Origin: Dehalococcoidia bacterium
GTDB taxonomy: Bacteria; Chloroflexota; Dehalococcoidia; Lucifugimonadales; JAGWBF01
Direction of reading: 5' to 3'
DNA: 64,000 nt
NCBI GenBank assembly: GCA_034421095.1
Contig: DAOUKR010000009.1
Location: 12,694 to 76,693, forward strand
In this document: piece after piece, positions 1-64,000 of the stretch
Layout: every line of letters begins with the position of its first letter
Numbering within the stretch: the first letter of the stretch is position 1
The notes under the pieces: model-generated
Told to the model about the DNA's origin: nothing
What the model saw: only the letters and a program-made list of their open reading frames with translations
Database searches by the model: none
Program-made: the position numbers and the translations under genes

Positions 1-1
1 C

Positions 2-655
2 GAGACCTCTAACCGCCGTGTGACTCGTCAGGAGCCGGACGGAAGCATCACCGTCGTGGCGAGCACCTATCAAGGCAGAAGATTGAACAGCCCCAACGAC
101 GTGGTGGTAAAGTCTGACGGCAGCATCTACTTCACCGACCCCGGCGCGCCGGCCCCCGGGCTTGACATGGACTTCTCAGGAGTGTACCGGGTCTCTCCTG
201 ACCTGGGCGACGTTACCCTGCTGGTCAAGAACTTTTTCTTGCCCAACGGACTGGCCTTCTCTCCCGATGAGAGCATCCTCTACGTGGACGACTCCTTCCG
301 GTTCCCTCCTGTGGAGAACAGGCGGGGGTGGATAAGAGCCTTCGACGTGACGCCCAACGGTATGCTGGCCCTTGCCAGCGACCGCGTATTGTGTGAGATG
401 ACCGGACCCCATCCGGGCGTCCCAGACGGCATGAAGGTGGACATCGAAGGTAACATCTATTGCACGGGACCCGGCGGAGTGTGGGTCGTAGACCCTTCGG
501 GTAGGCATCTGGGGACCATCTTGACGGGTGCTGGTCAGACCACCAACTGTGGTTGGGGAGGCGACGACCTGAAGACCCTGTTCATCACCACGTGGGACGG
601 ACTTTTGAGGATTCAGCTAAAAATCCCCGGTTTGCCCGTGCAGAAGGGTCTATAG
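2..655 (+). CDS. SMP-30/gluconolactonase/LRE-family lactonase, 5' end truncated by the window edge
   Basis: The reading frame is open back to base 2. Motifs NSPNDVVVKSDGSIYFTDP and DGMKVDIEGNIYCTGPGG are typical of six-bladed propeller gluconolactonases. Only about 211 aa are visible. Confidence 0.75.
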   Translation, partial: ETSNRRVTRQEPDGSITVVASTYQGRRLNSPNDVVVKSDGSIYFTDPGAPAPGLDMDFSGVYRVSPDLGDVTLLVKNFFLPNGLAFSPDESILYVDDSFRFPPVENRRGWIRAFDVTPNGMLALASDRVLCEMTGPHPGVPDGMKVDIEGNIYCTGPGGVWVVDPSGRHLGTILTGAGQTTNCGWGGDDLKTLFITTWDGLLRIQLKIPGLPVQKGL

Positions 656-1504
656 CGCTTCCTGCCCGGGTTGTAGCTTCACGAATTTCTGGACTCTGTA
701 ATTGGAGGCATCCACAGCATAGAGGTCTCCCCTGGAGTCGCTGAACACGTTGTGCCCGTTGTCGAAGGTACGACCCCTGGCCAGCAACTCTCCTTCAAGG
801 GTGAGCACGCTGAGACGCGGGATCTGATCGGTAACGTAGGCAATCTGGTCGGAGTCAATGTGAATACCCATCGGAGCTTTGAAATCGGTCCACTGGGTGA
901 TGTACTCCCCCTCGGAGGTAAACACCTGCACGCGATGGTTCTCCCGGTCACATACGAATACTCGCCCATCCCGAGACACCCGCAGACTGTGTGGGACCCT
1001 GAACTGCCCAGGCCCGCTACCCGGGCTGCCAAAGGAAGAGATATAGCTTCCATCGGCTGAGAATCGGTGTACGCTGGAGTTGCCGTACCCGTCGGAGACG
1101 TATATCTCTCCACCAGGCGAGACCGCTATGTCAGAGGGATGGTTGAATGGGGCCTGTAAAGCGGCACTGTACCTGGTCCCAAGTTTCATTACCTGCTGTC
1201 CTTCAGTCGTATACACCAGGACCTGGTGTGCGTCCCGGTCGGCGAGATACACACGGTCATCGGGGCTGATGTAGATGTGGTGAGCATCTTCCAACTCTTG
1301 GGGACGACGGGGCCATTCATTCAGGAAATTCCCGTCACGGTCGAAAACCAGGATAGGAGGGCCACTGCGCTGGAACACGTAAACCCTGTCCTGAGAGTCC
1401 ACGGCCACGGCACTGGGCGACTGGAGAACCCGCCCAGATGGGAGCTTGACCCAGTCGTCCCGGTATTCGTAGACATACGCTCCCATGCCTATCCTAATTG
1501 TCAC
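650..1504 (-). CDS. NHL-repeat beta-propeller protein (peptidyl-alpha-hydroxyglycine lyase-like)
   Basis: 284-aa ORF with repeated units such as RVYVFQRSGPPILVFDRDGNF, RVYLADRDAHQVLVY and RVFVCDRENHRVQVF. It is a paralog of 19480..20433. Confidence 0.7.
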   Translation of the reverse strand: MTIRIGMGAYVYEYRDDWVKLPSGRVLQSPSAVAVDSQDRVYVFQRSGPPILVFDRDGNFLNEWPRRPQELEDAHHIYISPDDRVYLADRDAHQVLVYTTEGQQVMKLGTRYSAALQAPFNHPSDIAVSPGGEIYVSDGYGNSSVHRFSADGSYISSFGSPGSGPGQFRVPHSLRVSRDGRVFVCDRENHRVQVFTSEGEYITQWTDFKAPMGIHIDSDQIAYVTDQIPRLSVLTLEGELLARGRTFDNGHNVFSDSRGDLYAVDASNYRVQKFVKLQPGQEAL

Positions 1505-1958
1505 GCCTGACCGCCTCTATGTGCTCATTCCGGGCACTTCCATCCCCGGCAGGACTGTGGACTATTCGTCTTATAGCCCGGAGACTTGTGACGGGGAAGT
1601 CGTACAGGAGCATTCGGGTGCCTTCGTAGGGAAGCTTCCAGATTTTCAGCAGTCCGATAAAGCCTTCTACTGCTCCCCGGAAGAATAGCCAGGGAATAGA
1701 GGCCGTCATCGTTCCAAGCCATGTGGAAAACATGGCACCAAAGACACTGGGTCTATCCTCGTCCGGTCCGTCAAGCCAATCGCGCCAGCCTGTTGCGACA
1801 TAACCCTCTCTGGGATATTCGCGTACAAGCCTTCCATAATTCAGCGGCGTGTTCTCTCCGGTAAGACCTCGATACGCGCCTATGAATGGGCCGAACATGA
1901 GGTAGACCACCGGGAGCGTCACAAGCTTGACAAAACCTGCTATCAGCTTCAATCTCAT
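1494..1958 (-). CDS. Hypothetical membrane protein
   Basis: The ORF could extend to 2042, but the internal ATG at 1958 (MRLKLIAGF...) begins a hydrophobic segment. I recognised no family, and the 3' end overlaps the NHL gene start by 11 nt. Confidence 0.3.
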   Translation of the reverse strand: MRLKLIAGFVKLVTLPVVYLMFGPFIGAYRGLTGENTPLNYGRLVREYPREGYVATGWRDWLDGPDEDRPSVFGAMFSTWLGTMTASIPWLFFRGAVEGFIGLLKIWKLPYEGTRMLLYDFPVTSLRAIRRIVHSPAGDGSARNEHIEAVRRDN

Positions 1959-2150
1959 TGCAATCACCAATTTGCAAGTTCTAGCATTGTAGTAGCACCC
2001 TTTTGCTGGCGTCAAGGCTATCAGCGCGGTTAATACGGGCATATTGACGAGCGAATGGTGGGGCGCTTGACCCTGCTCTCACACGGCAATACAATACCCC
2101 GAAAGGCTGGGCCGTATGACCAAGGTGAAGGGCCGGAACGAGGAGAAGGA

Positions 2151-3119
2151 ATGAGCGAGAAAAGGGTCGGCATCATGGTGGGAGACCCGGTGATTCTGGG
2201 ACCCAATAGCAATGCCGTTCTGGATTACATAGAGAAGGCCGAGAATATGGGAATCTCCGCCGCCTGGTGTACAACAAGCATGGCCGGACTGGACGCCCTG
2301 ACTCTCTTTGCCGGCGCTGCCGGACGCACTCAGCAAATATTATTTGGGACCGCTATTGTAACCTCCTTTCCCCGTCACCCCGTTGTCATGGCCCAACAGA
2401 TCCAGGTGATTAACGAACTGGCTCCGGGCCGCATAAGGCTGGGCGTTGGCACAGGGCACAGAGGCGACATGGAAGCCACCTTTGGCGCCGACTTCCGCGC
2501 CCCCCTGGCCCATCTGGGTGAGTACCTCTACATCCTCAAAACCTTGCTGCAAGAAGGGTCGGTGGACTTCGACGGACGCTATTATAGCTCCCACAGCAGC
2601 ATACAAACTCCCGTGGACGTGCCAGTGATGGCCTCGGCACTGCAGCCAAAGTCCTTCGAGCTATGCGGGGCCGGGGCCGACGGGGCTATCACGTGGGTCT
2701 GCCCCGCGTCTTATCTGCGAGACGTGGCCTTGCCCGCCATGAAAGCGGCGGCGGAGAAAGCCGACCGCCCCACTCCACCACTAATCTACGGCGGGCCGGC
2801 CTGCGTCCACGATAACCCCGACGAGGTGAAAGCAGCCATAAGGAAGGAGCTTGGCCACGTCCGGCTGGCCTTTTACCAGCGTATGCTTGCCGCAGCGGGA
2901 TTTCCCGATGCCTTCAACGGGACGTGGAGCGACGCTATGATAGACGCCGTCACCCTGTCGGGCAGCGAGTCCCAGGTTAAGGAACAGATAGAGAGGCTAT
3001 TCTCCATCGGAGTGACGGAGATTATGGCGTGTCCGGTTGCTGCCGGAAGCGACCGGGAGGCTTCCGTGGAGCGTACGCTGAGGTTGTTGGCAGAGGTCTC
3101 CAACTCTACGAAAGGGTAA
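2151..3119 (+). CDS. Luciferase-like (LLM class) flavin/F420-dependent oxidoreductase
   Basis: The track ORF starts at 2055, but the ATG at 2151 follows GGAGAAGGA, and MSEKRVGIMVG is a typical LLM N-terminus. The fold is LLM-like throughout (GIRLGVGTGH...). Confidence 0.75.
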   Translation: MSEKRVGIMVGDPVILGPNSNAVLDYIEKAENMGISAAWCTTSMAGLDALTLFAGAAGRTQQILFGTAIVTSFPRHPVVMAQQIQVINELAPGRIRLGVGTGHRGDMEATFGADFRAPLAHLGEYLYILKTLLQEGSVDFDGRYYSSHSSIQTPVDVPVMASALQPKSFELCGAGADGAITWVCPASYLRDVALPAMKAAAEKADRPTPPLIYGGPACVHDNPDEVKAAIRKELGHVRLAFYQRMLAAAGFPDAFNGTWSDAMIDAVTLSGSESQVKEQIERLFSIGVTEIMACPVAAGSDREASVERTLRLLAEVSNSTKG

Positions 3120-3123
3120 TCTC

Positions 3124-4173
3124 CTACGCAAAGGTCAGGACCCGCCTGGGGTTCTCCACCAGAATGGCATGTATGTCATCCTCGGTCACGCCCTTGTGAC
3201 GCATCCTGGGAGCGATATTCTCCAGTATGTGAGCGAAGCCATGGCCCCCGTATCGCACCAGACGCACCTTGAAGCAGATGTCATGGGCGATTACAATCCG
3301 GTCTCGATGTCCATCTGCGATGAGCCGCCGGATGAAGCCTATGCGCTGGGCGTCACTGGGTATGTCAATATCCGCGAGGGGATAGTAGGATGATTCCAGG
3401 CCGAACAGGTCATATTCCAGGTAGCAGCCGCTCTGGGCCAACCGGCTAAGGACATCGTAGCTGAAGACGGTGCGATCCAGGTGACCCATAATGGTGCGGC
3501 TAATGTCGGCCCCTGCCTCGGACAATATCTCGATGATTTCCCCGGGGGCCTGCTCGTCCCGGCCCGGGTGGATGAGGATAGCGGCGCCGGTCTCTCTCTG
3601 GGCTATGGCGGCAGCCCGAAGCACCTTCCTCTCGTTGTCGGTCAGGGGCCATGAGCAGCCCAACTCGCCGATGATTCCGGCCTTGACACCGGTATCGTCC
3701 ACACCATCCGTAATTTCTCCCGCGATTTGGGAAGCCAGTTGGGACTCGGTACGCTGGGACATGTCCGAAGGGTGTACCATGTCCACGTAAAAGCCGGCTC
3801 CCATGATGACGTTCAACCCGGTTGCCCGTGCGATGCGTGCCAGGCCCAGGGGGTCCCGTCCGATGCCGACGGTGGTGGCATCAACTATAGTGCTTCCCCC
3901 GGCCATCTTGTAACGCATGGCCTCGCGTATCGCCACGTCCTCATCTATCAAGTTCAAGTTGTCCAGGTTGCTGGTCCAGTTATACTTGATCCATCCCAGG
4001 TTATCCAGGGCAACGGGTTGATACGCCAGCGCCTTCTGGCTGGCCTCTTGTGGCTCCACAAACATGCAGGAGAAATTGATGAGAAGGTGCTCATGGGTCG
4101 TGGTAGCGCCCAGACTGTCCGGGGATACGGGACCGAGCACGGTCTGGGCATGTCCCGATAGCGATGACGACAT
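3124..4173 (-). CDS. Phosphotriesterase-family amidohydrolase (PTE/PHP-like lactonase)
   Basis: 349 aa. The N-terminal metal-binding motif TTHEHLL, later ILIHPG and IAHDI, and the overall length match phosphotriesterase-homology proteins. Confidence 0.8.
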   Translation of the reverse strand: MSSSLSGHAQTVLGPVSPDSLGATTTHEHLLINFSCMFVEPQEASQKALAYQPVALDNLGWIKYNWTSNLDNLNLIDEDVAIREAMRYKMAGGSTIVDATTVGIGRDPLGLARIARATGLNVIMGAGFYVDMVHPSDMSQRTESQLASQIAGEITDGVDDTGVKAGIIGELGCSWPLTDNERKVLRAAAIAQRETGAAILIHPGRDEQAPGEIIEILSEAGADISRTIMGHLDRTVFSYDVLSRLAQSGCYLEYDLFGLESSYYPLADIDIPSDAQRIGFIRRLIADGHRDRIVIAHDICFKVRLVRYGGHGFAHILENIAPRMRHKGVTEDDIHAILVENPRRVLTFA

Positions 4174-4202
4174 ATCAATGCTCCTGTCTAAGATGAAAAC
4201 GT

Positions 4203-5657
4203 CTAACCTACCTCGAAACTTCCACGGCCTTCGTCCAGATACACGGTTGTACCTACACGGGACAAGGTGATTTTCTGCTGGTAAGTGCCTCCACTTACTT
4301 GATGCTCCGACCTGTGGATTTCCGTAGACCAGGCCACTCCCCGGGGGTCTGGGCCGTTCACCAGGGCCTCTCTCAGCACCCGTCCATCCATATCTTCCCC
4401 TCCGGGAATGCCAAGTATCCCCAATATCGTCGGAGAGAGGTCTACGTTGCCTGAGGGGATGTCCAAACTGATTCCTCTCCTGAAGCTAGGCCCGCTGGCA
4501 ATAAGGACGTTCCGTATCTCGTGTGCGCTCATGGAACCGTGCTGGCCCACTCCTGGAGTTCCGCTCGATGAGTAAACGTAACCGGGGAATCCGGCTTGAT
4601 TAGTCCTGTGCTCCCATTTGAAGGACATCGTAATCTCAGGCGCACGGAAGCCCTCGTTGCCGACCAGAACAGCCGGGAGTGTGCCCGGGATACCTGTCGC
4701 AGACTCGGAGGTTATAAGAGGGCCGCACCAGGGTTGCACCATTAGCCACTCTGCCAGCCTCTCTGATACCCTTCGGTCGCTATCATGTACGTAGAACAGC
4801 ACCGAGCCTCCATTAGGGGCTACCACCACCCCGCCGGGTCTGTCACCACACGGGAAACCTGCTTCTCGGACGCGAGCTTCGATGTCTACAACGCCGGTGA
4901 TAGTCGAGTAGCCATGGTCCGAGACGACTATCAAGTCTGTCTCAGCAGATAGGCCATTATCTTCGAGCCAACTAAGAAGTCTGCCTAGCTGCTCATCGGC
5001 GGCATTGATGGCCTTCTTTGCCAACTCCGAGTTGACCCCTTCCGCATGTTGCGCACCGTCCGGTTCCGAGAACCAGATGAGGAGGACCGATGGAGACCGC
5101 TCTGGCAGGAGGTAATTGGTGGTGATGTCAACTGCATGGGCCATCCTCGCTGAGTTCGGTATGCCGTGCTCGGGCCACTGGCCGAAACGGCTTAGAACCT
5201 CATCGTGGAGACTGGACGGTAGGCAGAAGTTGGGGTGGACCGTCGCTCCGCCGGAACGCTCAGCATTGGGGTTATGCAGGTAAGCGTTCCCGCTTGTCCC
5301 TATGCCCACAGCAATGTATTCCTTGTTATGCTGGGAAAGGATGTCAGCTAGAGTAGGGGCGAGCAGGACATGTCCGGTCTTCTTGGCAATCTGTGCTAGC
5401 TGGGGCTCCATGACGGGGAGAGCATGGCCTGGGTCGAAGTCCCTGAAGACAAGTGTATTTCCTGCTATGCCGTGGCCGCCGGGATGTCGGCCCGTTACTA
5501 TGCTTGCTACGTTTGTGCGTGTCACAGTAGGGAACCCGGCGTGATGTCGGTCGAAAATGACCCCCTCGGCAGCCAGCTCCGCCAGGTTAGGCATCAGTTC
5601 GGACGTCACCTGTGAGGGTTGAAGCCCATCGAACACCACTATCAATAAAGGTCTCAT
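4203..5657 (-). CDS. Nucleotide pyrophosphatase/phosphodiesterase (alkaline phosphatase superfamily)
   Basis: I set the start at MRPLLIVVFDGL (cat at 5655-5657). The track's longer ORF runs through the tRNA-Pro gene. FPTVTRTNVASIVTG is a Thr-nucleophile motif, and VVSDHG is a metal site. Confidence 0.75.
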   Translation of the reverse strand: MRPLLIVVFDGLQPSQVTSELMPNLAELAAEGVIFDRHHAGFPTVTRTNVASIVTGRHPGGHGIAGNTLVFRDFDPGHALPVMEPQLAQIAKKTGHVLLAPTLADILSQHNKEYIAVGIGTSGNAYLHNPNAERSGGATVHPNFCLPSSLHDEVLSRFGQWPEHGIPNSARMAHAVDITTNYLLPERSPSVLLIWFSEPDGAQHAEGVNSELAKKAINAADEQLGRLLSWLEDNGLSAETDLIVVSDHGYSTITGVVDIEARVREAGFPCGDRPGGVVVAPNGGSVLFYVHDSDRRVSERLAEWLMVQPWCGPLITSESATGIPGTLPAVLVGNEGFRAPEITMSFKWEHRTNQAGFPGYVYSSSGTPGVGQHGSMSAHEIRNVLIASGPSFRRGISLDIPSGNVDLSPTILGILGIPGGEDMDGRVLREALVNGPDPRGVAWSTEIHRSEHQVSGGTYQQKITLSRVGTTVYLDEGRGSFEVG

Positions 5658-5737
5658 TTGAAGCAGAACACTCAGGACATCCGAAGTACATACGCAGTCA
5701 ATGACATCCGGGGCCGAGTCACGTAAGCATTGCAGCG

Positions 5738-5813
5738 TGGTCGGGGTGAGTGGATTCGAACCACCGACCTCCACGTCCCGAACGTGGCGCGCTAGCCGCT
5801 GCGCTACACCCCG
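5738..5813 (-). tRNA. tRNA-Pro (anticodon CGG), CCA encoded
   Basis: The reverse complement reads CGGGGTGTAGCGCAGCGGCTAGCGCGCCACGTTCGGGACGTGGAGGTCGGTGGTTCGAATCCACTCACCCCGACCA. It forms a cloverleaf with anticodon loop TTCGGGA and a GGTTCGAATCC T-arm. Confidence 0.9.
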
Positions 5814-6036
5814 ACGAGTCATATTATAAACCCATATCCTGGCGTTTTGATAGACCTACGTTCAGATACTACAGCGACGGACGCCATAATTAATGGGGTA
5901 TAATTAGGTGCATGGTTCCCGATACATGATATATAGGATTCTAAGCTCGAGTCGGTATCGGCATTCTATTGAGAATGTCTTGCTAGAATCAAAGGAGAGC
6001 GAATAAATCTTCACATTTATATCTGAGGGGTGATAC

Positions 6037-7674
6037 ATGGCGGTCATGACCGGGGCACAGGCACTTGTACGTTCTCTGGCAAGGGAAGGGGTTGACGTGG
6101 TATTCGGGCTGCCAGGCCAACAGATTATGGAGGTCTTTGACGCTCTGCAAGGAGAGCCGTCTATACGTCTGGTCACGGTGCGCCATGAGCAGGGCACCAC
6201 ATATATGGCCGATGGCTATGCCCGCACTACGGGAAAGGTGGGCGTAGGTCTTGTAGTGCCAGGCCCCGGCGCCCTCAACGCCACTGCCGGTCTTGCCACC
6301 GCCTACGCCACCTCGTCTCCGGTACTCCTCATCAGCGGTCAGATGGAGAGCTATAACTTGGGCAAGAGACGCGGCGCTTTGCACGAGGTGGAAGACCAGC
6401 TGGATATTTTCCGGCCCATCACCAAGTGGTGTGACCGGATTCTCCAAGTGGATGGGATCCCGGATGCTGTCCACGAAGCCATGAAACAGCTACGCACCGG
6501 CAGGCCCAGGCCGGCAGAGTTGGAGATACCCTGGGACATCCTGCCGGTATCCGCCGATGTAGACTTGCCCGAGGCTGAAGTCTTTCCCAAACAAGCTCCA
6601 GACCTCGATAAAATAAAGACGGCGGCTGAGCTACTTCAACATGCTCGGAGGCCTCTCATCTGGGCTGGAGGAGGAACAATAGCCGCCGATGCCTCCCATG
6701 AACTTATCGAGCTTGCCACCACCCTCAACGCTCCGGTCATTACGACTCACCAGGCCAAGGGCATCATACCGGAGGACCACCAACTCTCGCTGGGGACCTT
6801 CTACTATGGGCATGGCCCTGGGTATCGTGCCATGCCCCAGGCCGACGTGATTCTGGCAGTAGGAAGCCGGCTCCACCTCACCCCCAGTGTCCCTTGGGCT
6901 TTCCAGGCTCACCAGAAACTCATCCACATAGACGCCGATTCCGCGGAGTTGGGCAGGAACCAGACCACTCAGGTGGCCATCACATCCGACGCCAGGCTGG
7001 GCCTCCAGTCAATTCTATCCCAGCTAGGAGGAAAATCGGCCAGCGAGTGGACTCACGGAGACATGGCGACCATCAAGAGGGAGGCTTATAGCGAGATTAA
7101 AGAGATGGCCCCTCTGGAAGTGGAGATTATCGAGACCCTGCGCCAGGAGCTTGAGGATGATGCTATCGTGGTAGGAGGAATCACCGGTGTGGGCTACTGG
7201 AGCTATCTGGCCTTTCCGGTGCTGAAACCTCGCTCCTATCTAACATCATCCTACTTTGCGACTTTGGGCTATGCCTTCCCCACCGCCATTGGAGCCAAGA
7301 TTGGAAACCCGGACCGTCAGGTTGTGGCTATATGTGGCGATGGCGGCTTTATGTATGGCATACCGGACCTTGCTACGGCCGTGCAGGAAGGTGTCGGCCT
7401 GGTTGTGCTCGTGTTCAACAACAGTTCCTTTGGCGCTTCCTTGTCCGACCAACAGACGCGTTTTAAGGGCAGGGTGTACGGCACTGAGCTTCAAAATCCC
7501 AATTTTGCTCGTTTGGCCGAGTCCTTTGGCGCGACGGGAATTGCGCTTTCAGGGCCGGGCGAATTGAGGGACGCCCTCAGAGGTGCCTTGAGGCGCAATG
7601 GCCCAGTGGTAATTGAGGTGCCCATGCCCCTCCTTACCTCGCCCTTTCAGGTTTCTCCAAAGGGTATGGAATAG
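6037..7674 (+). CDS. Thiamine-diphosphate-dependent enzyme (acetolactate synthase large-subunit-like)
   Basis: 545 aa with a three-domain ThDP layout. The ThDP-binding motif is CGDGGFMYGIPDLATAVQEGVGLVVLVFNNSSFG (GDG-x(n)-NN). Confidence 0.8.
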   Translation: MAVMTGAQALVRSLAREGVDVVFGLPGQQIMEVFDALQGEPSIRLVTVRHEQGTTYMADGYARTTGKVGVGLVVPGPGALNATAGLATAYATSSPVLLISGQMESYNLGKRRGALHEVEDQLDIFRPITKWCDRILQVDGIPDAVHEAMKQLRTGRPRPAELEIPWDILPVSADVDLPEAEVFPKQAPDLDKIKTAAELLQHARRPLIWAGGGTIAADASHELIELATTLNAPVITTHQAKGIIPEDHQLSLGTFYYGHGPGYRAMPQADVILAVGSRLHLTPSVPWAFQAHQKLIHIDADSAELGRNQTTQVAITSDARLGLQSILSQLGGKSASEWTHGDMATIKREAYSEIKEMAPLEVEIIETLRQELEDDAIVVGGITGVGYWSYLAFPVLKPRSYLTSSYFATLGYAFPTAIGAKIGNPDRQVVAICGDGGFMYGIPDLATAVQEGVGLVVLVFNNSSFGASLSDQQTRFKGRVYGTELQNPNFARLAESFGATGIALSGPGELRDALRGALRRNGPVVIEVPMPLLTSPFQVSPKGME

Positions 7675-7780
7675 ACCCCTGGCATGATGATTGTCTGCCC
7701 ATATCCTCTTCCTCCGGGTGTACCGTCCAACTTGACAGGGACTCTGAATGTTCCGCCTAGATGTTCTAAGGAGATGAGCG

Positions 7781-8620
7781 ATGCCAATACCAGTACCTTT
7801 CAGAAAACGTTCCGGTGTGGGTGTGGTAGAGATATTCGGAGCTATAGGTGGAGGTGCGAAGGTACAGGAGCAGTCCCGCATCCTGGACAGCCTCCGCAGG
7901 GACAGGCGGTTCAAAGCCGTGATAGTTGAGATAGACTCGCCCGGAGGGACCGCCTCGGGTTCCGAGCTACTGTACAACAGCCTGTTGAGGGTGGCCCAGG
8001 AAAAACCCGTGGTAGCCTACATCAGGGGTACGGGCGCTTCCGGTGCCTACTACATTAGCTGTGCCGCCAACAAAATAGTGGCATTGCCGTCCTCCCTTGT
8101 TGGGTCCATCGGCGTAATATACCTTCGCCCCGTGTTGCAGCAGCTACTCCAGAAGCTGGGTGTGAGCTTCTCGGTATACAAGAGCGGGGAGTTCAAGGAC
8201 ATGACGGGCTTCTGGCGCAGCCCTACCTCCGCAGAAGAAGACAGGTTCACGGGGCTTATAGATGAGATTTACGGCAACTTCATCCACTCGGTGGCTACGG
8301 GCAGACGGATGGATGAGGAGAAGGTAAGAGAGTACGCCACCGGAGAGGTCTTTACCGGCAGGGGCGCCCATGAGAGGGGCCTTGTGGACGAGCTGGGCGA
8401 TTTCGACCGTGCCCTGGACCTGGCGGCGGAACTGGGCAGGACCCGGCCGAGGCCGATGTGGATAAGGCGCAGGCGGCCATTCATGGAGCGGTTCATGGGC
8501 CGTATCGGCGGCCCGGGGGCAACGGGAGGGCTCGCTTCCGAGCTCGAACCTGTCCTGACGGGGGGCCTATATTACATGGACACACACCACCTGTTCAAGG
8601 GCCTGTGGGACGAGGACTGA
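7781..8620 (+). CDS. sppA: Signal peptide peptidase SppA, 36K type (S49 peptidase)
   Basis: VEIDSPGG and GTGASGAYYISCAANKIVA (Ser nucleophile context) are present. The length and order fit the short SppA/S49 family. Confidence 0.8.
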   Translation: MPIPVPFRKRSGVGVVEIFGAIGGGAKVQEQSRILDSLRRDRRFKAVIVEIDSPGGTASGSELLYNSLLRVAQEKPVVAYIRGTGASGAYYISCAANKIVALPSSLVGSIGVIYLRPVLQQLLQKLGVSFSVYKSGEFKDMTGFWRSPTSAEEDRFTGLIDEIYGNFIHSVATGRRMDEEKVREYATGEVFTGRGAHERGLVDELGDFDRALDLAAELGRTRPRPMWIRRRRPFMERFMGRIGGPGATGGLASELEPVLTGGLYYMDTHHLFKGLWDED

Positions 8621-8701
8621 ATCCAAGTTCTCGGAAATGAAGATACCTTCCGTAGAACTTATATGCTATGATATAAGTGAATTCTCCAATAAGGAGCGGT
8701 T

Positions 8702-10039
8702 TTGACTAAGGAGACAGGGGCTAGGCCATCAAATAGGCCGGTGCTCATACCGGATAGTCTGGAGTCTGAACGTGTGCAGATTGAGTCCAGATATAAGCCC
8801 ATCATACGTGAGGACCTCAAACTTGGCCGGTTAGTATCCTATGTCGGCAATAAGACCGTGCCATTCCTCCGGTTATATCGCTACAAGGAAGCCTTCTCAC
8901 TGGAGTTTGTGAATCGCTTCCTCGACTACTTTGATGCTAAACCCTGTAAGGATACGGTGTTCGACCCCTTTGCCGGCTTAGGCACGACTCTATTTGCGTC
9001 CATGCTCCGCGGAATACCATCCGTTGGTATTGAGAAGCTGCCTGTAGCTGCCTTCGCTTCTAAAACTCTACCGACGTTCTTCCAGATTAAGGAAGGAGAT
9101 ATTGTTGAGACTTTTCAAACACTGAAAAGCAGGGTAGACACTTCCTCCCAGACGGCAATAGCTGAGGGTGTGCCCATCCTTCCTCTTGCATTTGACGAGG
9201 ATATACTCATACGTTTGCGAAGATGGAAGACGGCGATTAACACCTTGGAATCACCTTTACGGGAATCATTCCTTCTACTGTTCTTTTCTATTCTCGAGTC
9301 CACCAGCTATACGGCAAAGGACGGTCAGTTTCTCCGGTTGAAGAGGGACAAGAGGCCGATGTATCCCGACGATGCCCTGCTGGAGAAGGTCCTTCAGGCG
9401 GAAACGGACATCATCATGGCACGCCGGGTTTGGGGTACTCTGAACGGTACGCTTGATAATTTGCCTCGTGTTTACGAAGCCGATACCCGTAATCTAGGAG
9501 GAATGGAGTTCCCTCAATCTCCTACTATCATTATTACCTCTCCCCCCTATGCGAACCGATACGACTATACCAGGAGCTATTGTTTGGAGCTTTGCTTCCA
9601 CTTTGTGAATAGCTTTGAAGAGTTAAAGGCTATCCGTTTCGGCATCCTGCGCTCCCATATAGAATCCAAGACTTCTGCAGAAGATGTCCCGGCCCATCCT
9701 GTAGTGGCTGAGGTGGTTACAAATCTTGGTTATCTGAAACTCAACAACCCTCGCATACCATTTATGCTTACGGCCTATTTTGTGGACATGGAAAAGGCCA
9801 TAAGAGAATGGAGCAAGGTGCTAGCTCCCGGCTCTAAAGTGGCCCTTGTAGTGGACAATGTTCGTTTTGAAGGGGAGATGATGCCCGTTGACTTGATATT
9901 GTCCGATATTGCGGAGCGGCACGGTTTTATTACGGAAGAAGTCATAGTAGCCCGTTATAAAGGCAACAGTTCTCAACAGATGGGACGCTATGGACGCGTC
10001 CCGGTTAGAGAGAGCGTTGTAGTGTGGAGAAAGCCATGA
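8702..10039 (+). CDS. Type II DNA methyltransferase (N6-adenine or N4-cytosine, amino-MTase)
   Basis: TTG start preceded by AAGGAG. The SAM motif I is FDPFAGLGTT near residue 90. The catalytic motif IV is SPPY (IIITSPPYANRYDY) near residue 280. The order I...IV with a long insert suggests an alpha-like permutation. Confidence 0.8.
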   Translation: MTKETGARPSNRPVLIPDSLESERVQIESRYKPIIREDLKLGRLVSYVGNKTVPFLRLYRYKEAFSLEFVNRFLDYFDAKPCKDTVFDPFAGLGTTLFASMLRGIPSVGIEKLPVAAFASKTLPTFFQIKEGDIVETFQTLKSRVDTSSQTAIAEGVPILPLAFDEDILIRLRRWKTAINTLESPLRESFLLLFFSILESTSYTAKDGQFLRLKRDKRPMYPDDALLEKVLQAETDIIMARRVWGTLNGTLDNLPRVYEADTRNLGGMEFPQSPTIIITSPPYANRYDYTRSYCLELCFHFVNSFEELKAIRFGILRSHIESKTSAEDVPAHPVVAEVVTNLGYLKLNNPRIPFMLTAYFVDMEKAIREWSKVLAPGSKVALVVDNVRFEGEMMPVDLILSDIAERHGFITEEVIVARYKGNSSQQMGRYGRVPVRESVVVWRKP

Positions 10040-11031
10040 CCCAACCTGACCTCCAGCGAGAGGCAGAGCGCGCAAGGTATACCCTTCGATCCTCATTCTT
10101 CTATAGGATACATTTTCAGTGGACGACGCTACTGGCATTAGCTGAACAGCAGGTGGGTTCCTCCAGCTTGGAGTGGAGTCAATTACAAGAGCTAGGGGTT
10201 TCTGACACCGCTTGGGACCAGGTTCAGGACAAGGGTATAGACCCTACTCTCGTGTTCTGCCATCCCGAAGTAGTCAGAAACGCGCCTCCTCTCATAGCAT
10301 ATTACCGGTGTTTGGCACTTCTGCCACAGAAGGGTCTCCAGCGATTAGCTGCCTCTTCAACGAAGAACCTAGAAGAAGGCTCAAGCTCCAATTTAAGCCG
10401 ACCGAAAGCGCAACGAATAGCTCATGTTTTGAATAGCCTCATTTGTTTACTTGTGGAATCTGACTCCAATTGGACGCTTGAGAACGCCCGAGTTGCCGCT
10501 CTACTTAACTTTGGCACCCAGATAAACGGTTCCTGGCGCAATGAAATTGGGAGCGAAGGGGGCAGGCGAGTAAAGGCATTGTTGGTGGGCAGTTCAGCGG
10601 AGTCAGAACTAGTCAAGAACATCATCAGACTGGACAACTCTATAGTAACTCCCTCGGATGAAGTTCCTTCCATTGAGGACATTCGAGGACTCATCACCGT
10701 CACTGATTACGCTATTACTTTCAGCAGTGAACCTGACGTGTCTATCCGTAACAGTCAGGGTACGCTGGTCGCTACCATTGAAGTCAAATATGGCCTTGAC
10801 CCGGCTGGGGCCCTCGAACGCTATGGGGCGGCAAAGAAGTCCTTTGAGGAAGCTGTTCGGGAGAACAGTCGTGTTATGAACGTTTACCTGCCAAGCATGA
10901 TTACACCCGAGGTGCGGCGTCGTATAGACGATGACAGGCTCGTCAACCAAGACTTCAACCTTACTGAGGTCCTGGGGAATAGTGAAAGACGGCGGGAATT
11001 CATCGGATACGTCAGGCGTTTGATTACCTGA
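10036..11031 (+). CDS. Putative type II restriction endonuclease (PD-(D/E)xK)
   Basis: The ATG at 10036 overlaps the methyltransferase TGA (ATGA) and follows GGAG. It carries the candidate catalytic motif EPD-x14-EVK (SSEPDVSIRNSQGTLVATIEVKYG). Specificity is unknown. Confidence 0.55.
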   Translation: MTQPDLQREAERARYTLRSSFFYRIHFQWTTLLALAEQQVGSSSLEWSQLQELGVSDTAWDQVQDKGIDPTLVFCHPEVVRNAPPLIAYYRCLALLPQKGLQRLAASSTKNLEEGSSSNLSRPKAQRIAHVLNSLICLLVESDSNWTLENARVAALLNFGTQINGSWRNEIGSEGGRRVKALLVGSSAESELVKNIIRLDNSIVTPSDEVPSIEDIRGLITVTDYAITFSSEPDVSIRNSQGTLVATIEVKYGLDPAGALERYGAAKKSFEEAVRENSRVMNVYLPSMITPEVRRRIDDDRLVNQDFNLTEVLGNSERRREFIGYVRRLIT

Positions 11032-11168
11032 TATCCTCAAAAAAACATGGTTGAAGCCCCCTATGTAGACCCCCATTCCCTTATTGTGATACACTTCACA
11101 AAAGCCCTTTGGGGTGCAAGGCCGGCATTGAGAAAGTATCATAAGCAGGTCGAGGAGGGCAGGAACGT

Positions 11169-12155
11169 ATGAGTAAAGGGGCCGAGTTTAGAAAGCTGCT
11201 TTCGGAGGAGCCTTACGTCTACACCAGCGGCGTCTACTCGCCCATGGAGGCGAGAATCGCCGAGGAGGTGGGCCTCAAATGCGTCTACATGAGCGGCTAC
11301 TCCTGCGCTCTGGGATATCTGGGCCGGGCTGATTTGGGATTCCCCACCATGACGGAGATGACTACCTGGGCCAAGTACATTACCCGGGCCGTCAACATCC
11401 CGGTCATAGCAGATGCCGACGACGGCTATGGCAACGCGCTCATCACCACGCGGACCATCGAGGAGTATGAGCGGACGGGCGTGGCGGCCATTCACCTTGA
11501 AGACCAACGCCTCCCCAAGCGCTGCGGCCACCTGGCGGGAAAGTATTGCCTGCCCATGGAGGAGTCGGTGCTGAAGCTCAAGGCCGCTCTCAACGCCAGG
11601 TCCGACCCCGATTTCTTCATAATCGCCCGAACGGATGCGGTGAGCGCCGTCGGGGGTGGCATGGAAGAGGCCATTGAGCGAGGCAAGCGCTACGCAGACG
11701 CCGGCGCTGACATGGTCTGGCCGGAGTTTCCCACCCCTGACCGCAAGTATGCAGAGCTATATGCCGAGGCTATGGACAAAGACTTCCCCGGCCTGCCCCT
11801 GGGCTTTAACTACTCTTCCTCCTTCAAATGGACCGAGGCCGAGGACCCTGTCACGTTCAAGGAGTTGGGCCGGATGGGTTACAAGTACATATTCATCAGC
11901 ATGGGCGCGCTCCACGCAGCTATGTACGCGGAGTGGAATTTCCTGAAGGACCTCAGCGAAAATCAGGAGAAGGCCCAACTGAGGTTGCAAGCGCTCAAGG
12001 ACGGCCACCCCACGGAGAACCATCACGTGATGGGCAGGTTCGACCACTTTCAGAAACTGGAAGAAGAGTACCTGCCCCAGGAGATGGTGCAGGAGCGCTA
12101 CAGCGCCACCCAGGGCTTCGGTGCCCGTGATTTCCACGCCAGGGATGTCCTGTAA
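11169..12155 (+). CDS. Isocitrate lyase/PEP mutase family enzyme, probably a compact isocitrate lyase
   Basis: The family signature KRCGHLAGK and DADDGYG are present. Position directly upstream of malate synthase suggests a glyoxylate shunt. At 328 aa it is shorter than classical AceA, so methylisocitrate lyase cannot be excluded. Confidence 0.65.
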   Translation: MSKGAEFRKLLSEEPYVYTSGVYSPMEARIAEEVGLKCVYMSGYSCALGYLGRADLGFPTMTEMTTWAKYITRAVNIPVIADADDGYGNALITTRTIEEYERTGVAAIHLEDQRLPKRCGHLAGKYCLPMEESVLKLKAALNARSDPDFFIIARTDAVSAVGGGMEEAIERGKRYADAGADMVWPEFPTPDRKYAELYAEAMDKDFPGLPLGFNYSSSFKWTEAEDPVTFKELGRMGYKYIFISMGALHAAMYAEWNFLKDLSENQEKAQLRLQALKDGHPTENHHVMGRFDHFQKLEEEYLPQEMVQERYSATQGFGARDFHARDVL

Positions 12156-12210
12156 CGGCATCCCCAAGACTTGACTGGATACCCCTGACAATAACAATCC
12201 CTGAGGAGGT

Positions 12211-13926
12211 ATGCCTATGGCAACCGTATCCGAGAGAGTGAAGTACGCGCCGGTGGAAAACGCCGACGAACTTTTTACCCCCGAGTTCATCGAGTACCTG
12301 ACGCTTCTGCACGACAGGTTCACCCCCAAGGTACATGCTCTGCGCGCCAAAAGGGCCGAAGTGTTGGAGAAGGTCCTCCATCGGGGAGTATCCTTCGACC
12401 ACCCCCCGGTATCGGAGATAAATACCGGGGACTGGAAGGTCCCTCCGGTCCCCGAAGATTTGAGAAGGCCCGGTATCGAAATATCGGGGCCGTGCTCAAT
12501 CACCGGGATGTTTATCAACGCCCTTAATCCCGGTCCCGAGGGGGAGAGAGCAGAGGGAGACCTGGACGATGACGAGGACTCGGGTGGACACCGGTTCATA
12601 GACACGGTGCAGGCAGCGCAGAACCGCCTGAAGGCTGTCGAGCGTACCCTGGTCTTCCACAACCCGGAGAGGCAAAGGGAGTACCGCATTGATGAAGGTG
12701 AGATTCCCTTCTTCATGCACAGGGAGCGTGGACTTCACCTCGACGAGCCCGAGGTGACCGTGGACGGGACTCCCATACCTGCTGCCATTCTTGGTACAGC
12801 GCTGACCTTCTTCTATGCGGGTAAGGCACAGATTGACCGGGGCCAGGGAGTCTACTTCTACCTTCCCAAGGTGGAATCTGCCGAAGAGGTAGCTTTCTAC
12901 AGGGAACTTTTCGACGCAAGCATGGAGCACCTGGGGTTCCCTGAAAGCGCCGTCGTAAGGGCTATTCCCCTGGTCGAGGCCCTCCCCGCAATCTATGAGA
13001 TGGAGGAGATGCTGTACGCCCTGGGCCCCTACGCGGCCGGCCTCAACGCTGCCCGATGGGACCTCAAGGCGAGCATTCTCGAATACATCATGACGGACTC
13101 CAACTCGGTATGGCCCGACCGGTTCGGAGTTGACATCAAAACGACCGAATTCCTGGCGAACATCTTCAGGCGTCTGGTGGCTATCTGTCTCAAGAGAGGT
13201 GCGGTCCCCATCGGAGGTATGGCAACGGCGCTGCCCAGCCGGGATGATGAGGTCAACAGGGTGGCAGGCGAGTCCATACGGGCCGACAAGGAATGGGAGG
13301 CAGCGCAGGGATTTATAAGGGGATGGGTCGCACATATCTTCCACATGAAAACGGCGGCGGACCCATTCAAGGAACTGATAGCGTCCGGGTGGGAGCCGTC
13401 CCCCGAGATGTACAATCCCGATCATTATCCCGTTGAAGTCAAGGTCCCCGAAGGCCCTATCACCATAGAGGGAACGCGCCGGAACGCGCGAATGTTGATT
13501 GAGTACGTGGAGGGTTGGCTGAACGGGAGAGGGGCCAAGGGCATTGACAGCCTTGCAGGCAAACCGGGCATCCATCCCGCCCTGATGGAAGACCTGGCAA
13601 CGGGCCGTATATCCGTGGCGCAAGTGGCCCAGAGAATTCGGCATCAGGCGAAGGACGTGAACACAGGTCAGGCCCACAGTTTCGGGCTAGTGAAGCAGTT
13701 GCTTCGCGAAGAGGTTGATGACATCCTTGCCCAGTTGAAGGCGACGGTCGCGGAAGGGGATGAGCGAAGCCAGGCGGCCTATGCTCAGGCCGAGGAGCGT
13801 TACCAGAAATCGGTGAGAATCGCCATGCGATGGATTAAGAATTATACCGTGTTGGACTTCAGGAGCCTGGGGTCGTACACGAGGGCGGACCTTGATGCCA
13901 TCGCCGGGGCGGAGGACGCCTTTTAA
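12211..13926 (+). CDS. aceB: Malate synthase (A-type)
   Basis: 571 aa with segments characteristic of malate synthase A: FYLPKVESAEE, GLNAARWDL, PIGGMATALP. Confidence 0.75.
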   Translation: MPMATVSERVKYAPVENADELFTPEFIEYLTLLHDRFTPKVHALRAKRAEVLEKVLHRGVSFDHPPVSEINTGDWKVPPVPEDLRRPGIEISGPCSITGMFINALNPGPEGERAEGDLDDDEDSGGHRFIDTVQAAQNRLKAVERTLVFHNPERQREYRIDEGEIPFFMHRERGLHLDEPEVTVDGTPIPAAILGTALTFFYAGKAQIDRGQGVYFYLPKVESAEEVAFYRELFDASMEHLGFPESAVVRAIPLVEALPAIYEMEEMLYALGPYAAGLNAARWDLKASILEYIMTDSNSVWPDRFGVDIKTTEFLANIFRRLVAICLKRGAVPIGGMATALPSRDDEVNRVAGESIRADKEWEAAQGFIRGWVAHIFHMKTAADPFKELIASGWEPSPEMYNPDHYPVEVKVPEGPITIEGTRRNARMLIEYVEGWLNGRGAKGIDSLAGKPGIHPALMEDLATGRISVAQVAQRIRHQAKDVNTGQAHSFGLVKQLLREEVDDILAQLKATVAEGDERSQAAYAQAEERYQKSVRIAMRWIKNYTVLDFRSLGSYTRADLDAIAGAEDAF

Positions 13927-14017
13927 CGGCTGTCCCCTGATGATGCTTGAATTGGCATCTCCATTGGCATAAAATGGGATGCGACCCACGTACACTTATC
14001 TTACGAGGTGACACCAA

Positions 14018-14260
14018 TTGACTCAGGAGAGGACCGCCACCATTACCATATACACCCACCCGGAGTGTTCTTATTCCACAGCAGCTAAGGATGACTTCGT
14101 AAAGCAGGGTGTGGACTTCCATGAGATAGACGTGAGCCTCCACCCCGAGGCCGTTCCAGACCTGGAGCAGCTTACGGGAGGCGAGCGGATCACTCCCGTG
14201 ATAGTCGAGGGAGATACCGTGACGGTAGGTTATCACGGAGTAGGTTGAGCCTTCGAATAG
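14018..14260 (+). CDS. Glutaredoxin-like protein, probable selenoprotein with Sec (TGA 14246-14248) four codons before TAG
   Basis: TTG start. It has a Grx fold with a single active-site Cys (HPECSYS). The track ORF ends ...GYHGVG-TGA. Read-through gives U-A-F-E-TAG, and a SECIS-like hairpin starts 13 nt after the TGA. Confidence 0.55.
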
Positions 14261-14261
14261 G

Positions 14262-14280
14262 GGGGAGCGGTCTGCTCCCC
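14262..14280 (+). promoter_or_regulatory. Candidate bacterial SECIS hairpin (alternatively a terminator stem)
   Basis: GGGGAGC-GGTCT-GCTCCCC forms a 7-bp GC stem with a GGUCU loop. No T-tract follows it. The loop resembles the GGUC apical loop of the E. coli fdhF SECIS. Confidence 0.5.
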
Positions 14281-14380
14281 TGAAGGGTCTCAACTTCGTT
14301 GACAGCAGCTTCACAGAAGCTTAGAATCGAGATATGACCTAGCCTGGCTTACGAGCCCGGCTGCTTTCAGGCACATTCAA

Positions 14381-14457
14381 GGACCCGTAGTGTAGAGGCC
14401 TAACACACTGCCCTGTCAAGGCAGAGATCGCCAGTTCGAATCTGGTCGGGTCCGCCA
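14381..14457 (+). tRNA. tRNA-Asp (anticodon GTC), CCA encoded
   Basis: GGACCCGTAGTGTAGAGGCCTAACACACTGCCCTGTCAAGGCAGAGATCGCCAGTTCGAATCTGGTCGGGTCCGCCA. The anticodon loop is CTGTCAA. Confidence 0.9.
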
Positions 14458-14533
14458 CAGATACAAGGCATACCCATCTGCCCTCAGTATACCTCTTCCC
14501 CACAGCCCACCGAGCCGGTCCATAATCTGCGTG

Positions 14534-15622
14534 TTACTCCTGGCCCTCGGTGTTAAGGTACTCCATGCGGCCGGCCACGTAGCTCCAATCGAGATAACCT
14601 GTCTCGAAGTCCCTGTACCCCGAGGAGGGGTCGTACTGGCTCCTGCTGTGCAAGACCCTGAAATTCTGAATTAGTAAACAATCGCCGCTTTCCATGCGGA
14701 AGCGGTATTGGTATGCCGGGTCGTTCAGGTACTGGGAGAAGAGGCTGTAAGCCCGATAGTACCCGGCTACCTCGTCGAAGGGGAGTTGCCAGTCAATGTT
14801 CTTGGGGGAGTAGTAGACGGCTTCGACTTCCCCGGGGCCGTCCAGGACCAGGATGGAAGTGGTGTGCTTGAAAAGGTATCCGGTCTGCCTGTCATACTGA
14901 CGAAATCGTATCGGCGTGCGGGCCAACACCTGGAACTCATCGGGGTGGTGCAAGCGAAAGTCCCTTGCCACTCGAAATCCGTCCACTAGGATGCTTTCGC
15001 CGCCAGACGTGGTGTTCCCGTGGGCGTAGAGGAACTGCAACAGCCGCTCCCCGTACCTGTAGGAGCCGTCGGTGTGGGGCAGCAGGCTATCGCCGGCGTC
15101 GGAAAAGGCCAGGTCCTTGGCCGCCGGCGTTGGCTTGACCCTGGATGAGTCCCCATATTCCGTTGTGTGAACAGGGCCAATGGCGCCGAACCAGTGATGC
15201 AAGTCTTCCGGAGCAAGGCGGCGTATAATGGCAAAGCCCAGAGTCGTGAGTTGACGAGTCCATGACTCGAAGGAAATGGAGGAAGCATCCAAGTGTTCCG
15301 GCGGGTGCGCCTCAAGCCATGGATGGTCCCACATCGTGAGTGCGCTTTGATGCTCCCTCCTGGGCACCGGGTCGTAAGAGTGGCTCAGGAGCCATCCGAT
15401 TGGGAAAACGCTTTCGTGGGGTGGGGCTTCCTTCCAGAGAATGCGAAGCTCTTCTGCCCCTTCCTCAACGGAGATTGGCTCCGGGGGAATAGGGCTGAGA
15501 CTTACGTCGTAGATTTTTTGAGACGAATTTGGATGATAACACGCAGGGCATAAACAATGGTCACGCAGCCACGTGTAATGAAAGCGCTTGCCATGCACAG
15601 TCACATAACCTTCGTTCATCAT
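14534..15622 (-). CDS. Gamma-butyrobetaine hydroxylase-like Fe(II)/2-oxoglutarate dioxygenase (TauD/TfdA superfamily)
   Basis: The N-terminal zinc-knuckle domain (RDHCLCPACYH, DUF971-like) is followed by a TauD-like core with an HxD facial-triad element (LLPHTDGSY). Confidence 0.7.
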   Translation of the reverse strand: MMNEGYVTVHGKRFHYTWLRDHCLCPACYHPNSSQKIYDVSLSPIPPEPISVEEGAEELRILWKEAPPHESVFPIGWLLSHSYDPVPRREHQSALTMWDHPWLEAHPPEHLDASSISFESWTRQLTTLGFAIIRRLAPEDLHHWFGAIGPVHTTEYGDSSRVKPTPAAKDLAFSDAGDSLLPHTDGSYRYGERLLQFLYAHGNTTSGGESILVDGFRVARDFRLHHPDEFQVLARTPIRFRQYDRQTGYLFKHTTSILVLDGPGEVEAVYYSPKNIDWQLPFDEVAGYYRAYSLFSQYLNDPAYQYRFRMESGDCLLIQNFRVLHSRSQYDPSSGYRDFETGYLDWSYVAGRMEYLNTEGQE

Positions 15623-15718
15623 GTACGGCTTTCTCCGGCGTCTAACAAATTTTGCCCAATTCTAACCTTCCGGGCCTGAAATTACCATGCCCGGGTTTCA
15701 ACCGACTTACATGTCACT

Positions 15719-16540
15719 TTAGTCCTCCGTCAACCTCTTCGCCTCCTGCCACATCTCCTCTTTTTCATCCAATGAAAGCTGCGGGAAATCCAGGCCACGC
15801 TCCACGGCGAGATTTTCCATGGCGGTGTAGCGGCGCCGGAACCGGGCATTGCCTTGCCGCAAGGCATCTTCGGCGTGGATGCCGAGCCACCTTGCCAGGT
15901 TGACGATAGTAAAGAGCAAGTCTCCCATCTCTTTGGCCCTCTCCTCGTCTCCTGGTGCACTTTTTAGCTCGTTGACCTCCTCCACAACTTTGTCCAACAC
16001 CCCCGATATGTCGTCCCACTCGAAGCCCCTCTTCGCCACGCGGTCCTGCATCAGTTGGGCATAGGTCAGAGCAGGCAGGTCCTTTGGTATGCCATCTACC
16101 GGTGATTTCCTTCCCCTCTCCGCCTCCTTCAGCCTCTCCCAGTTGCGCTCCACCTCGCGGGCGTCGGCGACGACAGCGTCGCCAAAAACGTGGGGATGGC
16201 GACGTATAAGCTTCCGGTTAACGGCGGTTATCGTATCCTCCACACGGAACTCCCCCGCTTCGCGGGCTATTTGGGTATGGAAAACGACCTGTACCAGGAT
16301 GTCCCCGAGCTCCTCGGATAGCTTGGCGGAGTCGCCGGAGTCTATTGCCTCAAGCACCTCATAGCACTCCTCCAGGAGGTTGCGCTTCAGGGATGCGTGG
16401 GTTTGCTCCCTGTCCCAGGGACATCCGCCCGGCGACCTGAGACGTTCAATAATGTTGACCAGGGCCTCGAAGGTGTCCAGGCTGCCTTCAGAGTAACTGG
16501 CAGGACCGTCATCGTAACGACGGTCGGGACCGTTCTTCAT
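15719..16540 (-). CDS. mazG: Nucleoside triphosphate pyrophosphohydrolase MazG
   Basis: Tandem MazG domains. Motifs: CPWDREQTHASLKRNLLEECYEVLEAI, HPHVFGD, EEVNELKSA. Confidence 0.85.
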   Translation of the reverse strand: MKNGPDRRYDDGPASYSEGSLDTFEALVNIIERLRSPGGCPWDREQTHASLKRNLLEECYEVLEAIDSGDSAKLSEELGDILVQVVFHTQIAREAGEFRVEDTITAVNRKLIRRHPHVFGDAVVADAREVERNWERLKEAERGRKSPVDGIPKDLPALTYAQLMQDRVAKRGFEWDDISGVLDKVVEEVNELKSAPGDEERAKEMGDLLFTIVNLARWLGIHAEDALRQGNARFRRRYTAMENLAVERGLDFPQLSLDEKEEMWQEAKRLTED

Positions 16541-16648
16541 CTGATAATACCCCGGATGCGTAATCTCGACGTGCAGCCGAATTATATAGACGGAGGCTGA
16601 TGAATAGCAAGGCTGCCGGGAGCAAGGAAAATGTGTTAACGTATAGTC

Positions 16649-17425
16649 ATGCTTGAAAGCAAAGGCGGAACGATTGCCACCCGGATATTGGTTGTCCTAT
16701 TCGTGATAGCAGTCCCACTCTTTCTGGTTACCAACAGTGTGACCTGGGCCGTGAATGAGCAGCGACTTTACCACTACGGGTTCGACAAATACGATATATC
16801 AAAGATGACAGGGATAGAGGATGAAGGGCTTGTAGCCGCGGCGCGAGAAATCAGGGCCTATTTCAATTCCACCTCTGAGCCGATTGACATCAGGGCCGAG
16901 ATTTACGGGGAAGAGAGAGCGCTTTTCAACCAGCGTGAAGTCTTGCACATGCGAGACGTCAAGCACCTGATATGGGGGGTCTACGTGGTAGACCTGGTGA
17001 CTGCCGTGTACATACTGGGGTTTGTCGGCGTGGGGTTCTTCATCTATCGCCGCCCTTTTACGGCCAAACTCATGGGGTATCTCGTGTGGGGAGGCAGCCT
17101 CACCCTGGCTTTTGTTGTAGCAGTTGGACTGGCTGCGCTAGTGGGTTTTGACTCCCTGTTCCTTCTCTTTCACCAGTTGAGTTTCTCCAACGACTTCTGG
17201 AAACTGGACCCCAGCAGGGACTACCTGGTAATGATGTTTCCCCAGGGGTTCTGGTTCGATGCAACCCTCTTTGTGGCCCTCGTGACGGTAGGGCAAGCCG
17301 CGGTGCTTAGCGGGATAGCGGGGAGCTACCTGGCGTTGCAACGACGGCATCTACGGCGGAAGCCATCTTCCACCAGCCAGGATGTCCTACCAATGCAACC
17401 CCCTTCCGAAGCGGCGGAGGTCTAA
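16649..17425 (+). CDS. TIGR01906/DUF1461-family integral membrane protein
   Basis: 258 aa. It has an N-terminal TM segment, an extracytoplasmic domain and a C-terminal cluster of TM helices with FHQLSFSNDFW. The family call is from memory of that motif. Confidence 0.5.
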   Translation: MLESKGGTIATRILVVLFVIAVPLFLVTNSVTWAVNEQRLYHYGFDKYDISKMTGIEDEGLVAAAREIRAYFNSTSEPIDIRAEIYGEERALFNQREVLHMRDVKHLIWGVYVVDLVTAVYILGFVGVGFFIYRRPFTAKLMGYLVWGGSLTLAFVVAVGLAALVGFDSLFLLFHQLSFSNDFWKLDPSRDYLVMMFPQGFWFDATLFVALVTVGQAAVLSGIAGSYLALQRRHLRRKPSSTSQDVLPMQPPSEAAEV

Positions 17426-17646
17426 TCCATAGAGCAGGCGCAACCGCCGGCGCAGGAATGGCACCCTCCCATGCCGGCCAGAGACCCCAGCTCGCCGCCG
17501 TCACCCGTGGTGACAGCCGAGAAGAGAGATATGGCCCGCCGGGAAGGCTGTCCACATCTGGGGCAGTCAGCCCCCGATGAGTCCATGGACTGGAGCTTGT
17601 CAAACTTGTTTTCGCAGGTGGAGCAAAGGTACTCGTAGATAGGCAT
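17422..17646 (-). CDS. FmdB-family zinc-ribbon protein
   Basis: The N-terminus is MPIYEYLCSTCENKFD, followed by CPRCG, with a Cys/Gly-rich tail. Confidence 0.8.
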   Translation of the reverse strand: MPIYEYLCSTCENKFDKLQSMDSSGADCPRCGQPSRRAISLFSAVTTGDGGELGSLAGMGGCHSCAGGCACSMD

Positions 17647-17743
17647 AGCTTCCCCTCACGGTTCACTGTATTTCTACCATGAAATCTATCCCATGCCGAG
17701 AACGTAGTCAAGATACGGATGGCCCACAGGGTCTTCCATTTCT

Positions 17744-17833
17744 CCCTCTCCCGCTGGGAGAGGGTTGGGGTGAGGGTGAAGGGTGCCGTAACAGCTCCCC
17801 CTCATCCCGACCTTCTCCCGCCAGGGGAGAAGG
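17744..17833. repeat. GC-rich palindromic (REP-like) element with two perfect hairpins
   Basis: Hairpin 1 is CCCTCTCCC-gct-GGGAGAGGG (17744-17764). Hairpin 2 is CCTTCTCC-cgccag-GGAGAAGG (17811-17833). The shared CCCCTCATCCC core recurs at 28191. The element generates the spurious ORF 17679..17873 (PLPLGEGWGEGEG). Confidence 0.7.
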
Positions 17834-17937
17834 GACTTTGGAAAAGCTCTGTCAAATCAAGGGCGTTGGTTGACAGTACCTGACGGCGCTGCTAGCATTT
17901 TTCAAGACGAATGAAGTGGCTAACAACGAGGGAAGGG

Positions 17938-19473
17938 ATGAAGTACGACGTTATTGTAATAGGAGGCGGGTCTGCCGGCTGCGTTCTCGCTACGCGCCTT
18001 TCGGAAGACCCCAAGCGTTCGGTGCTGCTTCTTGAAGCTGGGCCGGACTATCCCGACCTGGAGCGTACCCCCGACGCCATCAAGAATGGGTACGACTTGC
18101 TCCCCGCCCAGTCACCGGGGACTCCCCACAACTGGTCATTGGTCGGCACGGCTACTCCCCAGCAGGAAGAGCCAATGCCGGTGCCCAGGGGCAAGGTAAT
18201 CGGTGGCTCCAGTGCGGTCAACGGCCAGATATTTCTGCGTGGTGTGCCGGAAGACTACGATGACTGGGCGGCCCAGGGCAACGACGAGTGGGGCTATATC
18301 AAGGTCCTGCCCTACTTCAGGAAACTCGAAACTGACATGGACATCAGGGACGACTTTCACGGTTCGGACGGTCCGATTACCGTCAGAAGACACAAGCAGG
18401 ACGGGTGGAATCCTACCCAGGCGGCCTTCTATCAGGCCTGTGTAGCTGAGCGATTCCCCGAAGACCGTGACATGAACAACCCGGATTCCTTTGGCGTGGG
18501 CCCGTTTCCTATGAACAACCGAGACGGCATCCGTGTGAGCACGGCTCTGGCTTATCTCAATCCGCACCGACACAGGCTCAATCTGACCGTCAGGGGCGAT
18601 GTCCTGGCCTGGCGCATCCTGTTCGATGGCAAAAGGGCGATAGGGGTAGAAGTTGAGAGCGGCGGGGAGAGGTTCACCGTGGAAGCGGACAAAATCATAC
18701 TTAGCGCCGGGGCAATTGCGTCACCACAATTGCTGATGCTATCCGGGGTCGGCCCAGGAGAACAATTGAGGAGCCTGAGAATCCCGGTGGTGCATGACCG
18801 CCAGGGAGTCGGCCAGAATCTAAGGGACCACCCGTTGGTAGCAGTACGCATGCGCATAAAAGAAAGTATTCCGGTAAGTGCCGATTCCCCGATGATGCAG
18901 ATTGCCCTTCGCTATACTGCTGAGGGATCGAGCACCCGCAACGACGTGCAAATCATGGCAACATCCTACTCAATCCCAGTGGGTGTGGACCCCAGCGGGA
19001 GAGACAGCTTTAGCCTCATCTGTATGCTTGAGCTGGCTAATGGGTCCGGTGAATTGCGCCTCACCTCTTCCGACCCCCACGTGCAGCCCCACCTCGATTA
19101 CCGGTTTCTTGTCGACCCTTGGGACCGACGGCGGCTCCGAGAGGCGGTGCGCCTCTGTATTCGCCTATTGGAGCAAGACGTGTACAAGGAGATTGTAGAC
19201 GAACGGCTCGCGCCCACTGAGCATGACCTGGACTCGGAAGAATCCTTGGATGACTGGCTGATGAGAAACGTAAGTACCACTCACCATATCTCCGGCACAT
19301 GCAAGATGGGCCCGGTTTCCGACCCTCTGGCAGTAGTTGACCAGCACTGCCTGGTACACGGGTTGGAGGGACTTCAGGTGGTGGACGCTTCAGTCATGCC
19401 CAACATCGTGCGGGCCAACACCAACGCAACCACAATAATGATTGCTGAACGGGTCGCCGATTGGGTCAGATGA
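17938..19473 (+). CDS. GMC-family FAD-dependent oxidoreductase (choline dehydrogenase-like)
   Basis: MKYDVIVIGGGSAGC is a Rossmann N-terminus placed after GAGGGAAGGG. GGSSAVNG and the C-terminal HHISGTCKMG / VVDASVMP are GMC signatures. Confidence 0.85.
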   Translation: MKYDVIVIGGGSAGCVLATRLSEDPKRSVLLLEAGPDYPDLERTPDAIKNGYDLLPAQSPGTPHNWSLVGTATPQQEEPMPVPRGKVIGGSSAVNGQIFLRGVPEDYDDWAAQGNDEWGYIKVLPYFRKLETDMDIRDDFHGSDGPITVRRHKQDGWNPTQAAFYQACVAERFPEDRDMNNPDSFGVGPFPMNNRDGIRVSTALAYLNPHRHRLNLTVRGDVLAWRILFDGKRAIGVEVESGGERFTVEADKIILSAGAIASPQLLMLSGVGPGEQLRSLRIPVVHDRQGVGQNLRDHPLVAVRMRIKESIPVSADSPMMQIALRYTAEGSSTRNDVQIMATSYSIPVGVDPSGRDSFSLICMLELANGSGELRLTSSDPHVQPHLDYRFLVDPWDRRRLREAVRLCIRLLEQDVYKEIVDERLAPTEHDLDSEESLDDWLMRNVSTTHHISGTCKMGPVSDPLAVVDQHCLVHGLEGLQVVDASVMPNIVRANTNATTIMIAERVADWVR

Positions 19474-19479
19474 CGTGTT

Positions 19480-20433
19480 TCAGCCCCTCTTGACCAGCTT
19501 CTGGAAGCACTTCATCTCCCTTGGAGGCTCCAGCCGTCTGCCCGTGTGGGTCCACGATACCTCCCCGACGTAAATGTCTCCCCGGGAGTCCACGGCTAGA
19601 CCATGAGGGGCAATAAACTGTCCGGGGTCTTCTCCTGGACCCGTGTCCCCAAGCCTGGCAATCATCTTGCCATCGAGGCTATATATGCTAACCCTGGGGC
19701 CCAGGCCCGGTGCGCCTTCGTTGGAGGGAATGGCGGCGCCAAGCTCGCCAATGTAGCAAAGCTGGTCCGGGTTGTTGTCAATGTACAGGCCACACGGTCG
19801 AGACATGTTGACCCATTGGGTCTCGAACTTGCCGTTGGCATCGAAAACCTGGACGCGATGGTTCTCTCGGTCGGCCACGTAAACGTATCCGTCCTTGTCT
19901 GTACAGATATTGTGAACGATGTTGAAATGTCCCGGGTCAGTTCCAGGCTCACCCCACGAGAAGAGCAGCTTGCCGTCGGGGGAATACTTGTGGACCCGTG
20001 CGTTGCCATAGCCGTCGGAAACATATATGTCGTTGGTGACGGGAGATAGGGCAACGTGGGTGCATCGGTTAAAGGGATGGCCACTGTGAAATGGCGATGG
20101 CTCGCCAACCGTTCCCAGGGTAAGGAGGACCTTGCCGTCGAGGGTGCATTTCCTGACCGTATGGTCGCCGTCATCCGTGCAATAGATGGTATCGTCCGGC
20201 CCCATAGTGATGCCATGAGCGTTGACGAAGACACCCTCTCCCCATGAGCTCAGGAAGTTGCCATCCCTGTCAAAGACCATCATGGGGTGCTGACCTCTGT
20301 TGAACACGTAAACCCGGTCCTCGGAGTCTACGCCCACGGCTGCCACTTCTTTGTATGACCATCCGTCGGGCAACTTGCCCCAGCCTGCCTCTACCTCAAA
20401 GGCATAAGCGCCGCTGCTCACAGTAGTCACCAT
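19480..20433 (-). CDS. NHL-repeat beta-propeller protein (paralog of 650..1504)
   Basis: RVYVFNRGQHPMMVFDRDGNFLSSWG and YVYVADRENHRVQVFDANG closely parallel the first NHL protein. Confidence 0.7.
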   Translation of the reverse strand: MVTTVSSGAYAFEVEAGWGKLPDGWSYKEVAAVGVDSEDRVYVFNRGQHPMMVFDRDGNFLSSWGEGVFVNAHGITMGPDDTIYCTDDGDHTVRKCTLDGKVLLTLGTVGEPSPFHSGHPFNRCTHVALSPVTNDIYVSDGYGNARVHKYSPDGKLLFSWGEPGTDPGHFNIVHNICTDKDGYVYVADRENHRVQVFDANGKFETQWVNMSRPCGLYIDNNPDQLCYIGELGAAIPSNEGAPGLGPRVSIYSLDGKMIARLGDTGPGEDPGQFIAPHGLAVDSRGDIYVGEVSWTHTGRRLEPPREMKCFQKLVKRG

Positions 20434-20660
20434 TTGGAATACCCCCTACCGGTTTAATCTTATGACAGGTTAACCCTTCACAACCTGAATTTCAAGGCTC
20501 ACGGGCCGCCCACCAAAGGGCAATGCTACCGAGTGACTAGGACTTCTGGAAGCGCTAATGAAGGTATGGTAGAATCTTTACGTCCCGAGAATATTCAACG
20601 CTGCACGCCCAACGGAAACCGGGGAGAAAACTAGGGGAATTTTTTGGATGAGGTGAAGCG

Positions 20661-21575
20661 GTGTTCAAGACAATACTGGTCCCCTTGGATGGCTCGGATA
20701 TTGCCAGGGGAATCCTGCCCTATGTTTCGCAGATTGCAAGGAAGACCGGGACCCCGTTGGTGCTGCATACTGCCATTGACCTTCAATCTATGCACATTTC
20801 CGAGACCTCGGCGATATACCTGGACCAGATTGAGGCCAGACTACGCGCCCGTGCCATGGGTACACTGAAGGAGATAGCCGACCAACTCAGGGAAGAATCT
20901 ATTGAGGTCAGGACTGAGGTGACCGTGGGCAGCCCGGCGGAGGAGATCCTGCGCTTTGCCGGCGAGGCGGGCTGCGACCTGATTGCTATGTCAACCCACG
21001 GCCGGAACGCCATAGGCCGCAGCATCCTCGGCAGTGTTACCGACAAGATAGTCCATTCTGCGGACGTACCAGTCCTGACTATCAGCCCGGAGACAGCCAG
21101 AAAATACCAGGAGCAAGAGGGAATGACTTTGAACAGGGTCATCTTGCCGATGGATGGGTCTGAGCTTGCCGAGCAGGCCGTACCCCACGCAGTGAGCCTG
21201 GCTCAAGCGATGTCTCTGGAGGTGGAACTGGTCCAAGTGGTGTCAACCGGACTTCCGACCTATGCTTATCCGGGGTTTGACATGAACATGCCGCAATTCA
21301 GTGATGACCTGATACGTGAAGCTACTGAGAATCTGGATAGTTTGGCCAAGAGCCTTGAGAACGAGGGCCTGACCGTTCGCACCCACGTATTGCGAGGATC
21401 CGCAGCGTCGGCCCTGGTAGAATTCGCCCAGCAAACCCCCCAGGGCATCATCACAATGACCAGCCGCGGGCGGTCGGGACTGACCCGATGGATGTTGGGC
21501 AGCGTAGCCGAGGCGCTGGTCCGGGCATCGGGTGACCCCGTGCTAATAATTCCATCACGTACCTCGGCCCAATGA
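20661..21575 (+). CDS. Universal stress protein, tandem UspA domains
   Basis: GTG start. Two Usp domains each begin (I)LVPLDGS / ILPMDGS and end with the ATP-binding-type motif (MSTHGRNAIGRSILGSV; MTSRGRSGLTRWMLGSV). Confidence 0.85.
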   Translation: MFKTILVPLDGSDIARGILPYVSQIARKTGTPLVLHTAIDLQSMHISETSAIYLDQIEARLRARAMGTLKEIADQLREESIEVRTEVTVGSPAEEILRFAGEAGCDLIAMSTHGRNAIGRSILGSVTDKIVHSADVPVLTISPETARKYQEQEGMTLNRVILPMDGSELAEQAVPHAVSLAQAMSLEVELVQVVSTGLPTYAYPGFDMNMPQFSDDLIREATENLDSLAKSLENEGLTVRTHVLRGSAASALVEFAQQTPQGIITMTSRGRSGLTRWMLGSVAEALVRASGDPVLIIPSRTSAQ

Positions 21576-21622
21576 CGATGACCGGCCCACATAAAGCCAG
21601 GGAACTATAATCCCCCCGATGC

Positions 21623-22546
21623 TCACTGACCACCGCCCCCGGCAGATACGTCCGGGGCATTTATCGTATCTCCGTGAAGGTCCACCCGTGCATCAAGGGT
21701 TGTAGGCAACACTTCAAGGTCCGGGTTATTCAGAAGGGCCTCAATGCACACGCTACTCCCGCCCACGTAGGTATCGAACAGGTCTATGTCTGTTGCCACA
21801 CACCAGGCCCGGTCCTCGGGCCACCAGATGTTCGGCGAGTCCCCCCATAAGTGATTCTCCCTGATCAGGAAGGACATGACAGCGTCAACAGGCCCCCTAA
21901 ACAGCAGGTAGTCTCGCCCCGGAACTCTCACACGAGAGCGGGCCTTGTAGAGGCGGGTATCAATGTTGCCATAGCCTTCCCAAAGGCAAAAGTAGCAACG
22001 GTCGAGCGTCGAGGTATACTCCTTGAGCACATTGACCAGGGTCGTGCACTCCTTTTCCGGGATGGACCCATGCTGGGGGAGAGAACCCCATGCAGGGTCT
22101 TTGTACATGTCCTTCGAGTCCTCGTTAAGGTTGGCAATGCGCTCGAACTGCATCCGGGGATGGACGGTCCGCCCGTTCCATGAAGCTACCGTAGACCACC
22201 GGACAGGTCTCTCACACCCCTTGTCGTCAAGGTAAGCCGGATGAAAAACGCGGGCGTAGGCCGAAAAACCCTCGGGCATCAAGGAACGCACGCTCCCCCA
22301 CCCCGACAGGCTCTCCTCTATCCATCGCGCCTGTGAGACATCTTCCATGTACTCCAGCCCGTTGGGCGCAAGCTGGGTCTGCCGAACGGGTATGCCCCCT
22401 CCCGTAGATAGCAGTGCCATGCTGGTCATGGGACCTCTGCTCTTCCAGCGCGCCATCAGCTTTCGGAGCCATGATAGTCCTGAAGGTTTCGTATCTCCGC
22501 TCACGGTTCCTATTATCCCACAATTGCTCTGGACTTGTATGTCCAT
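21623..22546 (-). CDS. Hypothetical protein; start uncertain
   Basis: Long ORF with normal composition and the conserved-looking segment NIWWPEDRAWCVATDIDLFDTYVGGS. I cannot name a family. Internal starts (MTSMALL, MEDVSQARW) are possible. Confidence 0.45.
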   Translation of the reverse strand: MDIQVQSNCGIIGTVSGDTKPSGLSWLRKLMARWKSRGPMTSMALLSTGGGIPVRQTQLAPNGLEYMEDVSQARWIEESLSGWGSVRSLMPEGFSAYARVFHPAYLDDKGCERPVRWSTVASWNGRTVHPRMQFERIANLNEDSKDMYKDPAWGSLPQHGSIPEKECTTLVNVLKEYTSTLDRCYFCLWEGYGNIDTRLYKARSRVRVPGRDYLLFRGPVDAVMSFLIRENHLWGDSPNIWWPEDRAWCVATDIDLFDTYVGGSSVCIEALLNNPDLEVLPTTLDARVDLHGDTINAPDVSAGGGGQ

Positions 22547-22582
22547 AAGGGTATATTATAGGCTCTAAGAGGTATTGATTGA

Positions 22583-24760
22583 GTGAGTACAGGCGTTAAA
22601 GAGCTTATAGAGAGTGTTCAAATATACCTTCCCGAGGACAAGGCAACCCTCATCGAGAAGGCGTACCATTTTGCCGAAGAGTGCCATAACGGGCAGAAGC
22701 GAATGTCCGGTGGTCCTTACATAGAGCACCCGCTTCAGACCGCCCTATTCCTCGCTGAGCTTCACCTGGACGCCACCACCATATCTTCAGCCCTCCTCCA
22801 CGATGTCATAGAAGATTGTAACGTTACCTACGACGACATCAAAATACGGTTTGGGGAAGACGTAGCCAGGCTTGTGGATAGCGTCACCAAGCTGACTCGG
22901 ATGGACCTCGCCCTCATGGACAAAGAGGACCCCCAGCAAGCAAGCGCATTTCAGGAAGACCGTCTCCGTGCCGAGAGCTTGCGCAAGATGCTGGTTGCCA
23001 TGGCCGAGGACGTGCGAGTGGTACTCATAAAGTTGGCTGACAGGCTTCATAACATGCGCACGTTGGGGGCCCTGGCTACACACAGGCGTAAGGCCATCGC
23101 TCAGGAGACGCTGGACATTTATTGCCCCCTGGCTCACCGGTTGGGCATCTGGGACATCAAGTGGCGACTTGAGGACATGGCATTCAGGCACCTGGAAGAG
23201 GACAAGTACAGAGAAATTTCCAAGATGTTGTCCATAAAGCGGGAGGAAAGGGAGTCCTACATATCCAGCGTTGCGGAAATCCTGAAGAAGGAGATGGATT
23301 CCGTGTCTCTGGACGCCCAGGTAGTCGGGAGACCCAAGCACATCTACAGTATCTACCAGAAGATACAGAAGTACGCCATTCAGGGGAAAGAGCTTAGCGA
23401 GATTTACGACTTGTACGCCCTGAGGGTCTTGGTCAAGACAAAAAGCGACTGCTATAACGCCCTCGGTGTGGTACACGATCTATGGCATCCCATGCCGGGG
23501 CAGTTCGACGACTATATCGCCAATCCCAAGGACACCATGTACCAATCTTTACACACAACTGTCATGTGCGACGGGGGAGCACCGCTGGAGGTGCAGATAC
23601 GGACTTACGAAATGCACCAGACGGCGGAATACGGTGTGGCCGCTCATTGGCGTTACAAAGAGGGAGGCGCCGGGGACGTTCGCTTTGAGGACAAGATGAC
23701 CTGGTTCCGGCAACTCCTCGAGTGGCAGCGGGAGGTCAGCGGCACCGAAGAGTTCCTGGAGTCGGTGAAGACCGACCTGTTCAGAGACCAAGTCTTCGTC
23801 TACACACCCAAGGGGGACATAATAGAGCTTCCCAGTGGCGCTACCCCCATAGACTTCGCCTACAAGATACACACCGAGCTGGGACATCGTTGCATTGGTG
23901 GAAAGGTCAACGGCCGGCTGGTATCCCTCGACATGCCCCTCAAGAACGGCGATACCGTCGAAATCCTGACCACGAAGGTCGCCAGAGGTCCTAGCCTGGA
24001 CTGGCTGAACCCGAACTTGGGATACGTGCGCTCGGCCAGCGCACGGGAGAAGATACGCCAGTGGTTCCGAAAACAGGAACGCCAGACCAATATTCAACGA
24101 GGGCATGACCTCCTCCGCAAGGAACTCAAGCGTCTCAATGCGTCCTTCGACGAGCCTGAAGTGGCCCGTATGTTCAGGTATGACACTCCGGAAGACTTCC
24201 TGGCAGCCCTTGGCTCCGGAGGTATTACGGAGAATCAGGTGGTATCCAGGCTTACCGCCCAGCAAGAGAAGCCCCAAGGGGGGCAAAAGCCCGCACTCCC
24301 GCTTTCCAGGCCCACCAGTGGAGTTGAAGTGTTGGGCGTGGGCGATTTGCTTATACAAATGGGACGATGCTGCAACCCGCTCCCCGGGGAGGAGATTATC
24401 GGTTACATTACCCGCAGCCGTGGCGTCACCGTGCACAAAGCCAACTGTCCGAATGTCCTCAATGAAGACGAACAGGAACGCCTGGTGAACGTCGAGTGGG
24501 GCCGAACCAAGCAACTCTACCCCATACGGCTCACGGTCCAGGCTTGGGACAGGGTGGGACTTTTGAGAGACATAACCACCCAGGTTTCCGAAGAAGGGGT
24601 CAACATAGCCTCCGCAGTTACAACCGAAAACATGGATGGCACGTCTACGACCTCTCTCACACTCCATACGACGGGCGTTGACCAGCTAGGTCGGCTCTTT
24701 TCCAAGCTCGAACGTGTCCGGGGAGTGATAAACGCATCCCGTAGTTCCAACGACGGATGA
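22583..24760 (+). CDS. rel: Bifunctional (p)ppGpp synthetase/hydrolase Rel (RelA/SpoT homolog)
   Basis: GTG start, 725 aa. It has an HD hydrolase domain (HPLQTA...HDVIED), a synthetase domain (YIANPKDTMYQSLHTTV, EVQIRT), a TGS domain (VFVYTPKGDIIELPSGATPIDFAY) and a C-terminal ACT domain. Confidence 0.9.
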   Translation: MSTGVKELIESVQIYLPEDKATLIEKAYHFAEECHNGQKRMSGGPYIEHPLQTALFLAELHLDATTISSALLHDVIEDCNVTYDDIKIRFGEDVARLVDSVTKLTRMDLALMDKEDPQQASAFQEDRLRAESLRKMLVAMAEDVRVVLIKLADRLHNMRTLGALATHRRKAIAQETLDIYCPLAHRLGIWDIKWRLEDMAFRHLEEDKYREISKMLSIKREERESYISSVAEILKKEMDSVSLDAQVVGRPKHIYSIYQKIQKYAIQGKELSEIYDLYALRVLVKTKSDCYNALGVVHDLWHPMPGQFDDYIANPKDTMYQSLHTTVMCDGGAPLEVQIRTYEMHQTAEYGVAAHWRYKEGGAGDVRFEDKMTWFRQLLEWQREVSGTEEFLESVKTDLFRDQVFVYTPKGDIIELPSGATPIDFAYKIHTELGHRCIGGKVNGRLVSLDMPLKNGDTVEILTTKVARGPSLDWLNPNLGYVRSASAREKIRQWFRKQERQTNIQRGHDLLRKELKRLNASFDEPEVARMFRYDTPEDFLAALGSGGITENQVVSRLTAQQEKPQGGQKPALPLSRPTSGVEVLGVGDLLIQMGRCCNPLPGEEIIGYITRSRGVTVHKANCPNVLNEDEQERLVNVEWGRTKQLYPIRLTVQAWDRVGLLRDITTQVSEEGVNIASAVTTENMDGTSTTSLTLHTTGVDQLGRLFSKLERVRGVINASRSSNDG

Positions 24761-24840
24761 GCCTCCTGGCGACACAACCGTCAGGCCTCGTCCTTTATAA
24801 TAGTGAAGTTGACATCTGAAGCAAATGCAGGAGGTTATCC

Positions 24841-25098
24841 TTGCCCAGTGAAAAAACAGCTCGCTCTGCCGAGAGGAAGCGCCTGAGGAACCGCAGGATT
24901 CGGACAACCGCTCGTACTATCGTGACCAGAGCGAACAACGTATTGCAGAGAGGCGAACTTCAGGATGCCGAGCCGGCAGTGGCCCATGCTATCAAGATGC
25001 TTGACGGAGCAGTCACCAAGGGAATCATCCATCGCAACAATGCAGCGCGCAAGAAGTCTCGTCTCATGGCCAAGCTGAATGCCCTCAAGACGTCCTGA
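24841..25098 (+). CDS. rpsT: 30S ribosomal protein S20
   Basis: TTG start after GGAGG. SAERKRLRNRRIRTTARTIV...GIIHRNNAARKKSRL is typical of S20. A TATAAT lies at 24796-24801 upstream. Confidence 0.85.
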   Translation: MPSEKTARSAERKRLRNRRIRTTARTIVTRANNVLQRGELQDAEPAVAHAIKMLDGAVTKGIIHRNNAARKKSRLMAKLNALKTS

Positions 25099-25324
25099 CA
25101 ACTCCGTAGTCTCTCACTCTGGAGTTCCCGCTCCATAGCCCTAGTACAGGAAGCAGGGACTTGTCGTAGGGAACGGTAGGGGACCTGGAGAGTTGCCCTT
25201 GACGCGCAACAGGGACTTTGGACCCTTTCCGTCTTCGGAGGTCTCGGGGTGCCAGCCATCCGTTCAGAATGACAATCCGGCATCCCCCTATTGACAGTAG
25301 GCGACTCCTCTGCTACTCTTCTGG

Positions 25325-25342
25325 CTAGAATACCAGTTCTAG
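25325..25342. promoter_or_regulatory. Candidate LexA operator (SOS box, GAAC-N4-GTTC type) overlapping a TAGAAT -10 element
   Basis: The palindrome CTAGAA-TACCAG-TTCTAG contains GAAT-ACCA-GTTC, one mismatch from GAAC-N4-GTTC. It sits 11 nt upstream of the lexA ATG. TTGACA at 25291 may be a -35 element. Confidence 0.5.
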
Positions 25343-25352
25343 GATTATTGAT

Positions 25353-26015
25353 ATGCAGCAAAAGAAAAAACTTTCAGCCAAGCAGAAAATGATGATGGAC
25401 TTCATCCGGGAGTTCAAGGAAGAAAACTCGCTACCCCCCACGGTAAGAGACATTCAGAAAGCCTGTGGGATTAGCTCCACCTCTGTGGTGGACTACAACC
25501 TTCGCCTGTTGCAGAGAGACGGCTATTTGCGTCGCAGGCCGGACGTGGCGAGGGGTATAGAGCTCCTGGACGAGCCGACACGGGCAAACCGCGGAGCATT
25601 TTCTTTCCATAGCATCCCGGTGATGGGTTACATAGCTGCCGGTGAACCTCTACCTGTGGCAGGGGCCGACGGATGGGCACCCGGAGATGCCCAGGAAAGC
25701 ATAGATGTCACATCCAATATGGTCAGGGGCAACCGGAATCTCTACGCCTTGAAAGTCAAAGGTGCGTCAATGATAGATGCCCTCGTAGATGACGGGGACA
25801 TTGTGCTGGTCGAGCCATTGCACCATGCGGAAAACGGGGAAATGGTCGTGGCACGGCTGAAGCTGGAGAACGAGACTACTCTCAAGCGTTTGTACCATGA
25901 GGGGGACACCGTGAGGCTCCAGCCCGCTAATGCCTACATGGAACCTATATATTCTCCCGCCGATAACGTGGAAGTACAGGGCAAGGTGGTTGGCGTACTC
26001 AGACTACTGAGTTGA
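25353..26015 (+). CDS. lexA: LexA repressor (S24 peptidase)
   Basis: It has a winged-helix N-terminus, the Ala-Gly cleavage site in GYIAAGEP, the Ser nucleophile in KGASMIDA and Lys in TLKRL. Confidence 0.9.
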   Translation: MQQKKKLSAKQKMMMDFIREFKEENSLPPTVRDIQKACGISSTSVVDYNLRLLQRDGYLRRRPDVARGIELLDEPTRANRGAFSFHSIPVMGYIAAGEPLPVAGADGWAPGDAQESIDVTSNMVRGNRNLYALKVKGASMIDALVDDGDIVLVEPLHHAENGEMVVARLKLENETTLKRLYHEGDTVRLQPANAYMEPIYSPADNVEVQGKVVGVLRLLS

Positions 26016-26032
26016 GCAGGCCCCGGTCCATA

Positions 26033-26176
26033 TCAGTCCGACGAAGGAAGCTTCCTAGGCTCCTGCAACTCCATGTCGACCTCGCAACACTGGACGACAC
26101 CTTCCCCCGTCTTGGTGCAGAGCACCAGTGTACCGCACACGGCACACGTATATCTCTTACCTAGCTGATTGGGCAT
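26033..26176 (-). CDS. Desulforedoxin-like Cys4 mini-protein (47 aa), not in the ORF track
   Basis: Hand translation gives MPNQLGKRYTCAVCGTLVLCTKTGEGVVQCCEVDMELQEPRKLPSSD. Cys11, 14, 30 and 31 give the CxxC...CC spacing of desulforedoxin. GGGAGGG lies 9 nt upstream of the ATG. Confidence 0.65.
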   Translation of the reverse strand: MPNQLGKRYTCAVCGTLVLCTKTGEGVVQCCEVDMELQEPRKLPSSD

Positions 26177-26222
26177 AATGCCTAACCCTCCCGTGACTGC
26201 GAAAATAGTATTTTGAGGGTCA

Positions 26223-26339
26223 CTACTTAAGGGGCATCGGCAATTTACAACACGAGATAGTACCGCTGCCGCCCTTCGTTACAATAAACTCGGAACCGCA
26301 CGTCGAGCAAACATACCTTTTCCCGGTGTCGTTAGCCAC
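26223..26339 (-). CDS. Desulforedoxin-like Cys4 mini-protein (38 aa), not in the ORF track
   Basis: Hand translation from the GTG gives MANDTGKRYVCSTCGSEFIVTKGGSGTISCCKLPMPLK. It has the same Cys11/14/30/31 pattern and the G..Y.C..CG....V...G.GT..CC...M pattern seen in desulforedoxin. GGAGG lies 11 nt upstream. Confidence 0.55.
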   Translation of the reverse strand: MANDTGKRYVCSTCGSEFIVTKGGSGTISCCKLPMPLK

Positions 26340-26571
26340 TTTTGAACATACCTCCAGATTCCCGTCAATAGAGATTCATTATATCCGCACGAATTGAAGG
26401 GGTCAACGTGTAACATTACGAACAAGGGGACGTGAGGGAGAGACCAGCGGAATAAATCACCGGCAGAGCAATCCGGGTAAATCAAACGGCTAAGGGCACA
26501 AAAACTGTCAAATAAGTATTGATTTTACCTTTACCAAATAGATTTCTTTTGAGTATAATCCCCGCAAGGTC

Positions 26572-27123
26572 ATGCGTGTGGTAGGTGGTGTTGCCAAAGA
26601 CAAGAGGTTACGCGGGGCCACAATCCCCGAGGCGCGTCCCACCTCGGAGTTGGTTCGTGGGGCCATTTTCAACATCCTCGGTCCACTCGAGATTGCTCAA
26701 ACCAGGGTCCTGGACCTTTACGCAGGCTCCGGCTCCCTTGGCATTGAGGCTCTGAGCCGGGGTGCTACAGAGGCGGACTTCGTCGAGCGCCATCCACGCC
26801 AGTGTGCTGCCATTAAGGAAAATCTGGCAACAACAGGCTTTACCGGCAAAGCGAGGGTGTATCGCATGGATGTACTGGCCTCACTGTCGGCGCTGGAAGG
26901 TCGCTACCAGTTGGTGCTTATGGACCCGCCCTACAAGCTCACTACTCTGGGCGAAACCCTGGACAGCCTGGCCGGATCGGGCCTATTGGAAGGAGGGGCT
27001 ACCGTAGTGGTAGGGCACTCAAAGAGGCTGGTTCTGAGTGACCGATACCGGAGCCTGTCCCTAATCAAGACCTACCGTTATGGCGACAGCACAGTGGACC
27101 TTTTTGAACAAGGAGGCCCTTGA
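26572..27123 (+). CDS. rsmD: 16S rRNA (guanine966-N2)-methyltransferase RsmD
   Basis: RVVGGVAKDKRL...RPT, LDLYAGSGSLGIEALSRGA and LVLMDPPY are present. The conserved rsmD-coaD pairing supports the call. Confidence 0.85.
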   Translation: MRVVGGVAKDKRLRGATIPEARPTSELVRGAIFNILGPLEIAQTRVLDLYAGSGSLGIEALSRGATEADFVERHPRQCAAIKENLATTGFTGKARVYRMDVLASLSALEGRYQLVLMDPPYKLTTLGETLDSLAGSGLLEGGATVVVGHSKRLVLSDRYRSLSLIKTYRYGDSTVDLFEQGGP

Positions 27124-27611
27124 TGGCAACAGCTATATATCCAGGGTCCTTCGACCCCGTAACCCTGGGTCATGTAGACATAGCTACACGGGCAGCAGCT
27201 ATATTCGATAGATTGATAATAGCCATCTATGACACTCCGTCAAAGAACCTCCTGTTCAATACCGAGGAGAGGGTGGCCTTCTTTCGGAAATCCGTGGAAC
27301 ACCTGAATAACGTAGAGGTCAGATACTTCAAAGGACTCGCGGTGGAATGTGCCCGCGACTTTGGAGCAAGCGTGATCGTAAGGGGCTTACGTGGTGGTTC
27401 GGATTTCGAGTACGAGTTCGAAATGGCCTACATGAATAAAAAGCTGGCTCCGGACGTGGAACTGGTTTGCATGATGTCCAGCTTGCCATATCAGTACGTG
27501 AGCTCAAGTCTTCTCAAGGAGGTGGTTGGGTTAGGTGGAGACGTGACGGGGTTGTTGCCGCCACACGTGATAGAAGCCGTAAAAACGAAACTGAACGCGC
27601 AAGACCGATGA
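27123..27611 (+). CDS. coaD: Phosphopantetheine adenylyltransferase
   Basis: The ATG overlaps the rsmD TGA (TGATG). AIYPGSFDPVTLGHVDI is the (H/T)xGH nucleotidyltransferase motif, and SSSLLKEV is also present. Confidence 0.9.
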   Translation: MATAIYPGSFDPVTLGHVDIATRAAAIFDRLIIAIYDTPSKNLLFNTEERVAFFRKSVEHLNNVEVRYFKGLAVECARDFGASVIVRGLRGGSDFEYEFEMAYMNKKLAPDVELVCMMSSLPYQYVSSSLLKEVVGLGGDVTGLLPPHVIEAVKTKLNAQDR

Positions 27612-27654
27612 CATAATCCGATATTGGTATTATTTATTATTTCAGGAGGATATT

Positions 27655-28155
27655 ATGGATATTTCTAATGTCATAGACAGGCTGGAAGCTCTGGTCAGCA
27701 CGAGCGGCAAGTTGCCGGCGAGCCGCAACCGGGTTGTGGATGAAGGCAAACTCACGGAACTGGTCGAGCAGTTGCGGCTAACCATACCCCAGGATGTAAG
27801 GGCTGCCCAGGAAGTAATCGAGAGAAAGGATGCAATCCTCAATCAGGCACAGGCCGACGCAAGGCGCATCAGAGGTGAGGCAGAAGAGGAGTACAGAATC
27901 AAACTGGACCAGAACGAACTGATGACTACGGCCCGCCAGAAGTCTGCCGCGTTGTTGGAAGATGCCGAGTACAAGGCCAACAGCATAATCCAGCGGTCAG
28001 AGGTAGAATCCAAGAGCAACCGCGCAGAGGCCGACGCTTACGCCGTTCAGACTTTGCGCAACCTGGAGAGAGAGATGAGCGCATTGCTCGGCTCCGTCAG
28101 AAAGGGACTGGACACCATGGGAGCGAATATGGGAGTCACCTCACAAGTTTCATAG
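27655..28155 (+). CDS. Coiled-coil protein of unknown function
   Basis: 166 aa and highly charged, with heptad-like sequence (AQADARRIRGEAEEEYRIKLDQNE...). I am not confident of any family. Confidence 0.45.
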   Translation: MDISNVIDRLEALVSTSGKLPASRNRVVDEGKLTELVEQLRLTIPQDVRAAQEVIERKDAILNQAQADARRIRGEAEEEYRIKLDQNELMTTARQKSAALLEDAEYKANSIIQRSEVESKSNRAEADAYAVQTLRNLEREMSALLGSVRKGLDTMGANMGVTSQVS

Positions 28156-28188
28156 GGCGTGGTTGGCTCTCTTGGCTACACATAAGCA

Positions 28189-28250
28189 GTACCCCTCATC
28201 CCCCGCTCGGCCCATCTCCCAAGGTGAAGAAGGCGGGAGATGAGGGGTAC
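28189..28250. repeat. GC-rich long hairpin repeat, probable transcription stop for the upstream gene
   Basis: GTACCCCTCATC (28189-28200) pairs perfectly with GATGAGGGGTAC (28239-28250). It shares the CCCCTCATCCC core with the 17744-17833 element. Confidence 0.6.
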
Positions 28251-28465
28251 GCCTCATTGCTTCGTTAACCCGGTCCCCCACTGGCAGTACCCCTGTGTCA
28301 ATCGCATCGGAAATGGTAGAATAAACAGGCGCGGCCCTGCTGCCACACTTAGGCCCCATCAGACAGCCCCATCCCACTCTTCAGAGCGTGACGCACACCT
28401 AGAACCCTGAGGACGCGACATGAAGGGTGGTTGTTGGATAGACTCTTGACGAGGAGGTGCCAGAG

Positions 28466-31291
28466 ATGAGCAGCCGCAGCCCTGCCACCAACGACGAGAC
28501 CATACCCATGCTGCTGGCCAGAGAGAGGCCGTTGCTGCTGGTTATGGACGGTCACGCCCTGATACACAGGTCATTTCGCGCCATCAGTGTCGGCCAGAAT
28601 CTCACGGTAAGCAAGACTGGCGAAGACGTGACCGGGGTATACGGGTTCAGCAACACCTTCCTGAGGGCTATCAAGGAGTGGGAACCCACCCACTGCGCCA
28701 TCACCTTCGACCTCCACGCCCCCACCTTCCGCCACCTGCAATACCAGGAGTACAAGGCTCACAGGCCCGAGACACCCCAGGAGCTACGGCCCCAGTTCGA
28801 CCGCGCAAGGGAACTGATGCGGGCCTTCAACGTGCCCATATTCGAGTTGGAAGGGTACGAGGCCGACGACGTCATCGGAACCCTCTGCCGAAAGGCTGAG
28901 GAACAGCAGATGGAGACCGTCATTCTTACCGGGGACACCGACACCTTCCAGCTAGTCTCCCCCTGGGTAAGGGTGGACCTCCACCACGGCGTCCGGGACA
29001 GGAAGGTTTATGACGAGAAAGCAGTCCGGGAACGCTACGGCGGCCTAGGCCCCGAGCAACAGCCCGACCTGAAGGCCATGAAAGGGGACCCCTCGGACAA
29101 CATCCCCGGTGTCCCCGGGATTGGGGAGAAAACGGCGGTCAAGCTCCTGTCCGAATACCACAGCCTCGAAGGCATCTACGAGCATATAGACGAAGTGAAA
29201 CCTGACAAGGCCAGGGAGTCCCTCCGGTCCAACCGGGAGGTCGCCTTTCAGGGCAAGATGCTTACCACCATCGTCAGGGATGCCCCCGTGGAGTTGGACA
29301 TGGACCGGTGCCGCTTCTGGAACTACAGCAGAAGGGACGTGGTTGACCTGTTCCGAGAGTTGGAGTTCTCCAGCGGGATACTGTCCAGAGTGCCGGAACC
29401 GATAGCACCGCCAGGACAAGCCGACCCCGGCTCTGACGTTCCCGAGGAACTTCCTCAGCCAGCCCAGGGCACTCGGGAATTGGTAGAGACGGACTACCGG
29501 ACCGTGGACAGCCGGGAGAAGCTGGACAACATGCTGAGGGAGCTTTCTTCTGCCGGAAGCTTCTCCTTTGACACCGAGACCACCAGCACCGACCCGATGA
29601 AGGCTGACCTGGTGGGCCTCAGCTTCTCCACCACCCCGGGACGGGCCTGGTACGTGCCCGTGGGCCACAGGGACGGGGTTCAGATTCCCCTTGAGGAGGT
29701 GCTGGCAGGTCTGAAACCCCTTTTTGAATCGCCTCAAATCGGAAAGGCAGCTCACAACGCCAACTACGACGCTACCGTGATAAGCAACTACGGCATCGCA
29801 CCAGTCAACATGGACTTTGACACCATGATTGCCGCCCACATTATCGGAAGAAAGGCCCTGGGCCTCAAGAATCTCGCAATTGACACGTTGAACATCGAGA
29901 TGACCAACATCTCGGAGCTTATCGGTACGGGCAAGTCGCAGATAACCATGGACCGGGTCCCAGTGGAGAAGGCCACGGACTACGCTTGCAGCGACGCCGA
30001 CATGACAGGCCGCCTTCGCACAATCCTGGGAAAGGACTTGCACAGGGACGGATTCTGGGACCTCTACTCCCGTATGGAGATTCCCCTGGTTCCCGTGCTG
30101 GTCACGATGCAACGTCACGGAATAGCTCTGGATGCCGGGGCGCTCCACGAGATGTCACGAGACCTGAACGAGCAGCTCAAGCAGCTGGAAGTGCACATAT
30201 ACGACCTTGTGGGCCACGTGCTCAACATCAACTCACCACAGCAGCTAAGCGACCTGCTCTTCAACGAGCTAGGGCTTCCCAAGACCAAGCGCACCAAGAC
30301 AGGCTACTCCACGGACGCCAACTCCCTTGAGGGACTGAAAGGGATGCACCCGGTGGTAGACAAAATTCTCGATTACCGCCAGCTAGTCAAGCTCAAGTCC
30401 ACTTACGTGGACGCGCTGCCCCTGATGATAAATCCTCGCACCGGGAGGCTACACACCAGCTACAATCAGACCGGCTCGGCCACCGGCAGGCTCTCCAGCA
30501 GCGACCCCAACCTCCAGAATATCCCCATCCGTACCGAGTTGGGCAGGCAGGTAAGGAAAGCCTTCGTGGCCGAGGGGTCGCCGGACTGGGTACTGCTGTC
30601 TGCCGACTACTCCCAGATAGAGCTACGCGTCCTTGCCCACCTCTCCCAGGACAGCGCCCTGGTAGACGCCTTCCTCAAAGGAGAGGACGTCCACTCCGCC
30701 ACGGGCTCTCTCATGTACGACGTGCCCATTGACGAGGTCAACTCCGATATGAGGCGCATCGCCAAGGTGCTGAACTTCGGGGTTATCTACGGTCTATCGC
30801 CATACGGCATCTCTCAGCAGACCGAGTTTAGCCCCGACGAAGGTCAGAAATTCATCGAGACCTACTTCTCCAAGTACCCCGGCATCCGGCAGTACATAAA
30901 CTCCATCAAGGACCAAGTGAGAATGGACGGCTACGTGGCCACGCCACTGGGCCGCAGGCGCTACATATCCGATATTAACGCCAGTAACTACAACGTGCGG
31001 CAGGCCGCCGAGAGAGCCGCGGTGAACATGCCCATACAGGGCGGTGCTGCAGACATCATGAAGCTGGCCATGATTCGAGTCCACCAAAGCATGGAAGATG
31101 CGGGTCTCAGGGCAAGGATGCTACTTCAAGTCCATGATGAGCTTGTGTTCGAGGTGCCGTCAGAAGAGATGGACGGCCTGAAAGAGCTGGTGCACAGGGA
31201 GATGTCCCATGCCCTTGACGACTATGACGGCCTGACGGTGCCTCTCGTGGTTGACATGAAGACGGGACATACATGGGGAGACATGGCCTAG
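28466..31291 (+). CDS. polA: DNA polymerase I
   Basis: I prefer the ATG at 28466 (GAGGAGG 8 nt upstream) over the track's GTG at 28457. It has a 5'-nuclease domain, a 3'-5' exo-like domain (FDTETTS) and pol motifs (DYSQIELRVLAH, RRIAKVLNFGVIYG, QVHDELVFE). Confidence 0.9.
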   Translation: MSSRSPATNDETIPMLLARERPLLLVMDGHALIHRSFRAISVGQNLTVSKTGEDVTGVYGFSNTFLRAIKEWEPTHCAITFDLHAPTFRHLQYQEYKAHRPETPQELRPQFDRARELMRAFNVPIFELEGYEADDVIGTLCRKAEEQQMETVILTGDTDTFQLVSPWVRVDLHHGVRDRKVYDEKAVRERYGGLGPEQQPDLKAMKGDPSDNIPGVPGIGEKTAVKLLSEYHSLEGIYEHIDEVKPDKARESLRSNREVAFQGKMLTTIVRDAPVELDMDRCRFWNYSRRDVVDLFRELEFSSGILSRVPEPIAPPGQADPGSDVPEELPQPAQGTRELVETDYRTVDSREKLDNMLRELSSAGSFSFDTETTSTDPMKADLVGLSFSTTPGRAWYVPVGHRDGVQIPLEEVLAGLKPLFESPQIGKAAHNANYDATVISNYGIAPVNMDFDTMIAAHIIGRKALGLKNLAIDTLNIEMTNISELIGTGKSQITMDRVPVEKATDYACSDADMTGRLRTILGKDLHRDGFWDLYSRMEIPLVPVLVTMQRHGIALDAGALHEMSRDLNEQLKQLEVHIYDLVGHVLNINSPQQLSDLLFNELGLPKTKRTKTGYSTDANSLEGLKGMHPVVDKILDYRQLVKLKSTYVDALPLMINPRTGRLHTSYNQTGSATGRLSSSDPNLQNIPIRTELGRQVRKAFVAEGSPDWVLLSADYSQIELRVLAHLSQDSALVDAFLKGEDVHSATGSLMYDVPIDEVNSDMRRIAKVLNFGVIYGLSPYGISQQTEFSPDEGQKFIETYFSKYPGIRQYINSIKDQVRMDGYVATPLGRRRYISDINASNYNVRQAAERAAVNMPIQGGAADIMKLAMIRVHQSMEDAGLRARMLLQVHDELVFEVPSEEMDGLKELVHREMSHALDDYDGLTVPLVVDMKTGHTWGDMA

Positions 31292-31370
31292 CCCGTTTCC
31301 CCTGGCGATAGCTTGCCGATAGCTCGAATGAAACAGCCCGCAGATATTTTGTTCATGAGGGAGAAGGAAG

Positions 31371-32129
31371 ATGCCTGAATACAGAGAGAACAGGGTCAAA
31401 AGGAAGCTCCAGGAAGGGAAGTGCGCTACCGTCGTTGGAGGGCTGAACAACCCGGAGATAATTGATTTTATGGGCCAGTTTGGCTTCGACGGCATGTGGA
31501 TAGAGGGCGAGCACGGGCCTATCACCTGGGAGCACGTGGCCAACATGTCCCGTGCCTGCGACCTCTGGGGTATGACCTCAGTCTGTCGCGTAAATAGCAA
31601 CGAACCCTGGCTGATTACCCGCACTCTGGACGTTGGTGCTACCGGCATAGTTGTTCCTCACGTCAATACCCGTGAAGAAGCCGAGAGGGCAGCAAAATCG
31701 GCCCGGTATGGCCCCCTGGGATACCGGGGAATGGGCGCTGGCCGTCAGTCCTACGGTGTCACCGACTATTACCGCAAGGCCAACGAGCAGACGCTTACGG
31801 TAATCCTTATCGAGGACATAGTAGCAGTAGAGAACCTGGCGGAAATGCTGACGCTGGACAATATTGACGTCTACTTCATGGCTCCCTCGGACCTTGCACA
31901 GACCATGGGCCATACCGGCGGAATGAACCATCCCGACGTTCAGGCCGTCGTCACCAGGTGTATCGCTCAGATTTTGGCCGCAGGCAAGGTGGCGGGGACG
32001 GTGGCGAATGATGATAACGTAGAGGACTATATCGAAAAGGGAGCAAGGTTCTTTCTGACCAGTTGGCAGCCCTGGATTGCCAGGGGAGCCAACCAGTATT
32101 TGTCCCGCGTGGCTGCCAAGGGGGGATAA
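31371..32129 (+). CDS. HpcH/HpaI-family aldolase
   Basis: 252 aa. GFDGMWIEGEHGP and later LIEDIVAVENL are typical of class II 2-keto-3-deoxy-acid aldolases. Confidence 0.75.
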   Translation: MPEYRENRVKRKLQEGKCATVVGGLNNPEIIDFMGQFGFDGMWIEGEHGPITWEHVANMSRACDLWGMTSVCRVNSNEPWLITRTLDVGATGIVVPHVNTREEAERAAKSARYGPLGYRGMGAGRQSYGVTDYYRKANEQTLTVILIEDIVAVENLAEMLTLDNIDVYFMAPSDLAQTMGHTGGMNHPDVQAVVTRCIAQILAAGKVAGTVANDDNVEDYIEKGARFFLTSWQPWIARGANQYLSRVAAKGG

Positions 32130-32159
32130 ATATCCCCACCCCAATAAAGGGTAACCCGC

Positions 32160-33440
32160 ATGGAGACGGACAAGACGCCGCCTCGAGCCGTGTCCTATCA
32201 TGATTTGCCCCCGGTATACCACCGGTGGAAATGGCGGGTACTGCTGAGCTTTGCCGGATTCTACCTCTTCCTATATTTGGGCCGTTTTAACTTCTGGCCT
32301 ACTGCTCCCCTGGTTAAAGACGAATTGGACCTCAGCCACCTGGAGGTCGCCCTCATCACTGCTATGTTACTTTGGGGATTTGGTCTGGGCGATCTGGTAC
32401 ACGGCAGGCTAAGTGAGGCTTACGGACTGCGTCTATGGGTGATGCTGGGTGCTATCCTGACCACCATTTTCAACTGGATTACCAGTTTCGGGACGTCTGC
32501 TCTGACCCTGGCCATTCCCTGGGGTATCAATGGATTCGTAAACGCCGCTAGTTGGAGCCCGGGGATCAGCCTCATCTCCCAGTGGTGGCCCCGACGCGAC
32601 CGGGGCAAGGCTTTGGGCATAACCATGATGGCCGCCGGGGGAGCCATGCTCATGATGTGGCTGGTCACCGGATGGGTGGCCGGAGAATTTGGCTGGCGTG
32701 CAGCTTTTCGCTACCCCCCTTTAATCATCGCATCTCTGGGCGTTATCTTCTATCTTGTAACCCGCGATCGTCCGTCGGAGGTGGGCCTGCCGGAATATAT
32801 CGAGGAAGATGATGTATCCGCAAGCGCCGAGTCGGTGGATAAGGAGCGCCTCAGGGGACTGGGCCCCTACAAGCGCCTACTCTCGAACCCCCAATTCCAG
32901 CTTGCCTGCCACGTCAAGGGGCTGGAGAACGTAGCCCGCTATGGCCTGACCACCTGGGTGCCATTATACTATTCCCAGAAGGCGGGGCTGGACATCACAT
33001 CTACTGTGCTGGTTACAATGGCGCTTCCCATTGGGTACCTGCTGGCTCCAGTAGTTGCAGGTGTCATCTCTGACAATCTTATGAACAGCGCACGCCGACC
33101 CATAATAATGATATCATGTGGGGTGAGCACGCTAGCTCTGGTAGCGCTAGCTCTGGTCCCGGCGACCAACCTATACCTGGGTGCCACCCTTCTGCTGGTG
33201 GGTGGCTTCGCCCTGAGCCTGACTCCTATGGCCGCGCTAGCTGTCGACATGGCGGGTCGGCATATGGCTGGGACATCATCGGGCTTGCTGGACGCCCACG
33301 GCTACTTCTATGCTGGTTTACAAGCCGTCATATTCGGAGTCGTGTTGGACATGACCGGCAGCCCCTGGCCGGCAGTTTTCCTCGGAATGGCGGCCACCAG
33401 GGTACTATCAGCAGCCATGATCTCATTTGTAAGAGTGTAA
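32160..33440 (+). CDS. MFS transporter
   Basis: 426 aa with about 12 predicted hydrophobic helices and a WWPRRDRGKALG loop motif between TM2 and TM3-like positions. Confidence 0.75.
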   Translation: METDKTPPRAVSYHDLPPVYHRWKWRVLLSFAGFYLFLYLGRFNFWPTAPLVKDELDLSHLEVALITAMLLWGFGLGDLVHGRLSEAYGLRLWVMLGAILTTIFNWITSFGTSALTLAIPWGINGFVNAASWSPGISLISQWWPRRDRGKALGITMMAAGGAMLMMWLVTGWVAGEFGWRAAFRYPPLIIASLGVIFYLVTRDRPSEVGLPEYIEEDDVSASAESVDKERLRGLGPYKRLLSNPQFQLACHVKGLENVARYGLTTWVPLYYSQKAGLDITSTVLVTMALPIGYLLAPVVAGVISDNLMNSARRPIIMISCGVSTLALVALALVPATNLYLGATLLLVGGFALSLTPMAALAVDMAGRHMAGTSSGLLDAHGYFYAGLQAVIFGVVLDMTGSPWPAVFLGMAATRVLSAAMISFVRV

Positions 33441-33519
33441 ATCGGCTCTTAGCCATTAGCTAACCCCCTAACCACCTCTTAGCAAGAAGGGACATAGGGG
33501 GCGAGAAAAGGAGGACGTT

Positions 33520-34500
33520 ATGGCAACTCTAGTCACGGGCGGTACGGGCTTTGTCGGTAGCAACATAGTCAAAACCCTGGCCCAACGGGGGCATGAGGTG
33601 GTCTGTTTCGACCTGAGGCCACCCGATGCCCTGGTACAAGGATATTTCGAGGCTTATGCAGACCGGGTGACCCCGGTACAGGGCAACATCCTGAACATGG
33701 CCGACCTGGAACGGGCAGTGTCCAATCACAAGGTCACCAAGATTGTACACGCAGCGGTCTTCACAGGCATTCGCCCGGACATAGAGACCGAGCAAAGCCG
33801 CTCCATCGTGGACATCAACGTGACAGGCACGGCTAACCTCCTGGACTTGGCCCGCGGGCTGCCCATTGAGAGGTTCCTGTATGTAAGCTCGGGGTCCGTA
33901 TACGGGGAGGGTCGCAGCATCCACGAGGCGCTGCACGAAGACATCATACTCTACCCGCGAAGGCTTTATGCTTCTACCAAATACGCCAGTGAACTGTTGA
34001 CCCGCAGATACGGTGAACTCCACAGCTTTCCGACCGTCAGCGTGCGTTTGAGCTCACCCTACGGCCCCATGGAGCGGGTTACGGGGCACAGGGCCATCAT
34101 GTCGGCACTGTACGAATGGACTGGCAACGCGGTCAGGGGAGAGCCGGTCCGGGTGGGAGACCGTACCCTCGGGCGAGACTACACCTATGTCTCCGACACC
34201 GCAGCCGGCATCTGTACCGTGCTGGACGCCGGGTCGCTATCTCACGACGTTTATAATATCTCCGCCGGGCAGTGGATAAAGCTGGGTGACGTGATAGACG
34301 CACTGCAAGAGGTGCGTCCTTCCGTTCAGGTAATAGACGACCCTGCCAAAGAGTTTGAAATCCTGCGTCCCAACTCCGCACGGGGTATGCTGGACGTGAC
34401 CAGAGTTCGGGAGGAACTGGGCTTTGCCCACAACTTCGACCTCGCCGAAGGCATCAGGGAATACCTGGAGTGGCGGGAGGCCTTTTCTTTCAAAGACTAA
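33520..34500 (+). CDS. NAD-dependent epimerase/dehydratase (extended SDR)
   Basis: It has a TGGTGFVGS Rossmann motif and the YASTKYASE (YxxxK) catalytic motif. Confidence 0.8.
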   Translation: MATLVTGGTGFVGSNIVKTLAQRGHEVVCFDLRPPDALVQGYFEAYADRVTPVQGNILNMADLERAVSNHKVTKIVHAAVFTGIRPDIETEQSRSIVDINVTGTANLLDLARGLPIERFLYVSSGSVYGEGRSIHEALHEDIILYPRRLYASTKYASELLTRRYGELHSFPTVSVRLSSPYGPMERVTGHRAIMSALYEWTGNAVRGEPVRVGDRTLGRDYTYVSDTAAGICTVLDAGSLSHDVYNISAGQWIKLGDVIDALQEVRPSVQVIDDPAKEFEILRPNSARGMLDVTRVREELGFAHNFDLAEGIREYLEWREAFSFKD

Positions 34501-34695
34501 CAAAGACTAACGTTTCAGAGGCCAGGGCGTGTTGACACTAACAATCGAGATTGACAATCCCATCCCACTATGATAATTTGCTATCATAAGATAGTGAAAA
34601 TTTGCACAAACTGATGTCGCACTTACGGGACGAGCAGGCTTGAGCCGCAAGAGTATGACTGTTAATACACCTGCCAAAAGGCTCATGCAGTACCA

Positions 34696-35826
34696 ATGCG
34701 GTCGGTCCGACCCAGCAGCGAGGTGGCTAGCTTGCTTCGGTCAACCCTGAGAAGGCTATATGCCGCCAAGAAACTACCGGTTCTGGCTGGGACGCGTCCC
34801 GCCCACGCAGCCGAGGCATGGACACTGGACACATCCGTCAGTAGCAGCACCGACTCTGATGACGGGACCGAAGGCTACCGGCGGGCCGGGTCCGTGGGAG
34901 CGGGCTTCCGTGCCCTCACTCTGGCCACGGTTATATTTACCCTCGCCCTTGTGACTCTAGGCGGCGTGGTGCGTTTGACGGACTCGGGTCTGGGTTGCCC
35001 TGACTGGCCCTTATGTCACGGCAAAATCATCCCTCCCGCGGACTCAGCAACACTCATCGAATACTCCCACCGTCTGCTGGCCTCCGTAACCGGCCTGCTG
35101 GTGCTGGCCACCACCTTGATAGTTTGGCGGTCTCACAGGAAACAACCCTGGCTGCTGGTCCCGGCCACCCTGGGGTTTGTTCTGTTGATAGTCCAGGTGC
35201 TATTGGGAGGATTCACGGTGCTGAAGGAGCTGCCGGCATCCATAGTGCTGGCCCATTTGGCAACCGCCGAGGCCCTGATAGCATCCCTGGTGGTCGTCTG
35301 TATGGTGGCCTTTCGCGGCCCGCCCATTACAGACTCTCGCGAGGGCGACGACAGAAGAGGCCCGGACCGGTTCCTGATTCTGGTACTAGTCACCCTTCTG
35401 GCCGGCTACGCTCTCCTGCTGAGCGGCTCTTACGTGACGGTCTCCGGGGCAACGGTGTCCTGCGGGCAGGGGTGGCCTCTTTGCCAGGGTCAGTTCATAC
35501 CGGAGGGCTACTATGCTACGATACACATGGCCCATCGGGTAGTAGGGCTGCTGGTAGGAGCGATGATTGTCGCGGTGCTGGTTATGGCCTGGCAACGCAA
35601 GGATGATTTCCCCGCCATGAGATGGACAACAGTCATCGTAGGCGGGTTATTCCTGGTCCAGATAATGATAGGAGCTACAATTTTGTGGATGGGTTTCCCA
35701 TTAATTCTCAGGCTCCTGCATCTCGTGGCAGCCACCCTGGTTTGGGTAGGTCTGGCAGCGTTGGCGGTGCTGTCATACAAGCCCACCGCTCCAACATCCG
35801 CCCTCAAGGGGGTTAGCGGTGCTTAA
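34696..35826 (+). CDS. ctaA: Heme A synthase (COX15/CtaA); true start probably downstream
   Basis: TDSGLGCPDWPLCHG is present, along with a second Cys pair (CGQGWPLCQG) and eight hydrophobic helices. The first ~65 aa are hydrophilic and may not be translated (alternative GTG at 34894). Confidence 0.8.
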   Translation: MRSVRPSSEVASLLRSTLRRLYAAKKLPVLAGTRPAHAAEAWTLDTSVSSSTDSDDGTEGYRRAGSVGAGFRALTLATVIFTLALVTLGGVVRLTDSGLGCPDWPLCHGKIIPPADSATLIEYSHRLLASVTGLLVLATTLIVWRSHRKQPWLLVPATLGFVLLIVQVLLGGFTVLKELPASIVLAHLATAEALIASLVVVCMVAFRGPPITDSREGDDRRGPDRFLILVLVTLLAGYALLLSGSYVTVSGATVSCGQGWPLCQGQFIPEGYYATIHMAHRVVGLLVGAMIVAVLVMAWQRKDDFPAMRWTTVIVGGLFLVQIMIGATILWMGFPLILRLLHLVAATLVWVGLAALAVLSYKPTAPTSALKGVSGA

Positions 35827-36763
35827 GCCAAGCTCCTTGTCCTGGCCAAGGCCCACGCCCTTCCAGGCGAGCCTAATATCCATCATAGGCGACTATCTGG
35901 CCCTGACCAAGCCCCCCATCATACTCCTGCTGCTGATAACCGCCCTGGGGGGGATGTTCCTGGGGGCGCAGGGCATTCCGCCAATATCCGTAGCTGCGCT
36001 GCTGCTGCTAGGCGGTGCAGCGGCGGCGGGAGGCGCTAGCGCCATCAACCACTACCTGGACAAAGACATTGACGAGCTTATGACCCGGACCCGCAGGCGC
36101 CCCTTGCCGGGACAGCGTATCTCACCCAGTGCGGCGCTGGTCTTTGGCATCCTCCTCAACATCTTCGCTTTCGTCTTGCTGGTCACGGGAGTGAACCTGC
36201 TAAGTGCCTTGCTTACACTGAGCGGCACCCTGTTCTACGTATTTGTCTACACCTGGTGGCTAAAGAGGACCACAACTCAGAATATCGTCATTGGCGGCGC
36301 AGCCGGGGCTATACCTCCGATGGCCGGATGGGCCGCAGTTACCGGCGGGCTGGAGCTTCCTGCCGTATACCTCTTTGCCATCATCTTCCTATGGACACCA
36401 CCCCACTTCTGGGCGCTGGCCCTACTGATACGGGACGACTACGCCCGGGCCGGCATTCCCATGCTACCCGTAGCCAGGGGTGTAGAGGCTACCCAACGGC
36501 AAATTATGATTTACACCGTGGCGGTAGTGGCCCTCACCCTTCTTCTCTTCTTCACCACCGAGTCGGTGGGGTGGTTATACTTCTCCTCTGCCACACTGTT
36601 GGGCGTCATCTTTCTGTACATGGCCTGGCGCTTGGCCTTTGCGGAACGCTTCAATAGGCAAACGGACGAGACACATAATGCACGATCCCTTTACCTCTAC
36701 TCGTTGCTGTATCTCGCCTTGTTATTCACTGCAGTCATGGTGGATAGTGTGGTAAGTATATGA
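35819..36763 (+). CDS. ctaB: Protoheme IX farnesyltransferase (heme O synthase)
   Basis: GTG start overlapping the ctaA end. It has UbiA-family motifs (NHYLDKDIDELMTRTRRRPL; WTPPHFWALA). Confidence 0.85.
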   Translation: MLKPSSLSWPRPTPFQASLISIIGDYLALTKPPIILLLLITALGGMFLGAQGIPPISVAALLLLGGAAAAGGASAINHYLDKDIDELMTRTRRRPLPGQRISPSAALVFGILLNIFAFVLLVTGVNLLSALLTLSGTLFYVFVYTWWLKRTTTQNIVIGGAAGAIPPMAGWAAVTGGLELPAVYLFAIIFLWTPPHFWALALLIRDDYARAGIPMLPVARGVEATQRQIMIYTVAVVALTLLLFFTTESVGWLYFSSATLLGVIFLYMAWRLAFAERFNRQTDETHNARSLYLYSLLYLALLFTAVMVDSVVSI

Positions 36764-36906
36764 TGATTGCTCAGGACTACAAGTCAGACCGCCCATACCC
36801 CTTGAAACCTGGAACTGGCTCTGGTACACTGCTTGCGGCAAATCTACCGTGTGCGAAATACGATTACTCTGCTCTCTTCAAGGACTGACATGATAAGGAG
36901 ACAAGA

Positions 36907-38025
36907 GTGAGCCTGCGCCCCCCTTCCCGTAGACTCTTGGCATTAGGTCTATCGGTGGCCGTCATCCTGATACTGATGGCCTGTACGCCTTCGCACAACC
37001 AGTCCACCTTCGACCCTCTTGGCCCTGTTGCGGAGAAGCAGCTAACCCTGTTCAATATAATCTTCTGGGCAGCCGTGTTTGTTTTCATCGTCGTTGGGGG
37101 TGCGCTGATTTACACGGTCATTCGCTTTCGCAGAAGGGCGGGGCAAACTGAGATACCAGCCCAGACCCACGGCAATACGCCCCTGGAAATCGGGTGGACC
37201 ATTGCCCCCGCCATTGTGCTCCTCGTCGTTGCCGTGCCCACCGTAATCTACATATTCGATATCGCTGGCGAACCCCCGCCCGATGCCCTGGAAGTGAACG
37301 TCATCGGGCATCAGTGGTGGTGGGAATTCGAATATCCCGAACAGAACGTGGTCACCGCCAATGAACTGCACATACCCGTTGACGTGCCGGTAAAGCTCAA
37401 TCTGACCTCCGATGACGTCATTCACAGCTTCTGGGTTCCAAAGCTGGCCGGCAAGCAGGACGTAATACCCACGAACCTAAACACAATGCAGTTTACCGCT
37501 AGCGGGTCCGATATTGATACCTTGCCGGCCATTCTTTACGGGCAATGCGCAGAGTTCTGCGGGGTGGCCCACGCTCACATGAGGTTCCGGGTGGTTGTCC
37601 AATCACAGGAGGACTTCGATGGATGGGTGGCAAACTACCACGAGATTGCCTCTCGCCCCCCCCCAACCGGCGATACGGAGGAGGCGAAAGGTTTCACCGC
37701 CTTCGCCAGCCGTGGCTGTCTCCTGTGCCACAAGACCGATGGCCCGGCCTCGGTCGAAATACGCCAGTCCCTCAAGGATGCCTTCGAGAGGGGCGAGTTG
37801 CGCTTTCCCGCCCCGAATCTCACCAATTTCGGGGGCCGCACAACCATGGCCTCGGGGATGATCGACCTCAATCGGGAGAATCTCATAGAGTGGCTACGCG
37901 ACCCCGATGGCGTCAAGGAGGGCAACCGCATGGCCGAACTGGCGAACGTTTACATAGACCCGGATGCCGAACTGACTGATGAGGAGATTTCGGCACTGGC
38001 TGCCTATCTGTTGAGCTTGAAGTGA
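36907..38025 (+). CDS. ctaC: Cytochrome c oxidase subunit II with fused C-terminal cytochrome c (caa3 type)
   Basis: GTG start with a lipoprotein-like signal (LILMAC). The CuA site is HSFWVP...CAEFCGVAHAHM. The C-terminal heme c motif is CLLCH. Confidence 0.85.
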   Translation: MSLRPPSRRLLALGLSVAVILILMACTPSHNQSTFDPLGPVAEKQLTLFNIIFWAAVFVFIVVGGALIYTVIRFRRRAGQTEIPAQTHGNTPLEIGWTIAPAIVLLVVAVPTVIYIFDIAGEPPPDALEVNVIGHQWWWEFEYPEQNVVTANELHIPVDVPVKLNLTSDDVIHSFWVPKLAGKQDVIPTNLNTMQFTASGSDIDTLPAILYGQCAEFCGVAHAHMRFRVVVQSQEDFDGWVANYHEIASRPPPTGDTEEAKGFTAFASRGCLLCHKTDGPASVEIRQSLKDAFERGELRFPAPNLTNFGGRTTMASGMIDLNRENLIEWLRDPDGVKEGNRMAELANVYIDPDAELTDEEISALAAYLLSLK

Positions 38026-38093
38026 GCCAAGGGGACACGGAACACGTTATAATCAAAAGGTATACCATTCAACGGTAAGGTCGGGGGTAGGCA

Positions 38094-40049
38094 ATGGTAA
38101 CCATAAGCGGGACGATAACCGGCGCACTGAGACGCCCCACCAGCTACGAAGGGTGGTGGAGTTGGGTCACTACCGTTGACCACAAGCGAATAGGCATACT
38201 ATACGGCGTCACAGCCTTCATATTCTTCCTGCTGGCCGGCGTAGAGGCGCTCATGATGCGGGTGCAGCTTTCGGGGTCGAACCAGGATATTGTAAGTCCC
38301 GAGGTCTTCAGCCAGCTGTTCACCATGCACGCCCTGAGCATGATATTTCTGGCTATAATGCCCCTGAGCGCAGCCTTCTTCAACTTCATGATACCGTTGA
38401 TGATCGGCGCGCGAGACGTGGCCTTCCCGCGCCTTAACGCCCTGAGCTACTGGATATTTCTGACCGGCGGCATCCTGTTGAACAGCAGCTGGTTTCTGGG
38501 CGGGGCTCCCAACTGCGGATGGTTCTGCTACAGCAACCTCTCGGACGGGGTCTTCAATCCCGGGCGGGGCGTGGACTTCTACACTGTGGGCCTTCTGATA
38601 CTGGGGACCGCTACGATGGCGGCTGGGTTCAACTTTATCGTTACCATCATCAACATGCGTGCACCGGGCATGTCCCTCATGCGGATGCCCGTATTCGTCT
38701 GGATGACCCTGGTCACGTCCTTCCTGATTATCCTGGCTTTCCCGGTTATCACCGTGGGCCTCATAGAGCTTCTGTTCGACCGCACCTTTGGCACCAGCTT
38801 CTTCGACCCCTCTGGTGGAGGCGACCCCGTGCTCTGGCAGCACCTATTCTGGGTGTTCGGGCATCCGGAGGTGTACATCCTGATTCTGCCTGCCATGGGT
38901 ATCATCTCGGAAATATTGCCCACTTTCTCCCGCAAGCCTCTGTTCGGCTACCCTGTCATAGTCCTTTCGGGGGTGATCATCGGCTTTATGGGTTGGGGCG
39001 TATGGAGCCATCACATGTTCACAGTGGGGCTGGGACCATACGCCAACGCCGCCTTTGCCGGTAGCACCATGGTGATAGCCATACCAACCGGCGTAAAGAT
39101 TTTCAACTGGATTGCCACCATGTGGGGAGGGTCGGTCAATATAAAAACTGCCCTGCTCTTTGCCGTGGGCTTCGTCTTTCTGTTCATCATAGGCGGGCTG
39201 AGCGGCGTGATGCACGCATCTCCCCCCTCGGATGCCCAACAGCAGGACACCTATTTCATTGTCGCCCACATACATTACGTCCTGTTCGGCGGCAGCATAT
39301 TCGCCATCTTCGCAGGGGCATACTACTGGTGGCCCAAGATGACCGGCCGCATGCTAAGCGAGCCCCTGGGCAAGCTCCACTTCTGGCTGATGTTCATAGG
39401 CATGAATGTCACCTTCTTCCCGATGCACTTCCTGGGGTTGGACGGGATGACGCGCCGCATACATACTTACGACTCAGGCATGGGCTGGGACCTCTGGAAC
39501 GGGGTGGCTACGGCCGGTGCCTTCATCATGGCTGTATCCATGCTCGTCTTCCTGCATAACGCTTTACGCAGCCTGCGAAAGGGAGAGCGGGCCGGAAACG
39601 ACCCCTGGGACGGCAGGACACTGGAGTGGACTACTTCCTCACCGCCACCCGTATACAACTTTGCCACCATACCGACGGCAAACAGCCGAGACTCCTTCTG
39701 GGAAGAGAAGCACGGCAACGGCGGGCACGGCAGCCCCCCCATTCCCGTAGCCGGCGGCGCAGAGCCCGCCGACGCCCATGGGGAGCATACGGCAGCCGGG
39801 AGCGCCCATGCCGCCACGTCCGAGCACGCCGGTGGACACCAGGAGGGCCATCACAGTATTCACATGCCCGGGCAGTCCTATTACCCTGTGATAATAGCCG
39901 TAGGACTGACGGCGGCGGGATACGGTGTGATTTTTCATGAGACATTTACCTGGGCTTTGGCCGCGGTGGGGACCGCCGTAGCGCTGATTGGCACCTATGC
40001 CTGGTCCTTCGAGCCGGCCTCCGAGGAGCCGGAACCGTCGGATGAATGA
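38094..40049 (+). CDS. ctaD: Cytochrome c oxidase subunit I with a C-terminal extension
   Basis: Heme-copper motifs WFFGHPEVY-like (LFWVFGHPEVYILILP) and HHMFTVG. 651 aa, with a His-rich linker and two extra hydrophobic helices at the C-terminus. Confidence 0.9.
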   Translation: MVTISGTITGALRRPTSYEGWWSWVTTVDHKRIGILYGVTAFIFFLLAGVEALMMRVQLSGSNQDIVSPEVFSQLFTMHALSMIFLAIMPLSAAFFNFMIPLMIGARDVAFPRLNALSYWIFLTGGILLNSSWFLGGAPNCGWFCYSNLSDGVFNPGRGVDFYTVGLLILGTATMAAGFNFIVTIINMRAPGMSLMRMPVFVWMTLVTSFLIILAFPVITVGLIELLFDRTFGTSFFDPSGGGDPVLWQHLFWVFGHPEVYILILPAMGIISEILPTFSRKPLFGYPVIVLSGVIIGFMGWGVWSHHMFTVGLGPYANAAFAGSTMVIAIPTGVKIFNWIATMWGGSVNIKTALLFAVGFVFLFIIGGLSGVMHASPPSDAQQQDTYFIVAHIHYVLFGGSIFAIFAGAYYWWPKMTGRMLSEPLGKLHFWLMFIGMNVTFFPMHFLGLDGMTRRIHTYDSGMGWDLWNGVATAGAFIMAVSMLVFLHNALRSLRKGERAGNDPWDGRTLEWTTSSPPPVYNFATIPTANSRDSFWEEKHGNGGHGSPPIPVAGGAEPADAHGEHTAAGSAHAATSEHAGGHQEGHHSIHMPGQSYYPVIIAVGLTAAGYGVIFHETFTWALAAVGTAVALIGTYAWSFEPASEEPEPSDE

Positions 40050-40075
40050 ACCTCAAATAGGGAGGGCCTGATACA

Positions 40076-40786
40076 TTGCACGACCCATCAATAACGGGTC
40101 ACGAGGCTGTAGTAGAGGAAACTACTACAGGATTAAACCATAGAAAAATGCTCATGTGGTTGTTCCTGGGCTCCGACTGCCTTTTTTTCGGTGCCCTGAT
40201 TTCCACCTACCTGATATATCGTGGACAGAGCCTTGTAGGACCCTTCCCCAACGACGTTTTTGACATTCCCACTACCTCTGTAAGCACCTTCGCCCTGCTC
40301 ATGAGCAGCATGGCGATGGTGTTGGCCTACGCGTCCATAAACCGGGGGGACATGAAAGCCTTCAGGGCATGGCTGCTCTGTACGTGCCTTCTGGGCACCA
40401 CCTTCTTGGCATTCCAGACTTTCGAGTTCTACGAGTTCGCCAACCACGAGCGAGTAATCGAGTGTACGCCCGAATCCCTGGTCCAGGAGTGCCTCGACGG
40501 TCATGCAGAGTACGAAGAGGATTACGGCCTGACCCCGCGCACCAACCTGTTCGGCACCACCTTCTTCGTGCTGACAGGCTTCCACGGCGCCCACGTGACC
40601 GTGGGGGTTATCTGGCTCCTCTCCATTGTGGGTTATTCTGTACTGGGCGGGAGAAAAGCGACGAGAGTCCTTTCCGATAGAGAGGCCCTTAGCGTGGACC
40701 TGGCCGCCCTGTACTGGCACTTTGTGGACATCGTCTGGATAGTCATATTCGCGGTGGTTTACCTTATCGGCGTAGGAGTTACGTGA
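40076..40786 (+). CDS. ctaE: Cytochrome c oxidase subunit III
   Basis: TTG start. TGFHGAHVTVGVIWL and LYWHFVDIVWIVIF are typical of subunit III. Confidence 0.85.
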   Translation: MHDPSITGHEAVVEETTTGLNHRKMLMWLFLGSDCLFFGALISTYLIYRGQSLVGPFPNDVFDIPTTSVSTFALLMSSMAMVLAYASINRGDMKAFRAWLLCTCLLGTTFLAFQTFEFYEFANHERVIECTPESLVQECLDGHAEYEEDYGLTPRTNLFGTTFFVLTGFHGAHVTVGVIWLLSIVGYSVLGGRKATRVLSDREALSVDLAALYWHFVDIVWIVIFAVVYLIGVGVT

Positions 40787-40845
40787 AGACGTGGGCGCTA
40801 TCATAGCTACAGTACCAGGTCCATGTGACATGAGAGGAAGCATAT

Positions 40846-41625
40846 ATGGCTGAAACATCACAGCCACGTCAGGGGGCGCATCCAACCCCACAGACCTACC
40901 TGAAAGTGGCCACGCTTCTCGTCATCTTGACGGTCGTAGAAGTGGCGGTATTGTACATAGACCCCCTCAGGCCTGCTTTCTTGCCCCTTTTCCTGGTGCT
41001 TTCCGTGGCCAAGTTCTGCCTCGTCGTGATGTTCTACATGCACCTGAAATTCGATAGCCGTCTGTTCTCCTGGGTCTTTGTTGGAGGGCTGCTCCTGGCC
41101 GTGGCGGTAGCGATAGTGCTGATGTCCCTGTTCCAGGTCATTTCCACAGTGGCGAACCCCCGGGAGGAAGGCGAAGTTGCCCTGGTATCCGAGGTCGAGC
41201 CTGATGTTGAGATTCCTGTGCTCGTTGAGACTCCTGCGGAAGAGGTTCCTGTGTCGCCACCGGAGACCGGACAGGCGGAGACCCCCCCAAACGGCGGCCT
41301 TGTCGCCATGGGCCAGGAGATTTTCATGGTCGCACCGCCTAGTGTGGGGCCGCAAGCCCTTTGGTGCAATACCTGCCATCAGATAGAAGGCTTGGCTGCC
41401 GGACTGATTGGCCCGGACCTCACCCATATAGCCACCGATGCAGGCACCCGGAGACCGGGTATGTCGGCGGAACAGTACATCAGAGAGTCCATCGCGAACC
41501 CCGAAGTGTTCATTCCTGAAGGGATCGAGCGTGCTACAGCGGGCCTGATGACTGATGCCATCACCAGCGGTTTGACTGATGAGCAGGTAGATGCACTGGT
41601 GGCTTTCCTGATGACCCTTGAGTGA
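40846..41625 (+). CDS. Prokaryotic cytochrome oxidase subunit IV fused to a C-terminal mono-heme cytochrome c
   Basis: The N-terminus (YLKVATLLVILTVVEVAV...AKFCLVVMFYMHLKFD) matches small caa3 subunit IV. An acidic/Pro linker follows, then the CNTCH heme c motif. Confidence 0.7.
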   Translation: MAETSQPRQGAHPTPQTYLKVATLLVILTVVEVAVLYIDPLRPAFLPLFLVLSVAKFCLVVMFYMHLKFDSRLFSWVFVGGLLLAVAVAIVLMSLFQVISTVANPREEGEVALVSEVEPDVEIPVLVETPAEEVPVSPPETGQAETPPNGGLVAMGQEIFMVAPPSVGPQALWCNTCHQIEGLAAGLIGPDLTHIATDAGTRRPGMSAEQYIRESIANPEVFIPEGIERATAGLMTDAITSGLTDEQVDALVAFLMTLE

Positions 41626-41663
41626 TTGGCATCCTCTGAGCAACCGTCTCCCAGGAGCTTACC

Positions 41664-42539
41664 TTGCCCGAATCTGCAGTCGAATTTTCCTGGACGGCCT
41701 GGCACGGGCACCCCAGCGTGGTTATTGGGCTTCTAGCTCTCACCGGCGCGTACTTACTGGGTGTTGGGCCATTGCGCCGACGATATGGCTGGGCGGAGCG
41801 GGTCGAGGCAAGCCAGGTGACAATTTTCCTCATTGGCATACTGATTCTCTTCATCGCTCTGCTTTCGCCCATCCACGAATTGGGAGACAATTACCTTTTC
41901 AGCGCCCACATGGTCCAACATCTGCTCCTCATATCGGTGGTGTGCCCACTACTGCTGCTGGGGACACCCGCCTGGTTGCTGCGACCCATGCTGAGGCATC
42001 CGCGAGTCATGGGAGTTGCTCGTACGCTGACTCGCCCCGTAGTGGCTTTCGTTCTATTCAATCTTGTCTTCGCTTTCTGGCACCTGCCGGTGCTTTACGA
42101 CCTGGCACTGCGGGAACAGGGGATTCATATCCTCGAGCATCTCATGTTCCTCGGCGCCGGGTTGATAATGTGGTGGCCAATCTTGAGTCCCATGCCCGAG
42201 CTGCCTCGCTCTCCCTATGTTGTCCAGATGCTGTACCTTTTCCTCCAGCCGACGGTCCCGTCAATACTGGGTGCGATTATCACCTTTTCAGACGGAACTC
42301 TGTACGAGTGGTACGCGGAAGCACCCCGGATATGGGGCATATCGGCTCACGCCGACCAGCAGATTGGCGGCCTCATCATGTGGATTCCCGGCGGCCTGGC
42401 CTTCCTGCTCACCCTGATGGTGATATTCCTCATCTGGGCAAGCAAGGAGGAATCCCGGGCGCAGCACAACAACATGGGGTTGAGACCGGGTGGCAATTTA
42501 AGCTATGCTGATGACGTAACCACAAAGGAGAGAAGCTAA
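41664..42539 (+). CDS. ctaG: Cytochrome c oxidase assembly factor CtaG (caa3_CtaG membrane family)
   Basis: TTG start. It is a polytopic membrane protein with FSAHMVQHLLL and HILEHLMFLGAG motifs, positioned after the cox genes. Confidence 0.7.
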   Translation: MPESAVEFSWTAWHGHPSVVIGLLALTGAYLLGVGPLRRRYGWAERVEASQVTIFLIGILILFIALLSPIHELGDNYLFSAHMVQHLLLISVVCPLLLLGTPAWLLRPMLRHPRVMGVARTLTRPVVAFVLFNLVFAFWHLPVLYDLALREQGIHILEHLMFLGAGLIMWWPILSPMPELPRSPYVVQMLYLFLQPTVPSILGAIITFSDGTLYEWYAEAPRIWGISAHADQQIGGLIMWIPGGLAFLLTLMVIFLIWASKEESRAQHNNMGLRPGGNLSYADDVTTKERS

Positions 42540-42745
42540 TGAATCGTCTACCCCTTCCCTTCATATTGCCTCTGGCAGCTATCATGTTCGTTGTCATTTG
42601 GGGAGGAGGGCTTGGTGCTATCTTCATCATACTGGACAAGAAGACATCGCTGGACCAATGGGGAGCAGTTATCATAGGGCTGGCTCTGGTAGTGATGGTG
42701 CCTCTCATTGCGTCTATTGTAGCTCTACCCAAACGTTCAAATTGA
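42539..42745 (+). CDS. Small two-helix membrane protein (68 aa)
   Basis: The ATG overlaps the ctaG TAA (TAATG). It has two clear hydrophobic helices. Function is unknown. Confidence 0.45.
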   Translation: MNRLPLPFILPLAAIMFVVIWGGGLGAIFIILDKKTSLDQWGAVIIGLALVVMVPLIASIVALPKRSN

Positions 42746-42766
42746 CCCCAGCGTATCTAACAATAC

Positions 42767-43486
42767 ATGAAGCTACAGACCGGCCTTCTCCTGGCTCTCG
42801 TGCTAATCTCAGTCGTATCCTGCTCCGGCCCCGACTCCTTCCAGGGGACCGAGTTGGACTCCCCTGACATCGCTCCTCCCTTCCGGCTCGTTAACCAGTT
42901 CGGTAACTCTGTGGCCCTGTCCGATATGGCAGGGAAGGTTGTGGTGCTGACTTTCCTCTACACCAACTGTCCGGATATATGTCCCCTTACCACAGAGACC
43001 CTTCGGCGCGCCCACGTGATACTGGGCAACGATTCAAACCAGATAGAGATGGTGGCAATCTCGGTAGACCCTCAGCGAGATTCCGTTGAAAGTGCCTACC
43101 GGTATTCCGATGAAAGGGATATGTTGGACCGATGGCACTATCTGGTAGGGAGCGCGGAGCAGCTTGAGCCTGTCTGGAAGTCCTACTGGCTGGACCCGAT
43201 ACAAGAAGATACAAACGGCGCAGGCGACCCACTTGATGTCGAACATGGCAATGGAGAAGTCGCTTCAAGAATCCCCACCTTGAGAGCGAGCCTGGGCTCG
43301 TCGGCTGATGACGGACACGAGTTGGGAGATGTTGCGATGCTCCGCTCGGCGCCTGACAGCTACCTTGTAAACCACACCGCACCGGTTTTCTTGATTGACC
43401 GGAAGGGCTATCGCCGCTCCCTGTTTAGCAGCCTCTCCCTTGACCCCCAACCTCTCGTACATGACATCCGGCTTCTCATAAAGTAA
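42767..43486 (+). CDS. SCO1/SenC copper chaperone (thioredoxin fold), lipoprotein
   Basis: The lipobox is LISVVSCSG. The CPDICP copper-binding motif is present, followed later by a conserved His region (LVNHTAPVFLID). Confidence 0.8.
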   Translation: MKLQTGLLLALVLISVVSCSGPDSFQGTELDSPDIAPPFRLVNQFGNSVALSDMAGKVVVLTFLYTNCPDICPLTTETLRRAHVILGNDSNQIEMVAISVDPQRDSVESAYRYSDERDMLDRWHYLVGSAEQLEPVWKSYWLDPIQEDTNGAGDPLDVEHGNGEVASRIPTLRASLGSSADDGHELGDVAMLRSAPDSYLVNHTAPVFLIDRKGYRRSLFSSLSLDPQPLVHDIRLLIK

Positions 43487-43504
43487 GTTGCCAGACAATG
43501 AAAA

Positions 43505-43533
43505 GAGCGCCTCGTAGCTGACTACGGGCGCTC
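43505..43533. terminator. Hairpin between the convergent SCO1 and rplT genes
   Basis: GAGCGCCTCGTAG-ctga-CTACGGGCGCTC, with one bulged T. It is flanked by AAAA on the left. Confidence 0.5.
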
Positions 43534-43560
43534 AACATTTCACCGGTCTTTCCGTTGGTT

Positions 43561-43920
43561 TTAGTTAGTCTGATGCTCTTTGGCCACTCCCACCAGCTTC
43601 TCAAAGCCCTGGGGATCTTTGACAGCCATTTCTGCCAGCATCTTCCTGTTAATCTCTACGTTGGCATTATGGAGTCCGTGGATAAACTGGCTATAGGTGA
43701 GGCCCATCTGGCGAGCGGCTGCCCCGATGCGCAGTATCCACAGCCTTCGAAAGTCACCCTTTCTTTCCCGCCTGTGGCGATAGGCATGGCTCCACGCGTG
43801 AATGAGGGCCTCTTTGGCCCACTTGTAGTTTCGGTGGGAGGCCCCGTGATACCCTCTAGCCAGGGATAGAATCTTCTTGTGACGGCGGCGCTTGGTGACG
43901 CCACGTTTAACCCTTGTCAA
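43561..43920 (-). CDS. rplT: 50S ribosomal protein L20
   Basis: The sequence MTRVKRGVTKRRRHKKIL...AYRHRRERKGDFRRLWI is canonical L20. Confidence 0.95.
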   Translation of the reverse strand: MTRVKRGVTKRRRHKKILSLARGYHGASHRNYKWAKEALIHAWSHAYRHRRERKGDFRRLWILRIGAAARQMGLTYSQFIHGLHNANVEINRKMLAEMAVKDPQGFEKLVGVAKEHQTN

Positions 43921-43946
43921 GATTGCACTCCGGAGAATTGATTTGC

Positions 43947-44147
43947 TTATACGTCATGGGGAAGAAGGCGCTGAATCCGCTTGAAGTCCTTTTTGTCCAA
44001 CTCGATTTTGCCATCGTATTGGCGTCGTACCTTTTTGGGCTTCTTGCGCCTCAAATGGCTGCTCATCCTCTTGCGACGCAGGACTTTGCCTGTACCGGTA
44101 ACGTAAAAACGGGCCTTAGCCCCCTTGTGTGTCTTCAGTTTGGGCAT
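43947..44147 (-). CDS. rpmI: 50S ribosomal protein L35
   Basis: MPKLKTHKGAKARF...RRKRMSSHLRRKK is canonical L35. Confidence 0.9.
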   Translation of the reverse strand: MPKLKTHKGAKARFYVTGTGKVLRRKRMSSHLRRKKPKKVRRQYDGKIELDKKDFKRIQRLLPHDV

Positions 44148-44688
44148 CCTGTACCTCTGCCGCCTTCTTCTCTGCTTTCCTGGCTCCCGGCACCAACACG
44201 ATGGACATCGCCCTGCCTTCCATGCCGGGTGGCCCTTCCAATCGGGCCTCTTCCTGTACCTCGTCCGCTACTCGCTTGAGGAGAGTGACACCTAGCTCAC
44301 GGTGGGTATGTTCACGGCCCCGGAACATGACGGCGACCTTTACCTTGGAGCCGTCGTCTATAAGCTCTTTGACCTTGCGAATTTTGGATGAGAAATCGTG
44401 AGTGCCTATGTTGGGTCGGAGCCGAACCTCTCGGAGGGCCGTGTTCTTCTGACCCTTCTTGGCTTCTCTCTCCTTTTTGGAGTAGAGATAGCGAAGCTTC
44501 CCGTAGTCCAAGATGCGGCAGACCGGGGGTGCCGCGGTGGGCGCCACTTCCACCAAGTCCAGCCCGCGTTCCCTCGCCATGGTCAACGCCTGGGGTACGC
44601 TCATCGTGCCCAACTGCTCCCCAGAGTCGCCAATCACCAGCACTTCCGGTGCACGAATCCTCTCGTTTACCCTATACTCTCTAGCTAT
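44116..44688 (-). CDS. infC: Translation initiation factor IF-3, probable ATA start
   Basis: (I)AREYRVNERIRAPEVLVIGD is a typical IF-3 N-terminus. GGAGG (44697-44701) lies 8 nt upstream of the ATA at 44686-44688. The track's GTG at 44715 has GGAGT immediately adjacent, which is poor spacing. Confidence 0.8.
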   Translation of the reverse strand: MAREYRVNERIRAPEVLVIGDSGEQLGTMSVPQALTMARERGLDLVEVAPTAAPPVCRILDYGKLRYLYSKKEREAKKGQKNTALREVRLRPNIGTHDFSSKIRKVKELIDDGSKVKVAVMFRGREHTHRELGVTLLKRVADEVQEEARLEGPPGMEGRAMSIVLVPGARKAEKKAAEVQDAQTEDTQGG

Positions 44689-44784
44689 GCTCGAACCCTC
44701 CAGCGTGTTCCCCACACTCCCATCGGAAAAGAGGACATCCAGAATATATCACAGGCAAGAAAACAAGTCAATTCCGTCTCTTGT

Positions 44785-46545
44785 TCAACTCCTGCTTCCG
44801 AGATCGTCCTTCATACGGTCCAGAAGGCTTGAGAGAGCGATTGGCCCCAGATTCTCCTCGCTTCTGAGTCTCACTGATACCGTGTCCTTGCTCATCTCTT
44901 CGTCGCCGACGACGAGCATATAAGGGACCTTCTGCATCTGGGCTTCCCGTATCTTCAGGTTCATGCGCTCTTTTCTGGAGTCTACCTCGGGCCGGAATCC
45001 CTGGCCGCTCAGCGCGTCTTTGATCTGGAGAGCGTAGTCAACATGCCTGTCGGCGATGGGAATGACCACTGCCTGCACCGGCGCCAGCCACAGGGGAAAG
45101 GCGCCGCCGTAGTGCTCTATCAAGACCCCCAGAAAGCGCTCCATAGAGCCTATGATGGCACGATGCACCATATAGGGCCGGTGCTGCTCACCGTCAGAAC
45201 CCTGGAAGGTAAGGTTAAAACGCTCCGGCAGGTTGAAATCGAACTGCACAGTGGTGCATTGCCACGACCTGCCCAGAGCATCCCTTATCTTTATATCTAT
45301 TTTGGGGCCGTAGAATGCACCGCCGCCCTCGTCCACGTCGTAGTCCAGGTTGCGGGTATCAAGGGCATGGGCAAGAGAACGGGTGGCATGTTCCCACATT
45401 TCAGGGTCGCCGACGAACTTCTCCGGGCGGGTGGAGAGGAATATCTCGTAGTCGGTGAACCTAAAGGCGTCCAGCAGCTCAAAGGTAAGGTCCAGAACCC
45501 CCAGCACTTCATCTTCCACTTGGTCCGGGCGGCAGAAGATGTGGGCGTCGTCCTGGGTGAATCCCCGGACCCTCATCAACCCGTGAAGCACCCCACTGCG
45601 TTCGTAGCGATAGACCGTCCCAAGCTCGCCATATCGCAGTGGAAGCTCCCTGTAGCTCCTCAGGTCTGAACGATAAATCATAATGTGGAAGGGACAGTTC
45701 ATGGGCTTCATGTAGTATTCCTGCCCGTCCACGTCCATAGGCGAGTACATACCCTCGCTATAGAAGTCCAGGTGTCCGCTGGTCTGCCACAGACGAGACC
45801 TCCCCACGTGGGGCGAATATACCAGGTCGTATCCCCGCCTGTAGTGCAGCTCCCGCCAGTAATCCTCCACGATAGCGCGGACCCTTCCTCCCTTGGGGTG
45901 CCAGATGACAAGCCCCGGCCCCACCTCTTCATGTACGCTGAAAAGGTCAAGCTGCCGCCCCAAACGGCGGTGGTCCCGTTTCTCCGCCTCCTCCAGTAGC
46001 TTCAGGTGCTCCTCCAGAGCAGTAGCGGTCTCGAAGGCCGTGCCATAGATGCGCTGTAGCATGGGCCGGTTCTCGTCGCCCCGCCAGTAAGCCCCCGCTA
46101 CCGTCTGAAGCGTGAAGGCGGCTATCATGCCGGTGGACTCGACGTGTGGCCCCTGGCACAGATCCACAAATTCGTTATGGCGATAGGTGCTAATAGCCTC
46201 TTCGGGGGGTATGTCGTCGATAAGCTCAAGCTTGTAGGGTTGTTGGCCCAGAAGCTCTCTGGCATCATTCCGGTCTATGATTTCCTTCTGGAAAGGGAAG
46301 TCCCCCGCTATTCTCTCCCTCATTATCGCTTCGATACGTTCCAGGTCCTCCGGCGTAAACGGCCTGGACACCTCGAAGTCGTAATAGAAGCCGTCATCCG
46401 TTGGGGGACCTATCCCTATTTTGGCTTCGGGGAAAAGCTGAAGTACCGCATCGGCCATCACGTGGGCGGCGGAGTGCCGCAAACGCTGCCTCATGGCTAC
46501 CAGTCCCTGGGTTTCCTCTTTGCCTTGATTATCTCTCCTTGCCAT
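44785..46545 (-). CDS. thrS: Threonine--tRNA ligase (no N-terminal TGS domain)
   Basis: It has the editing-domain motif RHSAAHVMADAV, class II core motifs (FRGDENRP-like WRGDENRPMLQRIYG, ELPLRYGELGTVYRYE, GGAFYGPKID) and an anticodon-binding C-terminus. Confidence 0.9.
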   Translation of the reverse strand: MARRDNQGKEETQGLVAMRQRLRHSAAHVMADAVLQLFPEAKIGIGPPTDDGFYYDFEVSRPFTPEDLERIEAIMRERIAGDFPFQKEIIDRNDARELLGQQPYKLELIDDIPPEEAISTYRHNEFVDLCQGPHVESTGMIAAFTLQTVAGAYWRGDENRPMLQRIYGTAFETATALEEHLKLLEEAEKRDHRRLGRQLDLFSVHEEVGPGLVIWHPKGGRVRAIVEDYWRELHYRRGYDLVYSPHVGRSRLWQTSGHLDFYSEGMYSPMDVDGQEYYMKPMNCPFHIMIYRSDLRSYRELPLRYGELGTVYRYERSGVLHGLMRVRGFTQDDAHIFCRPDQVEDEVLGVLDLTFELLDAFRFTDYEIFLSTRPEKFVGDPEMWEHATRSLAHALDTRNLDYDVDEGGGAFYGPKIDIKIRDALGRSWQCTTVQFDFNLPERFNLTFQGSDGEQHRPYMVHRAIIGSMERFLGVLIEHYGGAFPLWLAPVQAVVIPIADRHVDYALQIKDALSGQGFRPEVDSRKERMNLKIREAQMQKVPYMLVVGDEEMSKDTVSVRLRSEENLGPIALSSLLDRMKDDLGSRS

Positions 46546-46612
46546 ATCTTCCTTCAGGACTAACTAGATGTAGAACGATGAATGACCCAGTATATCACAG
46601 GGATATTCACTC

Positions 46613-47239
46613 TCAATAGACCACACTGTGCCAACGTCTTTGCCGTATGGCGGTCACCATGTGTCGAAGAGTACGAACCAGATAGTTACCCACGACAAAA
46701 AGGGTCAGGACCAGGCATACCCCAATTAGAGGCCAGGGCTGCCCGGTAACGATAATGAGAACATTAAACAAAATGAATCCAACTGCCACTCCAATGACCA
46801 CGTTCCTGATAGTCAGGATAGCCACCACTAAAGGGACGACTGATATGGCGGCCAGGGGCGGAGCCAGTGCCAGGCCCACCCCAAGAATGGTAGCGGCCCC
46901 TTTGCCGCCCCGGAAGTTAAGAAAGACGGGCCACGTGTGACCAATGACCGCCGCAATAGCACAGCCATAGCGTGCCCAGTCGGGTGCCCCTATCCACAGG
47001 GGCAAAAAGACTGCTACCACACCTTTGGAAGCGTCGGCTATCAAAATGGCAATACCGGCCGCAGGTCCCATCTGTTGATAGGCGTTCAGCGCCCCCACGT
47101 TGCCGGTCCCGAGAGTCCTGATGTCGGTTTTTCTGGTGAGTCGTACCAGAATATAGGCTGAAGGTATCGAGCCAAGGATGTATCCCAGAAAGATGCTCAA
47201 CACGGCCAGCCATGTCTCCAATTGTGTCACCTCCGGCAC
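46613..47239 (-). CDS. plsY: Acyl-phosphate:glycerol-3-phosphate acyltransferase PlsY
   Basis: GYILGSIPSAYI, GTGNVGALNA and FRGGKGAAT are PlsY motifs. Confidence 0.85.
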   Translation of the reverse strand: MPEVTQLETWLAVLSIFLGYILGSIPSAYILVRLTRKTDIRTLGTGNVGALNAYQQMGPAAGIAILIADASKGVVAVFLPLWIGAPDWARYGCAIAAVIGHTWPVFLNFRGGKGAATILGVGLALAPPLAAISVVPLVVAILTIRNVVIGVAVGFILFNVLIIVTGQPWPLIGVCLVLTLFVVGNYLVRTLRHMVTAIRQRRWHSVVY

Positions 47240-47478
47240 TCAATCTCCGTCAATAAAATATCGTACCCGAACCACATAGTAAAGTACCACACAAGGTAAA
47301 GATATAGAAAATTCGATACCTACAGTACCGAACCGGCCTACCATTTTGGTTGCCAGGCCATTTGGATGGCGTCCAAACCGACACCCTTGACCGTCGTCGG
47401 AGAGCGTGCTAATGTCCCCTTAATAGCATCGAAATACCGCCGAGGATTGCCTTCAAGGGAACTGAAAGGAGCGTAGTC

Positions 47479-48414
47479 ATGGCAACTGCAACAGAGTTGG
47501 AGTCTTTCGTCAGCAGTGTCACCTGCCCACCAGATTTTGACTCCTTTTGGCAAAGGGTCCTGGCAGAGTTGAAAGACATACCTTTAGAGCCTGAGATTAC
47601 CCCGGTGCCCCTTCGTTCGACGCCCGATGTCAACGTATACGAAGTCCATTATCTCAGCCTGGGGGGTATTCGCATAGCAGGATGGTACTGCGTGCCAGCC
47701 AAAGGCGCTGGTCCCTTCCCCACCCTGATTGAGTTTCCCGGTTACAAGAGTGAGCCTGGTCTGCCCAGGGCTTGGGCACAGCGGGGTGTTGCCATCTTGA
47801 GCGTAGCCGTCAGGGGGAAACTCAGAAGCAATGAGGATTTCAACCCGGGCTATCCCGGTCTCCTTGTCAGCGGCATAGACAGCCCGGACACCTACTCCTA
47901 CAGAGGCGTAATCTCCGACTGTTCACGGGGCGTAGATTTCCTGCTCACACGTCCGGAGGTAGACAAGGAGCGGATATTCGCCCACGGTGCAAGCCAGGGC
48001 GGTGGCCTCACCCTGATTAGCACTGCCTTGCGGTCCGAAATCAAAGGTGGAGCGTCTGCATGTCCGTTTCTCTGTGCATTCCCAGACTCACCCAGTATGG
48101 CGCTCACTTACCCCTACAACGAGTTGAACTGCTACCTACGGGCCTACCCCGACCGGAGAGAGCAGGTCCTCACGGTCCTGAGCTATTTTGACGCCGTAAA
48201 CTTTGCCAGCCGTATTCGTTGCCCCATGGCCATAGGCATTCCCCTAGAAGACACTATCTGCCCTCCTGAGACCCAATACGCAGCCTATCGGAACCTGGCC
48301 GGACCAAAAGAGGTGTGGCTAGTACCCAATGCCGCCCACGGCACACCCGCAGAGTACCTCGATATGGAGGTTGCATGGTTGAAGAAGCTAATGGGGCTTG
48401 ACACGTCGGATTAG
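47479..48414 (+). CDS. CE7-family acetyl xylan esterase / cephalosporin-C deacetylase
   Basis: The AXE1 N-terminus is PPDFDSFWQRVLAEL. The nucleophile elbow is GASQGGG. Asp (PLEDTICPP) and His (NAAHG) are also present. Confidence 0.8.
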   Translation: MATATELESFVSSVTCPPDFDSFWQRVLAELKDIPLEPEITPVPLRSTPDVNVYEVHYLSLGGIRIAGWYCVPAKGAGPFPTLIEFPGYKSEPGLPRAWAQRGVAILSVAVRGKLRSNEDFNPGYPGLLVSGIDSPDTYSYRGVISDCSRGVDFLLTRPEVDKERIFAHGASQGGGLTLISTALRSEIKGGASACPFLCAFPDSPSMALTYPYNELNCYLRAYPDRREQVLTVLSYFDAVNFASRIRCPMAIGIPLEDTICPPETQYAAYRNLAGPKEVWLVPNAAHGTPAEYLDMEVAWLKKLMGLDTSD

Positions 48415-48426
48415 GAGGTTGGAACC

Positions 48427-49317
48427 ATGGTACAGAGTGGAGTTGCGTGGGATAGCTACTGGAGACAGGTTGATGACGAGCTAGGGAAGGTATCCCTGGG
48501 ACAGGACATCCAAAGGAACGAATTCTACTCCGAGGCAGAGTGGACGGTGTACAATGTCCATTGCAACGGATTGGGCGGCTACCGGCTATTCGCCAGGCTA
48601 TCAATTCCCACGGGAGACGGGCCCTTTCCCGGCCTGATCCAGATGCCCGACTATCAAAGCGCTGTGGACATCCCCTTTACCCCTCTGCGACGTGATATGG
48701 TTGTCCTCAACGCCACCCATCGAGGCCAGCGTGGCAGTGAAACCCCGTTCAGAGCGAGCTACCCGGGATTGCTCACTCAAGGTATAGGCAACTCATCCTC
48801 CTACATCCTTCGCAGGGTCTACGCTGATGCCCTCCGGATGTTTGACCTCCTGACGGCACAATCTGTCGTAGACCCTCAACGCATCGCTGTCGCCGGAGCA
48901 GGGCTGGGCGGGACACTGGCACTGGCAGCGGGAGCGTTGCGCCCCCACGTCAGAGCCCTGGCCGTGGATACGCCGTTGATGGTTGGCTCGACCGATGCGG
49001 TGGAGCTTGCCGGTGATGCCTACCCGTTGGGTGAACTGAATGACTACTTCCGGGCTTACCCCGGGCGGCGAGATGCTGCCCTGGACACGATGGCAGTATT
49101 CAATCCCTTAGCCCTGGCCGAGCGAGTGACTTGCCCCGTTCTTCTCAGCACGGGCGCGCGGGACCGGGGCCAATGCCCGCCTCCATTGGGAGAGGAATTG
49201 GCAGGACGACTGAGGCATGGAGAACTCCGTCAGTACCCCGGCGGGAGCGAGGGTGGAGGACATGCACATGGCGTCGTCCGCACGCGCTGGCTAAGGGAGC
49301 AGACGGGCCTGGCGTAG
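48427..49317 (+). CDS. CE7-like alpha/beta-hydrolase paralog lacking the nucleophile Ser
   Basis: It is collinear with the upstream gene. RIAVAGAGLGGTLAL aligns without gaps to RIFAHGASQGGGLTL, so Ser is replaced by Gly. The Asp (GARDRGQCPP) and His (GGHAHG) regions are retained. Confidence 0.7.
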   Translation: MVQSGVAWDSYWRQVDDELGKVSLGQDIQRNEFYSEAEWTVYNVHCNGLGGYRLFARLSIPTGDGPFPGLIQMPDYQSAVDIPFTPLRRDMVVLNATHRGQRGSETPFRASYPGLLTQGIGNSSSYILRRVYADALRMFDLLTAQSVVDPQRIAVAGAGLGGTLALAAGALRPHVRALAVDTPLMVGSTDAVELAGDAYPLGELNDYFRAYPGRRDAALDTMAVFNPLALAERVTCPVLLSTGARDRGQCPPPLGEELAGRLRHGELRQYPGGSEGGGHAHGVVRTRWLREQTGLA

Positions 49318-49375
49318 GAAAGGGGTGCGGTGGCATCGGAGGAAGCAAAGGGCAGGCGACTTTGTTGAAACACCC

Positions 49376-50155
49376 TCAGTCGGTCAGGTCAATTTCGATT
49401 CCCACTGGGCAGTGGTCTGAACCCATCACTTCAGGAAGAATGTAAGCCGCATTCACTTTCTCCGTGAACTTCTCGTCCACAAAGAAATAGTCTATCCTCC
49501 AACCCACGTTCCGCTCACGAGCTTTGGTCATCTGGTCCCAGTAAGTATATTGCTCGGGGCTTTTGTTGAACTCTCTGAAAATGTCCACGTAGCCATGGCT
49601 TAGAAATTTGTCCATCCATGCTCGCTCTTGGGGCAAAAACCCTGACGTGGTCTCATTAGCCTTGGGTCGAGCCAGGTCTATTTCCTTGTGAGCGGTGTTC
49701 ATGTCCCCGCAGACTACGATGCTGCGCCCTTCCTGCTTCATCTTATCCACGAATTCAAGGAAGGCATCGTAGAACTCCATCTTGTATTTCAATCTCTCCT
49801 CAGACGATCTTCCGTTGGGGTAATATATGTTGAACAACACGAAATCTTCGTAGTCTGCGATAATAATCCGACCTTCTTTATCGAAGGCATCAATGCCAAA
49901 GCCATGTGCCACGTGTTCCGGCTTCCTTTTCGTGTAAAGTGCCACCCCACTATAACCTTTTCTTTCCCCGGAAGAGAAATACACGTTGTACCCCTCAACG
50001 AGTCTCAGGTCGGAGGGAAGCTGGCCCTCGTCGGCCTTTGTTTCCTGCAAACACAAGATGTCCGGGGCCTCTTTTTCAAACCAGTCCAGGAATCCCTTTT
50101 TGTGCACGGCTCTGAGGCCATTGACATTCCATGAGATGGCGCGGAATGTTCTCAT
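49376..50155 (-). CDS. xth: Exodeoxyribonuclease III
   Basis: [22 protein letters not shown] and SDHCPV are EEP-family ExoIII motifs. Confidence 0.9.
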
Positions 50156-50375
50156 ATGTTCGACCTTCTCAACGTAGTTCCTCCTGAAGCGTCACTCAAA
50201 ATGACATGGGGAATGTGCAAAGAGACAGATGTAAGCAATGGCCTCTTGGGAAAGGCCATCTTCCAGACATGAAAAGCCCCCCTATACCCAGATAAAAGTC
50301 CGATTACGGCATGACGATGCCGATTTGCTTATATCATCTGTGCAAATGAGCCTTTTACTGGGCATATTCAAGCAT

Positions 50376-50404
50376 TTGACAACCTTGGAAGATGCAGATA
50401 CTAT
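50376..50404 (+). promoter_or_regulatory. Near-consensus sigma-70-type promoter
   Basis: TTGACA (50376-50381), an exact 17-nt spacer, then TACTAT (50399-50404). The predicted TSS near 50411 is at the start of the structured region. Confidence 0.55.
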
Positions 50405-50410
50405 ATCTAG

Positions 50411-50790
50411 GACTCGCTGCCGTGAGCAGTAAATCCGCAGTTGAAAGGCGGTCAAGACAGTGAGTAAGGGTGTACCAAGTACGGCTTGGTTGAAGCCGTG
50501 GCACATAGAGAACCAGGAGCACCGGCATCTACGCTCCTCAAACACCTCCACTTCGGCTACCGTGAGCATCCCGTCTCGCGGTAAGCACGTCCTCCCCTGC
50601 GAGCCTTAGCTCCTCCACCAATCCCTCTCGCGCAAGTCCCGGGGCATTAACCTCCCCGCGCCAATCCATCTCAGCGCTGCGGTAAGGCGTCTTTGTGCCT
50701 TGCGCTCTCCGGGGAAAGCCCCCGAGACAGGATGTGCATATCATTATACAAGAGCCAACATAGCATTTTGCACTAAAATCAATACGAATT
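50411..50790 (+). ncRNA. Unclassified highly structured RNA: long 5' leader of the panD operon or an independent ncRNA
   Basis: About 380 nt with no credible ORF and at least 8 local GC-rich helices. Examples: 50474-50490 ACCAAG/CTTGGT; 50515-50538 AGGAGC/GCTCCT; 50640-50658 CGGGG/CCCCG; 50673-50706 nested AGCGC..AAGGC/GCCTT..GCGCT; 50710-50724. There are mutually exclusive pairings at 50474-50499. No match to any RNA family I can recall. Confidence 0.4.
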
Positions 50791-50802
50791 GTGAGGAAAA
50801 TA

Positions 50803-51159
50803 ATGAGAACTTTATTGAGGTCAAAGATTCACAGGGCATACGTTACCGACGCCAACCTGGATTACGTTGGAAGCATCGTAATTGACCGGGACCTGATGGA
50901 CAAGGTGGACATGTGGGAGTACGAGAAGGTCCTTATCTGTGACATCACCAACGGCAACCGGTTCGAGACATACGCAATTTACGGCGAGAGAGGGTCCGGC
51001 ATCATATCGGTGCAGGGTGCCGCGGCAAGGCTAGTCGACAAGGGGGACTGCGTCATAATAATGTCCTTCGACGTGACCGATGAGCCGGTAGAGCCGGAGA
51101 TGATTCTGGTGAACGAGCGGAACGAGTTCGTTGAATATCTGGGAAAGGTCAAGGTATGA
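50803..51159 (+). CDS. panD: Aspartate 1-decarboxylase (pyruvoyl-dependent)
   Basis: The ATG at 50803 follows GAGGA. MRTLLRSKIHRAYVTDANLDYVGSIVID is a PanD N-terminus with the G-S self-cleavage site. Confidence 0.9.
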   Translation: MRTLLRSKIHRAYVTDANLDYVGSIVIDRDLMDKVDMWEYEKVLICDITNGNRFETYAIYGERGSGIISVQGAAARLVDKGDCVIIMSFDVTDEPVEPEMILVNERNEFVEYLGKVKV

Positions 51160-51974
51160 GCAGCAGATTCACCGAGCAGGAAACGGAGCGGTATTACGAC
51201 GCCCAAGACGTTATCTATCGCTCGATATGGGACTCGGAAGGGAGCGTCCATTGGGGGGTCTTCGACCAGAGCACTGGTGACGATTTTCTCAAGGGGTGCG
51301 CCAACCTGAACAACATAATGGCGGATAAGGGCCGCATTGACGCCACCTCCAGGGTGTTGGACCTAGGTTGTGGAAGCGGCACCACCGCCATGTGGCTGGC
51401 CGAGGAGCGTAACTGCCGAGTGACAGGAGTAGACCTGAGTGGCGTCCGTATCCAGAACGCCAAGAACGATCTGCAAGCCCGCTCCCAAGAGATGCGGCAG
51501 AACGTTGCCTTTGAGAAGGCCTCTGCCACCGACCTACCTTTCCCCGACGGCTCTTTTACCCATGTATGGAGTCAGGCCGTAATTTACCACGTCCCCGACA
51601 AAGAGGGGACCCTGAAGGAAGCGTACCGGGTGCTGGCCGATGGAGGAATCTTCATCTTCGACGACCTTGTAAAGCCAAAGCAGGACATTAGCGAGTCGGC
51701 ACAGACCTACGTGTATGACCGGCTACTTTTTGACACACCCTTCAGTTTCGAGTCATACAGTGACGCCCTACGGCAGGCGGGGTTCAAGGTGCTCAGTTCC
51801 CAAGACCTCTCCTCTCACCTGAAAAAGAGCTATTCTCTTCTCTCCAGCATGGCTGGCGCAAAAACCGAAGGCCCCATGGATGAATACGAGACCCTGGCAT
51901 TGGCGTACGCAAAGACCGCTCAGGCGATAGAAGACGGTGAACTGGGGTGGGGCCTGTATCTGTGTCAGAAGTGA
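51156..51974 (+). CDS. Class I SAM-dependent methyltransferase, sarcosine/dimethylglycine N-methyltransferase-like
   Basis: The ATG overlaps the panD TGA (ATGA). It has YYD-x-IYRSIWDSEGSVHWGVF, SAM motif VLDLGCGSGT, LPFPDGSFTHVWSQ, GGIFIFDD and a C-terminal GWGLY. This layout recalls the SDMT / geranyl-PP C-MT clade, from memory. Confidence 0.65.
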   Translation: MSSRFTEQETERYYDAQDVIYRSIWDSEGSVHWGVFDQSTGDDFLKGCANLNNIMADKGRIDATSRVLDLGCGSGTTAMWLAEERNCRVTGVDLSGVRIQNAKNDLQARSQEMRQNVAFEKASATDLPFPDGSFTHVWSQAVIYHVPDKEGTLKEAYRVLADGGIFIFDDLVKPKQDISESAQTYVYDRLLFDTPFSFESYSDALRQAGFKVLSSQDLSSHLKKSYSLLSSMAGAKTEGPMDEYETLALAYAKTAQAIEDGELGWGLYLCQK

Positions 51975-52019
51975 GCGGCGTGACGCGGTATCTCTTAGCC
52001 GGTGCTATAGGGAGCAGTG

Positions 52020-52646
52020 ATGGAGAATCTGAATAAAGTCCAATGGGTATACTCGTCCCAGAACAACCAGGAACTGGCGGAACGGTACGACCAATGGGCC
52101 AAGGACTATGACGCCGACCTGGACCAGGACTTCGGCTGGATTGCGCCCCAGCGTGTCGTGGACTTCTTCTCCAAGCACGTGCCCAGGGACGCAAGAATCC
52201 TCGATGCAGGCGCTGGCACAGGCCTGGCAGGAGAGATTCTCAGCAGGCTGGGATACGGGGAGCTAGTAGCTATGGACCTGTCCCAGGGTATGCTGGATGA
52301 AGCCGCGAAGAAGGGCGTCTACCAGGAGTTTCACCGGATGGTCATGGGCGACACCCTGGACTTCCCCTCCGACTCCTTTGATGGGGTGATTACCGTGGGG
52401 GTCCTCACCGTGGGACATGCCCCCGCCAGTTCCCTTGATGAGCTTGTCCGCGTCACCAGGCCGGGCGGCCATATCGCCTTCTCGCTGCGGCCTGACGTGT
52501 ACGAGGAGAACGGCTTCAAGGAGAAGCAGACGGAGTTGGAATCTGCCGGCAAGTGGAAGCTGGCGGAGGTGAGTGAGCCGTTCCAGGCCCTCCCCGTAGG
52601 CGAGCCCGACGTTTTCCACCAGGTCTGGGTGTACCAAGTCAGCTAG
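52020..52646 (+). CDS. Class I SAM-dependent methyltransferase (Methyltransf_11/25-like)
   Basis: The ATG at 52020 follows GGGAG. ILDAGAGTGLAG is SAM motif I, with LVAMDLS and GGHIAFSL. Substrate is unknown. Confidence 0.7.
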   Translation: MENLNKVQWVYSSQNNQELAERYDQWAKDYDADLDQDFGWIAPQRVVDFFSKHVPRDARILDAGAGTGLAGEILSRLGYGELVAMDLSQGMLDEAAKKGVYQEFHRMVMGDTLDFPSDSFDGVITVGVLTVGHAPASSLDELVRVTRPGGHIAFSLRPDVYEENGFKEKQTELESAGKWKLAEVSEPFQALPVGEPDVFHQVWVYQVS

Positions 52647-52789
52647 TCCCAGCACCCCGTGTGTCCAGGGGTCATCTTTCCCACGGCAGCAATAGCGTTG
52701 TCAGTATACAAGTGGTCTCTTTGAGTCGGCTTGAGTCCGCCGTGGGGTGTCCTCTAAACTGGCTAACGCATGGGTACCTTAAGGTTATG

Positions 52790-53416
52790 TCAATCCAGGG
52801 GACCTGCCACGATTTTGCCGAAGGTCTTGGGCGCAGTCTCGTCCCGAAAAGGTAGGCTATGGGCGGTTGATTCCCACCCCTCTCCCGTGTCTATCTCTAT
52901 TCCCAGGCCGTCGGCTATCCTCACCATGTAGTTGTAAAGGGCGGTTATGTGGACAATGTCTATGATGTCCTCGTCCGTCCAGCCAACGTCACGTAGCCCC
53001 TGTACGTTCTCCTGCATAACACCGGCCGGGGCTTCGTTGAGAAGCTCGGCGAACTCCAGCATTGCGACCTGCTTTGGAGTCAACCCGGCGTTGTGGTAGT
53101 CGGTCCCTGCCTGTCTCGCAAGCTGGGAGTCGGGGTCCTCGGTACGCAGAAACTCTGCGTGAGCCGTGGTTCAATACTGACACCGGTTGAGGGCCGAGAC
53201 CACCGTGGCAATCATCTGCCTCTCGGCCGGAGTCAACCCTGATTCGCTCTGCATGACATTCCGATTATGGATGGAGAGGGTCTTCATAAGGTGGGGGCGG
53301 AGACTGCTGACCGACATTACGTTGTTAATCGTTCCCCTCGCTTGGAGCGCCTCGTCATACATAGCCTTGAGCTCTCCCCTGGCCTCACCGTATGGAACAG
53401 TCCGCACGTAGGGCAT
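52790..53416 (-). CDS. AhpD/carboxymuconolactone-decarboxylase-family protein, probable selenoprotein (CxxU; Sec codon TGA at 53171-53173)
   Basis: Track ORFs 53171..53416 and 52790..53083 are in the same frame. The joined translation reads ...VVSALNRCQY-U-TTAHAEFLRTEDP...LTPKQVAMLEFAELL, which places the TGA at the second Cys of the family CxxCxxxH motif. A hairpin lies 10 nt downstream. Confidence 0.7.
53144..53160 (-). promoter_or_regulatory. Candidate bacterial SECIS hairpin
   Basis: On the mRNA it reads ACGCAGA-GUU-UCUGCGU, a perfect 7-bp stem with a loop starting with G-U. It begins 10 nt 3' of the in-frame UGA. Confidence 0.55.
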
Positions 53417-53454
53417 ACTGCCACCTCCCGGAACGCACTAGCGGTGTAATCCAA

Positions 53455-54486
53455 TCACTTGAAATTCGGCATTACCTTTTCGGTGAACATCTTCATAGAG
53501 CCAAGGACGCGCTCATAAGGAATCTGCCCGCCCGTATTGAACTCCAGTATCATGCCCGATATGCCCAGTTCCTCCTTGAACTCCTGGATGCGCTCCGTAA
53601 CGTACTCGGGTGTACCGTACATGTACCTTCCGGCTTTCAATAGCTCGCTGTAAGGCATGGTGGCGCTGGCCCGGCTCCTTTCGGCTCGCTCCTCGGTAAG
53701 GGAAAAGCGGCTCGTTATCCGATAGTCATAGTCCTGTTGATGCTTGACGCTGGCCTCAGGCTCGGAGTGGGCCTTCTCGGTGGTCTCCGCCACGTAGACG
53801 GCAAGGCGCATATTTGCGTCGGGCTCGCCCGGATGTCCAGCCTCCTTCCATGCCTTCCGGTACTCTATCAGCTGTTCTTTTAGCTGTGGAATGGGAGCAC
53901 CGGCAAAGAAGGAGATGTTGTACCCCATGCTTCCCAATAGTGGGAAGGTGTCTGCACTTAGAGTACCGATGCGTATGGGCGGGTGGGGCTTCTGATACGG
54001 CTTGGGCACTATGGTAACGTCGTCAAAGTGCCAGTACTGGCCGTGGTGGGAGAAGGTCTCGTTGTTCCACGCCTTCAAGACAACCTCCAGCCCTTCGAAG
54101 AAGCGGTCCCGAGTCTCGGCATATTCCATGTTGAAACCCCGGTAGAACATGGTCAAGGCGCTGCGCCCTATGCCAAACTCGAACCTCCCCTGACTGATGT
54201 GGTCAAGTATCGCGGCTTGCTCGGCCATGTTCAAAGGATGAATCAACGGAACTACAAATACTGCCCCTCCAATCCTTATCCTTTCGGTGCGGGATGCAAT
54301 GGCAGTGCCAATCAGGAGCGGAGAGGACAGCAGGGAGCGTTCGGGGGCGAAGTGGTATTCCGCCAGCCAGACGGAGTCGAACCCCATCTTCTCCGCCATC
54401 ACTGCCTCGTCCAGATGCTCCATGTAGGCGTCGTTTTGAGTCTTACCTTCCCGCACGTGGAACTCGGTGAATATGCCGAACTCCAT
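53455..54486 (-). CDS. Luciferase-like (LLM class) flavin-dependent monooxygenase
   Basis: Start at MEFGIFTEF (cat at 54484-54486, AAGGAG upstream). The track's 114-aa N-terminal extension is translated repeat/intergenic sequence. GFDSVWLAEYHF is the typical LLM motif. Confidence 0.8.
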   Translation of the reverse strand: MEFGIFTEFHVREGKTQNDAYMEHLDEAVMAEKMGFDSVWLAEYHFAPERSLLSSPLLIGTAIASRTERIRIGGAVFVVPLIHPLNMAEQAAILDHISQGRFEFGIGRSALTMFYRGFNMEYAETRDRFFEGLEVVLKAWNNETFSHHGQYWHFDDVTIVPKPYQKPHPPIRIGTLSADTFPLLGSMGYNISFFAGAPIPQLKEQLIEYRKAWKEAGHPGEPDANMRLAVYVAETTEKAHSEPEASVKHQQDYDYRITSRFSLTEERAERSRASATMPYSELLKAGRYMYGTPEYVTERIQEFKEELGISGMILEFNTGGQIPYERVLGSMKMFTEKVMPNFK

Positions 54487-54666
54487 AAATTTCTCCTTTC
54501 GTTTCCCTTTTGCAGGTTTGTTACCGAAGATTCCCTGCTTCAGATTGCGCCTGCGTATGCGAAGAGCACTCGCGTCCGAAGCCGGGACTGGCTTGACATT
54601 AAAGAGTGTAGTAGGACGCCAAGGCTCTGTCAATCCCCATACCCTTTTGAGAAAGCTCTGGATAAC

Positions 54667-54693
54667 GTCATTCCGACCTTGAGCCGGAATGAC
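54667..54693. repeat. Short palindromic repeat hairpin (GTCATTCCG...CGGAATGAC type)
   Basis: GTCATTCCG-accttgagc-CGGAATGAC. It is related by its ATTCC/GGAAT arms to the hairpins at 56866-57070. Confidence 0.55.
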
Positions 54694-54735
54694 GAGGGTG
54701 GGGGTATGGCGCAGCGGGGGAGGAAGCGATGTGGC

Positions 54736-54772
54736 TGAAAAACTACTAGGGCGACCATTTCTGGTCGCCCTA
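54736..54772 (-). terminator. Intrinsic terminator after the substrate-binding protein gene
   Basis: On the minus strand TAGGGCGACCA-GAAA-TGGTCGCCCTA forms an 11-bp perfect stem, followed by GTAGTTTTTC. Confidence 0.65.
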
Positions 54773-54842
54773 GGGCTAACGTCTTCTTTGAGGCGTCGTG
54801 GGCTTCCGGTGCTTACGTCACCTCGCATCCAACCTGGTGTAC

Positions 54843-56687
54843 CTAGTTACACGCCGGGTCACACCAGATATGCTCCCACTTGTATATCTGGGCGTAGGCC
54901 GAGGGGTTAATATGGAAGTTCTGAATACTGTCGTCGGCGTACATGAACCTTATCACCCAGTAGAGGGGCACCCAGGGGACCTCTTCAAGGATGATGTCCG
55001 CCGCCTCTATGGACAGCGCCCTTCTCTTATCCCGGTCAAACTCCCGTGTCTGCAGCTCGTATAGCTCGTCTATCCTCGGCGGAGGAGCCGAGCGGGAGAA
55101 TCTCCGGTAACTCGCGCCCGTCCTGTATTGCTGGGTGAACATATCCTCAGGGTCATGAATCACGAGACCGGAGCTAGAGGTATGGGCCTCATAGTCTCCG
55201 GAGTCACGTCGCTGTGAGTAAGTGTTGACTTCAACATTATCGAGGCTAAGGTCAACTCCCAGCGTCCTTCTCCACTGGTCAGCTACAACCTCACCAACTT
55301 CTTTAACGCCCAACAGACCGTGAGTCATCATGGTGGAACTGAATCCATCGGGGAATCCGGCTTCAGCCATCAGCCTCTTTGCCTCGGCCAGGTCGTCGGG
55401 GTGCTTCTCTCCGTTGACCTCTCTGAAGCCGGGTAGCTGGACCACTTCTTCCTCAGACGGGGCGAACCAGAACCCGGGAGGCAGAGGGTAACCCATGGTC
55501 GCTTGCCCATTGGTCGTGAGTTCTATTATGGGCTGACGGTGAAGCGCCAGGTGAAGCGCCTTCCTCACCCTTGGGTCGGCCCAGGGTTCCCTCTCGTGGT
55601 TGGTATGTATCTGCATGACGCTGGCAGGACCATGCCAGTGTATCCTACCACCTTGGACCTCTTCACCAAGTCGTATGGCATCGGAGTTGGGCATCACTGA
55701 TACCATCGAGGTGGACATGAGGGTCTGTCCCGTCTTGTAGGCTGCAAAGGAGGACGCTGAATTGCCAACGATGTACCATATCATGCCGTCAAGGTAGGGC
55801 CGCCCCTCTTTCCAGTAATTTGTGTTCCTGGTGTACTCAATGGCGATGTCCTTCTGATAATTCTTCAGGGTGAAGGGGCCCGACCCCAGGATGTTCCCCA
55901 CAAGCTTCATGTCCACGCCAGTTTCCACGTGGTGCTTGGGGAGAATCGCCATTTGCCCAAGGGCAAGATATGGAAGGAAGGCCACTGCAGGGTAGTCCAT
56001 GTTCACTTTAATCGTATAGTCGTCTATTATCTCGGAGTCTTTGTAGTAAGGGTCTAGGAGGAGGGGACTGACGCCGCCCCTAGTCTCGTCGCGGTTCACC
56101 GACCAGTCCAAGCTGAACTTGACGTCGGCGGCCGTAAGAGGGGTGCCGTCGTGCCACATGGCGTTCTCATCCAGCGTGAAGGTATAGGAGAGGCTGTCGT
56201 CGCCCAACGTCCAGGTCTTGGCCACGTCGCCCCTCAAGTCAACCGGGTCATCGGTCTCGGGGTTGTACTCGATAAGGTTGTTATACATAGGTTCGTTGAC
56301 AACTTGTTGGGTGAATGTGCCCTCATAGCCGGACCAGTGCCCCGGGGAGGCATAGTGCTGCATGGTGAGAACGCCGCCCCTGGGGATAACAACTTCCGGC
56401 TCCGGCGTAGGAGTGGGGACCGGGGTAGGCAGGGCGATCCTTGTCGTCGGCGTCGGCTCCGGCGTCGGCTGAGGGGTCTCACCAGGCGCCAATGTCGGCG
56501 TTGGCGCAGGGGTATTGGTGGGTTCAGGAGTATTGGTGGGCACAGGAGTGTCAGTGGGTAGCGCGATGGTTGGTGGTGGTGTGGCAGTGGGGTCTTCCCC
56601 ACCTCCGCACGCTACGGCCAGTATCAAGACTAAAGCCAAGGGTACGAAGAGCAGGAACTTGGTCTTGAACATCCAACTAGGAGACAT
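54843..56687 (-). CDS. ABC transporter substrate-binding lipoprotein, family 5 (peptide/nickel/opine type) with a Thr/Pro-rich tether
   Basis: Start at MSPSWMFKTKF (GGAGGTG upstream). The lipobox is LAVACGG. A PT-rich linker of ~90 aa is followed by an SBP_bac_5-like body (WHDGTPLTAADVKFS, NTNYWKEGRPYLD). Confidence 0.8.
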   Translation of the reverse strand: MSPSWMFKTKFLLFVPLALVLILAVACGGGEDPTATPPPTIALPTDTPVPTNTPEPTNTPAPTPTLAPGETPQPTPEPTPTTRIALPTPVPTPTPEPEVVIPRGGVLTMQHYASPGHWSGYEGTFTQQVVNEPMYNNLIEYNPETDDPVDLRGDVAKTWTLGDDSLSYTFTLDENAMWHDGTPLTAADVKFSLDWSVNRDETRGGVSPLLLDPYYKDSEIIDDYTIKVNMDYPAVAFLPYLALGQMAILPKHHVETGVDMKLVGNILGSGPFTLKNYQKDIAIEYTRNTNYWKEGRPYLDGMIWYIVGNSASSFAAYKTGQTLMSTSMVSVMPNSDAIRLGEEVQGGRIHWHGPASVMQIHTNHEREPWADPRVRKALHLALHRQPIIELTTNGQATMGYPLPPGFWFAPSEEEVVQLPGFREVNGEKHPDDLAEAKRLMAEAGFPDGFSSTMMTHGLLGVKEVGEVVADQWRRTLGVDLSLDNVEVNTYSQRRDSGDYEAHTSSSGLVIHDPEDMFTQQYRTGASYRRFSRSAPPPRIDELYELQTREFDRDKRRALSIEAADIILEEVPWVPLYWVIRFMYADDSIQNFHINPSAYAQIYKWEHIWCDPACN

Positions 56688-56865
56688 AAATGCACCTCCA
56701 TGAACTTTCGCCGCTTTGGCAGGCCTACAACCTGTTTTGATTCCACGATAAGCTATCATACTGCTCACAGTCATGTCAACAGGTTTTACCCATTTAATCA
56801 TGACCTTTCACTTGTCACCCCAACCCACACTCGTAGTGACATGAGTGGGCCAGCCTCAATATGTC

Positions 56866-57065
56866 ATTCCTCATCCGCCTGTGGCGGATGAGGAATCCAA
56901 GATACCCGGTTCGGACCCGCCTACCGTCAAGGTTGAGAGGGCCAAGTCCATAAATTCTTCGCTACGCTCGGAATGACCGGGAATAGGCACTCGGAGTGAC
57001 GGATGCGAGGTCGGACAAGAACGGATGGATTCCTGCTCAATGCTTGCCCCGTACTTGATACGGGG
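56866..57065. repeat. Cluster of palindromic repeat hairpins in the 576-nt spacer inside the ABC operon
   Basis: ATTCCTCATCCGCC-tgt-GGCGGATGAGGAAT (56866-56896) has 14-bp arms. GGAATGACCGGGAATAGG follows. CCCCGTA-cttga-TACGGGG is at 57047-57065. Together they produce the spurious ORF 56871..57197. Confidence 0.6.
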
Positions 57066-57263
57066 GCCGGAATGGCCAATAAGAAGAGCCAGAACCCAGG
57101 GAGCAAGAGGGTGTAAAGCCTCTGACGTGTCGTGGGGGCGAGTCTGACACTCCCCTACAGAAGGCAATCCTACCAGATTGGCAAGTAGGTGCTGCAAAGG
57201 ACTGAAAGAGTCCGGCGTGATTCCCGAATGTTGACCTTCGGAATCTTATTCAGGGATTGGGGT

Positions 57264-58217
57264 TTAAGTGGTTCCCCGTAGGCGAGGATCCAGAACGTCC
57301 CGGAGGGAATCTCCCAGCAGGTTCCATGCAAACACAACAATGGCTATGGCCAATCCGGGGAATACACCCAACCAGGGCGCCACGCTCACGTAGTTCTGAG
57401 ATGCTCCGGTCAGCATACCACCCCAAGATGGCGTGTCAGGGGAAACGCCAATGCCAAGGAAGCTCAGGGATGCCTCCGCTATAATCGCGACTCCCAGGGA
57501 TATAGTAGCCAGAACGATGAAGGTGGCGGAACAGTTGGGGACCATGTGCCGGAGGATGATACGCCAGTCACTGGCTCCCACGGCCCGCGCCGATAACACG
57601 TAGTCCATCTCTTTTATGCTGAGGGCCTGGGAGCGGATGGTCCGGGCCGCGCCCGGTACGAACACTATAGTTAGAGCTATTATCACGTTGGTCGTGGATG
57701 CCCCGAGGGCGGCCATGATGGCCAATGCAAGAAGGAGGAAGGGGAAGGCTTGGAGCGCATCCACAATCCTCTGTATGGTGAGGTCCACAATTCCGCCAAA
57801 ATAGGCTGTTGCAATGCCTATCAGGAAGCCTGCCGTTGTTCCGAACATCACGCTGAGCAAGCCTACCAGAAGGGAGACCTGTGAGCCATAAACAAGCCTG
57901 CTGAATACGTCGCGGCCAAGGGAGTCTCCCCCTAGAATCCTCTCCGACGCACCGGGACCGGCAAATTTATGACTGACGTCGGTCTCACGGGGGTCGGCGG
58001 TTGCGATCCAAGGAGCAAATACAGCGAACACTATGAGGACGACGGCTACCATCGCCCCGAAAGCACCCAGGGGCTTCCGTCTGAAAAAGGTGCCTACGTT
58101 GCTCATGTAACGCCAGGCGGCAGCCCTTGCCCTGGCCCGACTGATACCAGAACCGGGAAGGGTCACTAGGTCAACTCTCTCCTGGCTCATTCCGCCTCCT
58201 AGCTGATAGTAATCCAC
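57264..58217 (-). CDS. ABC transporter permease (DppC/OppC-like)
   Basis: It has an N-terminal extension followed by six TM helices, with the EAA-type loop SQALSIKEMDYVLSARAVGAS. Confidence 0.85.
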   Translation of the reverse strand: MDYYQLGGGMSQERVDLVTLPGSGISRARARAAAWRYMSNVGTFFRRKPLGAFGAMVAVVLIVFAVFAPWIATADPRETDVSHKFAGPGASERILGGDSLGRDVFSRLVYGSQVSLLVGLLSVMFGTTAGFLIGIATAYFGGIVDLTIQRIVDALQAFPFLLLALAIMAALGASTTNVIIALTIVFVPGAARTIRSQALSIKEMDYVLSARAVGASDWRIILRHMVPNCSATFIVLATISLGVAIIAEASLSFLGIGVSPDTPSWGGMLTGASQNYVSVAPWLGVFPGLAIAIVVFAWNLLGDSLRDVLDPRLRGTT

Positions 58218-58229
58218 TCGTCAACGCGC

Positions 58230-59189
58230 TTACTGGTATCGGATTCTGGGGTCCAGCCAACCATAGATGAGGTCGGTGACAAGATTCAGCGCCACCACCA
58301 GGAAGGTGACCACCATAACCGCCGCCTGGGTCTGTGTGTAGTCTCTCTGGGTGATGCTATCGAGCATGAATTTGCCAACTCCAGGCACGTTGAACATGCT
58401 CTCTATAATTACCGAGCCGGATATGAGGAACCCAAATTGCCAACCGGAGACGGTGACCACCGGCAGAAGGGCGTTCCTCAGAGCGTGACGGGCAATCACC
58501 CATCTCTCGGAGAGGCCCTTGGCCCGGGCAGTCCGTATGTAGTCCTCCCGGAATACCTCCAGCATCGCAGAGCGGGTCAGACGGGCAATGAAGGCCATGT
58601 TGAAAAAGCCCAGGGCTATGGCCGGGAAGATAAGCTGTTGAAGGTTTTTCAGGGGGTCTTCCCATATATCAACGTAGCCTAGTGGAGGCAGCCAGTCGAA
58701 CACAAGGACAAGGAAGAATATCAGAAGGATACCGGTCCAGAAGGTGGGCATCGCCACCCCTGCTATGGCTATAACCCTGGCTATATAGTCGCCGATTTTG
58801 TCCTGGTTGACAGCCGAGAAAACTCCTAAAGGCACAGCTACCACGGAGGCCATGATTAACGCCAGGATAGCCAACTCAATGGTGATGGGGAATCTGTCCT
58901 TGAGGTCTTCGGAAATGGGGGTGCTCTGAAGAAGGGACGTGCCAAAGTCCAGCCGGAGCATGTCCCATACCCAGTTGCCATACTGCACCACGATATGCCT
59001 GTCCGTTCCCAGCTTCGCCCGCAGGGCATCAAGGTCCTCCTGGGTATAGCTTGCATCTCCCAAGGCTCCCGAGAGAAGCTGGATGGCAGGGTCGCCGGGA
59101 ATGAGGCGCATGATGACAAAGACGACTATGGAGATTAGTATCATAGTCGGAATGAACAGCAGCAGCCTTTTTATTACATAGGTGTGCAT
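58230..59189 (-). CDS. ABC transporter permease (DppB/OppB-like)
   Basis: MHTYVIKRLLLFIPTMILISIVVF is a typical DppB N-terminus. The EAA loop is REDYIRTARAKGLSER. Confidence 0.85.
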   Translation of the reverse strand: MHTYVIKRLLLFIPTMILISIVVFVIMRLIPGDPAIQLLSGALGDASYTQEDLDALRAKLGTDRHIVVQYGNWVWDMLRLDFGTSLLQSTPISEDLKDRFPITIELAILALIMASVVAVPLGVFSAVNQDKIGDYIARVIAIAGVAMPTFWTGILLIFFLVLVFDWLPPLGYVDIWEDPLKNLQQLIFPAIALGFFNMAFIARLTRSAMLEVFREDYIRTARAKGLSERWVIARHALRNALLPVVTVSGWQFGFLISGSVIIESMFNVPGVGKFMLDSITQRDYTQTQAAVMVVTFLVVALNLVTDLIYGWLDPRIRYQ

Positions 59190-59293
59190 CTGTACCTCTG
59201 TGCCCGAATTCCCGGCAGTGGCAGTAAACTAGCCGGTATCAGGCGCCGATAGTATAAGCATGCAGGCAGGAGAACTGGAATCGTTATGATGCA

Positions 59294-59322
59294 ATATATA
59301 TAATTCGCCACGGGGTTGTCAA
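59294..59322 (-). promoter_or_regulatory. Candidate promoter for the ABC permease genes
   Basis: The minus strand reads TTGACA (59322-59317), a 17-nt spacer, then ATATAT (59299-59294), directly after the transglutaminase stop. Confidence 0.4.
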
Positions 59323-59325
59323 TAA

Positions 59326-60192
59326 TCACCCCGCACGAACCCGCACGTCCACCTCAAGCCGAGACTCTCCGCCTCCCAGAAAGATACCCCTCACCGGAGC
59401 CACGTCCTGATAATCGCGACCAACTGCCACTGGAACGTGCCGCTCATCAGCCAGGCACCGGTTGGTGGGGTCAAAGCCTACCCAGCCTAGGTCGGGCAGA
59501 AGACATTCCACCCAGGCATGGGTGGCCCTTTGGGACGACTCCTCGCTGCCCTCCTGGTCATCCATGTACAGGTAGCCAGAGACATACCGGGTCGGGATGT
59601 GCCAGGAACGAGCAATGGCAACCATTACGTGGGCGTAGTCCTGACAGACTCCTTCCCTGGATTCCAGGATGTGCTGAATGGGAGAGACTGCCGACGTGCT
59701 ACCCGGGACGTACCGGAAGCTGCGGTAGAGGATATCCGAAAGACGTACCAGCGTCTCCAGCGGGTCGCTTCCTGACCTGATGCTCAACTCGTCCACCAAG
59801 GCGGTGAGGGCTGGAGAAGGTCCAGCCAGGGCGCTGGGGTGAGTGAAGTCCCAGTGAGTGAACGTTTCCGCCCATGAACGAATCTCCTCCCAGGCGTTGT
59901 CACCCAGAGAATCAGGCATCGGTGCAGCCGGCTTCCGTTCAACGGTGGATCGGGCGGTAATTTCCAGGGCTTCGTGTTCCTGGTAGATATTCAGGACTTG
60001 TTTCGTGTTGCCAAAAGAGTCCGTCTCGCTGTTTAGTGACGCTCCGGGAACCGTTGCCACGCCAAACTTCAAGAGCCTTTGCTCGGTGTCATCCCGGGGC
60101 TTCAGGCGGAGGGACAGTGCGCAGTGCTGCACGGGTGACGAGTACAGGTAGCGGGAGACGTGCTCAATCTCGTAGAGTGCAGGGACTCTCAT
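59326..60192 (-). CDS. Transglutaminase-like cysteine protease family protein
   Basis: It has an N-terminal Bact_transglu_N-like region. The core carries the catalytic Cys context GVCQDYAHVMVAIARSWHIPTRYVSGY, followed by HAWVE and GFDPTN (Cys-His-Asp). Confidence 0.8.
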   Translation of the reverse strand: MRVPALYEIEHVSRYLYSSPVQHCALSLRLKPRDDTEQRLLKFGVATVPGASLNSETDSFGNTKQVLNIYQEHEALEITARSTVERKPAAPMPDSLGDNAWEEIRSWAETFTHWDFTHPSALAGPSPALTALVDELSIRSGSDPLETLVRLSDILYRSFRYVPGSTSAVSPIQHILESREGVCQDYAHVMVAIARSWHIPTRYVSGYLYMDDQEGSEESSQRATHAWVECLLPDLGWVGFDPTNRCLADERHVPVAVGRDYQDVAPVRGIFLGGGESRLEVDVRVRAG

Positions 60193-60195
60193 AAG

Positions 60196-61164
60196 CTAGC
60201 GTCCAGGGAAATCTTCCACCGGATAATCAAAATATGCCGCAGTTACAAGATGGTGCAACTCCCGGCAGTAGTCCCGCATCTGCAGCAACAGGTCATAGCG
60301 GTCCTCCCTGTCGGGCCAATCGTAATGAATCAGCGCCGCCATACGGCCTGCTAGTCGCCTGGCTGCACCGCTGGCCCTCGAGTTTGGACCGGTACCAATA
60401 GACGCCAGGTCCGATGCCGTCCTGTCCAGGGACCTGCAAAGTGAGTCCGGCAGCAGGGGGTCTGTAGCCAGCAGGTCCAACACCTGGCCTGGATGCACTT
60501 CAACGCTATAGCTGCGGTTGTAGGCTTCAATAGCATGGCAAACGCGTAACAGGCTCGTCCAGTCCGATTCGAAGTACTCCTCGGTCTGCGAGTCGGCGGC
60601 CAGTTGGGACAGGAACAATGAAGTGGACAATTGGGCCCGCTCAATAAAACGACCAAGCTGCATGAAACGCCAGCCTTCGTCGCGGTACATGGTGGCGGCG
60701 GCGACACCGGAGAAGGTGTTCATTTCCGCGGCAGTTTCCGCATAGAAACCCTCGGGAGAAGCCAGCCAGATGTCTTGGATGGCTAGCTTCTGAATTCGTA
60801 GATAAGCCAGGTTGAGGCTGGTCCACAACTCGCTGCTAATGCAGTGGCGCATCTGCCGGGCGTTCTCCCGACCCGCGGCGAAACAACTCCATATCGAATC
60901 CGGGTTGGAACGCTCAAAGGTCAGGTCGTCGGCCAGGGTGTAGGAGTCGGCCAGGGTGTAGTCGTCACTACTGGACATCTGCAGACTGCCCCCCGGGGGT
61001 ATCCTGTTGATTCCGTTGTAGATGCGTGTCCAACCGAAGTGGATGTCGCGGATGGGGCGGTCCACCAAGGCTTCAGTCTGCAACCGTAACAGGCGGCAGA
61101 GGAACTCCGCCCGTTCCAGGTAACGTCCCATCCAGTAGAGGCCCTGCGCACTGCGTGAAAGCAT
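60196..61164 (-). CDS. Alpha-E domain protein (DUF403)
   Basis: I prefer the start MLSRSAQGLYWMGRYLERAE, the hallmark alpha-E N-terminus, whose ATG lies 4 nt after the ATP-grasp stop. A second ...RFIERA repeat occurs mid-protein. Confidence 0.75.
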   Translation of the reverse strand: MLSRSAQGLYWMGRYLERAEFLCRLLRLQTEALVDRPIRDIHFGWTRIYNGINRIPPGGSLQMSSSDDYTLADSYTLADDLTFERSNPDSIWSCFAAGRENARQMRHCISSELWTSLNLAYLRIQKLAIQDIWLASPEGFYAETAAEMNTFSGVAAATMYRDEGWRFMQLGRFIERAQLSTSLFLSQLAADSQTEEYFESDWTSLLRVCHAIEAYNRSYSVEVHPGQVLDLLATDPLLPDSLCRSLDRTASDLASIGTGPNSRASGAARRLAGRMAALIHYDWPDREDRYDLLLQMRDYCRELHHLVTAAYFDYPVEDFPGR

Positions 61165-61168
61165 CAGT

Positions 61169-62602
61169 TCAGTCTTCCAACACCCAAAGGTCTTTGCCAC
61201 CCCCACCTTGACTGGAGTTCACCACCAGGCTCCCCCGTCGTAAGGCGACGCGACAGAAGGCGCCGGGGACCATGCGGGTCTCCTGCCCGTGAAGTACAAA
61301 GGGGCGTAAGTCCACGTGCCGAGGCTCAAAGCTGCCCTCAATGAGGCATGGAGCCCGGGAAAGGGCCAGTACGGGTTGGGATATGAAATCGGCAGGGTTG
61401 GCCCGCAACTCCACGGAGTAGTCTTCCCGCTCCTGCTTGGTAGCGTGAGGACCTACGAGCATACCGTAGCCCCCGGAGCCACCCACCCGCTTCACCACCA
61501 AGTTCTCCAGGTTGTCCAGCGTGTATTCCAACTCCTCGGGCCGGCGGCAAAGGAAGGTCTCCACGTTAGCCAGGATAGCCTCTTCTCCCAGGTAATAGCG
61601 AATCATATCTGGTACGTAGGAGTATACGCTCTTATCATCGGCAACCCCGGTGCCCGGCGCATTTACCAGGGCTACATTCCCCAGCTTGTAGGCGTGAAGG
61701 AGGCCCGGCACTCCAAGGAGGGAGTCAGGACGGAAAACCAACGGGTCGAGAAAATCGTCGTCCACCCGACGGTAAATCACGTCCACCCGGCGTAGTCCCG
61801 TTGTGGTGCGCATGTAGACAAAGCCGTCATTCACCAGCAGGTCCCGCCCCTCCACCAACTCCGCGCCGATTTCCCGGGCCAGGAACATGTGCTCGTAAAA
61901 GGCCGAGTTGTAGACCCCGGGGGTCAGCAGGGCGATGCACGGCTCGGAACGCCCACCCGGAGCAAGTTCAAGAAGGGTCTTCAGGAGCATACTCCCATAG
62001 TGCTCCACTTCTTGCACGCGAGAGCTTCTGTAAAGACGCCGCAGGCTGGCCTTCACCGCCTTCCGGTTGGCAATCATGTATGAGACACCGGAAGGGACGC
62101 GAAGGTTGTCTTCCAGAACTCGAAAACCGTCGTTGGTGCGCACCAGATCGGTCCCGCAGATAGATACCCATGTGCTATGGGGCATGGAGAAGCCACGCAT
62201 CTCAATACGATACTGGGGACACCCCCGCACCACGTCCACGGGGATTACCCCGTCTTCGATTATGCGGGCCTCGTTGTAGACGTCCTCCAGGAAGAGGTTC
62301 AAGGCTTTTAGACGCTGGGTCAACCCGGTCTCCAGATGGCGCCATTCTCCAGCCGAGAGCAGTCGCGGCAGGCAATCTACCGGTATGATTCGCTCCTCAC
62401 CCTCTTCGTCTCCGTAAACCGTGAAAGAGATGCTTTCGTTGGAGAAAGACCTGGTGACCCTCTCCTGAATACTGCCAAGCTCTTCAGAGGATAGCAAACC
62501 CAGGACCTCGTTAAGACCAAGACAGTGCTCCCTGGGCGAACCGTCAGGGAGGAACATCTCGTCGTAGATGGCCGGGTCAAGCTGGTAACCATCAAAGTTC
62601 AT
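61169..62602 (-). CDS. Circularly permuted type-2 ATP-grasp protein (DUF404/DUF407)
   Basis: 477 aa. The order ATP-grasp, alpha-E, transglutaminase is the conserved three-gene operon described for this family. It also has the GGYGM nucleotide-loop-like motif (VGGSGGYGMLVGP). Confidence 0.7.
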   Translation of the reverse strand: MNFDGYQLDPAIYDEMFLPDGSPREHCLGLNEVLGLLSSEELGSIQERVTRSFSNESISFTVYGDEEGEERIIPVDCLPRLLSAGEWRHLETGLTQRLKALNLFLEDVYNEARIIEDGVIPVDVVRGCPQYRIEMRGFSMPHSTWVSICGTDLVRTNDGFRVLEDNLRVPSGVSYMIANRKAVKASLRRLYRSSRVQEVEHYGSMLLKTLLELAPGGRSEPCIALLTPGVYNSAFYEHMFLAREIGAELVEGRDLLVNDGFVYMRTTTGLRRVDVIYRRVDDDFLDPLVFRPDSLLGVPGLLHAYKLGNVALVNAPGTGVADDKSVYSYVPDMIRYYLGEEAILANVETFLCRRPEELEYTLDNLENLVVKRVGGSGGYGMLVGPHATKQEREDYSVELRANPADFISQPVLALSRAPCLIEGSFEPRHVDLRPFVLHGQETRMVPGAFCRVALRRGSLVVNSSQGGGGKDLWVLED

Positions 62603-62611
62603 GGCAGTCGG

Positions 62612-64000
62612 TTATGCCTCCACTTCGGCCGTAGCCTCATCAGGAATCTCCGTGTCTTCCCGGGCCTGCTCCTGCCCTTCTTGTCCTTCCCCTTCAATGA
62701 GGGTTGGGGGAGGTGCCAAGGGCAATTCAATGGTCATCAGGGTGAACTCGCCCGGCTCAGTTTCAACACGAATGGAGCCGCCATGACTCCGCACGATGTC
62801 ATGGCACATGGCAAGTCCAAGGCCCGTACCCTGGCCGGTGGGCTTGGTGGTGAAGAAGGCATTGAAGATTTTATCTATGACATCCTCCGGAATCCCGTTT
62901 CCGTTGTCTCTGATGCCTATTTCGGCGTGGTCCTCTCCCCGCCGGGTAGTCAGCAACAGGGTCGGCATGTAGGTATTGCCACTTTTCCCTGCGTTCTCCC
63001 GCCGCTTCTGGTCAGTGGCATAGCAAGCATTACTGACCATGTTCAGAAAGACTCGCCCCATATCCTGGGGAATTACTTCCAGTTCACCCATGTCCGGGTC
63101 CAGGTCCTGCACCAGGTCAAGATTGAAATCCGGGTCGGTAGCCCGGGCACTGTGATAGGCGAGACGCGCGTGTTCATCGAGCAGGTTGTTGATGTTGGTA
63201 GCCTCTGCTACCGCCGTGCCTCTGCCCATCTGAAGCATGTCGTGGACGATTCGGTTGGCCCGTTCCCCGTGGGACCGGATACGTCCCAGATTGTCGCGCA
63301 GGTCTCCGAAAATGTCCTCAACCATCCCTGTCTGCTCATCGGTGAGAGCCGCCCCTTCCTCATTAAGGACATCTTGCAACTCGGTGACCAGCTCCTGGGA
63401 AACCTCGGAGAAATTGTTGACAAAATTCAAGGGGTTTCTTATCTCGTGGGCCACTCCTGCCGTTAGTTCACCTAGGGAAGCCAGTTTCTCTCTCATGACA
63501 ATCTGGTCCTGCGCTCGCCGCAGGTCTTCCAGCACGCTCTCCAGTTCCTCGTTCTTTCCCTGGAGCTCCTCTGCCAATCGTTCCACCAGGTTCAGGCGCT
63601 GTGCCTCAAGGGCATTTCGGCGGAATACCTCCAAGGCGTAAGCCATCTCGGCCACCTCGTCCCTACCGCTCACCTCTACCCTGGCCTCCAGATCCCCGTC
63701 GGCCATGCGACGCATCCAGTCCAACAGAAGCTTGAGGCGACTGAGCAGTATCCTGCCAACGAACACCCACGCAATAATCAAACCGCCGACAATGCTTATA
63801 ACGCTGATGACTATCAGCAGAGTACGGCCTGTCAGTACCGCTTGACCCAAGGCATCGGTCGCCCCATCAGCATTCAAGCGAGCCGCTTCTACTTGGCCGT
63901 TGACATCCCGGAGCATTGCGATGGCTATTTCGCGATTGCTGGTGAGGAGGTCCCGTTGACTCTGCTCCAACAGAAGCCGGGAGGCCAGCAGGTCGAACCC
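62612..64000 (-). CDS. Sensor histidine kinase (TM-HAMP-HisKA-HATPase), 5' end outside the window
   Basis: The frame is open to base 64000. It has a TM helix (LLIVISVISIVGGLIIAWVFV), HAMP, the H-box LTAGVAHEIRNPLN, the N-box NACYAT, and G-boxes DNGNGIP and GTGLGL. Confidence 0.85.
   Translation of the reverse strand, partial: GFDLLASRLLLEQSQRDLLTSNREIAIAMLRDVNGQVEAARLNADGATDALGQAVLTGRTLLIVISVISIVGGLIIAWVFVGRILLSRLKLLLDWMRRMADGDLEARVEVSGRDEVAEMAYALEVFRRNALEAQRLNLVERLAEELQGKNEELESVLEDLRRAQDQIVMREKLASLGELTAGVAHEIRNPLNFVNNFSEVSQELVTELQDVLNEEGAALTDEQTGMVEDIFGDLRDNLGRIRSHGERANRIVHDMLQMGRGTAVAEATNINNLLDEHARLAYHSARATDPDFNLDLVQDLDPDMGELEVIPQDMGRVFLNMVSNACYATDQKRRENAGKSGNTYMPTLLLTTRRGEDHAEIGIRDNGNGIPEDVIDKIFNAFFTTKPTGQGTGLGLAMCHDIVRSHGGSIRVETEPGEFTLMTIELPLAPPPTLIEGEGQEGQEQAREDTEIPDEATAEVEA

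Follow-up and report, generated by a model that had tools for sequence, protein, structure and literature searches.

A small glutaredoxin-like gene in the window, by which is meant the whole 64,000-nucleotide stretch of Dehalococcoidia DNA that was analysed, runs into a TGA codon that is followed by three sense codons, a TAG and a GC-rich hairpin. This arrangement raises the question of whether the TGA is an ordinary stop, or whether it is decoded as selenocysteine (Sec) under the direction of the hairpin, so that the protein ends only at the TAG. A preliminary description, made from the raw sequence alone, had proposed the second possibility. The comparison with relatives described below makes the reading of the TGA as Sec and of the hairpin as its SECIS element highly probable, as far as sequences can tell.

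The gene, its family and its predicted fold

The features of the coding region are listed below, with positions counted from the first letter of the window.

13947–13975, plus strand: promoter-like TTGAAT-17-TAAAAT, about 43 nt 5′ of the start codon (consensus scan, 9/12)
14005–14011, plus strand: Shine–Dalgarno-like GAGGTGA, 6 nt 5′ of the TTG start (direct reading of the sequence)
14018–14260, plus strand: full coding sequence of the predicted Grx-like selenoprotein, 80 codons (M1...G76-U77-A78-F79-E80), with the probable true stop TAG at 14258–14260
14066–14068, plus strand: TGT codon of Cys17, the sole Cys of the product, in the C-x-x-S motif H14-P15-E16-C17-S18-Y19-S20
14246–14248, plus strand: in-frame TGA, preceded by G74-V-G76 and probably read as Sec (U77)
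14249–14257, plus strand: codons GCC TTC GAA (A-F-E) behind the putative Sec codon, followed by TAG 14258–14260

In the list of open reading frames, the frame with the TTG start extends up to the TGA (14018–14248, plus strand) and encodes 76 residues, beginning with MTQERTATITIYTHPECSYS and closing with ...VGYHGVG; its complete translation is MTQERTATITIYTHPECSYSTAAKDDFVKQGVDFHEIDVSLHPEAVPDLEQLTGGERITPVIVEGDTVTVGYHGVG. The preliminary description was accurate on all of these points: a 76-residue frame of the Grx fold that ends in GVG-TGA, a single active-site Cys within HPECSYS (C17, codon 14066–14068, and indeed the only Cys), and a read-through that adds A-F-E (GCC TTC GAA) before the TAG at 14258–14260. 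The weak promoter-like site at 13947–13975, recognised by its match to the consensus, is possibly the gene's own promoter. In an alignment of 49 homologues, the residues Y12, H14, P15, C17, E36, L52, G55, T59, P60, V61, G71 and G74 are invariant, with S20 present in at least 90% of the sequences.

The protein matches the curated model NF041211, “UXX-star (seleno)protein family 2”, for which the cut-off is 100 bits, with 118.4 bits as the 76-residue product and with 126.4 bits as the read-through product (U being written as C for scoring). The profile is covered from position 1 to 71 of 71 only with the TGA read through, and its last three positions match U(C)-A-F; as the profile ends at U-A-F, E80 is an overhang. 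The parent subfamily NF041212 (Uxx-star family glutaredoxin-like (seleno)protein) gave 105.7 bits versus a cut-off of 66, and the Pfam Glutaredoxin domain PF00462 gave 40.9 bits versus 22.9. The product is a member neither of the NrdH family (TIGR02194, 36 versus 85.75) nor of the Grx3 family (TIGR02181, 37 versus 90) nor of the Grx4-type monothiol glutaredoxins with CGFS (TIGR00365, 12.5 versus 117.1 bits), and it scored far below the cut-off of the mycoredoxin model. The glutaredoxin-like bacterial families with a C-terminal Sec that the preliminary description had called to mind thus exist, the product standing above the NF041211 cut-off. A 2026 review lists UXX-star family 2 as a predicted selenoprotein with the motif GxGU, credits the family to Haft and Tolstoy (mSystems 2025) and favors metal ligation or unknown substrates for it (PMC13188914). 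Since the family has already been curated and published, the assignment made here, though correct, is no discovery. Like other members, whose homologues mix Sec and Cys forms, the protein of the window combines the score above the equivalog cut-off with the Grx fold, the G-x-G-U motif and a predicted Sec that only a few residues separate from the C-terminus. It differs in having three residues after the Sec (A-F-E) instead of two, a feature found also in nine of the 80 related loci, and this U-x-x-x-stop is a minor length variant that departs from the strict “XX” of the family name. Searches for protein-level evidence and for a solved structure of any family member found none.

An AlphaFold2 model of the 76-residue form (mean pLDDT 82.9) predicts strand 9–13, helix 18–30, strand 34–38, helix 43–53 and strands 61–64 and 67–70, i.e., a beta-alpha-beta-alpha-beta-beta order followed by a low-confidence tail from residue 71, with the usual C-terminal (third) helix missing. 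The best Foldseek matches were glutaredoxins and NrdH, with TM-scores of 0.76–0.78 to NrdH and Grx3. With classical glutaredoxins, NrdH and the Clostridium UxxC Sec-glutaredoxin the protein has in common its fold, a cis-Pro loop (T59-P60) and a Gly motif that follows strand 4. The window protein differs from all of these in its C-x-x-S in place of C-x-x-C or U-x-x-C, from the classical glutaredoxins and NrdH in the lack of the C-terminal helix, and from the Clostridium protein in that its Sec would stand at the C-terminus and not in the N-terminal active site. Taken together with the evidence that follows, it is very probable that the gene encodes an 80-residue selenoprotein of the Grx fold belonging to UXX-star family 2.

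Conservation of the TGA codon and of the tail behind it

The comparison was made on 81 loci, consisting of the window and the best 80 of the 345 genomes in which a relative was found, one genome per species having been scanned; all of these best 80 come from Dehalococcoidia, SAR202 or other Chloroflexota MAGs. The first in-frame stop past the G-x-G (or G-G-Y/T) is TGA in the window and in each of the best 80 relatives, i.e., TGA occupies the Sec position in 81/81 loci, while ordinary stops in the same DNA, counted over 1062 long ORFs, are TGA in 33%, TAG in 48% and TAA in 19%. This contradicts the opposite pattern, considered in the preliminary description, of homologues that all end in HGVG at stops other than TGA. 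The true stop behind the tail varies freely (TAG in 60 loci, TAA in 12 and TGA in nine). The tail itself is short and nearly fixed, with two residues after the Sec in 71/81 loci (SF in 40, AF in 14, NF in four, and others) and three in 10/81, namely the window and nine relatives (AFD in five, AFE in three, SFD and SFE in one each). The second codon after the TGA encodes Phe in 77/81 loci, Tyr in three and Met in one, and Phe is written with both TTC and TTT. At the first codon, Ser is drawn from two codon families (AGC, AGT and TCG) and Ala from all four GCN codons. The retention of the amino acids of the tail while their synonymous codons change indicates that the codons past the TGA are translated. 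The ending G-[C/U]-x-x(-x)-stop, which had been proposed as the thing to look for, is therefore what the homologues have: the TGA, two or three conserved codons and then a variable stop.

The Cys alternative of this ending was found as well. A profile search of 1.84 billion representative sequences, which also returned many truncated forms, and an earlier homologue search yielded at least 12 homologues in which Cys replaces the TGA in front of the same short tail (G-x-G-C-x-x-stop). Among the Cys forms are P0133 (...GYGGVG-C-AF, with the active site HPDCDAS), P0166 (...GFHGIG-C-AF), P0142 (...GIG-C-NFS) and, from the first homologue search, P0106 (...GIG-C-NYS); P0150, P0165, P0244, P0245, P0267 and others likewise have Cys at the position of the TGA. 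A check for Cys at the aligned position thus gave a positive answer, as the endings GVG-C-AF and GIG-C-AF illustrate. A changed genetic code, with TGA standing for another amino acid, was rejected, as TGA terminates 20 of the 48 long ORFs of the window itself, which points to the standard genetic code.

The hairpin behind the TGA and the probable decoding of selenocysteine

Two further features lie at and behind the end of the coding sequence.

14261–14281, plus strand: SECIS-like upper stem-loop, seven Watson–Crick pairs and one G.U pair, wholly in the predicted 3′ UTR
14240–14297, plus strand: extended SECIS-like structure with a predicted lower stem, in which the UGA and the tail codons (14242–14254) pair with 14282–14297

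The upper stem-loop consists of GGGGAGC (14262–14268), the loop GGTCT (14269–14273) and GCTCCCC (14274–14280), and the pair G14261.T14281 lengthens the stem to eight pairs. Its seven-bp core starts 13 nt past the TGA and one base past the TAG, 20 nt separate the A of the UGA from the first base of the loop, and the GU of the loop (14270–14271) falls at positions 25–26 if the U of the UGA is counted as 1. The element is exactly the one that had been described beforehand (GGGGAGC-GGUCU-GCUCCCC, 13 nt after the TGA and with no U-tract): there is no run of T behind it, and a terminator scan returned no terminator. Folding of a 61-nt segment containing the TGA gave −29.4 kcal/mol (z = −3.46), and none of 200 shuffled sequences was as stable. 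The lower stem is present in both the minimum-free-energy and the centroid structure, and, judged by eye, the close relative L001 appears to keep it, with GCCTTC/GAAGG of the window changed to GCGTTC/GAACG.

The hairpin is conserved in 77–81 of the 81 loci, being GC-rich in general and AT-rich in SAR202, with stems of 5–10 bp (mode 7), GT in the loop in 76/81 and the loop G located 19–25 nt from the U of the UGA. A hairpin of this strength at this position was found in 95% of the family loci versus 10% of 1055 control stops, and one that in addition carries GT in its loop in 94% of the 81 loci versus 2.7% of the control stops. Covariation was scored over the eight-pair helix in a plain MAFFT alignment (A2) that had been fitted to no structure. 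This alignment brings the loops into register as N-G-U-N-N, with a C-G closing pair in 71 of 80 sequences. The cells of the helix are paired in 84% of cases, compared with 42–56% with the 3′ partner slid one to three columns along, and 98 cells carry double changes, which occur at all eight pairs, compared with 35 ± 5 in shuffled alignments, none of 500 shuffles reaching 98. The core four pairs are independently predicted by RNAalifold. The question raised in the preliminary description, namely whether a downstream hairpin is conserved in the homologues, can therefore be answered in the affirmative, with covariation beyond both the shuffled and the slid controls.

Three genes of the Cys form (L083, L084 and L085) served as natural controls, and none of them has such a hairpin. 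In L084 the gene reads TGC-GCC-TTC-TAG and a tRNA-Asp gene follows about 22 nt after the stop, yet there is no hairpin, which implies that the hairpin travels with the TGA and not with the end of the gene or with the tRNA. A role of the hairpin as a terminator was rejected on account of the missing U-tract and of its absence from L084 in front of the tRNA-Asp.

Bacterial SECIS elements are expected to place the apical loop 16–37 nt downstream of the UGA (PMC10778597) and to have a stem of 6–8 bp whose loop carries a conserved G some 20 nt past the UGA (PMC4605307); the hairpin of the window agrees with both rules, in its loop distance as well as in its stem and loop G. As in the SECIS of E. 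coli fdhF, the hairpin follows directly upon the UGA and has an apical loop of the GGUC type. The fdhF loop is GC-AGGUCU-GC with the essential G23-U24, and the loop of the window, GC-GGUCU-GC, is one base shorter, with its GU nearly as far from the UGA as the fdhF pair. The GU of the loop, counted from the U, stands at 25–26 in the window and at 22–24 in most relatives, and the fdhF element lies within the coding sequence, whereas that of the window lies in the 3′ UTR, an unusual arrangement for bacteria. The position almost entirely within the 3′ UTR follows from the closeness of the Sec to the end of the protein. Rfam searches of the whole window at gathering thresholds, and of 14200–14340 at permissive E-values, returned tRNAs and noise only; we know of no bacterial SECIS model in Rfam. 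The identification of the hairpin as a SECIS element is thus supported by comparative sequence evidence, and through it the binding of SelB and the insertion of Sec would be expected. A SECIS located in the 3′ UTR has been found to function for C-terminal Sec in E. coli (PMC10778597).

Whether the organism decodes Sec at all was approached indirectly. No relevant match was obtained with E. coli SelA, SelB and SelD in tblastn searches for selA, selB and selD in the window and in 80 related 20-kb loci, the single SelB match (in L009) covering only the N-terminal 140 residues, which we take to be the GTPase region; nor did the 64 kb of the window or 1.5 Mb of related loci contain a tRNA-Sec. Given that neither sel genes nor tRNA-Sec lie in these stretches, the Sec machinery of this genome is assumed. 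Indirect backing for Sec decoding comes from two sides, the Dehalococcoidia MAGs for which 46–49 selenoproteins have been reported and which count among the selenoprotein-rich bacteria (PMC13326102), and an AhpD-like gene of the window itself. This second Sec candidate, 39 kb away, had also been put forward in the preliminary description, and it proved to be real. The gene (53416–52790, minus strand) has a TGA at 53170–53168 in the context C-Q-Y-U-T-T-A-H, which is the AhpD/CMD motif C-x-x-C-x-x-x-H with U. Its read-through product matches TIGR01926 (peroxidase-related enzyme) across the TGA with 133 bits versus a cut-off of 81.8. The TGA of this gene is followed by a hairpin (ACGCAG-AGUUU-CUGCGU) that has the same type of loop and, with GU 21–22 nt from the U, the same spacing. 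A scan of the whole window for a TGA combined with a SECIS-like hairpin gave five matches, i.e., the Grx-like gene, the AhpD-like gene and three artefacts. Of the latter, those at 47119 (plus strand) and 31953 (minus strand) lie in shadow frames of real genes, and that at 12128 (plus strand) lies out of frame within the isocitrate-lyase-like gene; none of the three is credible.

The alternative that the TGA is an ordinary stop has to be weighed against this body of evidence. It would leave a 76-residue monothiol Grx-like protein, and the hairpin would act as a terminator, as a stabiliser or as an insulator in front of a tRNA-Asp promoter. Such a reading is in line with public gene callers, which end nearly all homologues at the TGA, and with the absence of sel genes from the window; moreover, a strong sigma-70-type promoter, TTGACA-17-TAGAAT (14299–14327, 11/12), begins 18 nt past the hairpin and precedes the tRNA-Asp gene, which is found downstream on the same strand in 45/81 loci. 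It does not, however, account for TGA in every one of the 81 loci against a baseline of 33% while the next stop varies freely, for the two to three codons past the TGA that are conserved in their amino acids with synonymous changes, or for the Cys homologues that align at the position of the TGA. The hairpin speaks against it as well, as it has no U-tract, is present in loci that lack the tRNA-Asp, is missing from the Cys-form L084 that has one, and contains a GU loop and a fixed spacing from the UGA that an ordinary stop would leave unexplained. An ordinary stop is accordingly considered very improbable.

Genomic neighbourhood, proposed mechanism and function

If the TGA is decoded as Sec, the following sequence of events can be proposed, and we infer it from the elements described above. 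The ribosome would reach the UGA at codon 77, while the GC hairpin, with its N-G-U-N-N loop about 20 nt downstream, would hold SelB and Sec-tRNA(Sec) at the mRNA entrance, so that Sec is inserted; A-F-E would be translated next, followed by termination at the TAG. In the folded protein, homology with glutaredoxins suggests a single site lined by the active-site Cys, T59-P60 of the cis-Pro loop and the Gly motif behind strand 4, and the Gly-rich tail, with the Sec three to six residues past G71 and G74, can plausibly reach Cys17. This flexible tail (G71-x-x-G74-x-G76-U77) would then bring the selenol to Cys17, beside the invariant His14, where Cys17 and Sec77 could form either a selenenylsulfide redox pair or a joint site for a soft-metal ion. 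A Cys17–Sec77 pair, possibly together with His14, is favored because the tail plausibly reaches Cys17, and the chemistry envisaged beforehand, of a CxxS thiol with a resolving Sec, is likewise plausible. Mammalian thioredoxin reductase (-Gly-Cys-Sec-Gly) offers a parallel, in that both proteins would carry Sec on a flexible Gly-rich C-terminal tail near a partner thiol, and in that thioredoxin reductase made in E. coli uses a SECIS which still works when placed past the true stop (PMC10778597), the position that the hairpin has in the window. In contrast to thioredoxin reductase, which is a flavoenzyme with the partner Cys right beside the Sec, the window protein is a 9-kDa Grx fold that has its partner Cys in a separate C-x-x-S motif, and its 3′-UTR SECIS is natural and not engineered.

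The genes around the Grx-like gene give a further lead. In the window, an isocitrate-lyase-like gene (methylisocitrate/isocitrate; 11169–12155) and a malate synthase A-like gene (12211–13926) precede it, and tRNA-Asp(GTC) (14381–14457) follows. Clustering of the neighbours in the 81 loci found no protein-coding partner conserved in most of them, and no neighbour family occurs in more than 14–16 of the 81; the top neighbour “family” turned out to be an antisense shadow ORF of the Grx-like gene itself and was discarded. Of the 81 Sec loci, 15 have a CopA-type copper P-type ATPase a short way upstream in the same orientation; in six Sec loci a CsoR-type repressor stands ahead of CopA, and in nine CopA is separated from the Grx-like gene by a small YHS-domain gene. 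In L007, the order by Pfam is PF02583, two HMA domains with an E1-E2 ATPase, PF04945 and the Grx-like gene. The Cys form P0166 is likewise found in the order CsoR-CopA-YHS-Grx-like (three contigs), and the Cys form P0106 directly after CopA. The CsoR-CopA-YHS context thus recurs in both Sec and Cys forms, with 49–84% identity to the window protein. Neither the window nor its closest relatives, L001 and L002, has the copper operon, and in these two relatives malate synthase lies upstream.

The position of the Grx-like gene as the last one after CopA in many relatives makes a role in copper stress the most likely one, and from this context we infer that copper homeostasis is likely the arena of the family. 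In such a role the protein would keep copper-handling cysteines reduced, or would handle Cu(I), during copper stress. The CopA context, found in about a fifth of the loci, could on the other hand reflect inherited synteny and no link in function. The copper link, or the synteny with tRNA-Asp and CsoR-CopA-YHS, may already have been described in the primary paper on the family. A more specific proposal, which can be put forward only tentatively, is that the selenoprotein of UXX-star family 2 is dedicated to copper homeostasis. Its gene would be the last of an ancestral CsoR-CopA-YHS-Grx-like unit that stands beside tRNA-Asp in Dehalococcoidia, and its site, formed by Cys17, His14 and Sec77, would bind Cu(I) or return cysteines of the copper ATPase and of its partner proteins to the reduced state.

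Two other readings accept the insertion of Sec and differ in what the protein is for. The protein might be a general thiol-disulfide (selenenylsulfide) oxidoreductase that substitutes for thioredoxin or NrdH, has no special link to metals and has its Cys17/Sec77 pair recycled by thioredoxin reductase. The Grx/NrdH fold, the presence of the gene in 345 species-level genomes of one class, the usual combination of an own promoter-like site with no conserved protein-coding neighbour, and the location of the window gene beside genes of central metabolism would all fit such a general enzyme, and it is quite possible, if short of probable. The recurrence of the CsoR-CopA-YHS context in both Sec and Cys forms is harder to reconcile with it, and so is the invariant His-Pro before the active-site Cys, which to our knowledge Grx and NrdH do not typically have; the preference of the review for metal ligation or unknown substrates (PMC13188914) also points elsewhere. 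The second reading holds that Sec insertion is partial and that the UGA works as a selenium-dependent switch between the 80-residue Sec form and a functional 76-residue monothiol form. In bacteria the insertion of Sec is generally in competition with release factor 2, and stopping at the UGA would remove just four residues and leave the whole fold intact. The strict [S/A]-F tail together with the conserved SECIS, however, points to selection on the full-length form, so that a switch of this kind appears unlikely.

The recurrent copper-operon context provides a testable lead on the function of the family, and if the protein were indeed dedicated to copper homeostasis, selenium would be a component of bacterial copper efflux. 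The locus would also be a clear-cut case from nature of a bacterial SECIS that works in the 3′ UTR, the very arrangement that engineers use for proteins with a C-terminal Sec in E. coli. The family itself was already known, and what is added here is the quantitative case for the 3′-UTR SECIS, the controls with the Cys forms and the copper-operon lead. That the family could be inferred from the raw sequence alone in the preliminary description validates reading of this kind. Nearly all of the 126 close homologues in public protein sets have been called as ending at the TGA; since standard gene callers truncate the gene in this way, its recognition matters for annotation and for the selenoprotein counts of Dehalococcoidia.

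Copper genes beside the Grx-like family

Among the related loci, one gene order was found repeatedly, in which a CsoR-type repressor is followed by a CopA-type copper ATPase, a YHS-domain protein, the UXX-star Grx-like gene and tRNA-Asp. This recurrent order, which is seen for instance at 6866-10433 of the related locus L007, suggests a role of the family in copper homeostasis. The CopA-type context was met in further loci of the selenocysteine (Sec) form (L004, L006, L008, L012, L014-L018, L023, L048, L052, L061 and L074) and in loci of the cysteine form (L083 and L085-L087), and the CsoR-CopA-YHS-Grx-like arrangement was not found in the window.

Neighbours of the Grx-like gene in the window

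The surroundings of the gene contain the following features:
11169-13926, methylisocitrate/isocitrate-lyase-like and malate synthase A-like genes, side by side, upstream
13859-14314, minus strand, antisense ORF of 151 aa spanning the entire Grx-like gene
14299-14327, near-consensus sigma-70 promoter, TTGACA-17-TAGAAT, 11/12 matches
14381-14457, tRNA-Asp(GTC)
14534-15622, minus strand, dioxygenase (TmpA/gamma-butyrobetaine dioxygenase relative), directly downstream of the tRNA

The upstream pair, common only to the window, L001 and L002, occupies the position held by the cop operon in other Dehalococcoidia; both genes score under their equivalog cut-offs, and their adjacency suggests a glyoxylate-shunt pair. 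The antisense ORF was rejected as a gene. Its recurrence in 16 loci is explained solely by the conservation of the Grx-like gene that it shadows.

The promoter begins 18 nt 3′ of the hairpin of the Grx-like gene and is predicted to drive the tRNA; the TTCGTTGACA motif was found again in close relatives, and a same-strand tRNA-Asp lies downstream of the Grx-like gene in 45 of the 81 loci. The score of the dioxygenase, 218 bits, stays below the cut-off of 400.

A second selenoprotein candidate and a variant C-terminus

The window contains another gene with an in-frame TGA:
52790-53416, minus strand, AhpD/CMD-like gene, TGA at 53170-53168

Here, the TGA sits inside C-Q-Y-U-T-T-A-H, and the match of the read-through product to TIGR01926 (peroxidase-related enzyme; 133 bits, cut-off 81.8) spans it. 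A hairpin, ACGCAG-AGUUU-CUGCGU, starts 13 nt past the TGA; the GU of its loop is 21-22 nt away from the U of this codon. The gene probably encodes a second selenoprotein of the window.

In a sub-branch of the Grx-like family (L038, L050, L066, L067, L075 and L077), the C-terminus reads ...G-[FY]-K-G-G-[YT]-TGA-[DE]-F-stop. Since Tyr or Thr, not Gly, precedes the predicted Sec in these six loci, the G-x-G-U motif is, as read from these termini, not universal in UXX-star family 2.

Follow-up and report, generated by a model that had tools for sequence, protein, structure and literature searches.

A conserved panD-methyltransferase operon of SAR202 bacteria is a probable source of N-methylated beta-alanine, most likely beta-alanine betaine

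Genes for aspartate 1-decarboxylase (PanD) are usually, though not by definition, associated with panB and panC. Within the 64-kb stretch of DNA analysed here (the window), a panD gene is instead followed directly by two methyltransferase genes, here called MT1 and MT2, which raises the question of what product this combination serves. The initial annotation had read it as a candidate operon for beta-alanine N-methylation, and this reading is supported by conserved linkage and by PanD-MT1, MT1-MT2 and PanD-MT-MT fusions. From the sequences we propose that a small upstream ORF, panD, MT1 and MT2 probably form a dedicated operon for N-methylated beta-alanine, with beta-alanine betaine (N,N,N-trimethyl-beta-alanine) as the most likely product.

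The panD gene (50803..51159, forward strand) encodes a pyruvoyl-dependent aspartate 1-decarboxylase of 118 aa. Its frame runs from ATG at 50803 to TGA at 51159 and GAGGA lies 5-9 nt upstream of the start; a longer form starting with GTG at 50791 is possible but unlikely. The protein passes the curated equivalog model TIGR00223 (138.5 bits, cut-off 106) and matches Pfam PF02261 with 143.9 bits (cut-off 25). Its segments SKIHRA, DYVGSIVID and NGNRFETYAI match the same segments of the M. tuberculosis (PDB 2c45) and E. coli (1ppy) enzymes, and the alignment to both structures covers the Gly-Ser self-cleavage site and the NGxR..TYAI substrate-binding segment. As in the E. coli enzyme, the conserved Lys/His/Tyr/Arg/Thr/Tyr residues would contact the substrate and Gly-Ser would be the pyruvoyl site. 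PanD is thus a bona fide member of the aspartate 1-decarboxylase family by sequence, and would convert L-aspartate to beta-alanine. As in the canonical panBCD pantothenate set, it is a full family member with aligned catalytic features; unlike there, its gene is unlinked to panB and panC and is coupled or fused to methyltransferases.

The stop codon of panD overlaps the start codon of MT1 as ATGA at 51156-51159, which bears out the overlap described in the initial annotation. MT1 (51156..51974, forward strand; ATG at 51156, TGA at 51974) encodes a protein of 272 aa, and Pfam Methyltransf_11/25 matches assign both MT1 and MT2 to the class I SAM methyltransferases. All MT1 motifs that had been pointed out before were found (YYD..IYRSIWD..VHWG, VLDLGCGSGT, LPFPDGSFTHVWSQ and GWGLY); Tyr14 and Tyr21 near the N-terminus and His145 never vary among the aligned MT1 sequences and may be counterparts of the Tyr19/His132 dyad of PfPMT. 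The previously noticed likeness to sarcosine/dimethylglycine N-methyltransferases (SDMT) holds as a distant resemblance, but not as family membership. The two best library models, DVU_1556 followed by the SDMT model NF041675, both scored far under their cut-offs (100.8 bits for NF041675, equivalog cut-off 550), and MT1 and MT2 stayed under the cut-off of every curated family model. Fusions of true GSMT-SDMT type appeared among distant MT1 relatives at about 100 bits. On these scores, MT1 is a distinct family of its own, distantly related to SDMT and PEAMT, and neither methyltransferase groups with enzymes of known unrelated substrates.

The AlphaFold model of MT1 (pLDDT 92.9) matched SpnF, AtmM, MitM, RebM, SDMT (2o57) and PfPMT in Foldseek searches with TM-scores of about 0.8. 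Galdieria SDMT 2o57 reached 0.82, SpnF, AtmM, MitM and RebM were equal or better, and the solved structures nearest to MT1 are natural-product methyltransferases. Deducing the substrate from the MT1 structure was given up, as N-, O- and C-methyltransferases are equally near and the fold does not discriminate between them. Since O- and C-methyltransferases are equally similar in fold, it is the genomic context that suggests N-methylation by MT1.

MT2 (52017..52646, forward strand) encodes a METTL27/WBSCR27-like class I SAM methyltransferase of 208 or 209 aa, reading from GTG at 52017 or ATG at 52020 to TAG at 52646. With GGGAG 7 nt upstream of it, the ATG is the more likely start. A second class I methyltransferase had correctly been placed behind MT1; the gap measures 42 nt, or 45 nt if counted up to the ATG, rather than exactly 43 nt. 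Among solved structures, human METTL27/WBSCR27 (7qcb) was the best sequence match (E = 7.6e-23, residues 23-187) and also the top Foldseek match of the MT2 model (TM 0.70, pLDDT 85.9). The glycine/sarcosine N-methyltransferase (GSMT) model NF051855 was not found among the 25 families listed for MT2, which by these comparisons is METTL27-like and not a GSMT. METTL27 is an orphan enzyme for which a small-molecule substrate is suspected (PMC9240639), and the likeness therefore transfers no function to MT2.

We analysed the gene arrangement in 37 related genome loci, mostly from SAR202/Dehalococcoidia, with MT1 identities from 94% down to 49%; a match of 28% identity (L038) was excluded as outside the MT1 family. 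panD is located just upstream of MT1 in 34 of the 37 loci, and 33 of them contain MT2. The distance between panD and MT1 is at most about 26 nt, or the genes overlap, in 30 loci, and at most 1.4 kb in four more, while panD is absent at three (L008, L012, L022). The panD-MT1-MT2 unit was further present in L046-L049, L055 and L059-L062, and panD-MT1 is duplicated as a module in L047/L048. One clade displays a panD-MT1-MT2a-MT2b order; we read its three methyltransferases as matching three methylations. The arrangement is beyond chance and is kept down to about 50% MT1 identity, in SAR202 clades and beyond, as the initial annotation would lead one to expect. Flanking genes differ between clades, and the linkage outlasts complete turnover of the flanks. 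The sole recurrent flanking gene encodes an alpha/beta hydrolase, found alongside the operon in at least 13 loci despite rearrangements; flanking transporters or regulators were accordingly dropped as a functional clue, and no osmolyte transporter or osmoregulator consistently adjoins the operon loci. An origin as a horizontal-transfer island was rejected on base composition (operon GC 0.52-0.60, window mean 0.565).

Does this PanD simply supply pantothenate and CoA synthesis, with methyltransferases that act on unrelated substrates and are its neighbours through operon hitch-hiking? Its sequence is indistinguishable from canonical PanD, searches by motif and tblastn revealed no second panD in the window or the loci, a coaD gene, identified by visual inspection of its N-terminal sequence, lies at 27120-27611 of the window, and three MT1 loci lack panD. 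However, a rough motif search detected no panB or panC signature in the window or in 49 loci, and neither gene occurs in the Pfam-annotated neighbourhoods. Survival of the linkage through flank turnover, duplication of panD-MT1 as a unit, and in-frame PanD-MT1 and PanD-MT-MT fusions in independent lineages also speak against hitch-hiking, as does a locus (L043) in which an MT1-MT2 fusion is followed by panD and then by SAM synthetase. We consider this explanation very improbable.

The fusions and partner genes found elsewhere are more informative about a dedicated role. PanD-MT1 fusions of 389 aa form two clusters, one of them with four fused members from separate sources, and MT1-MT2 fusions form 12 representative clusters, their C-terminal domain being homologous to MT2. 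Cyanobacteria of the genus Symploca have a 674-aa fusion (six members) of PanD, a GSMT-like domain and an MT1-like domain. The GSMT-like domain, which scores 57 bits against NF051855 (cut-off 350), was found only in Symploca among the fusions examined. A further MT1-MT2 fusion (L053) has a LysA-like PLP decarboxylase coupled to it and so repeats the logic of a decarboxylase with a methyltransferase pair. MT1-MT2 is also fused (P0141) or translationally coupled (L040-42, with L040 being a Reyranellaceae cluster, and L052) to dioxygenases of the gamma-butyrobetaine/TmpA type, which are adjoined by carnitine acyltransferase and MFS genes in two lineages (L040-42 and L052) with different gene orders. 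The members of this dioxygenase group that have been characterised are hydroxylases of trimethylammonium substrates. The neighbours of MT1/MT2 relatives thus belong to families in which every known member acts on a trimethylammonium compound, in agreement with the proposed N-methylation. Together, the fusions and partners suggest a pathway in which a decarboxylase delivers the amine and two paired methyltransferases then convert its nitrogen to a trimethylammonium group.

The same neighbourhoods bear on whether free beta-alanine betaine is the end product. N-methyl- or N,N-dimethyl-beta-alanine might be formed instead, or a methylated intermediate might be processed further by hydroxylation to a carnitine-like compound, by esterification or by use as a head group. 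Only two methyltransferases are encoded here and three in one clade, the recurrent alpha/beta hydrolase could fit further processing, related MT1-MT2 fusions are coupled to the dioxygenases and carnitine acyltransferases described above, and the window itself encodes a TmpA/gamma-butyrobetaine-dioxygenase-like protein (14534-15622). This gene, however, lies 36 kb from the operon and is not linked to it, none of the SAR202 loci examined has such a dioxygenase linked to the operon either, and where other lineages do pair the methyltransferases with dioxygenases, a fully trimethylated product of the pair is implied. Nor are two enzymes too few, as three methylations take two enzymes in the glycine betaine pathway and one in plants (PMC6657504, PMC10784701). 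Such alternative end products, taken together, are unlikely.

A different acceptor or atom would fit the fold comparison, in which the O- and C-methyltransferases RebM, AtmM, MitM, TleD and GPP-MT come as near to MT1 as N-methyltransferases do by TM-score. The enzymes could O-methylate the beta-alanine carboxylate, act on carbon, or N-methylate glycine, GABA or ethanolamine, or PanD-derived beta-alanine could be required for some different reason. In other lineages the MT1/MT2 pair evidently uses other amine sources, and MT2-like proteins of 71-72% identity exist without panD and MT1 beside a glycyl-radical enzyme (L045, L063), in one of these loci also next to a non-Pyl MttB/corrinoid system; MT2 is therefore not exclusive to beta-alanine. 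These glycyl-radical-enzyme/MttB surroundings are nevertheless again those of quaternary-amine metabolism: the non-Pyl MttB with its MtgC-like corrinoid protein and the GSMT-like domain, like the BBOX/TmpA-like dioxygenases and carnitine acyltransferase partners, point to N-methylated or quaternary amines, and an enzyme physically fused to PanD would most economically take beta-alanine as its acceptor. We judge another acceptor or atom to be quite improbable.

For N-methylation of beta-alanine, the closest known parallel is the two-enzyme synthesis of glycine betaine (NF051855 and NF041675), whose enzymes occur separately or fused in halophilic bacteria, archaea and cyanobacteria. Both systems comprise two class I methyltransferases, which also occur as fusions, and stepwise SAM-dependent N-trimethylation of a small amino acid is predicted here as well. 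MT1 has SDMT as its second-best model and is about 30-35% identical to SDMT-type domains, and a GSMT-like domain is present in the Symploca relative. In contrast to the glycine betaine pair, MT1 falls well short of the SDMT cut-off, MT2 is METTL27-like, a leader ORF precedes the operon, and the substrate would come from a dedicated, translationally coupled or fused decarboxylase; the predicted acceptor is therefore beta-alanine and not glycine. By this analogy, the translationally coupled MT1 and MT2 would share three successive SAM-dependent N-methylations. Because the GSMT-like domain of Symploca replaces MT2 while the MT1-like domain is kept, we speculate that MT2 is an N-methyltransferase for the early step or steps and the SDMT/PEAMT-like MT1 one for the later steps. 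PfPMT and plant PEAMT belong to the same structural group as MT1 (TM 0.80-0.82) and methylate iteratively to a trimethylammonium product, as predicted for MT1, but share only 17-23% identity with it, use a phosphorylated substrate and have no decarboxylase partner.

The overall reaction predicted here is that of the plant enzyme BANMT (Q84N56) from Limonium latifolium, which converts beta-alanine with SAM via the N-methyl and N,N-dimethyl derivatives to beta-alanine betaine (PMC6657504). BANMT is a single trifunctional enzyme of the COMT type (PMC10784701), compared with two enzymes here. No match to PF00891 was detected in MT1 or MT2 at E <= 0.01. We take this Pfam family to be that of the COMT-type enzymes, and MT1 and MT2 would therefore have originated independently of plant BANMT.

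The initial annotation knew of no characterised bacterial pathway, and we likewise found no prokaryotic beta-alanine betaine route in the searchable full-text literature. Searches for prokaryotic methylation to beta-alanine betaine or of GABA to butyrobetaine revealed only plant enzymology, engineering with the plant enzyme, and metabolomics. In natural communities of the North Pacific, beta-alanine betaine actively receives its methyl groups from SAM; for its synthesis, the labelling study that reported this refers to no enzyme but the plant one (PMC9321204). The operon most likely makes this osmolyte, which is relevant in quantity among the methylated nitrogen metabolites of the ocean and for which the literature searched described no bacterial genes. 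In marine SAR202, an uncultured group that is among the most abundant bacteria of the deep ocean, the product may serve as a compatible solute, possibly as a piezolyte or as a store of methyl groups or nitrogen. If the prediction is right, a conserved and easily recognised SAR202 gene signature would mark beta-alanine betaine makers and open questions of SAM/methyl and nitrogen cycling to direct tests in metagenomes and metatranscriptomes, and two uncharacterised methyltransferase families would have given rise to an independently evolved betaine pathway.

A broader reading, tentative and rather doubtful as a whole, is that MT1 and MT2 constitute a widespread and hitherto unrecognised trimethylation module turning decarboxylase-derived amines into betaines. 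Joined with PanD, the module would supply the microbial route to marine beta-alanine betaine that has been missing, in abundant SAR202, switched by a metabolite-sensing arrest peptide that ends in PCEP-stop, and beta-alanine betaine would appear as a nitrogen analogue of DMSP. Joined with gamma-butyrobetaine-hydroxylase-like dioxygenases and carnitine acyltransferases, it would form a lysine-independent prokaryotic route to carnitine-like compounds. The likeness of MT2 would further place small amines or amino acids among the candidate substrates of human METTL27. Should the narrower beta-alanine betaine prediction hold, the bacterial context would already offer a functional lead for METTL27, and it would bring to light related clusters that may encode a carnitine-type biosynthesis, stated to be unobserved in prokaryotes (PMC8085414).

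Operon expression is probably governed via a previously unannotated ORF of 49 codons, which was absent from the initial annotation. It starts with GTG and is located upstream of panD on the same strand (50460..50609, forward strand; MSKGVPSTAWLKPWHIENQEHRHLRSSNTSTSATVSIPSRGKHVLPCEP-stop). Its 3' end, TCCCCTGCGAGCCNTAG, was found in 25 loci on the same strand and mostly 176-219 nt upstream of panD, with four outliers. The encoded C-terminus is conserved as (K/R)Hx(L/V)PCEP-stop, the stop codon interchanges between TAG, TAA and TGA, and the last Pro codon varies at the third base only. An operator or promoter in this conserved 24-nt block was ruled out by the stop interchange and third-position variation, which identify it as the end of a small ORF. 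Three clades show an excess of third-position substitutions, stops interrupt the other frames but never this one, and in the L018 clade an SD precedes the ATG of the ORF. A metagenome scan gave eight matches, five with PanD/MT1 downstream, two chance-like and one at a contig edge; in a collection of 5.8 billion proteins, exact-word overlap with the peptide was insufficient for every candidate.

The 193-nt leader between this ORF and panD (50610..50802, forward strand) is 158-201 nt long in most loci, so that length is roughly kept, with sequence conserved only within clades. Rfam 15 covariance models gave no gathering-threshold match in the window and only chance-level snoRNA matches at E <= 10 over 50300-50830. 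Its folding energy is unexceptional (z = -0.55), and no covariation was detected in the sole helix predicted from an alignment of 12 sequences of one clade. A riboswitch was rejected on these three grounds.

The 49-codon ORF is probably an arrest-type regulatory leader peptide of the operon and, if so, a candidate new regulator of this kind. The invariant HxLPCEP-stop suggests that ribosomes could pause at termination, perhaps modulated by a metabolite, and thereby control expression; we regard this as plausible, at somewhat less than even likelihood. TnaC of the E. coli tnaCAB operon is likewise a short upstream ORF with a conserved C-terminus ending in Pro-stop, and in TnaC-type leaders, too, the structural genes begin about 200 nt after the small ORF. 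A small molecule makes TnaC-tRNAPro stall at the TnaC stop codon (PMC8450073, PMC8429421); TnaC shares no sequence similarity with the ORF described here, and stalling, known there, is a prediction here. A promoter-like TTGACA-17-TACTAT (50376..50404, forward strand), a weak consensus match, lies 56 nt upstream of the ORF, and its -10 region is kept in the close relatives L001 and L002.

The operon consists of three closely packed genes on the + strand. panD, encoding an aspartate 1-decarboxylase of 118 aa, extends from ATG 50803 to TGA 51159 and has a GAGGA upstream; it is followed by the genes for two SAM methyltransferases, MT1 (272 aa; ATG 51156 to TGA 51974) and MT2 (GTG 52017, or more likely ATG 52020, to TAG 52646). 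Checking the ORFs confirmed the overlap of the panD stop with the MT1 start (ATGA, 51156-51159) described in the initial annotation. All MT1 peptide motifs cited there were found, and the second class I methyltransferase it had placed behind MT1 is MT2, after an intergenic gap of 42-45 nt. The GC content of the operon is unremarkable compared with the window, and its nearest relatives are Dehalococcoidia/SAR202 metagenome-assembled genomes. PanD matched TIGR00223 with 138.5 bits and thereby passed the curated equivalog threshold of 106. It looks catalytically competent, since it can be aligned with its M. tuberculosis and E. coli counterparts through both the Gly-Ser self-cleavage site and NGxR..TYAI. 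A rough search by signature motifs revealed neither panB nor panC in the window or in 49 loci.

Scanning one genome per species revealed 37 loci with an MT1-family gene (identity 94-49%). These are mainly labelled Dehalococcoidia or Chloroflexota, with single bins labelled Latescibacterota, Myxococcota, Paceibacterota and Chloroflexia; several of these labels may be unreliable. The panD-MT-MT arrangement proved conserved in relatives, with panD near MT1 at 34 of the 37 loci: directly upstream, overlapping or at a distance of at most about 26 nt, at 30, and on the same strand within 1.4 kb at four. It is missing at the remaining three. MT2 was found at 33/37 loci, six of which carry two paralogues (panD-MT1-MT2a-MT2b). 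Clustering of all flanking ORFs showed that they turn over entirely between clades, which argues for the three-gene unit panD-MT1-MT2 as the conserved entity. We regard it as highly improbable that panD is a housekeeping gene and the methyltransferases are unrelated to it. Additional copies (L046-L049, L055, L059-L062) were detected via MT2 homologues and a DNA-motif scan, among them tandem panD-MT1-panD-MT1-MT2 arrangements (L047 1974-6627; L048 3349-6627); in L047 the second panD is followed by an inserted DDE transposase. At least 13 loci (L003 9549-10448; e.g. L004-L016, L047-L049) have an alpha/beta-fold hydrolase (about 292-299 aa) beside MT2. Its orientation differs between clades, it is weakly similar to esterases and 3-oxoadipate enol-lactonase, and it is not found beside the window operon.

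Domain searches assigned both MT1 and MT2 to the class I SAM-dependent methyltransferases. The top library match of MT1 was the DVU_1556 family (101.5 bits, cut-off 155). The initial annotation had likened its layout to sarcosine/dimethylglycine N-methyltransferases; this model is indeed among the best library matches, but at 100.8 bits against a cut-off of 550 MT1 is a non-member. These scores place MT1 outside both families at the sequence level. In an exhaustive HMMER search MT1 formed a family of its own with 74 representatives at E <= 1e-30, and fusions of the type of the glycine betaine N-methyltransferases GSMT and SDMT were reached only at about 100 bits. By sequence and predicted fold (pLDDT 92.9), MT1 groups with SpnF, AtmM, RebM, MitM, a putative SDMT of Galdieria, phosphoethanolamine N-methyltransferases and geranyl-PP C-methyltransferase, with a TM of about 0.8 for every one. 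Membership in this fold group discriminates neither the substrate nor even the methylated atom. That it spans N- and C-methyltransferases speaks for an alternative in which the methyltransferases use another acceptor or atom; we nevertheless consider this very unlikely, and favour methylation of beta-alanine on nitrogen, rather than on O or C. The COMT-type domain of the plant beta-alanine N-methyltransferase BANMT, to our knowledge the only characterised enzyme of its kind, was absent from MT1 and MT2 in the domain search. The best solved relative of MT2, by both sequence and fold, is human METTL27/WBSCR27 (E = 7.6e-23), for which a small-molecule substrate is suspected (PMC9240639).

Fusions and partner genes are the strongest functional evidence for reading the genes as a beta-alanine methylation operon. 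An in-frame PanD-MT1 fusion of 389 aa occurs in two clusters, one containing four fused members, each from a separate source, and in L049 MT2 comes after such a fusion. Twelve representative clusters consist of MT1-MT2 fusions (about 460-495 aa), which marks the two enzymes as obligate partners; in L043 such a fusion precedes panD and SAM synthetase. A 674-aa triple fusion encoded by Symploca cyanobacteria joins PanD (119 bits, above the cut-off) to one domain resembling glycine/sarcosine NMTs and another resembling MT1. In Symploca sp. SIO1A3 (NER48858.1; L039 4596-6620) it is annotated as aspartate 1-decarboxylase only, and it also occurs in several Symploca bins and JGI metagenomes.

Other partners act on, or resemble enzymes for, trimethylammonium compounds. 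The representative P0141 is a triple fusion of MT1, MT2 and a gamma-butyrobetaine/TmpA-type dioxygenase. A 790-aa fusion of this kind lies in L044 (4641-7013; Logan SRR23089130, AT-rich), an ORFan-rich contig that may derive from a giant virus or protist; a protein kinase and a PLP enzyme resembling histidine/serine decarboxylases are encoded close by. In Reyranellaceae and, with a different gene order, a second lineage (L040 5093-10612; L041, L042, L052), the MT1-MT2 fusion shows translational coupling to a dioxygenase of this type, with genes for a carnitine acyltransferase and an MFS transporter alongside. Such operons may give prokaryotes a route, independent of lysine, to a carnitine-like hydroxy-betaine and to acyl esters of it. 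Translational coupling also joins the fusion to a LysA-like (fold-III) PLP decarboxylase in L053 (6001-8714), and this would repeat the logic of a decarboxylase feeding a methyltransferase pair with another amine; a Kup K+ transporter is located nearby. L050 has an MscS channel gene, an MT1-MT2 fusion and a CmcI-methyltransferase-TauD protein in this order. As an exception, MT2-like proteins (71-72% identical to MT2) adjoin a glycyl-radical enzyme and its activase (L045 2542-6648; L063 1-6633), in L063 also following a pterin-binding methyltransferase, a non-pyrrolysine MttB-superfamily protein and an MtgC-like corrinoid protein. Systems of the latter type are known for quaternary-amine demethylation. 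Because of these fusions and partners, the MT2 exception included, the most economical reading is that the MT pair N-methylates to a quaternary ammonium, with beta-alanine as acceptor wherever PanD is attached.

When the 5' regions were aligned, a block missed by the initial annotation proved invariant: CTCCCCTGCGAGCCTTAGCTCCTC, at 50592-50615. It is present on the same strand in 25 loci, in most of them 176-219 nt upstream of panD, including clades with MT1 only 54% identical. The block is the 3' end of a small coding ORF, because its TAG stop is swapped for TAA or TGA at some loci, the Pro codon before it differs in the third base alone, the frame is open at every locus with stops in the other frames, and third-position substitutions are in excess in three independent clades (35 vs 14/18; 40 vs 16/27; 176 vs 80/73). 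In the window this leader ORF spans 50460-50609 (+; GTG start, 49 codons), with a promoter-like TTGACA-17-TACTAT 56 nt upstream of its start; a strong SD precedes its ATG in the L018 clade. The peptides (41-52 aa) begin with M-S/T-K, vary in the middle and are conserved at the end, (K/R)Hx(L/V)PCEP-stop, with the variants PCGP, PYGP, PSNP and PTEP. A DNA-motif scan of metagenomes gave eight matches, five with PanD/MT1 downstream, two apparently by chance and one at a contig edge. The protein collection contained no matches to the peptide, and neither an Rfam family match nor a covarying RNA structure was found for the leader region. The ORF is missing from the clade that carries MT2 in two copies, as well as from non-SAR202 loci. 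Arrest-type leader peptides such as TnaC are short, end in Pro-stop and are followed by a downstream leader (PMC8450073, PMC8429421). The ORF described here has this anatomy: its peptide is short and poorly conserved except for the invariant C-terminus, which ends in Pro-stop, and a leader of about 190 nt follows. We therefore propose by analogy that the ORF may be a regulatory leader of the arrest type.

Transcription would thus start near 50410, followed by translation of the leader ORF, through which expression may be regulated. PanD would convert L-aspartate to beta-alanine, and MT2 and MT1 would transfer three methyl groups from SAM onto it, yielding beta-alanine betaine, a putative osmolyte. 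That MT2 acts before MT1 is a guess, made because of the GSMT/SDMT analogy and the GSMT-like domain in MT2's place in Symploca. Sequence evidence establishes what PanD is, which class the methyltransferases belong to, that the coupling is conserved, that the fusions exist and that the leader ORF is coding; the acceptor, the methylated atom, how many methyl groups are added, the role as osmolyte and the mode of regulation are predictions. The conserved linkage, fusions and trimethylammonium partner genes favour the N-methylation operon proposed initially: some N-methylated beta-alanine product is quite probable, and beta-alanine betaine itself is, with less assurance, the product we prefer. A product that is only partially methylated, or is processed further, seems unlikely. 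The predicted stepwise N-methylation resembles the two-enzyme glycine betaine route, although the enzymes fall outside the GSMT/SDMT families; likewise, the predicted product is that of plant BANMT, whereas MT1 and MT2 are not members of its family. The initial annotation knew of no characterised bacterial pathway, and full-text searches of the open-access literature agreed, revealing no prokaryotic synthesis, only synthesis in plants, engineering with the plant enzyme and metabolomic detections. Boysen et al. observed that methyl label from SAM entered beta-alanine betaine in communities of the North Pacific and cite plant enzymology alone for its synthesis (PMC9321204). What is new here would, on balance, be betaine synthesis by stepwise N-methylation with different enzyme families, a dedicated decarboxylase and a leader peptide.

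Elsewhere in the window, a dioxygenase with GBBH-like_N and TauD domains (14534-15622, -) lies 36 kb from the operon and is unlinked to it. Its scores against the 2-trimethylaminoethylphosphonate dioxygenase TmpA (219 bits) and gamma-butyrobetaine dioxygenase (178 bits) stay under the respective cut-offs. A trimethylammonium compound, conceivably the product of the operon, could be its substrate. Upstream of the operon are two tandem AXE1-family genes (acetyl xylan esterase/cephalosporin-C deacetylase-like; 47479-49317, +) and, between these and the operon, an oppositely oriented exonuclease III-like gene, an arrangement conserved only with the closest relative, L001. Convergent with MT2 is an AhpD/CMD 'peroxidase-related enzyme' gene (TIGR01926 halves; 52790-53416, -), interrupted by one in-frame TGA (53171-53173) within C-Q-Y-U-T-T-A-H, so that CxxU replaces the AhpD CxxC. 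A hairpin (ACGCAGAG UUU CUGCGU) follows a few nt downstream of the TGA, and the gene probably encodes a selenocysteine protein with a bacterial SECIS. A solute-binding lipoprotein with a long Pro/Thr-rich linker (TPPPTIALPTDTPVPTNTPEPTNTPAPTPT...) is encoded at 54843-56801 (-) before two ABC permease genes; it is adjoined by a luciferase-like monooxygenase gene (53455-54480), whose family is expanded in SAR202.

Follow-up and report, generated by a model that had tools for sequence, protein, structure and literature searches.

The minus strand of the window, by which we mean the whole 64-kb stretch of DNA analysed here, carries two consecutive open reading frames (53171..53416 and 52790..53170) that meet at an in-frame TGA codon. 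Such a locus raises the question of whether we are dealing with two genes, with the remains of one gene that acquired a nonsense mutation, or with one gene whose TGA is translated. The original prediction opted for the last of these and proposed an AhpD-like protein with selenocysteine (Sec) at its redox site. Our analysis leads to the same reading with a probability of about 0.9: as far as can be judged from sequence, the locus is one 208-residue AhpD-like gene of the TIGR01926/COG2128 type, whose UGA would be decoded as Sec by means of a hairpin acting as a SECIS element.

A single reading frame extends across the TGA

The features of the gene are as follows.

52790..53416, minus strand: putative AhpD-like (TIGR01926) selenoprotein gene, complete, with 208 codons of which one is the Sec-UGA, followed by the terminal TGA at 52790-52792
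53424..53428, minus strand: Shine-Dalgarno-like GGAGG read from the sequence, presumably functional, 7 nt 5' of the ATG at 53414-53416
53171..53173, minus strand: in-frame TGA, codon 82, putatively read as selenocysteine given TGA in orthologs versus Cys in homologs and PDB structures
53159..53182, minus strand: active-site motif C79-Q-Y-U82-T-T-A-H86 (CxxUxxxH), located by the conserved Cys and His columns

From the ATG at 53416-53414, the minus-strand frame reaches the TGA at 53173-53171 and remains open for 126 further codons, up to the TGA at 52792-52790. The two open reading frames do lie in one frame and are joined at the TGA at 53171-53173, as had been predicted, and the predicted length of 208 aa corresponds to 208 sense codons with the TGA counted. 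Read directly from the minus strand, the translation across the TGA is ...SALNRCQY-TGA-TTAHAEFLRTEDPDSQLARQAGTDYHNAGLTPKQVAMLEFAELL... Both this translation and the alignment of homologs confirmed that the TGA stands in place of the second Cys of a C-x-x-C-x-x-x-H motif. An ORF check revealed no gene overlapping 52790..53416 in another frame.

Of the 51 long open frames in the window, 23 end in TGA, which makes it the most frequent ordinary stop and indicates that the genetic code is not reassigned. Furthermore, a scan of the window for other TGA-interrupted genes with at least 45 codons on each side, and another for Cys-adjacent TGA codons elsewhere in the window, gave nothing convincing beyond the AhpD-like gene.

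The joined product belongs to the TIGR01926 family

Profile searches were carried out with the joined 208-aa product, in which Cys was substituted for the stop at position 82. The product matched TIGR01926 ("peroxidase-related enzyme") with 133.1 bits against a cutoff of 81.8, its residues 2-173 aligning with model positions 1-173 of 178. It also matched Pfam PF02627 (CMD) with 51.2 bits against a gathering cutoff of 23, which places it in the CMD/AhpD superfamily, as well as the AhpD core-domain model TIGR00778. Alignment of the joined translation to CMD/AhpD models had been suggested as a check of the prediction, and it identified a full-length TIGR01926/CMD member. Furthermore, the PDB relatives 3C1L, 2PRR, 2PFX, 6K40 and 2OYO aligned continuously across the TGA over residues 10-174 (E = 1e-25 to 3e-19). 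The two PDB alignments that were printed, those of 3C1L and 2PRR, have C-x-Y-C-x-x-A-H at the active site, and the nearest solved relatives are single-domain proteins that span both halves of the gene. Overall, the gene displays every sequence-level hallmark of the AhpD-like CxxU selenoprotein family (TIGR01926/COG2128).

Two other assignments were considered and rejected. The product is not a canonical AhpD of the Mycobacterium tuberculosis type, as it scored 19.1 bits against a TIGR00777 cutoff of 191.95 and aligned with PDB 1GU9 at E = 0.089. Nor is it a member of NF041238 (AhpD_rel_CFYUT), for which the score was 69.7 bits against 175 and the match covered only model positions 201-339 of 357.

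We also observed that the product of 52790..53416 has a below-threshold match to the PA26/sestrin Pfam family (26 bits vs 29.4), along with PDB matches to Sestrin-2 (E = 0.002). A distant homology between sestrins and AhpD-family proteins is already known and explains this match.

The TGA is conserved in orthologs and aligns with Cys in distant homologs

An ortholog scan limited to one genome per species yielded 18 full-length loci in Dehalococcoidia/Chloroflexota MAGs, with 53-84% aa identity. Adding the window, TGA was found at the same column in 19 of 19 genes, in the context C-x-Y-TGA-T, and TAA or TAG never occurred there; the true terminators of these 19 genes are 8 TGA, 9 TAG and 2 TAA. 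Ten distant homologs, from Rhizobiales, Vulcanimicrobiaceae, Acidimicrobiales, Pseudoalteromonadaceae and Anaerolineales, have TGC (Cys) at the TGA column. The proposed check of this column hence showed that every close ortholog has TGA there, and that distant homologs and solved structures have Cys. The motif's Cys and His positions are conserved across the 19 Sec-type sequences, the 10 Cys-type loci in which the motif was found and the 2 PDB relatives with printed alignments.

The orthologs have kept the protein sequence immediately after the TGA, T-x-[A/S/E]-H-A with the catalytic His86, and the 126 codons 3' of the TGA are intact in all 19. This downstream part is under purifying selection, with dN/dS values (Nei-Gojobori) of 0.06-0.23 compared to 0.05-0.09 upstream in most pairs, dS reaching or being near saturation. 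The first in-frame restart codon after the TGA lies at +2 to +37 codons across the orthologs, is devoid of a Shine-Dalgarno sequence and is not conserved. The original prediction had warned that the family might normally end at the TGA or that close relatives might carry additional disabling mutations; relatives continue past the TGA, and no such mutations were found. Finally, a public Logan assembly (L032), 100% identical over 11.5 kb, has the TGA as well.

These observations bear on three other explanations of the stop. Since a single-base change makes TGA from TGC or TGT, the locus might be a pseudogene, that is, an AhpD-like gene with a Cys-to-TGA nonsense mutation and a decaying downstream part, and the related locus L025 does contain a truly decayed copy, in which frameshifts occur and the motif is no longer intact. 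However, real decay as seen in L025 looks different from what we observed here, where the same TGA persists in all 19 orthologs at near-saturated synonymous sites and is followed by intact, constrained codons. Conservation of the TGA in orthologs together with the dN/dS values effectively refutes the pseudogene, which we regard as very improbable. Alternatively, translation could stop at the TGA to give an 81-aa protein, and a second protein could arise by re-initiation downstream. Gene callers do report an 81-aa and a 90-aa product, and dozens of database entries of ~115-132 aa correspond to C-terminal fragments, but the position of the restart codon is variable and lacks a Shine-Dalgarno sequence, residues directly after the TGA, including His86, are conserved as protein, and solved homologs form a single domain over both halves. 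Two separate proteins would also part Cys79 from His86, and we give this arrangement hardly any credence. As for a sequencing or assembly error, the window is metagenomic and L032 may share its reads; yet the identical TGA appears in that separate Logan assembly and recurs in 18 other genomes, which come from many projects, and its presence in the orthologs already refutes an error, the chance of which is negligible. One continuous gene with a translated UGA is the reading that we retain.

A conserved and covarying hairpin follows the UGA

Two structural features were located 3' of the UGA.

53144..53160, minus strand: putative core of a bacterial SECIS, made of a 7-bp stem ACGCAGA/UCUGCGU that closes a 3-nt loop GUU and starts at UGA+10 nt
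53137..53169, minus strand: possible lower-stem extension CC.CGG / CCG.GG, from the MFE structure of the window sequence only

The predicted hairpin ACGCAGA-GUU-UCUGCGU is present at 53160-53144, its stem beginning at UGA+10 nt and its loop at UGA+17 nt. The lower-stem extension (53137..53169) is weak because its register is not kept across the orthologs. Taken alone, the hairpin of the window is no better than chance: the 67-nt fold gave a z-score of -0.99, and its stability was equalled or exceeded by 35 of 200 shuffled sequences. Only comparison makes it significant, namely conservation, covariation and suppressed synonymous change over 19-22 homologous loci.

Covariation was assessed on 16 orthologous sites aligned with 3 paralogous ones. 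RNAalifold recovered exactly the 7-bp helix from this 19-site alignment, with 94.7% of the alignment cells paired in the hairpin stem and compensatory double changes in 4 of the 7 stem pairs (12 cells). Neither the observed covariation score nor the observed percentage paired was matched by any of 500 shuffles, and pairing fell to 19-53% when the 3' arm was slid by 1-3 nt. G occupies the first loop position without exception, although this is the wobble position of a codon for which the encoded residue is E, T, Q or G depending on the sequence. Furthermore, the stem codons Ala87 and Arg91 showed the lowest synonymous entropy among 67 conserved degenerate codons. Ala87 is encoded by GCA in 15 of 16 sequences, whereas GCC dominates elsewhere, and Arg91 by CGT in 14 of 15 sequences, whereas Arg codons elsewhere are mixed. 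Cys-containing homologs are devoid of this hairpin. The hairpin put forward as a SECIS candidate is conserved with covariation across orthologs and paralogs, which upholds its candidacy.

Published features of bacterial SECIS elements include an apical loop that is small and has a G in it (PMC1088965), and the arrangement found here, a UGA followed after 10 nt by a hairpin with a G in its small apical loop, is SECIS-like in this respect. The 3-nt loop is small for a SECIS, and the 17-nt core is unusually compact. Rfam searches of the whole window at the gathering threshold, or of 53050-53250 at a permissive E-value, revealed no SECIS-type match and returned only a chance snoRNA match. In the orthologs L006 and L012, the 7-bp stem is broken by C-C mismatches at two stem positions. 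These two loci have, at UGA+13..+30, a longer alternative stem of the CCUUGCC.CAC / GUGGUGAGG type that closes an 11-nt loop and may represent a variant SECIS.

Proposed decoding of the UGA and probable selenium-user context

The scheme that we propose for Sec insertion, substrate and reductant draws on analogy with known systems. From known bacterial Sec biology, the UGA at codon 82 would be decoded as Sec: the 17-nt mRNA hairpin, with G as the first base of its loop, would serve as a bacterial SECIS and recruit SelB-GTP-Sec-tRNA(Sec) as the ribosome reaches the UGA, Sec would be inserted at position 82, and translation would continue through the remaining 126 codons. By homology, the product would have the site C79-x-x-U82-x-x-x-H86, with Sec replacing the second Cys of CxxC, and could act as a peroxidase or as a disulfide/sulfenate reductase, the selenolate attacking a peroxide or an oxidised partner protein. 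A selenenyl-sulfide between Cys79 and Sec82 would then form and be re-reduced by some thiol system. Sec generally occupies the attacking position. In studies of M. tuberculosis AhpD, the second Cys of CxxC (Cys133) is reportedly the attacking nucleophile, which fits this rule.

We searched for the decoding machinery. With the E. coli SelA, SelB and SelD queries, tblastn gave no match to selA, selB or selD, either in the 64-kb window or in related loci totalling ~200 kb, and ARAGORN detected no tRNA-Sec in the window or in 21 related loci, the tRNAs of the window being tRNA-Pro and tRNA-Asp only. The DNA searched covers little of any one genome, and missing sel genes were therefore not counted as absence. 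One of the orthologs (L007) is located on contig DCAE01000082.1 of Dehalococcoidia bacterium UBA1141. BSepDB, which assigns a Sec biosynthetic system when a species has two or more of SelA, SelB and SelD, places UBA1141 among the largest bacterial selenoproteomes, with 49 selenoproteins (PMC13326102). This listing speaks indirectly for Sec machinery, as do the several genomes with more than one TGA-containing copy and the divergent paralog next to the primary copy in L006, L012 and L025. Regarding the wider group, the observations on Sec in Chloroflexi in PMC4959059 are of a general kind only, PMC5424206 held nothing relevant to alternative UGA decoding in Dehalococcoidia, and a literature search for selenoproteins in SAR202 found no papers. 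The AhpD-like gene would mark the source organism as a probable selenium user.

A translated UGA could also receive a standard amino acid, either Cys through a Sec-like or suppressor tRNA or Trp through a near-cognate tRNA, possibly with stimulation by the hairpin. Comparative data of this kind tell that the codon is translated and not which residue it specifies, Sec machinery was not seen in the window and related loci, and natural cases of Sec-to-Cys recoding by tRNA(Sec)-like tRNAs have been reported in a few bacteria. Nevertheless, the column is a redox Cys in homologs, which forms the classic Sec/Cys pair, and TGC, although one mutation away, never appears in the 19 orthologs or 3 paralogs. 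In addition, the succession of UGA, 10 nt and a hairpin with a loop G fits the published features of bacterial SECIS elements (PMC1088965), the AhpD-like family is a catalogued selenoprotein family, and BSepDB credits a genome that bears an ortholog with a Sec system and 49 selenoproteins. We therefore consider a standard amino acid improbable and favor Sec at position 82.

Paralogs and public annotation of the gene

A divergent AhpD-like selenoprotein paralog of 184-187 aa was found in L006 (748..1302, minus strand), L012 (1658..2212, minus strand) and L025 (1688..2251, minus strand), about 1-2 kb from the primary copy and on the opposite strand. This paralog matched TIGR01926 with 111.8 bits and has the motif C-R-Y-TGA-T-M-S/A-H. 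Its hairpin is placed and shaped as in the primary copy (UGA+10 nt, 7 bp, GUU loop) and has a different stem, ACGGAGG/CCUCCGU. In L025, the primary copy (3001..3610) is a true pseudogene, disrupted by multiple frameshifts and stops and without an intact CxxU motif, and the adjacent paralog is intact and has kept its TGA. L001 and L003 are two TGA-containing copies located ~590 kb apart on the closed Dehalococcoidia chromosome OZ244792.1, with 84% and 69% identity to the window protein, respectively. The AhpD-like selenoprotein family is expanded within genomes.

That gene callers would report this locus in fragments had been foreseen, and the gene calls of the L032 Logan assembly (3656..4282) indeed comprise 81-aa and 90-aa products. 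Likewise, the database relatives (P0001-P0046) are almost all C-terminal fragments of about 115-132 aa, and the NCBI entry 'peroxidase-related enzyme [Dehalococcoidia bacterium]' has 130 aa. The main value of the present analysis concerns annotation, as split gene calls would cause this clade of redox enzymes to be under-counted. Furthermore, the 19 orthologs and 3 paralogs provide a clean set of compact coding-region SECIS candidates with covariation that could help train SECIS predictors.

Association with LLM-class oxidoreductase genes

One neighboring gene recurs at the related loci.

53455..54486, minus strand: gene for an LLM-class (luciferase-like) flavin/F420 oxidoreductase (PF00296; called with 343 aa)

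In the window, the stop of the LLM gene lies 38 nt before the start of the AhpD-like gene; judging from this spacing, the two genes are probable operon partners that may be cotranscribed. The mechanical ORF at this position (53455..54828, minus strand, 457 aa) includes a low-complexity N-terminal extension of about 114 aa, and the homologous LLM protein and the public gene call begin at MEFGIF (54486).

Of 20 related loci, 15 (L001, L003-L005, L008-L015 and L017-L019) have an LLM-class (Bac_luciferase) gene no more than 3 kb away from the AhpD-like gene. It shares the strand of the AhpD-like gene in the window and L001, where it lies directly upstream, and in the L008-L017 clade, where it comes shortly downstream; in L003 and L004 it is upstream and on the opposite strand. 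The LLM paralogs are 24-30% identical to one another, except for L001 at 96%, and none of the LLM proteins reached an NCBIfam subfamily cutoff. This variety of paralogs and orientations could mean that the pairing was assembled or kept repeatedly. The LLM family is expanded in marine SAR202-type Dehalococcoidia. The adjacency may reflect a functional pairing, and it may equally be a by-product of the many LLM paralogs. An AhpD-like selenoprotein with a minimal 17-nt triloop SECIS that serves as a dedicated redox partner of LLM oxidoreductases in marine Dehalococcoidia is a speculative and, in our estimation, unlikely extension of these data; if true, the role of the selenoprotein might be to clear peroxides or peroxy-adducts that these oxygenases produce, or to recycle a thiol cofactor for them.

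On the other side of the AhpD-like gene and convergent with it, 50791..52646 (plus strand) contains panD (aspartate 1-decarboxylase) and two genes for SAM-dependent methyltransferases (272 aa and 209 aa). panD overlaps the start of the next gene by 4 nt.

Comparison with known systems

The SECIS of E. coli fdhF is the prototype of these elements, with a minimal hairpin of ~17 nt located ~11 nt from the UGA and an essential loop G. Like the fdhF element, the putative SECIS described here is a stem-loop that follows the UGA directly on its 3' side, within the coding sequence. The fdhF SECIS has a longer stem, a larger GGUC-type loop and a bulged U, whereas the element described here has a 3-nt loop and no bulge.

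Among solved proteins, DR1765 of Deinococcus radiodurans (PDB 6K40), 3C1L, 2PRR, 2PFX and 2OYO share the subfamily, the fold (by sequence) and the C-x-Y-C/U-x-x-A-H motif with the product described here; they use Cys where this gene would use Sec, and identity is only about 30-40%. A DR1765 mutant is sensitive to H2O2, and its complementation needs the cysteines of CxxC (PMC8945050). NF041238 (AhpD_rel_CFYUT), an 'alkylhydroperoxidase-related (seleno)protein' that corresponds to 'hypothetical protein 1' of the Sargasso Sea set, has C-F-Y-U-T where our gene has C-Q-Y-U-T, and its C-terminal AhpD-like domain is homologous; unlike our product, it is ~357 aa long with an extra N-terminal region. 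M. tuberculosis AhpD (TIGR00777; PDB 1KNC, 1GU9), the mechanistic paradigm, reduces AhpC and is re-reduced by lipoamide-linked enzymes (PMC8945050). It shares the CMD/AhpD superfamily and the CxxCxxxH motif with the protein described here but contains Cys rather than Sec and is only a marginal sequence match. No ahpC neighbor of the AhpD-like gene was seen at this locus.

The closest system is the AhpD-like selenoprotein family itself, which the original prediction rightly took to be a known bacterial family (PMC1088965, PMC2398784, PMC13188914). AhpD-like (COG2128) CxxU selenoproteins were first reported by Zhang, Fomenko & Gladyshev in 2005, from 27 Sargasso Sea sequences (PMC1088965), and were found in complete genomes in 2006 (PMC1794560). 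In the GOS data of 2008, 'AhpD-like 1' comprised 299 sequences and was the fourth most abundant selenoprotein family (PMC2398784), and a 2026 review has the entry "AhpD-like protein | TIGR01926 | CxxU" (PMC13188914). With a family known since 2005, the gene is a mis-annotated further member, an annotation fix rather than a discovery, and it opens no new question in selenoprotein biology. It shares with this family the HMM assignment, a CxxU motif with Sec in place of the second Cys, a hairpin with a G in its small loop directly downstream, widespread Cys homologs and an occurrence in marine and environmental bacteria. Nothing essential differs: what characterizes the present case is the Dehalococcoidia clade, the split public gene calls, and the 17-nt core with its 3-nt loop.
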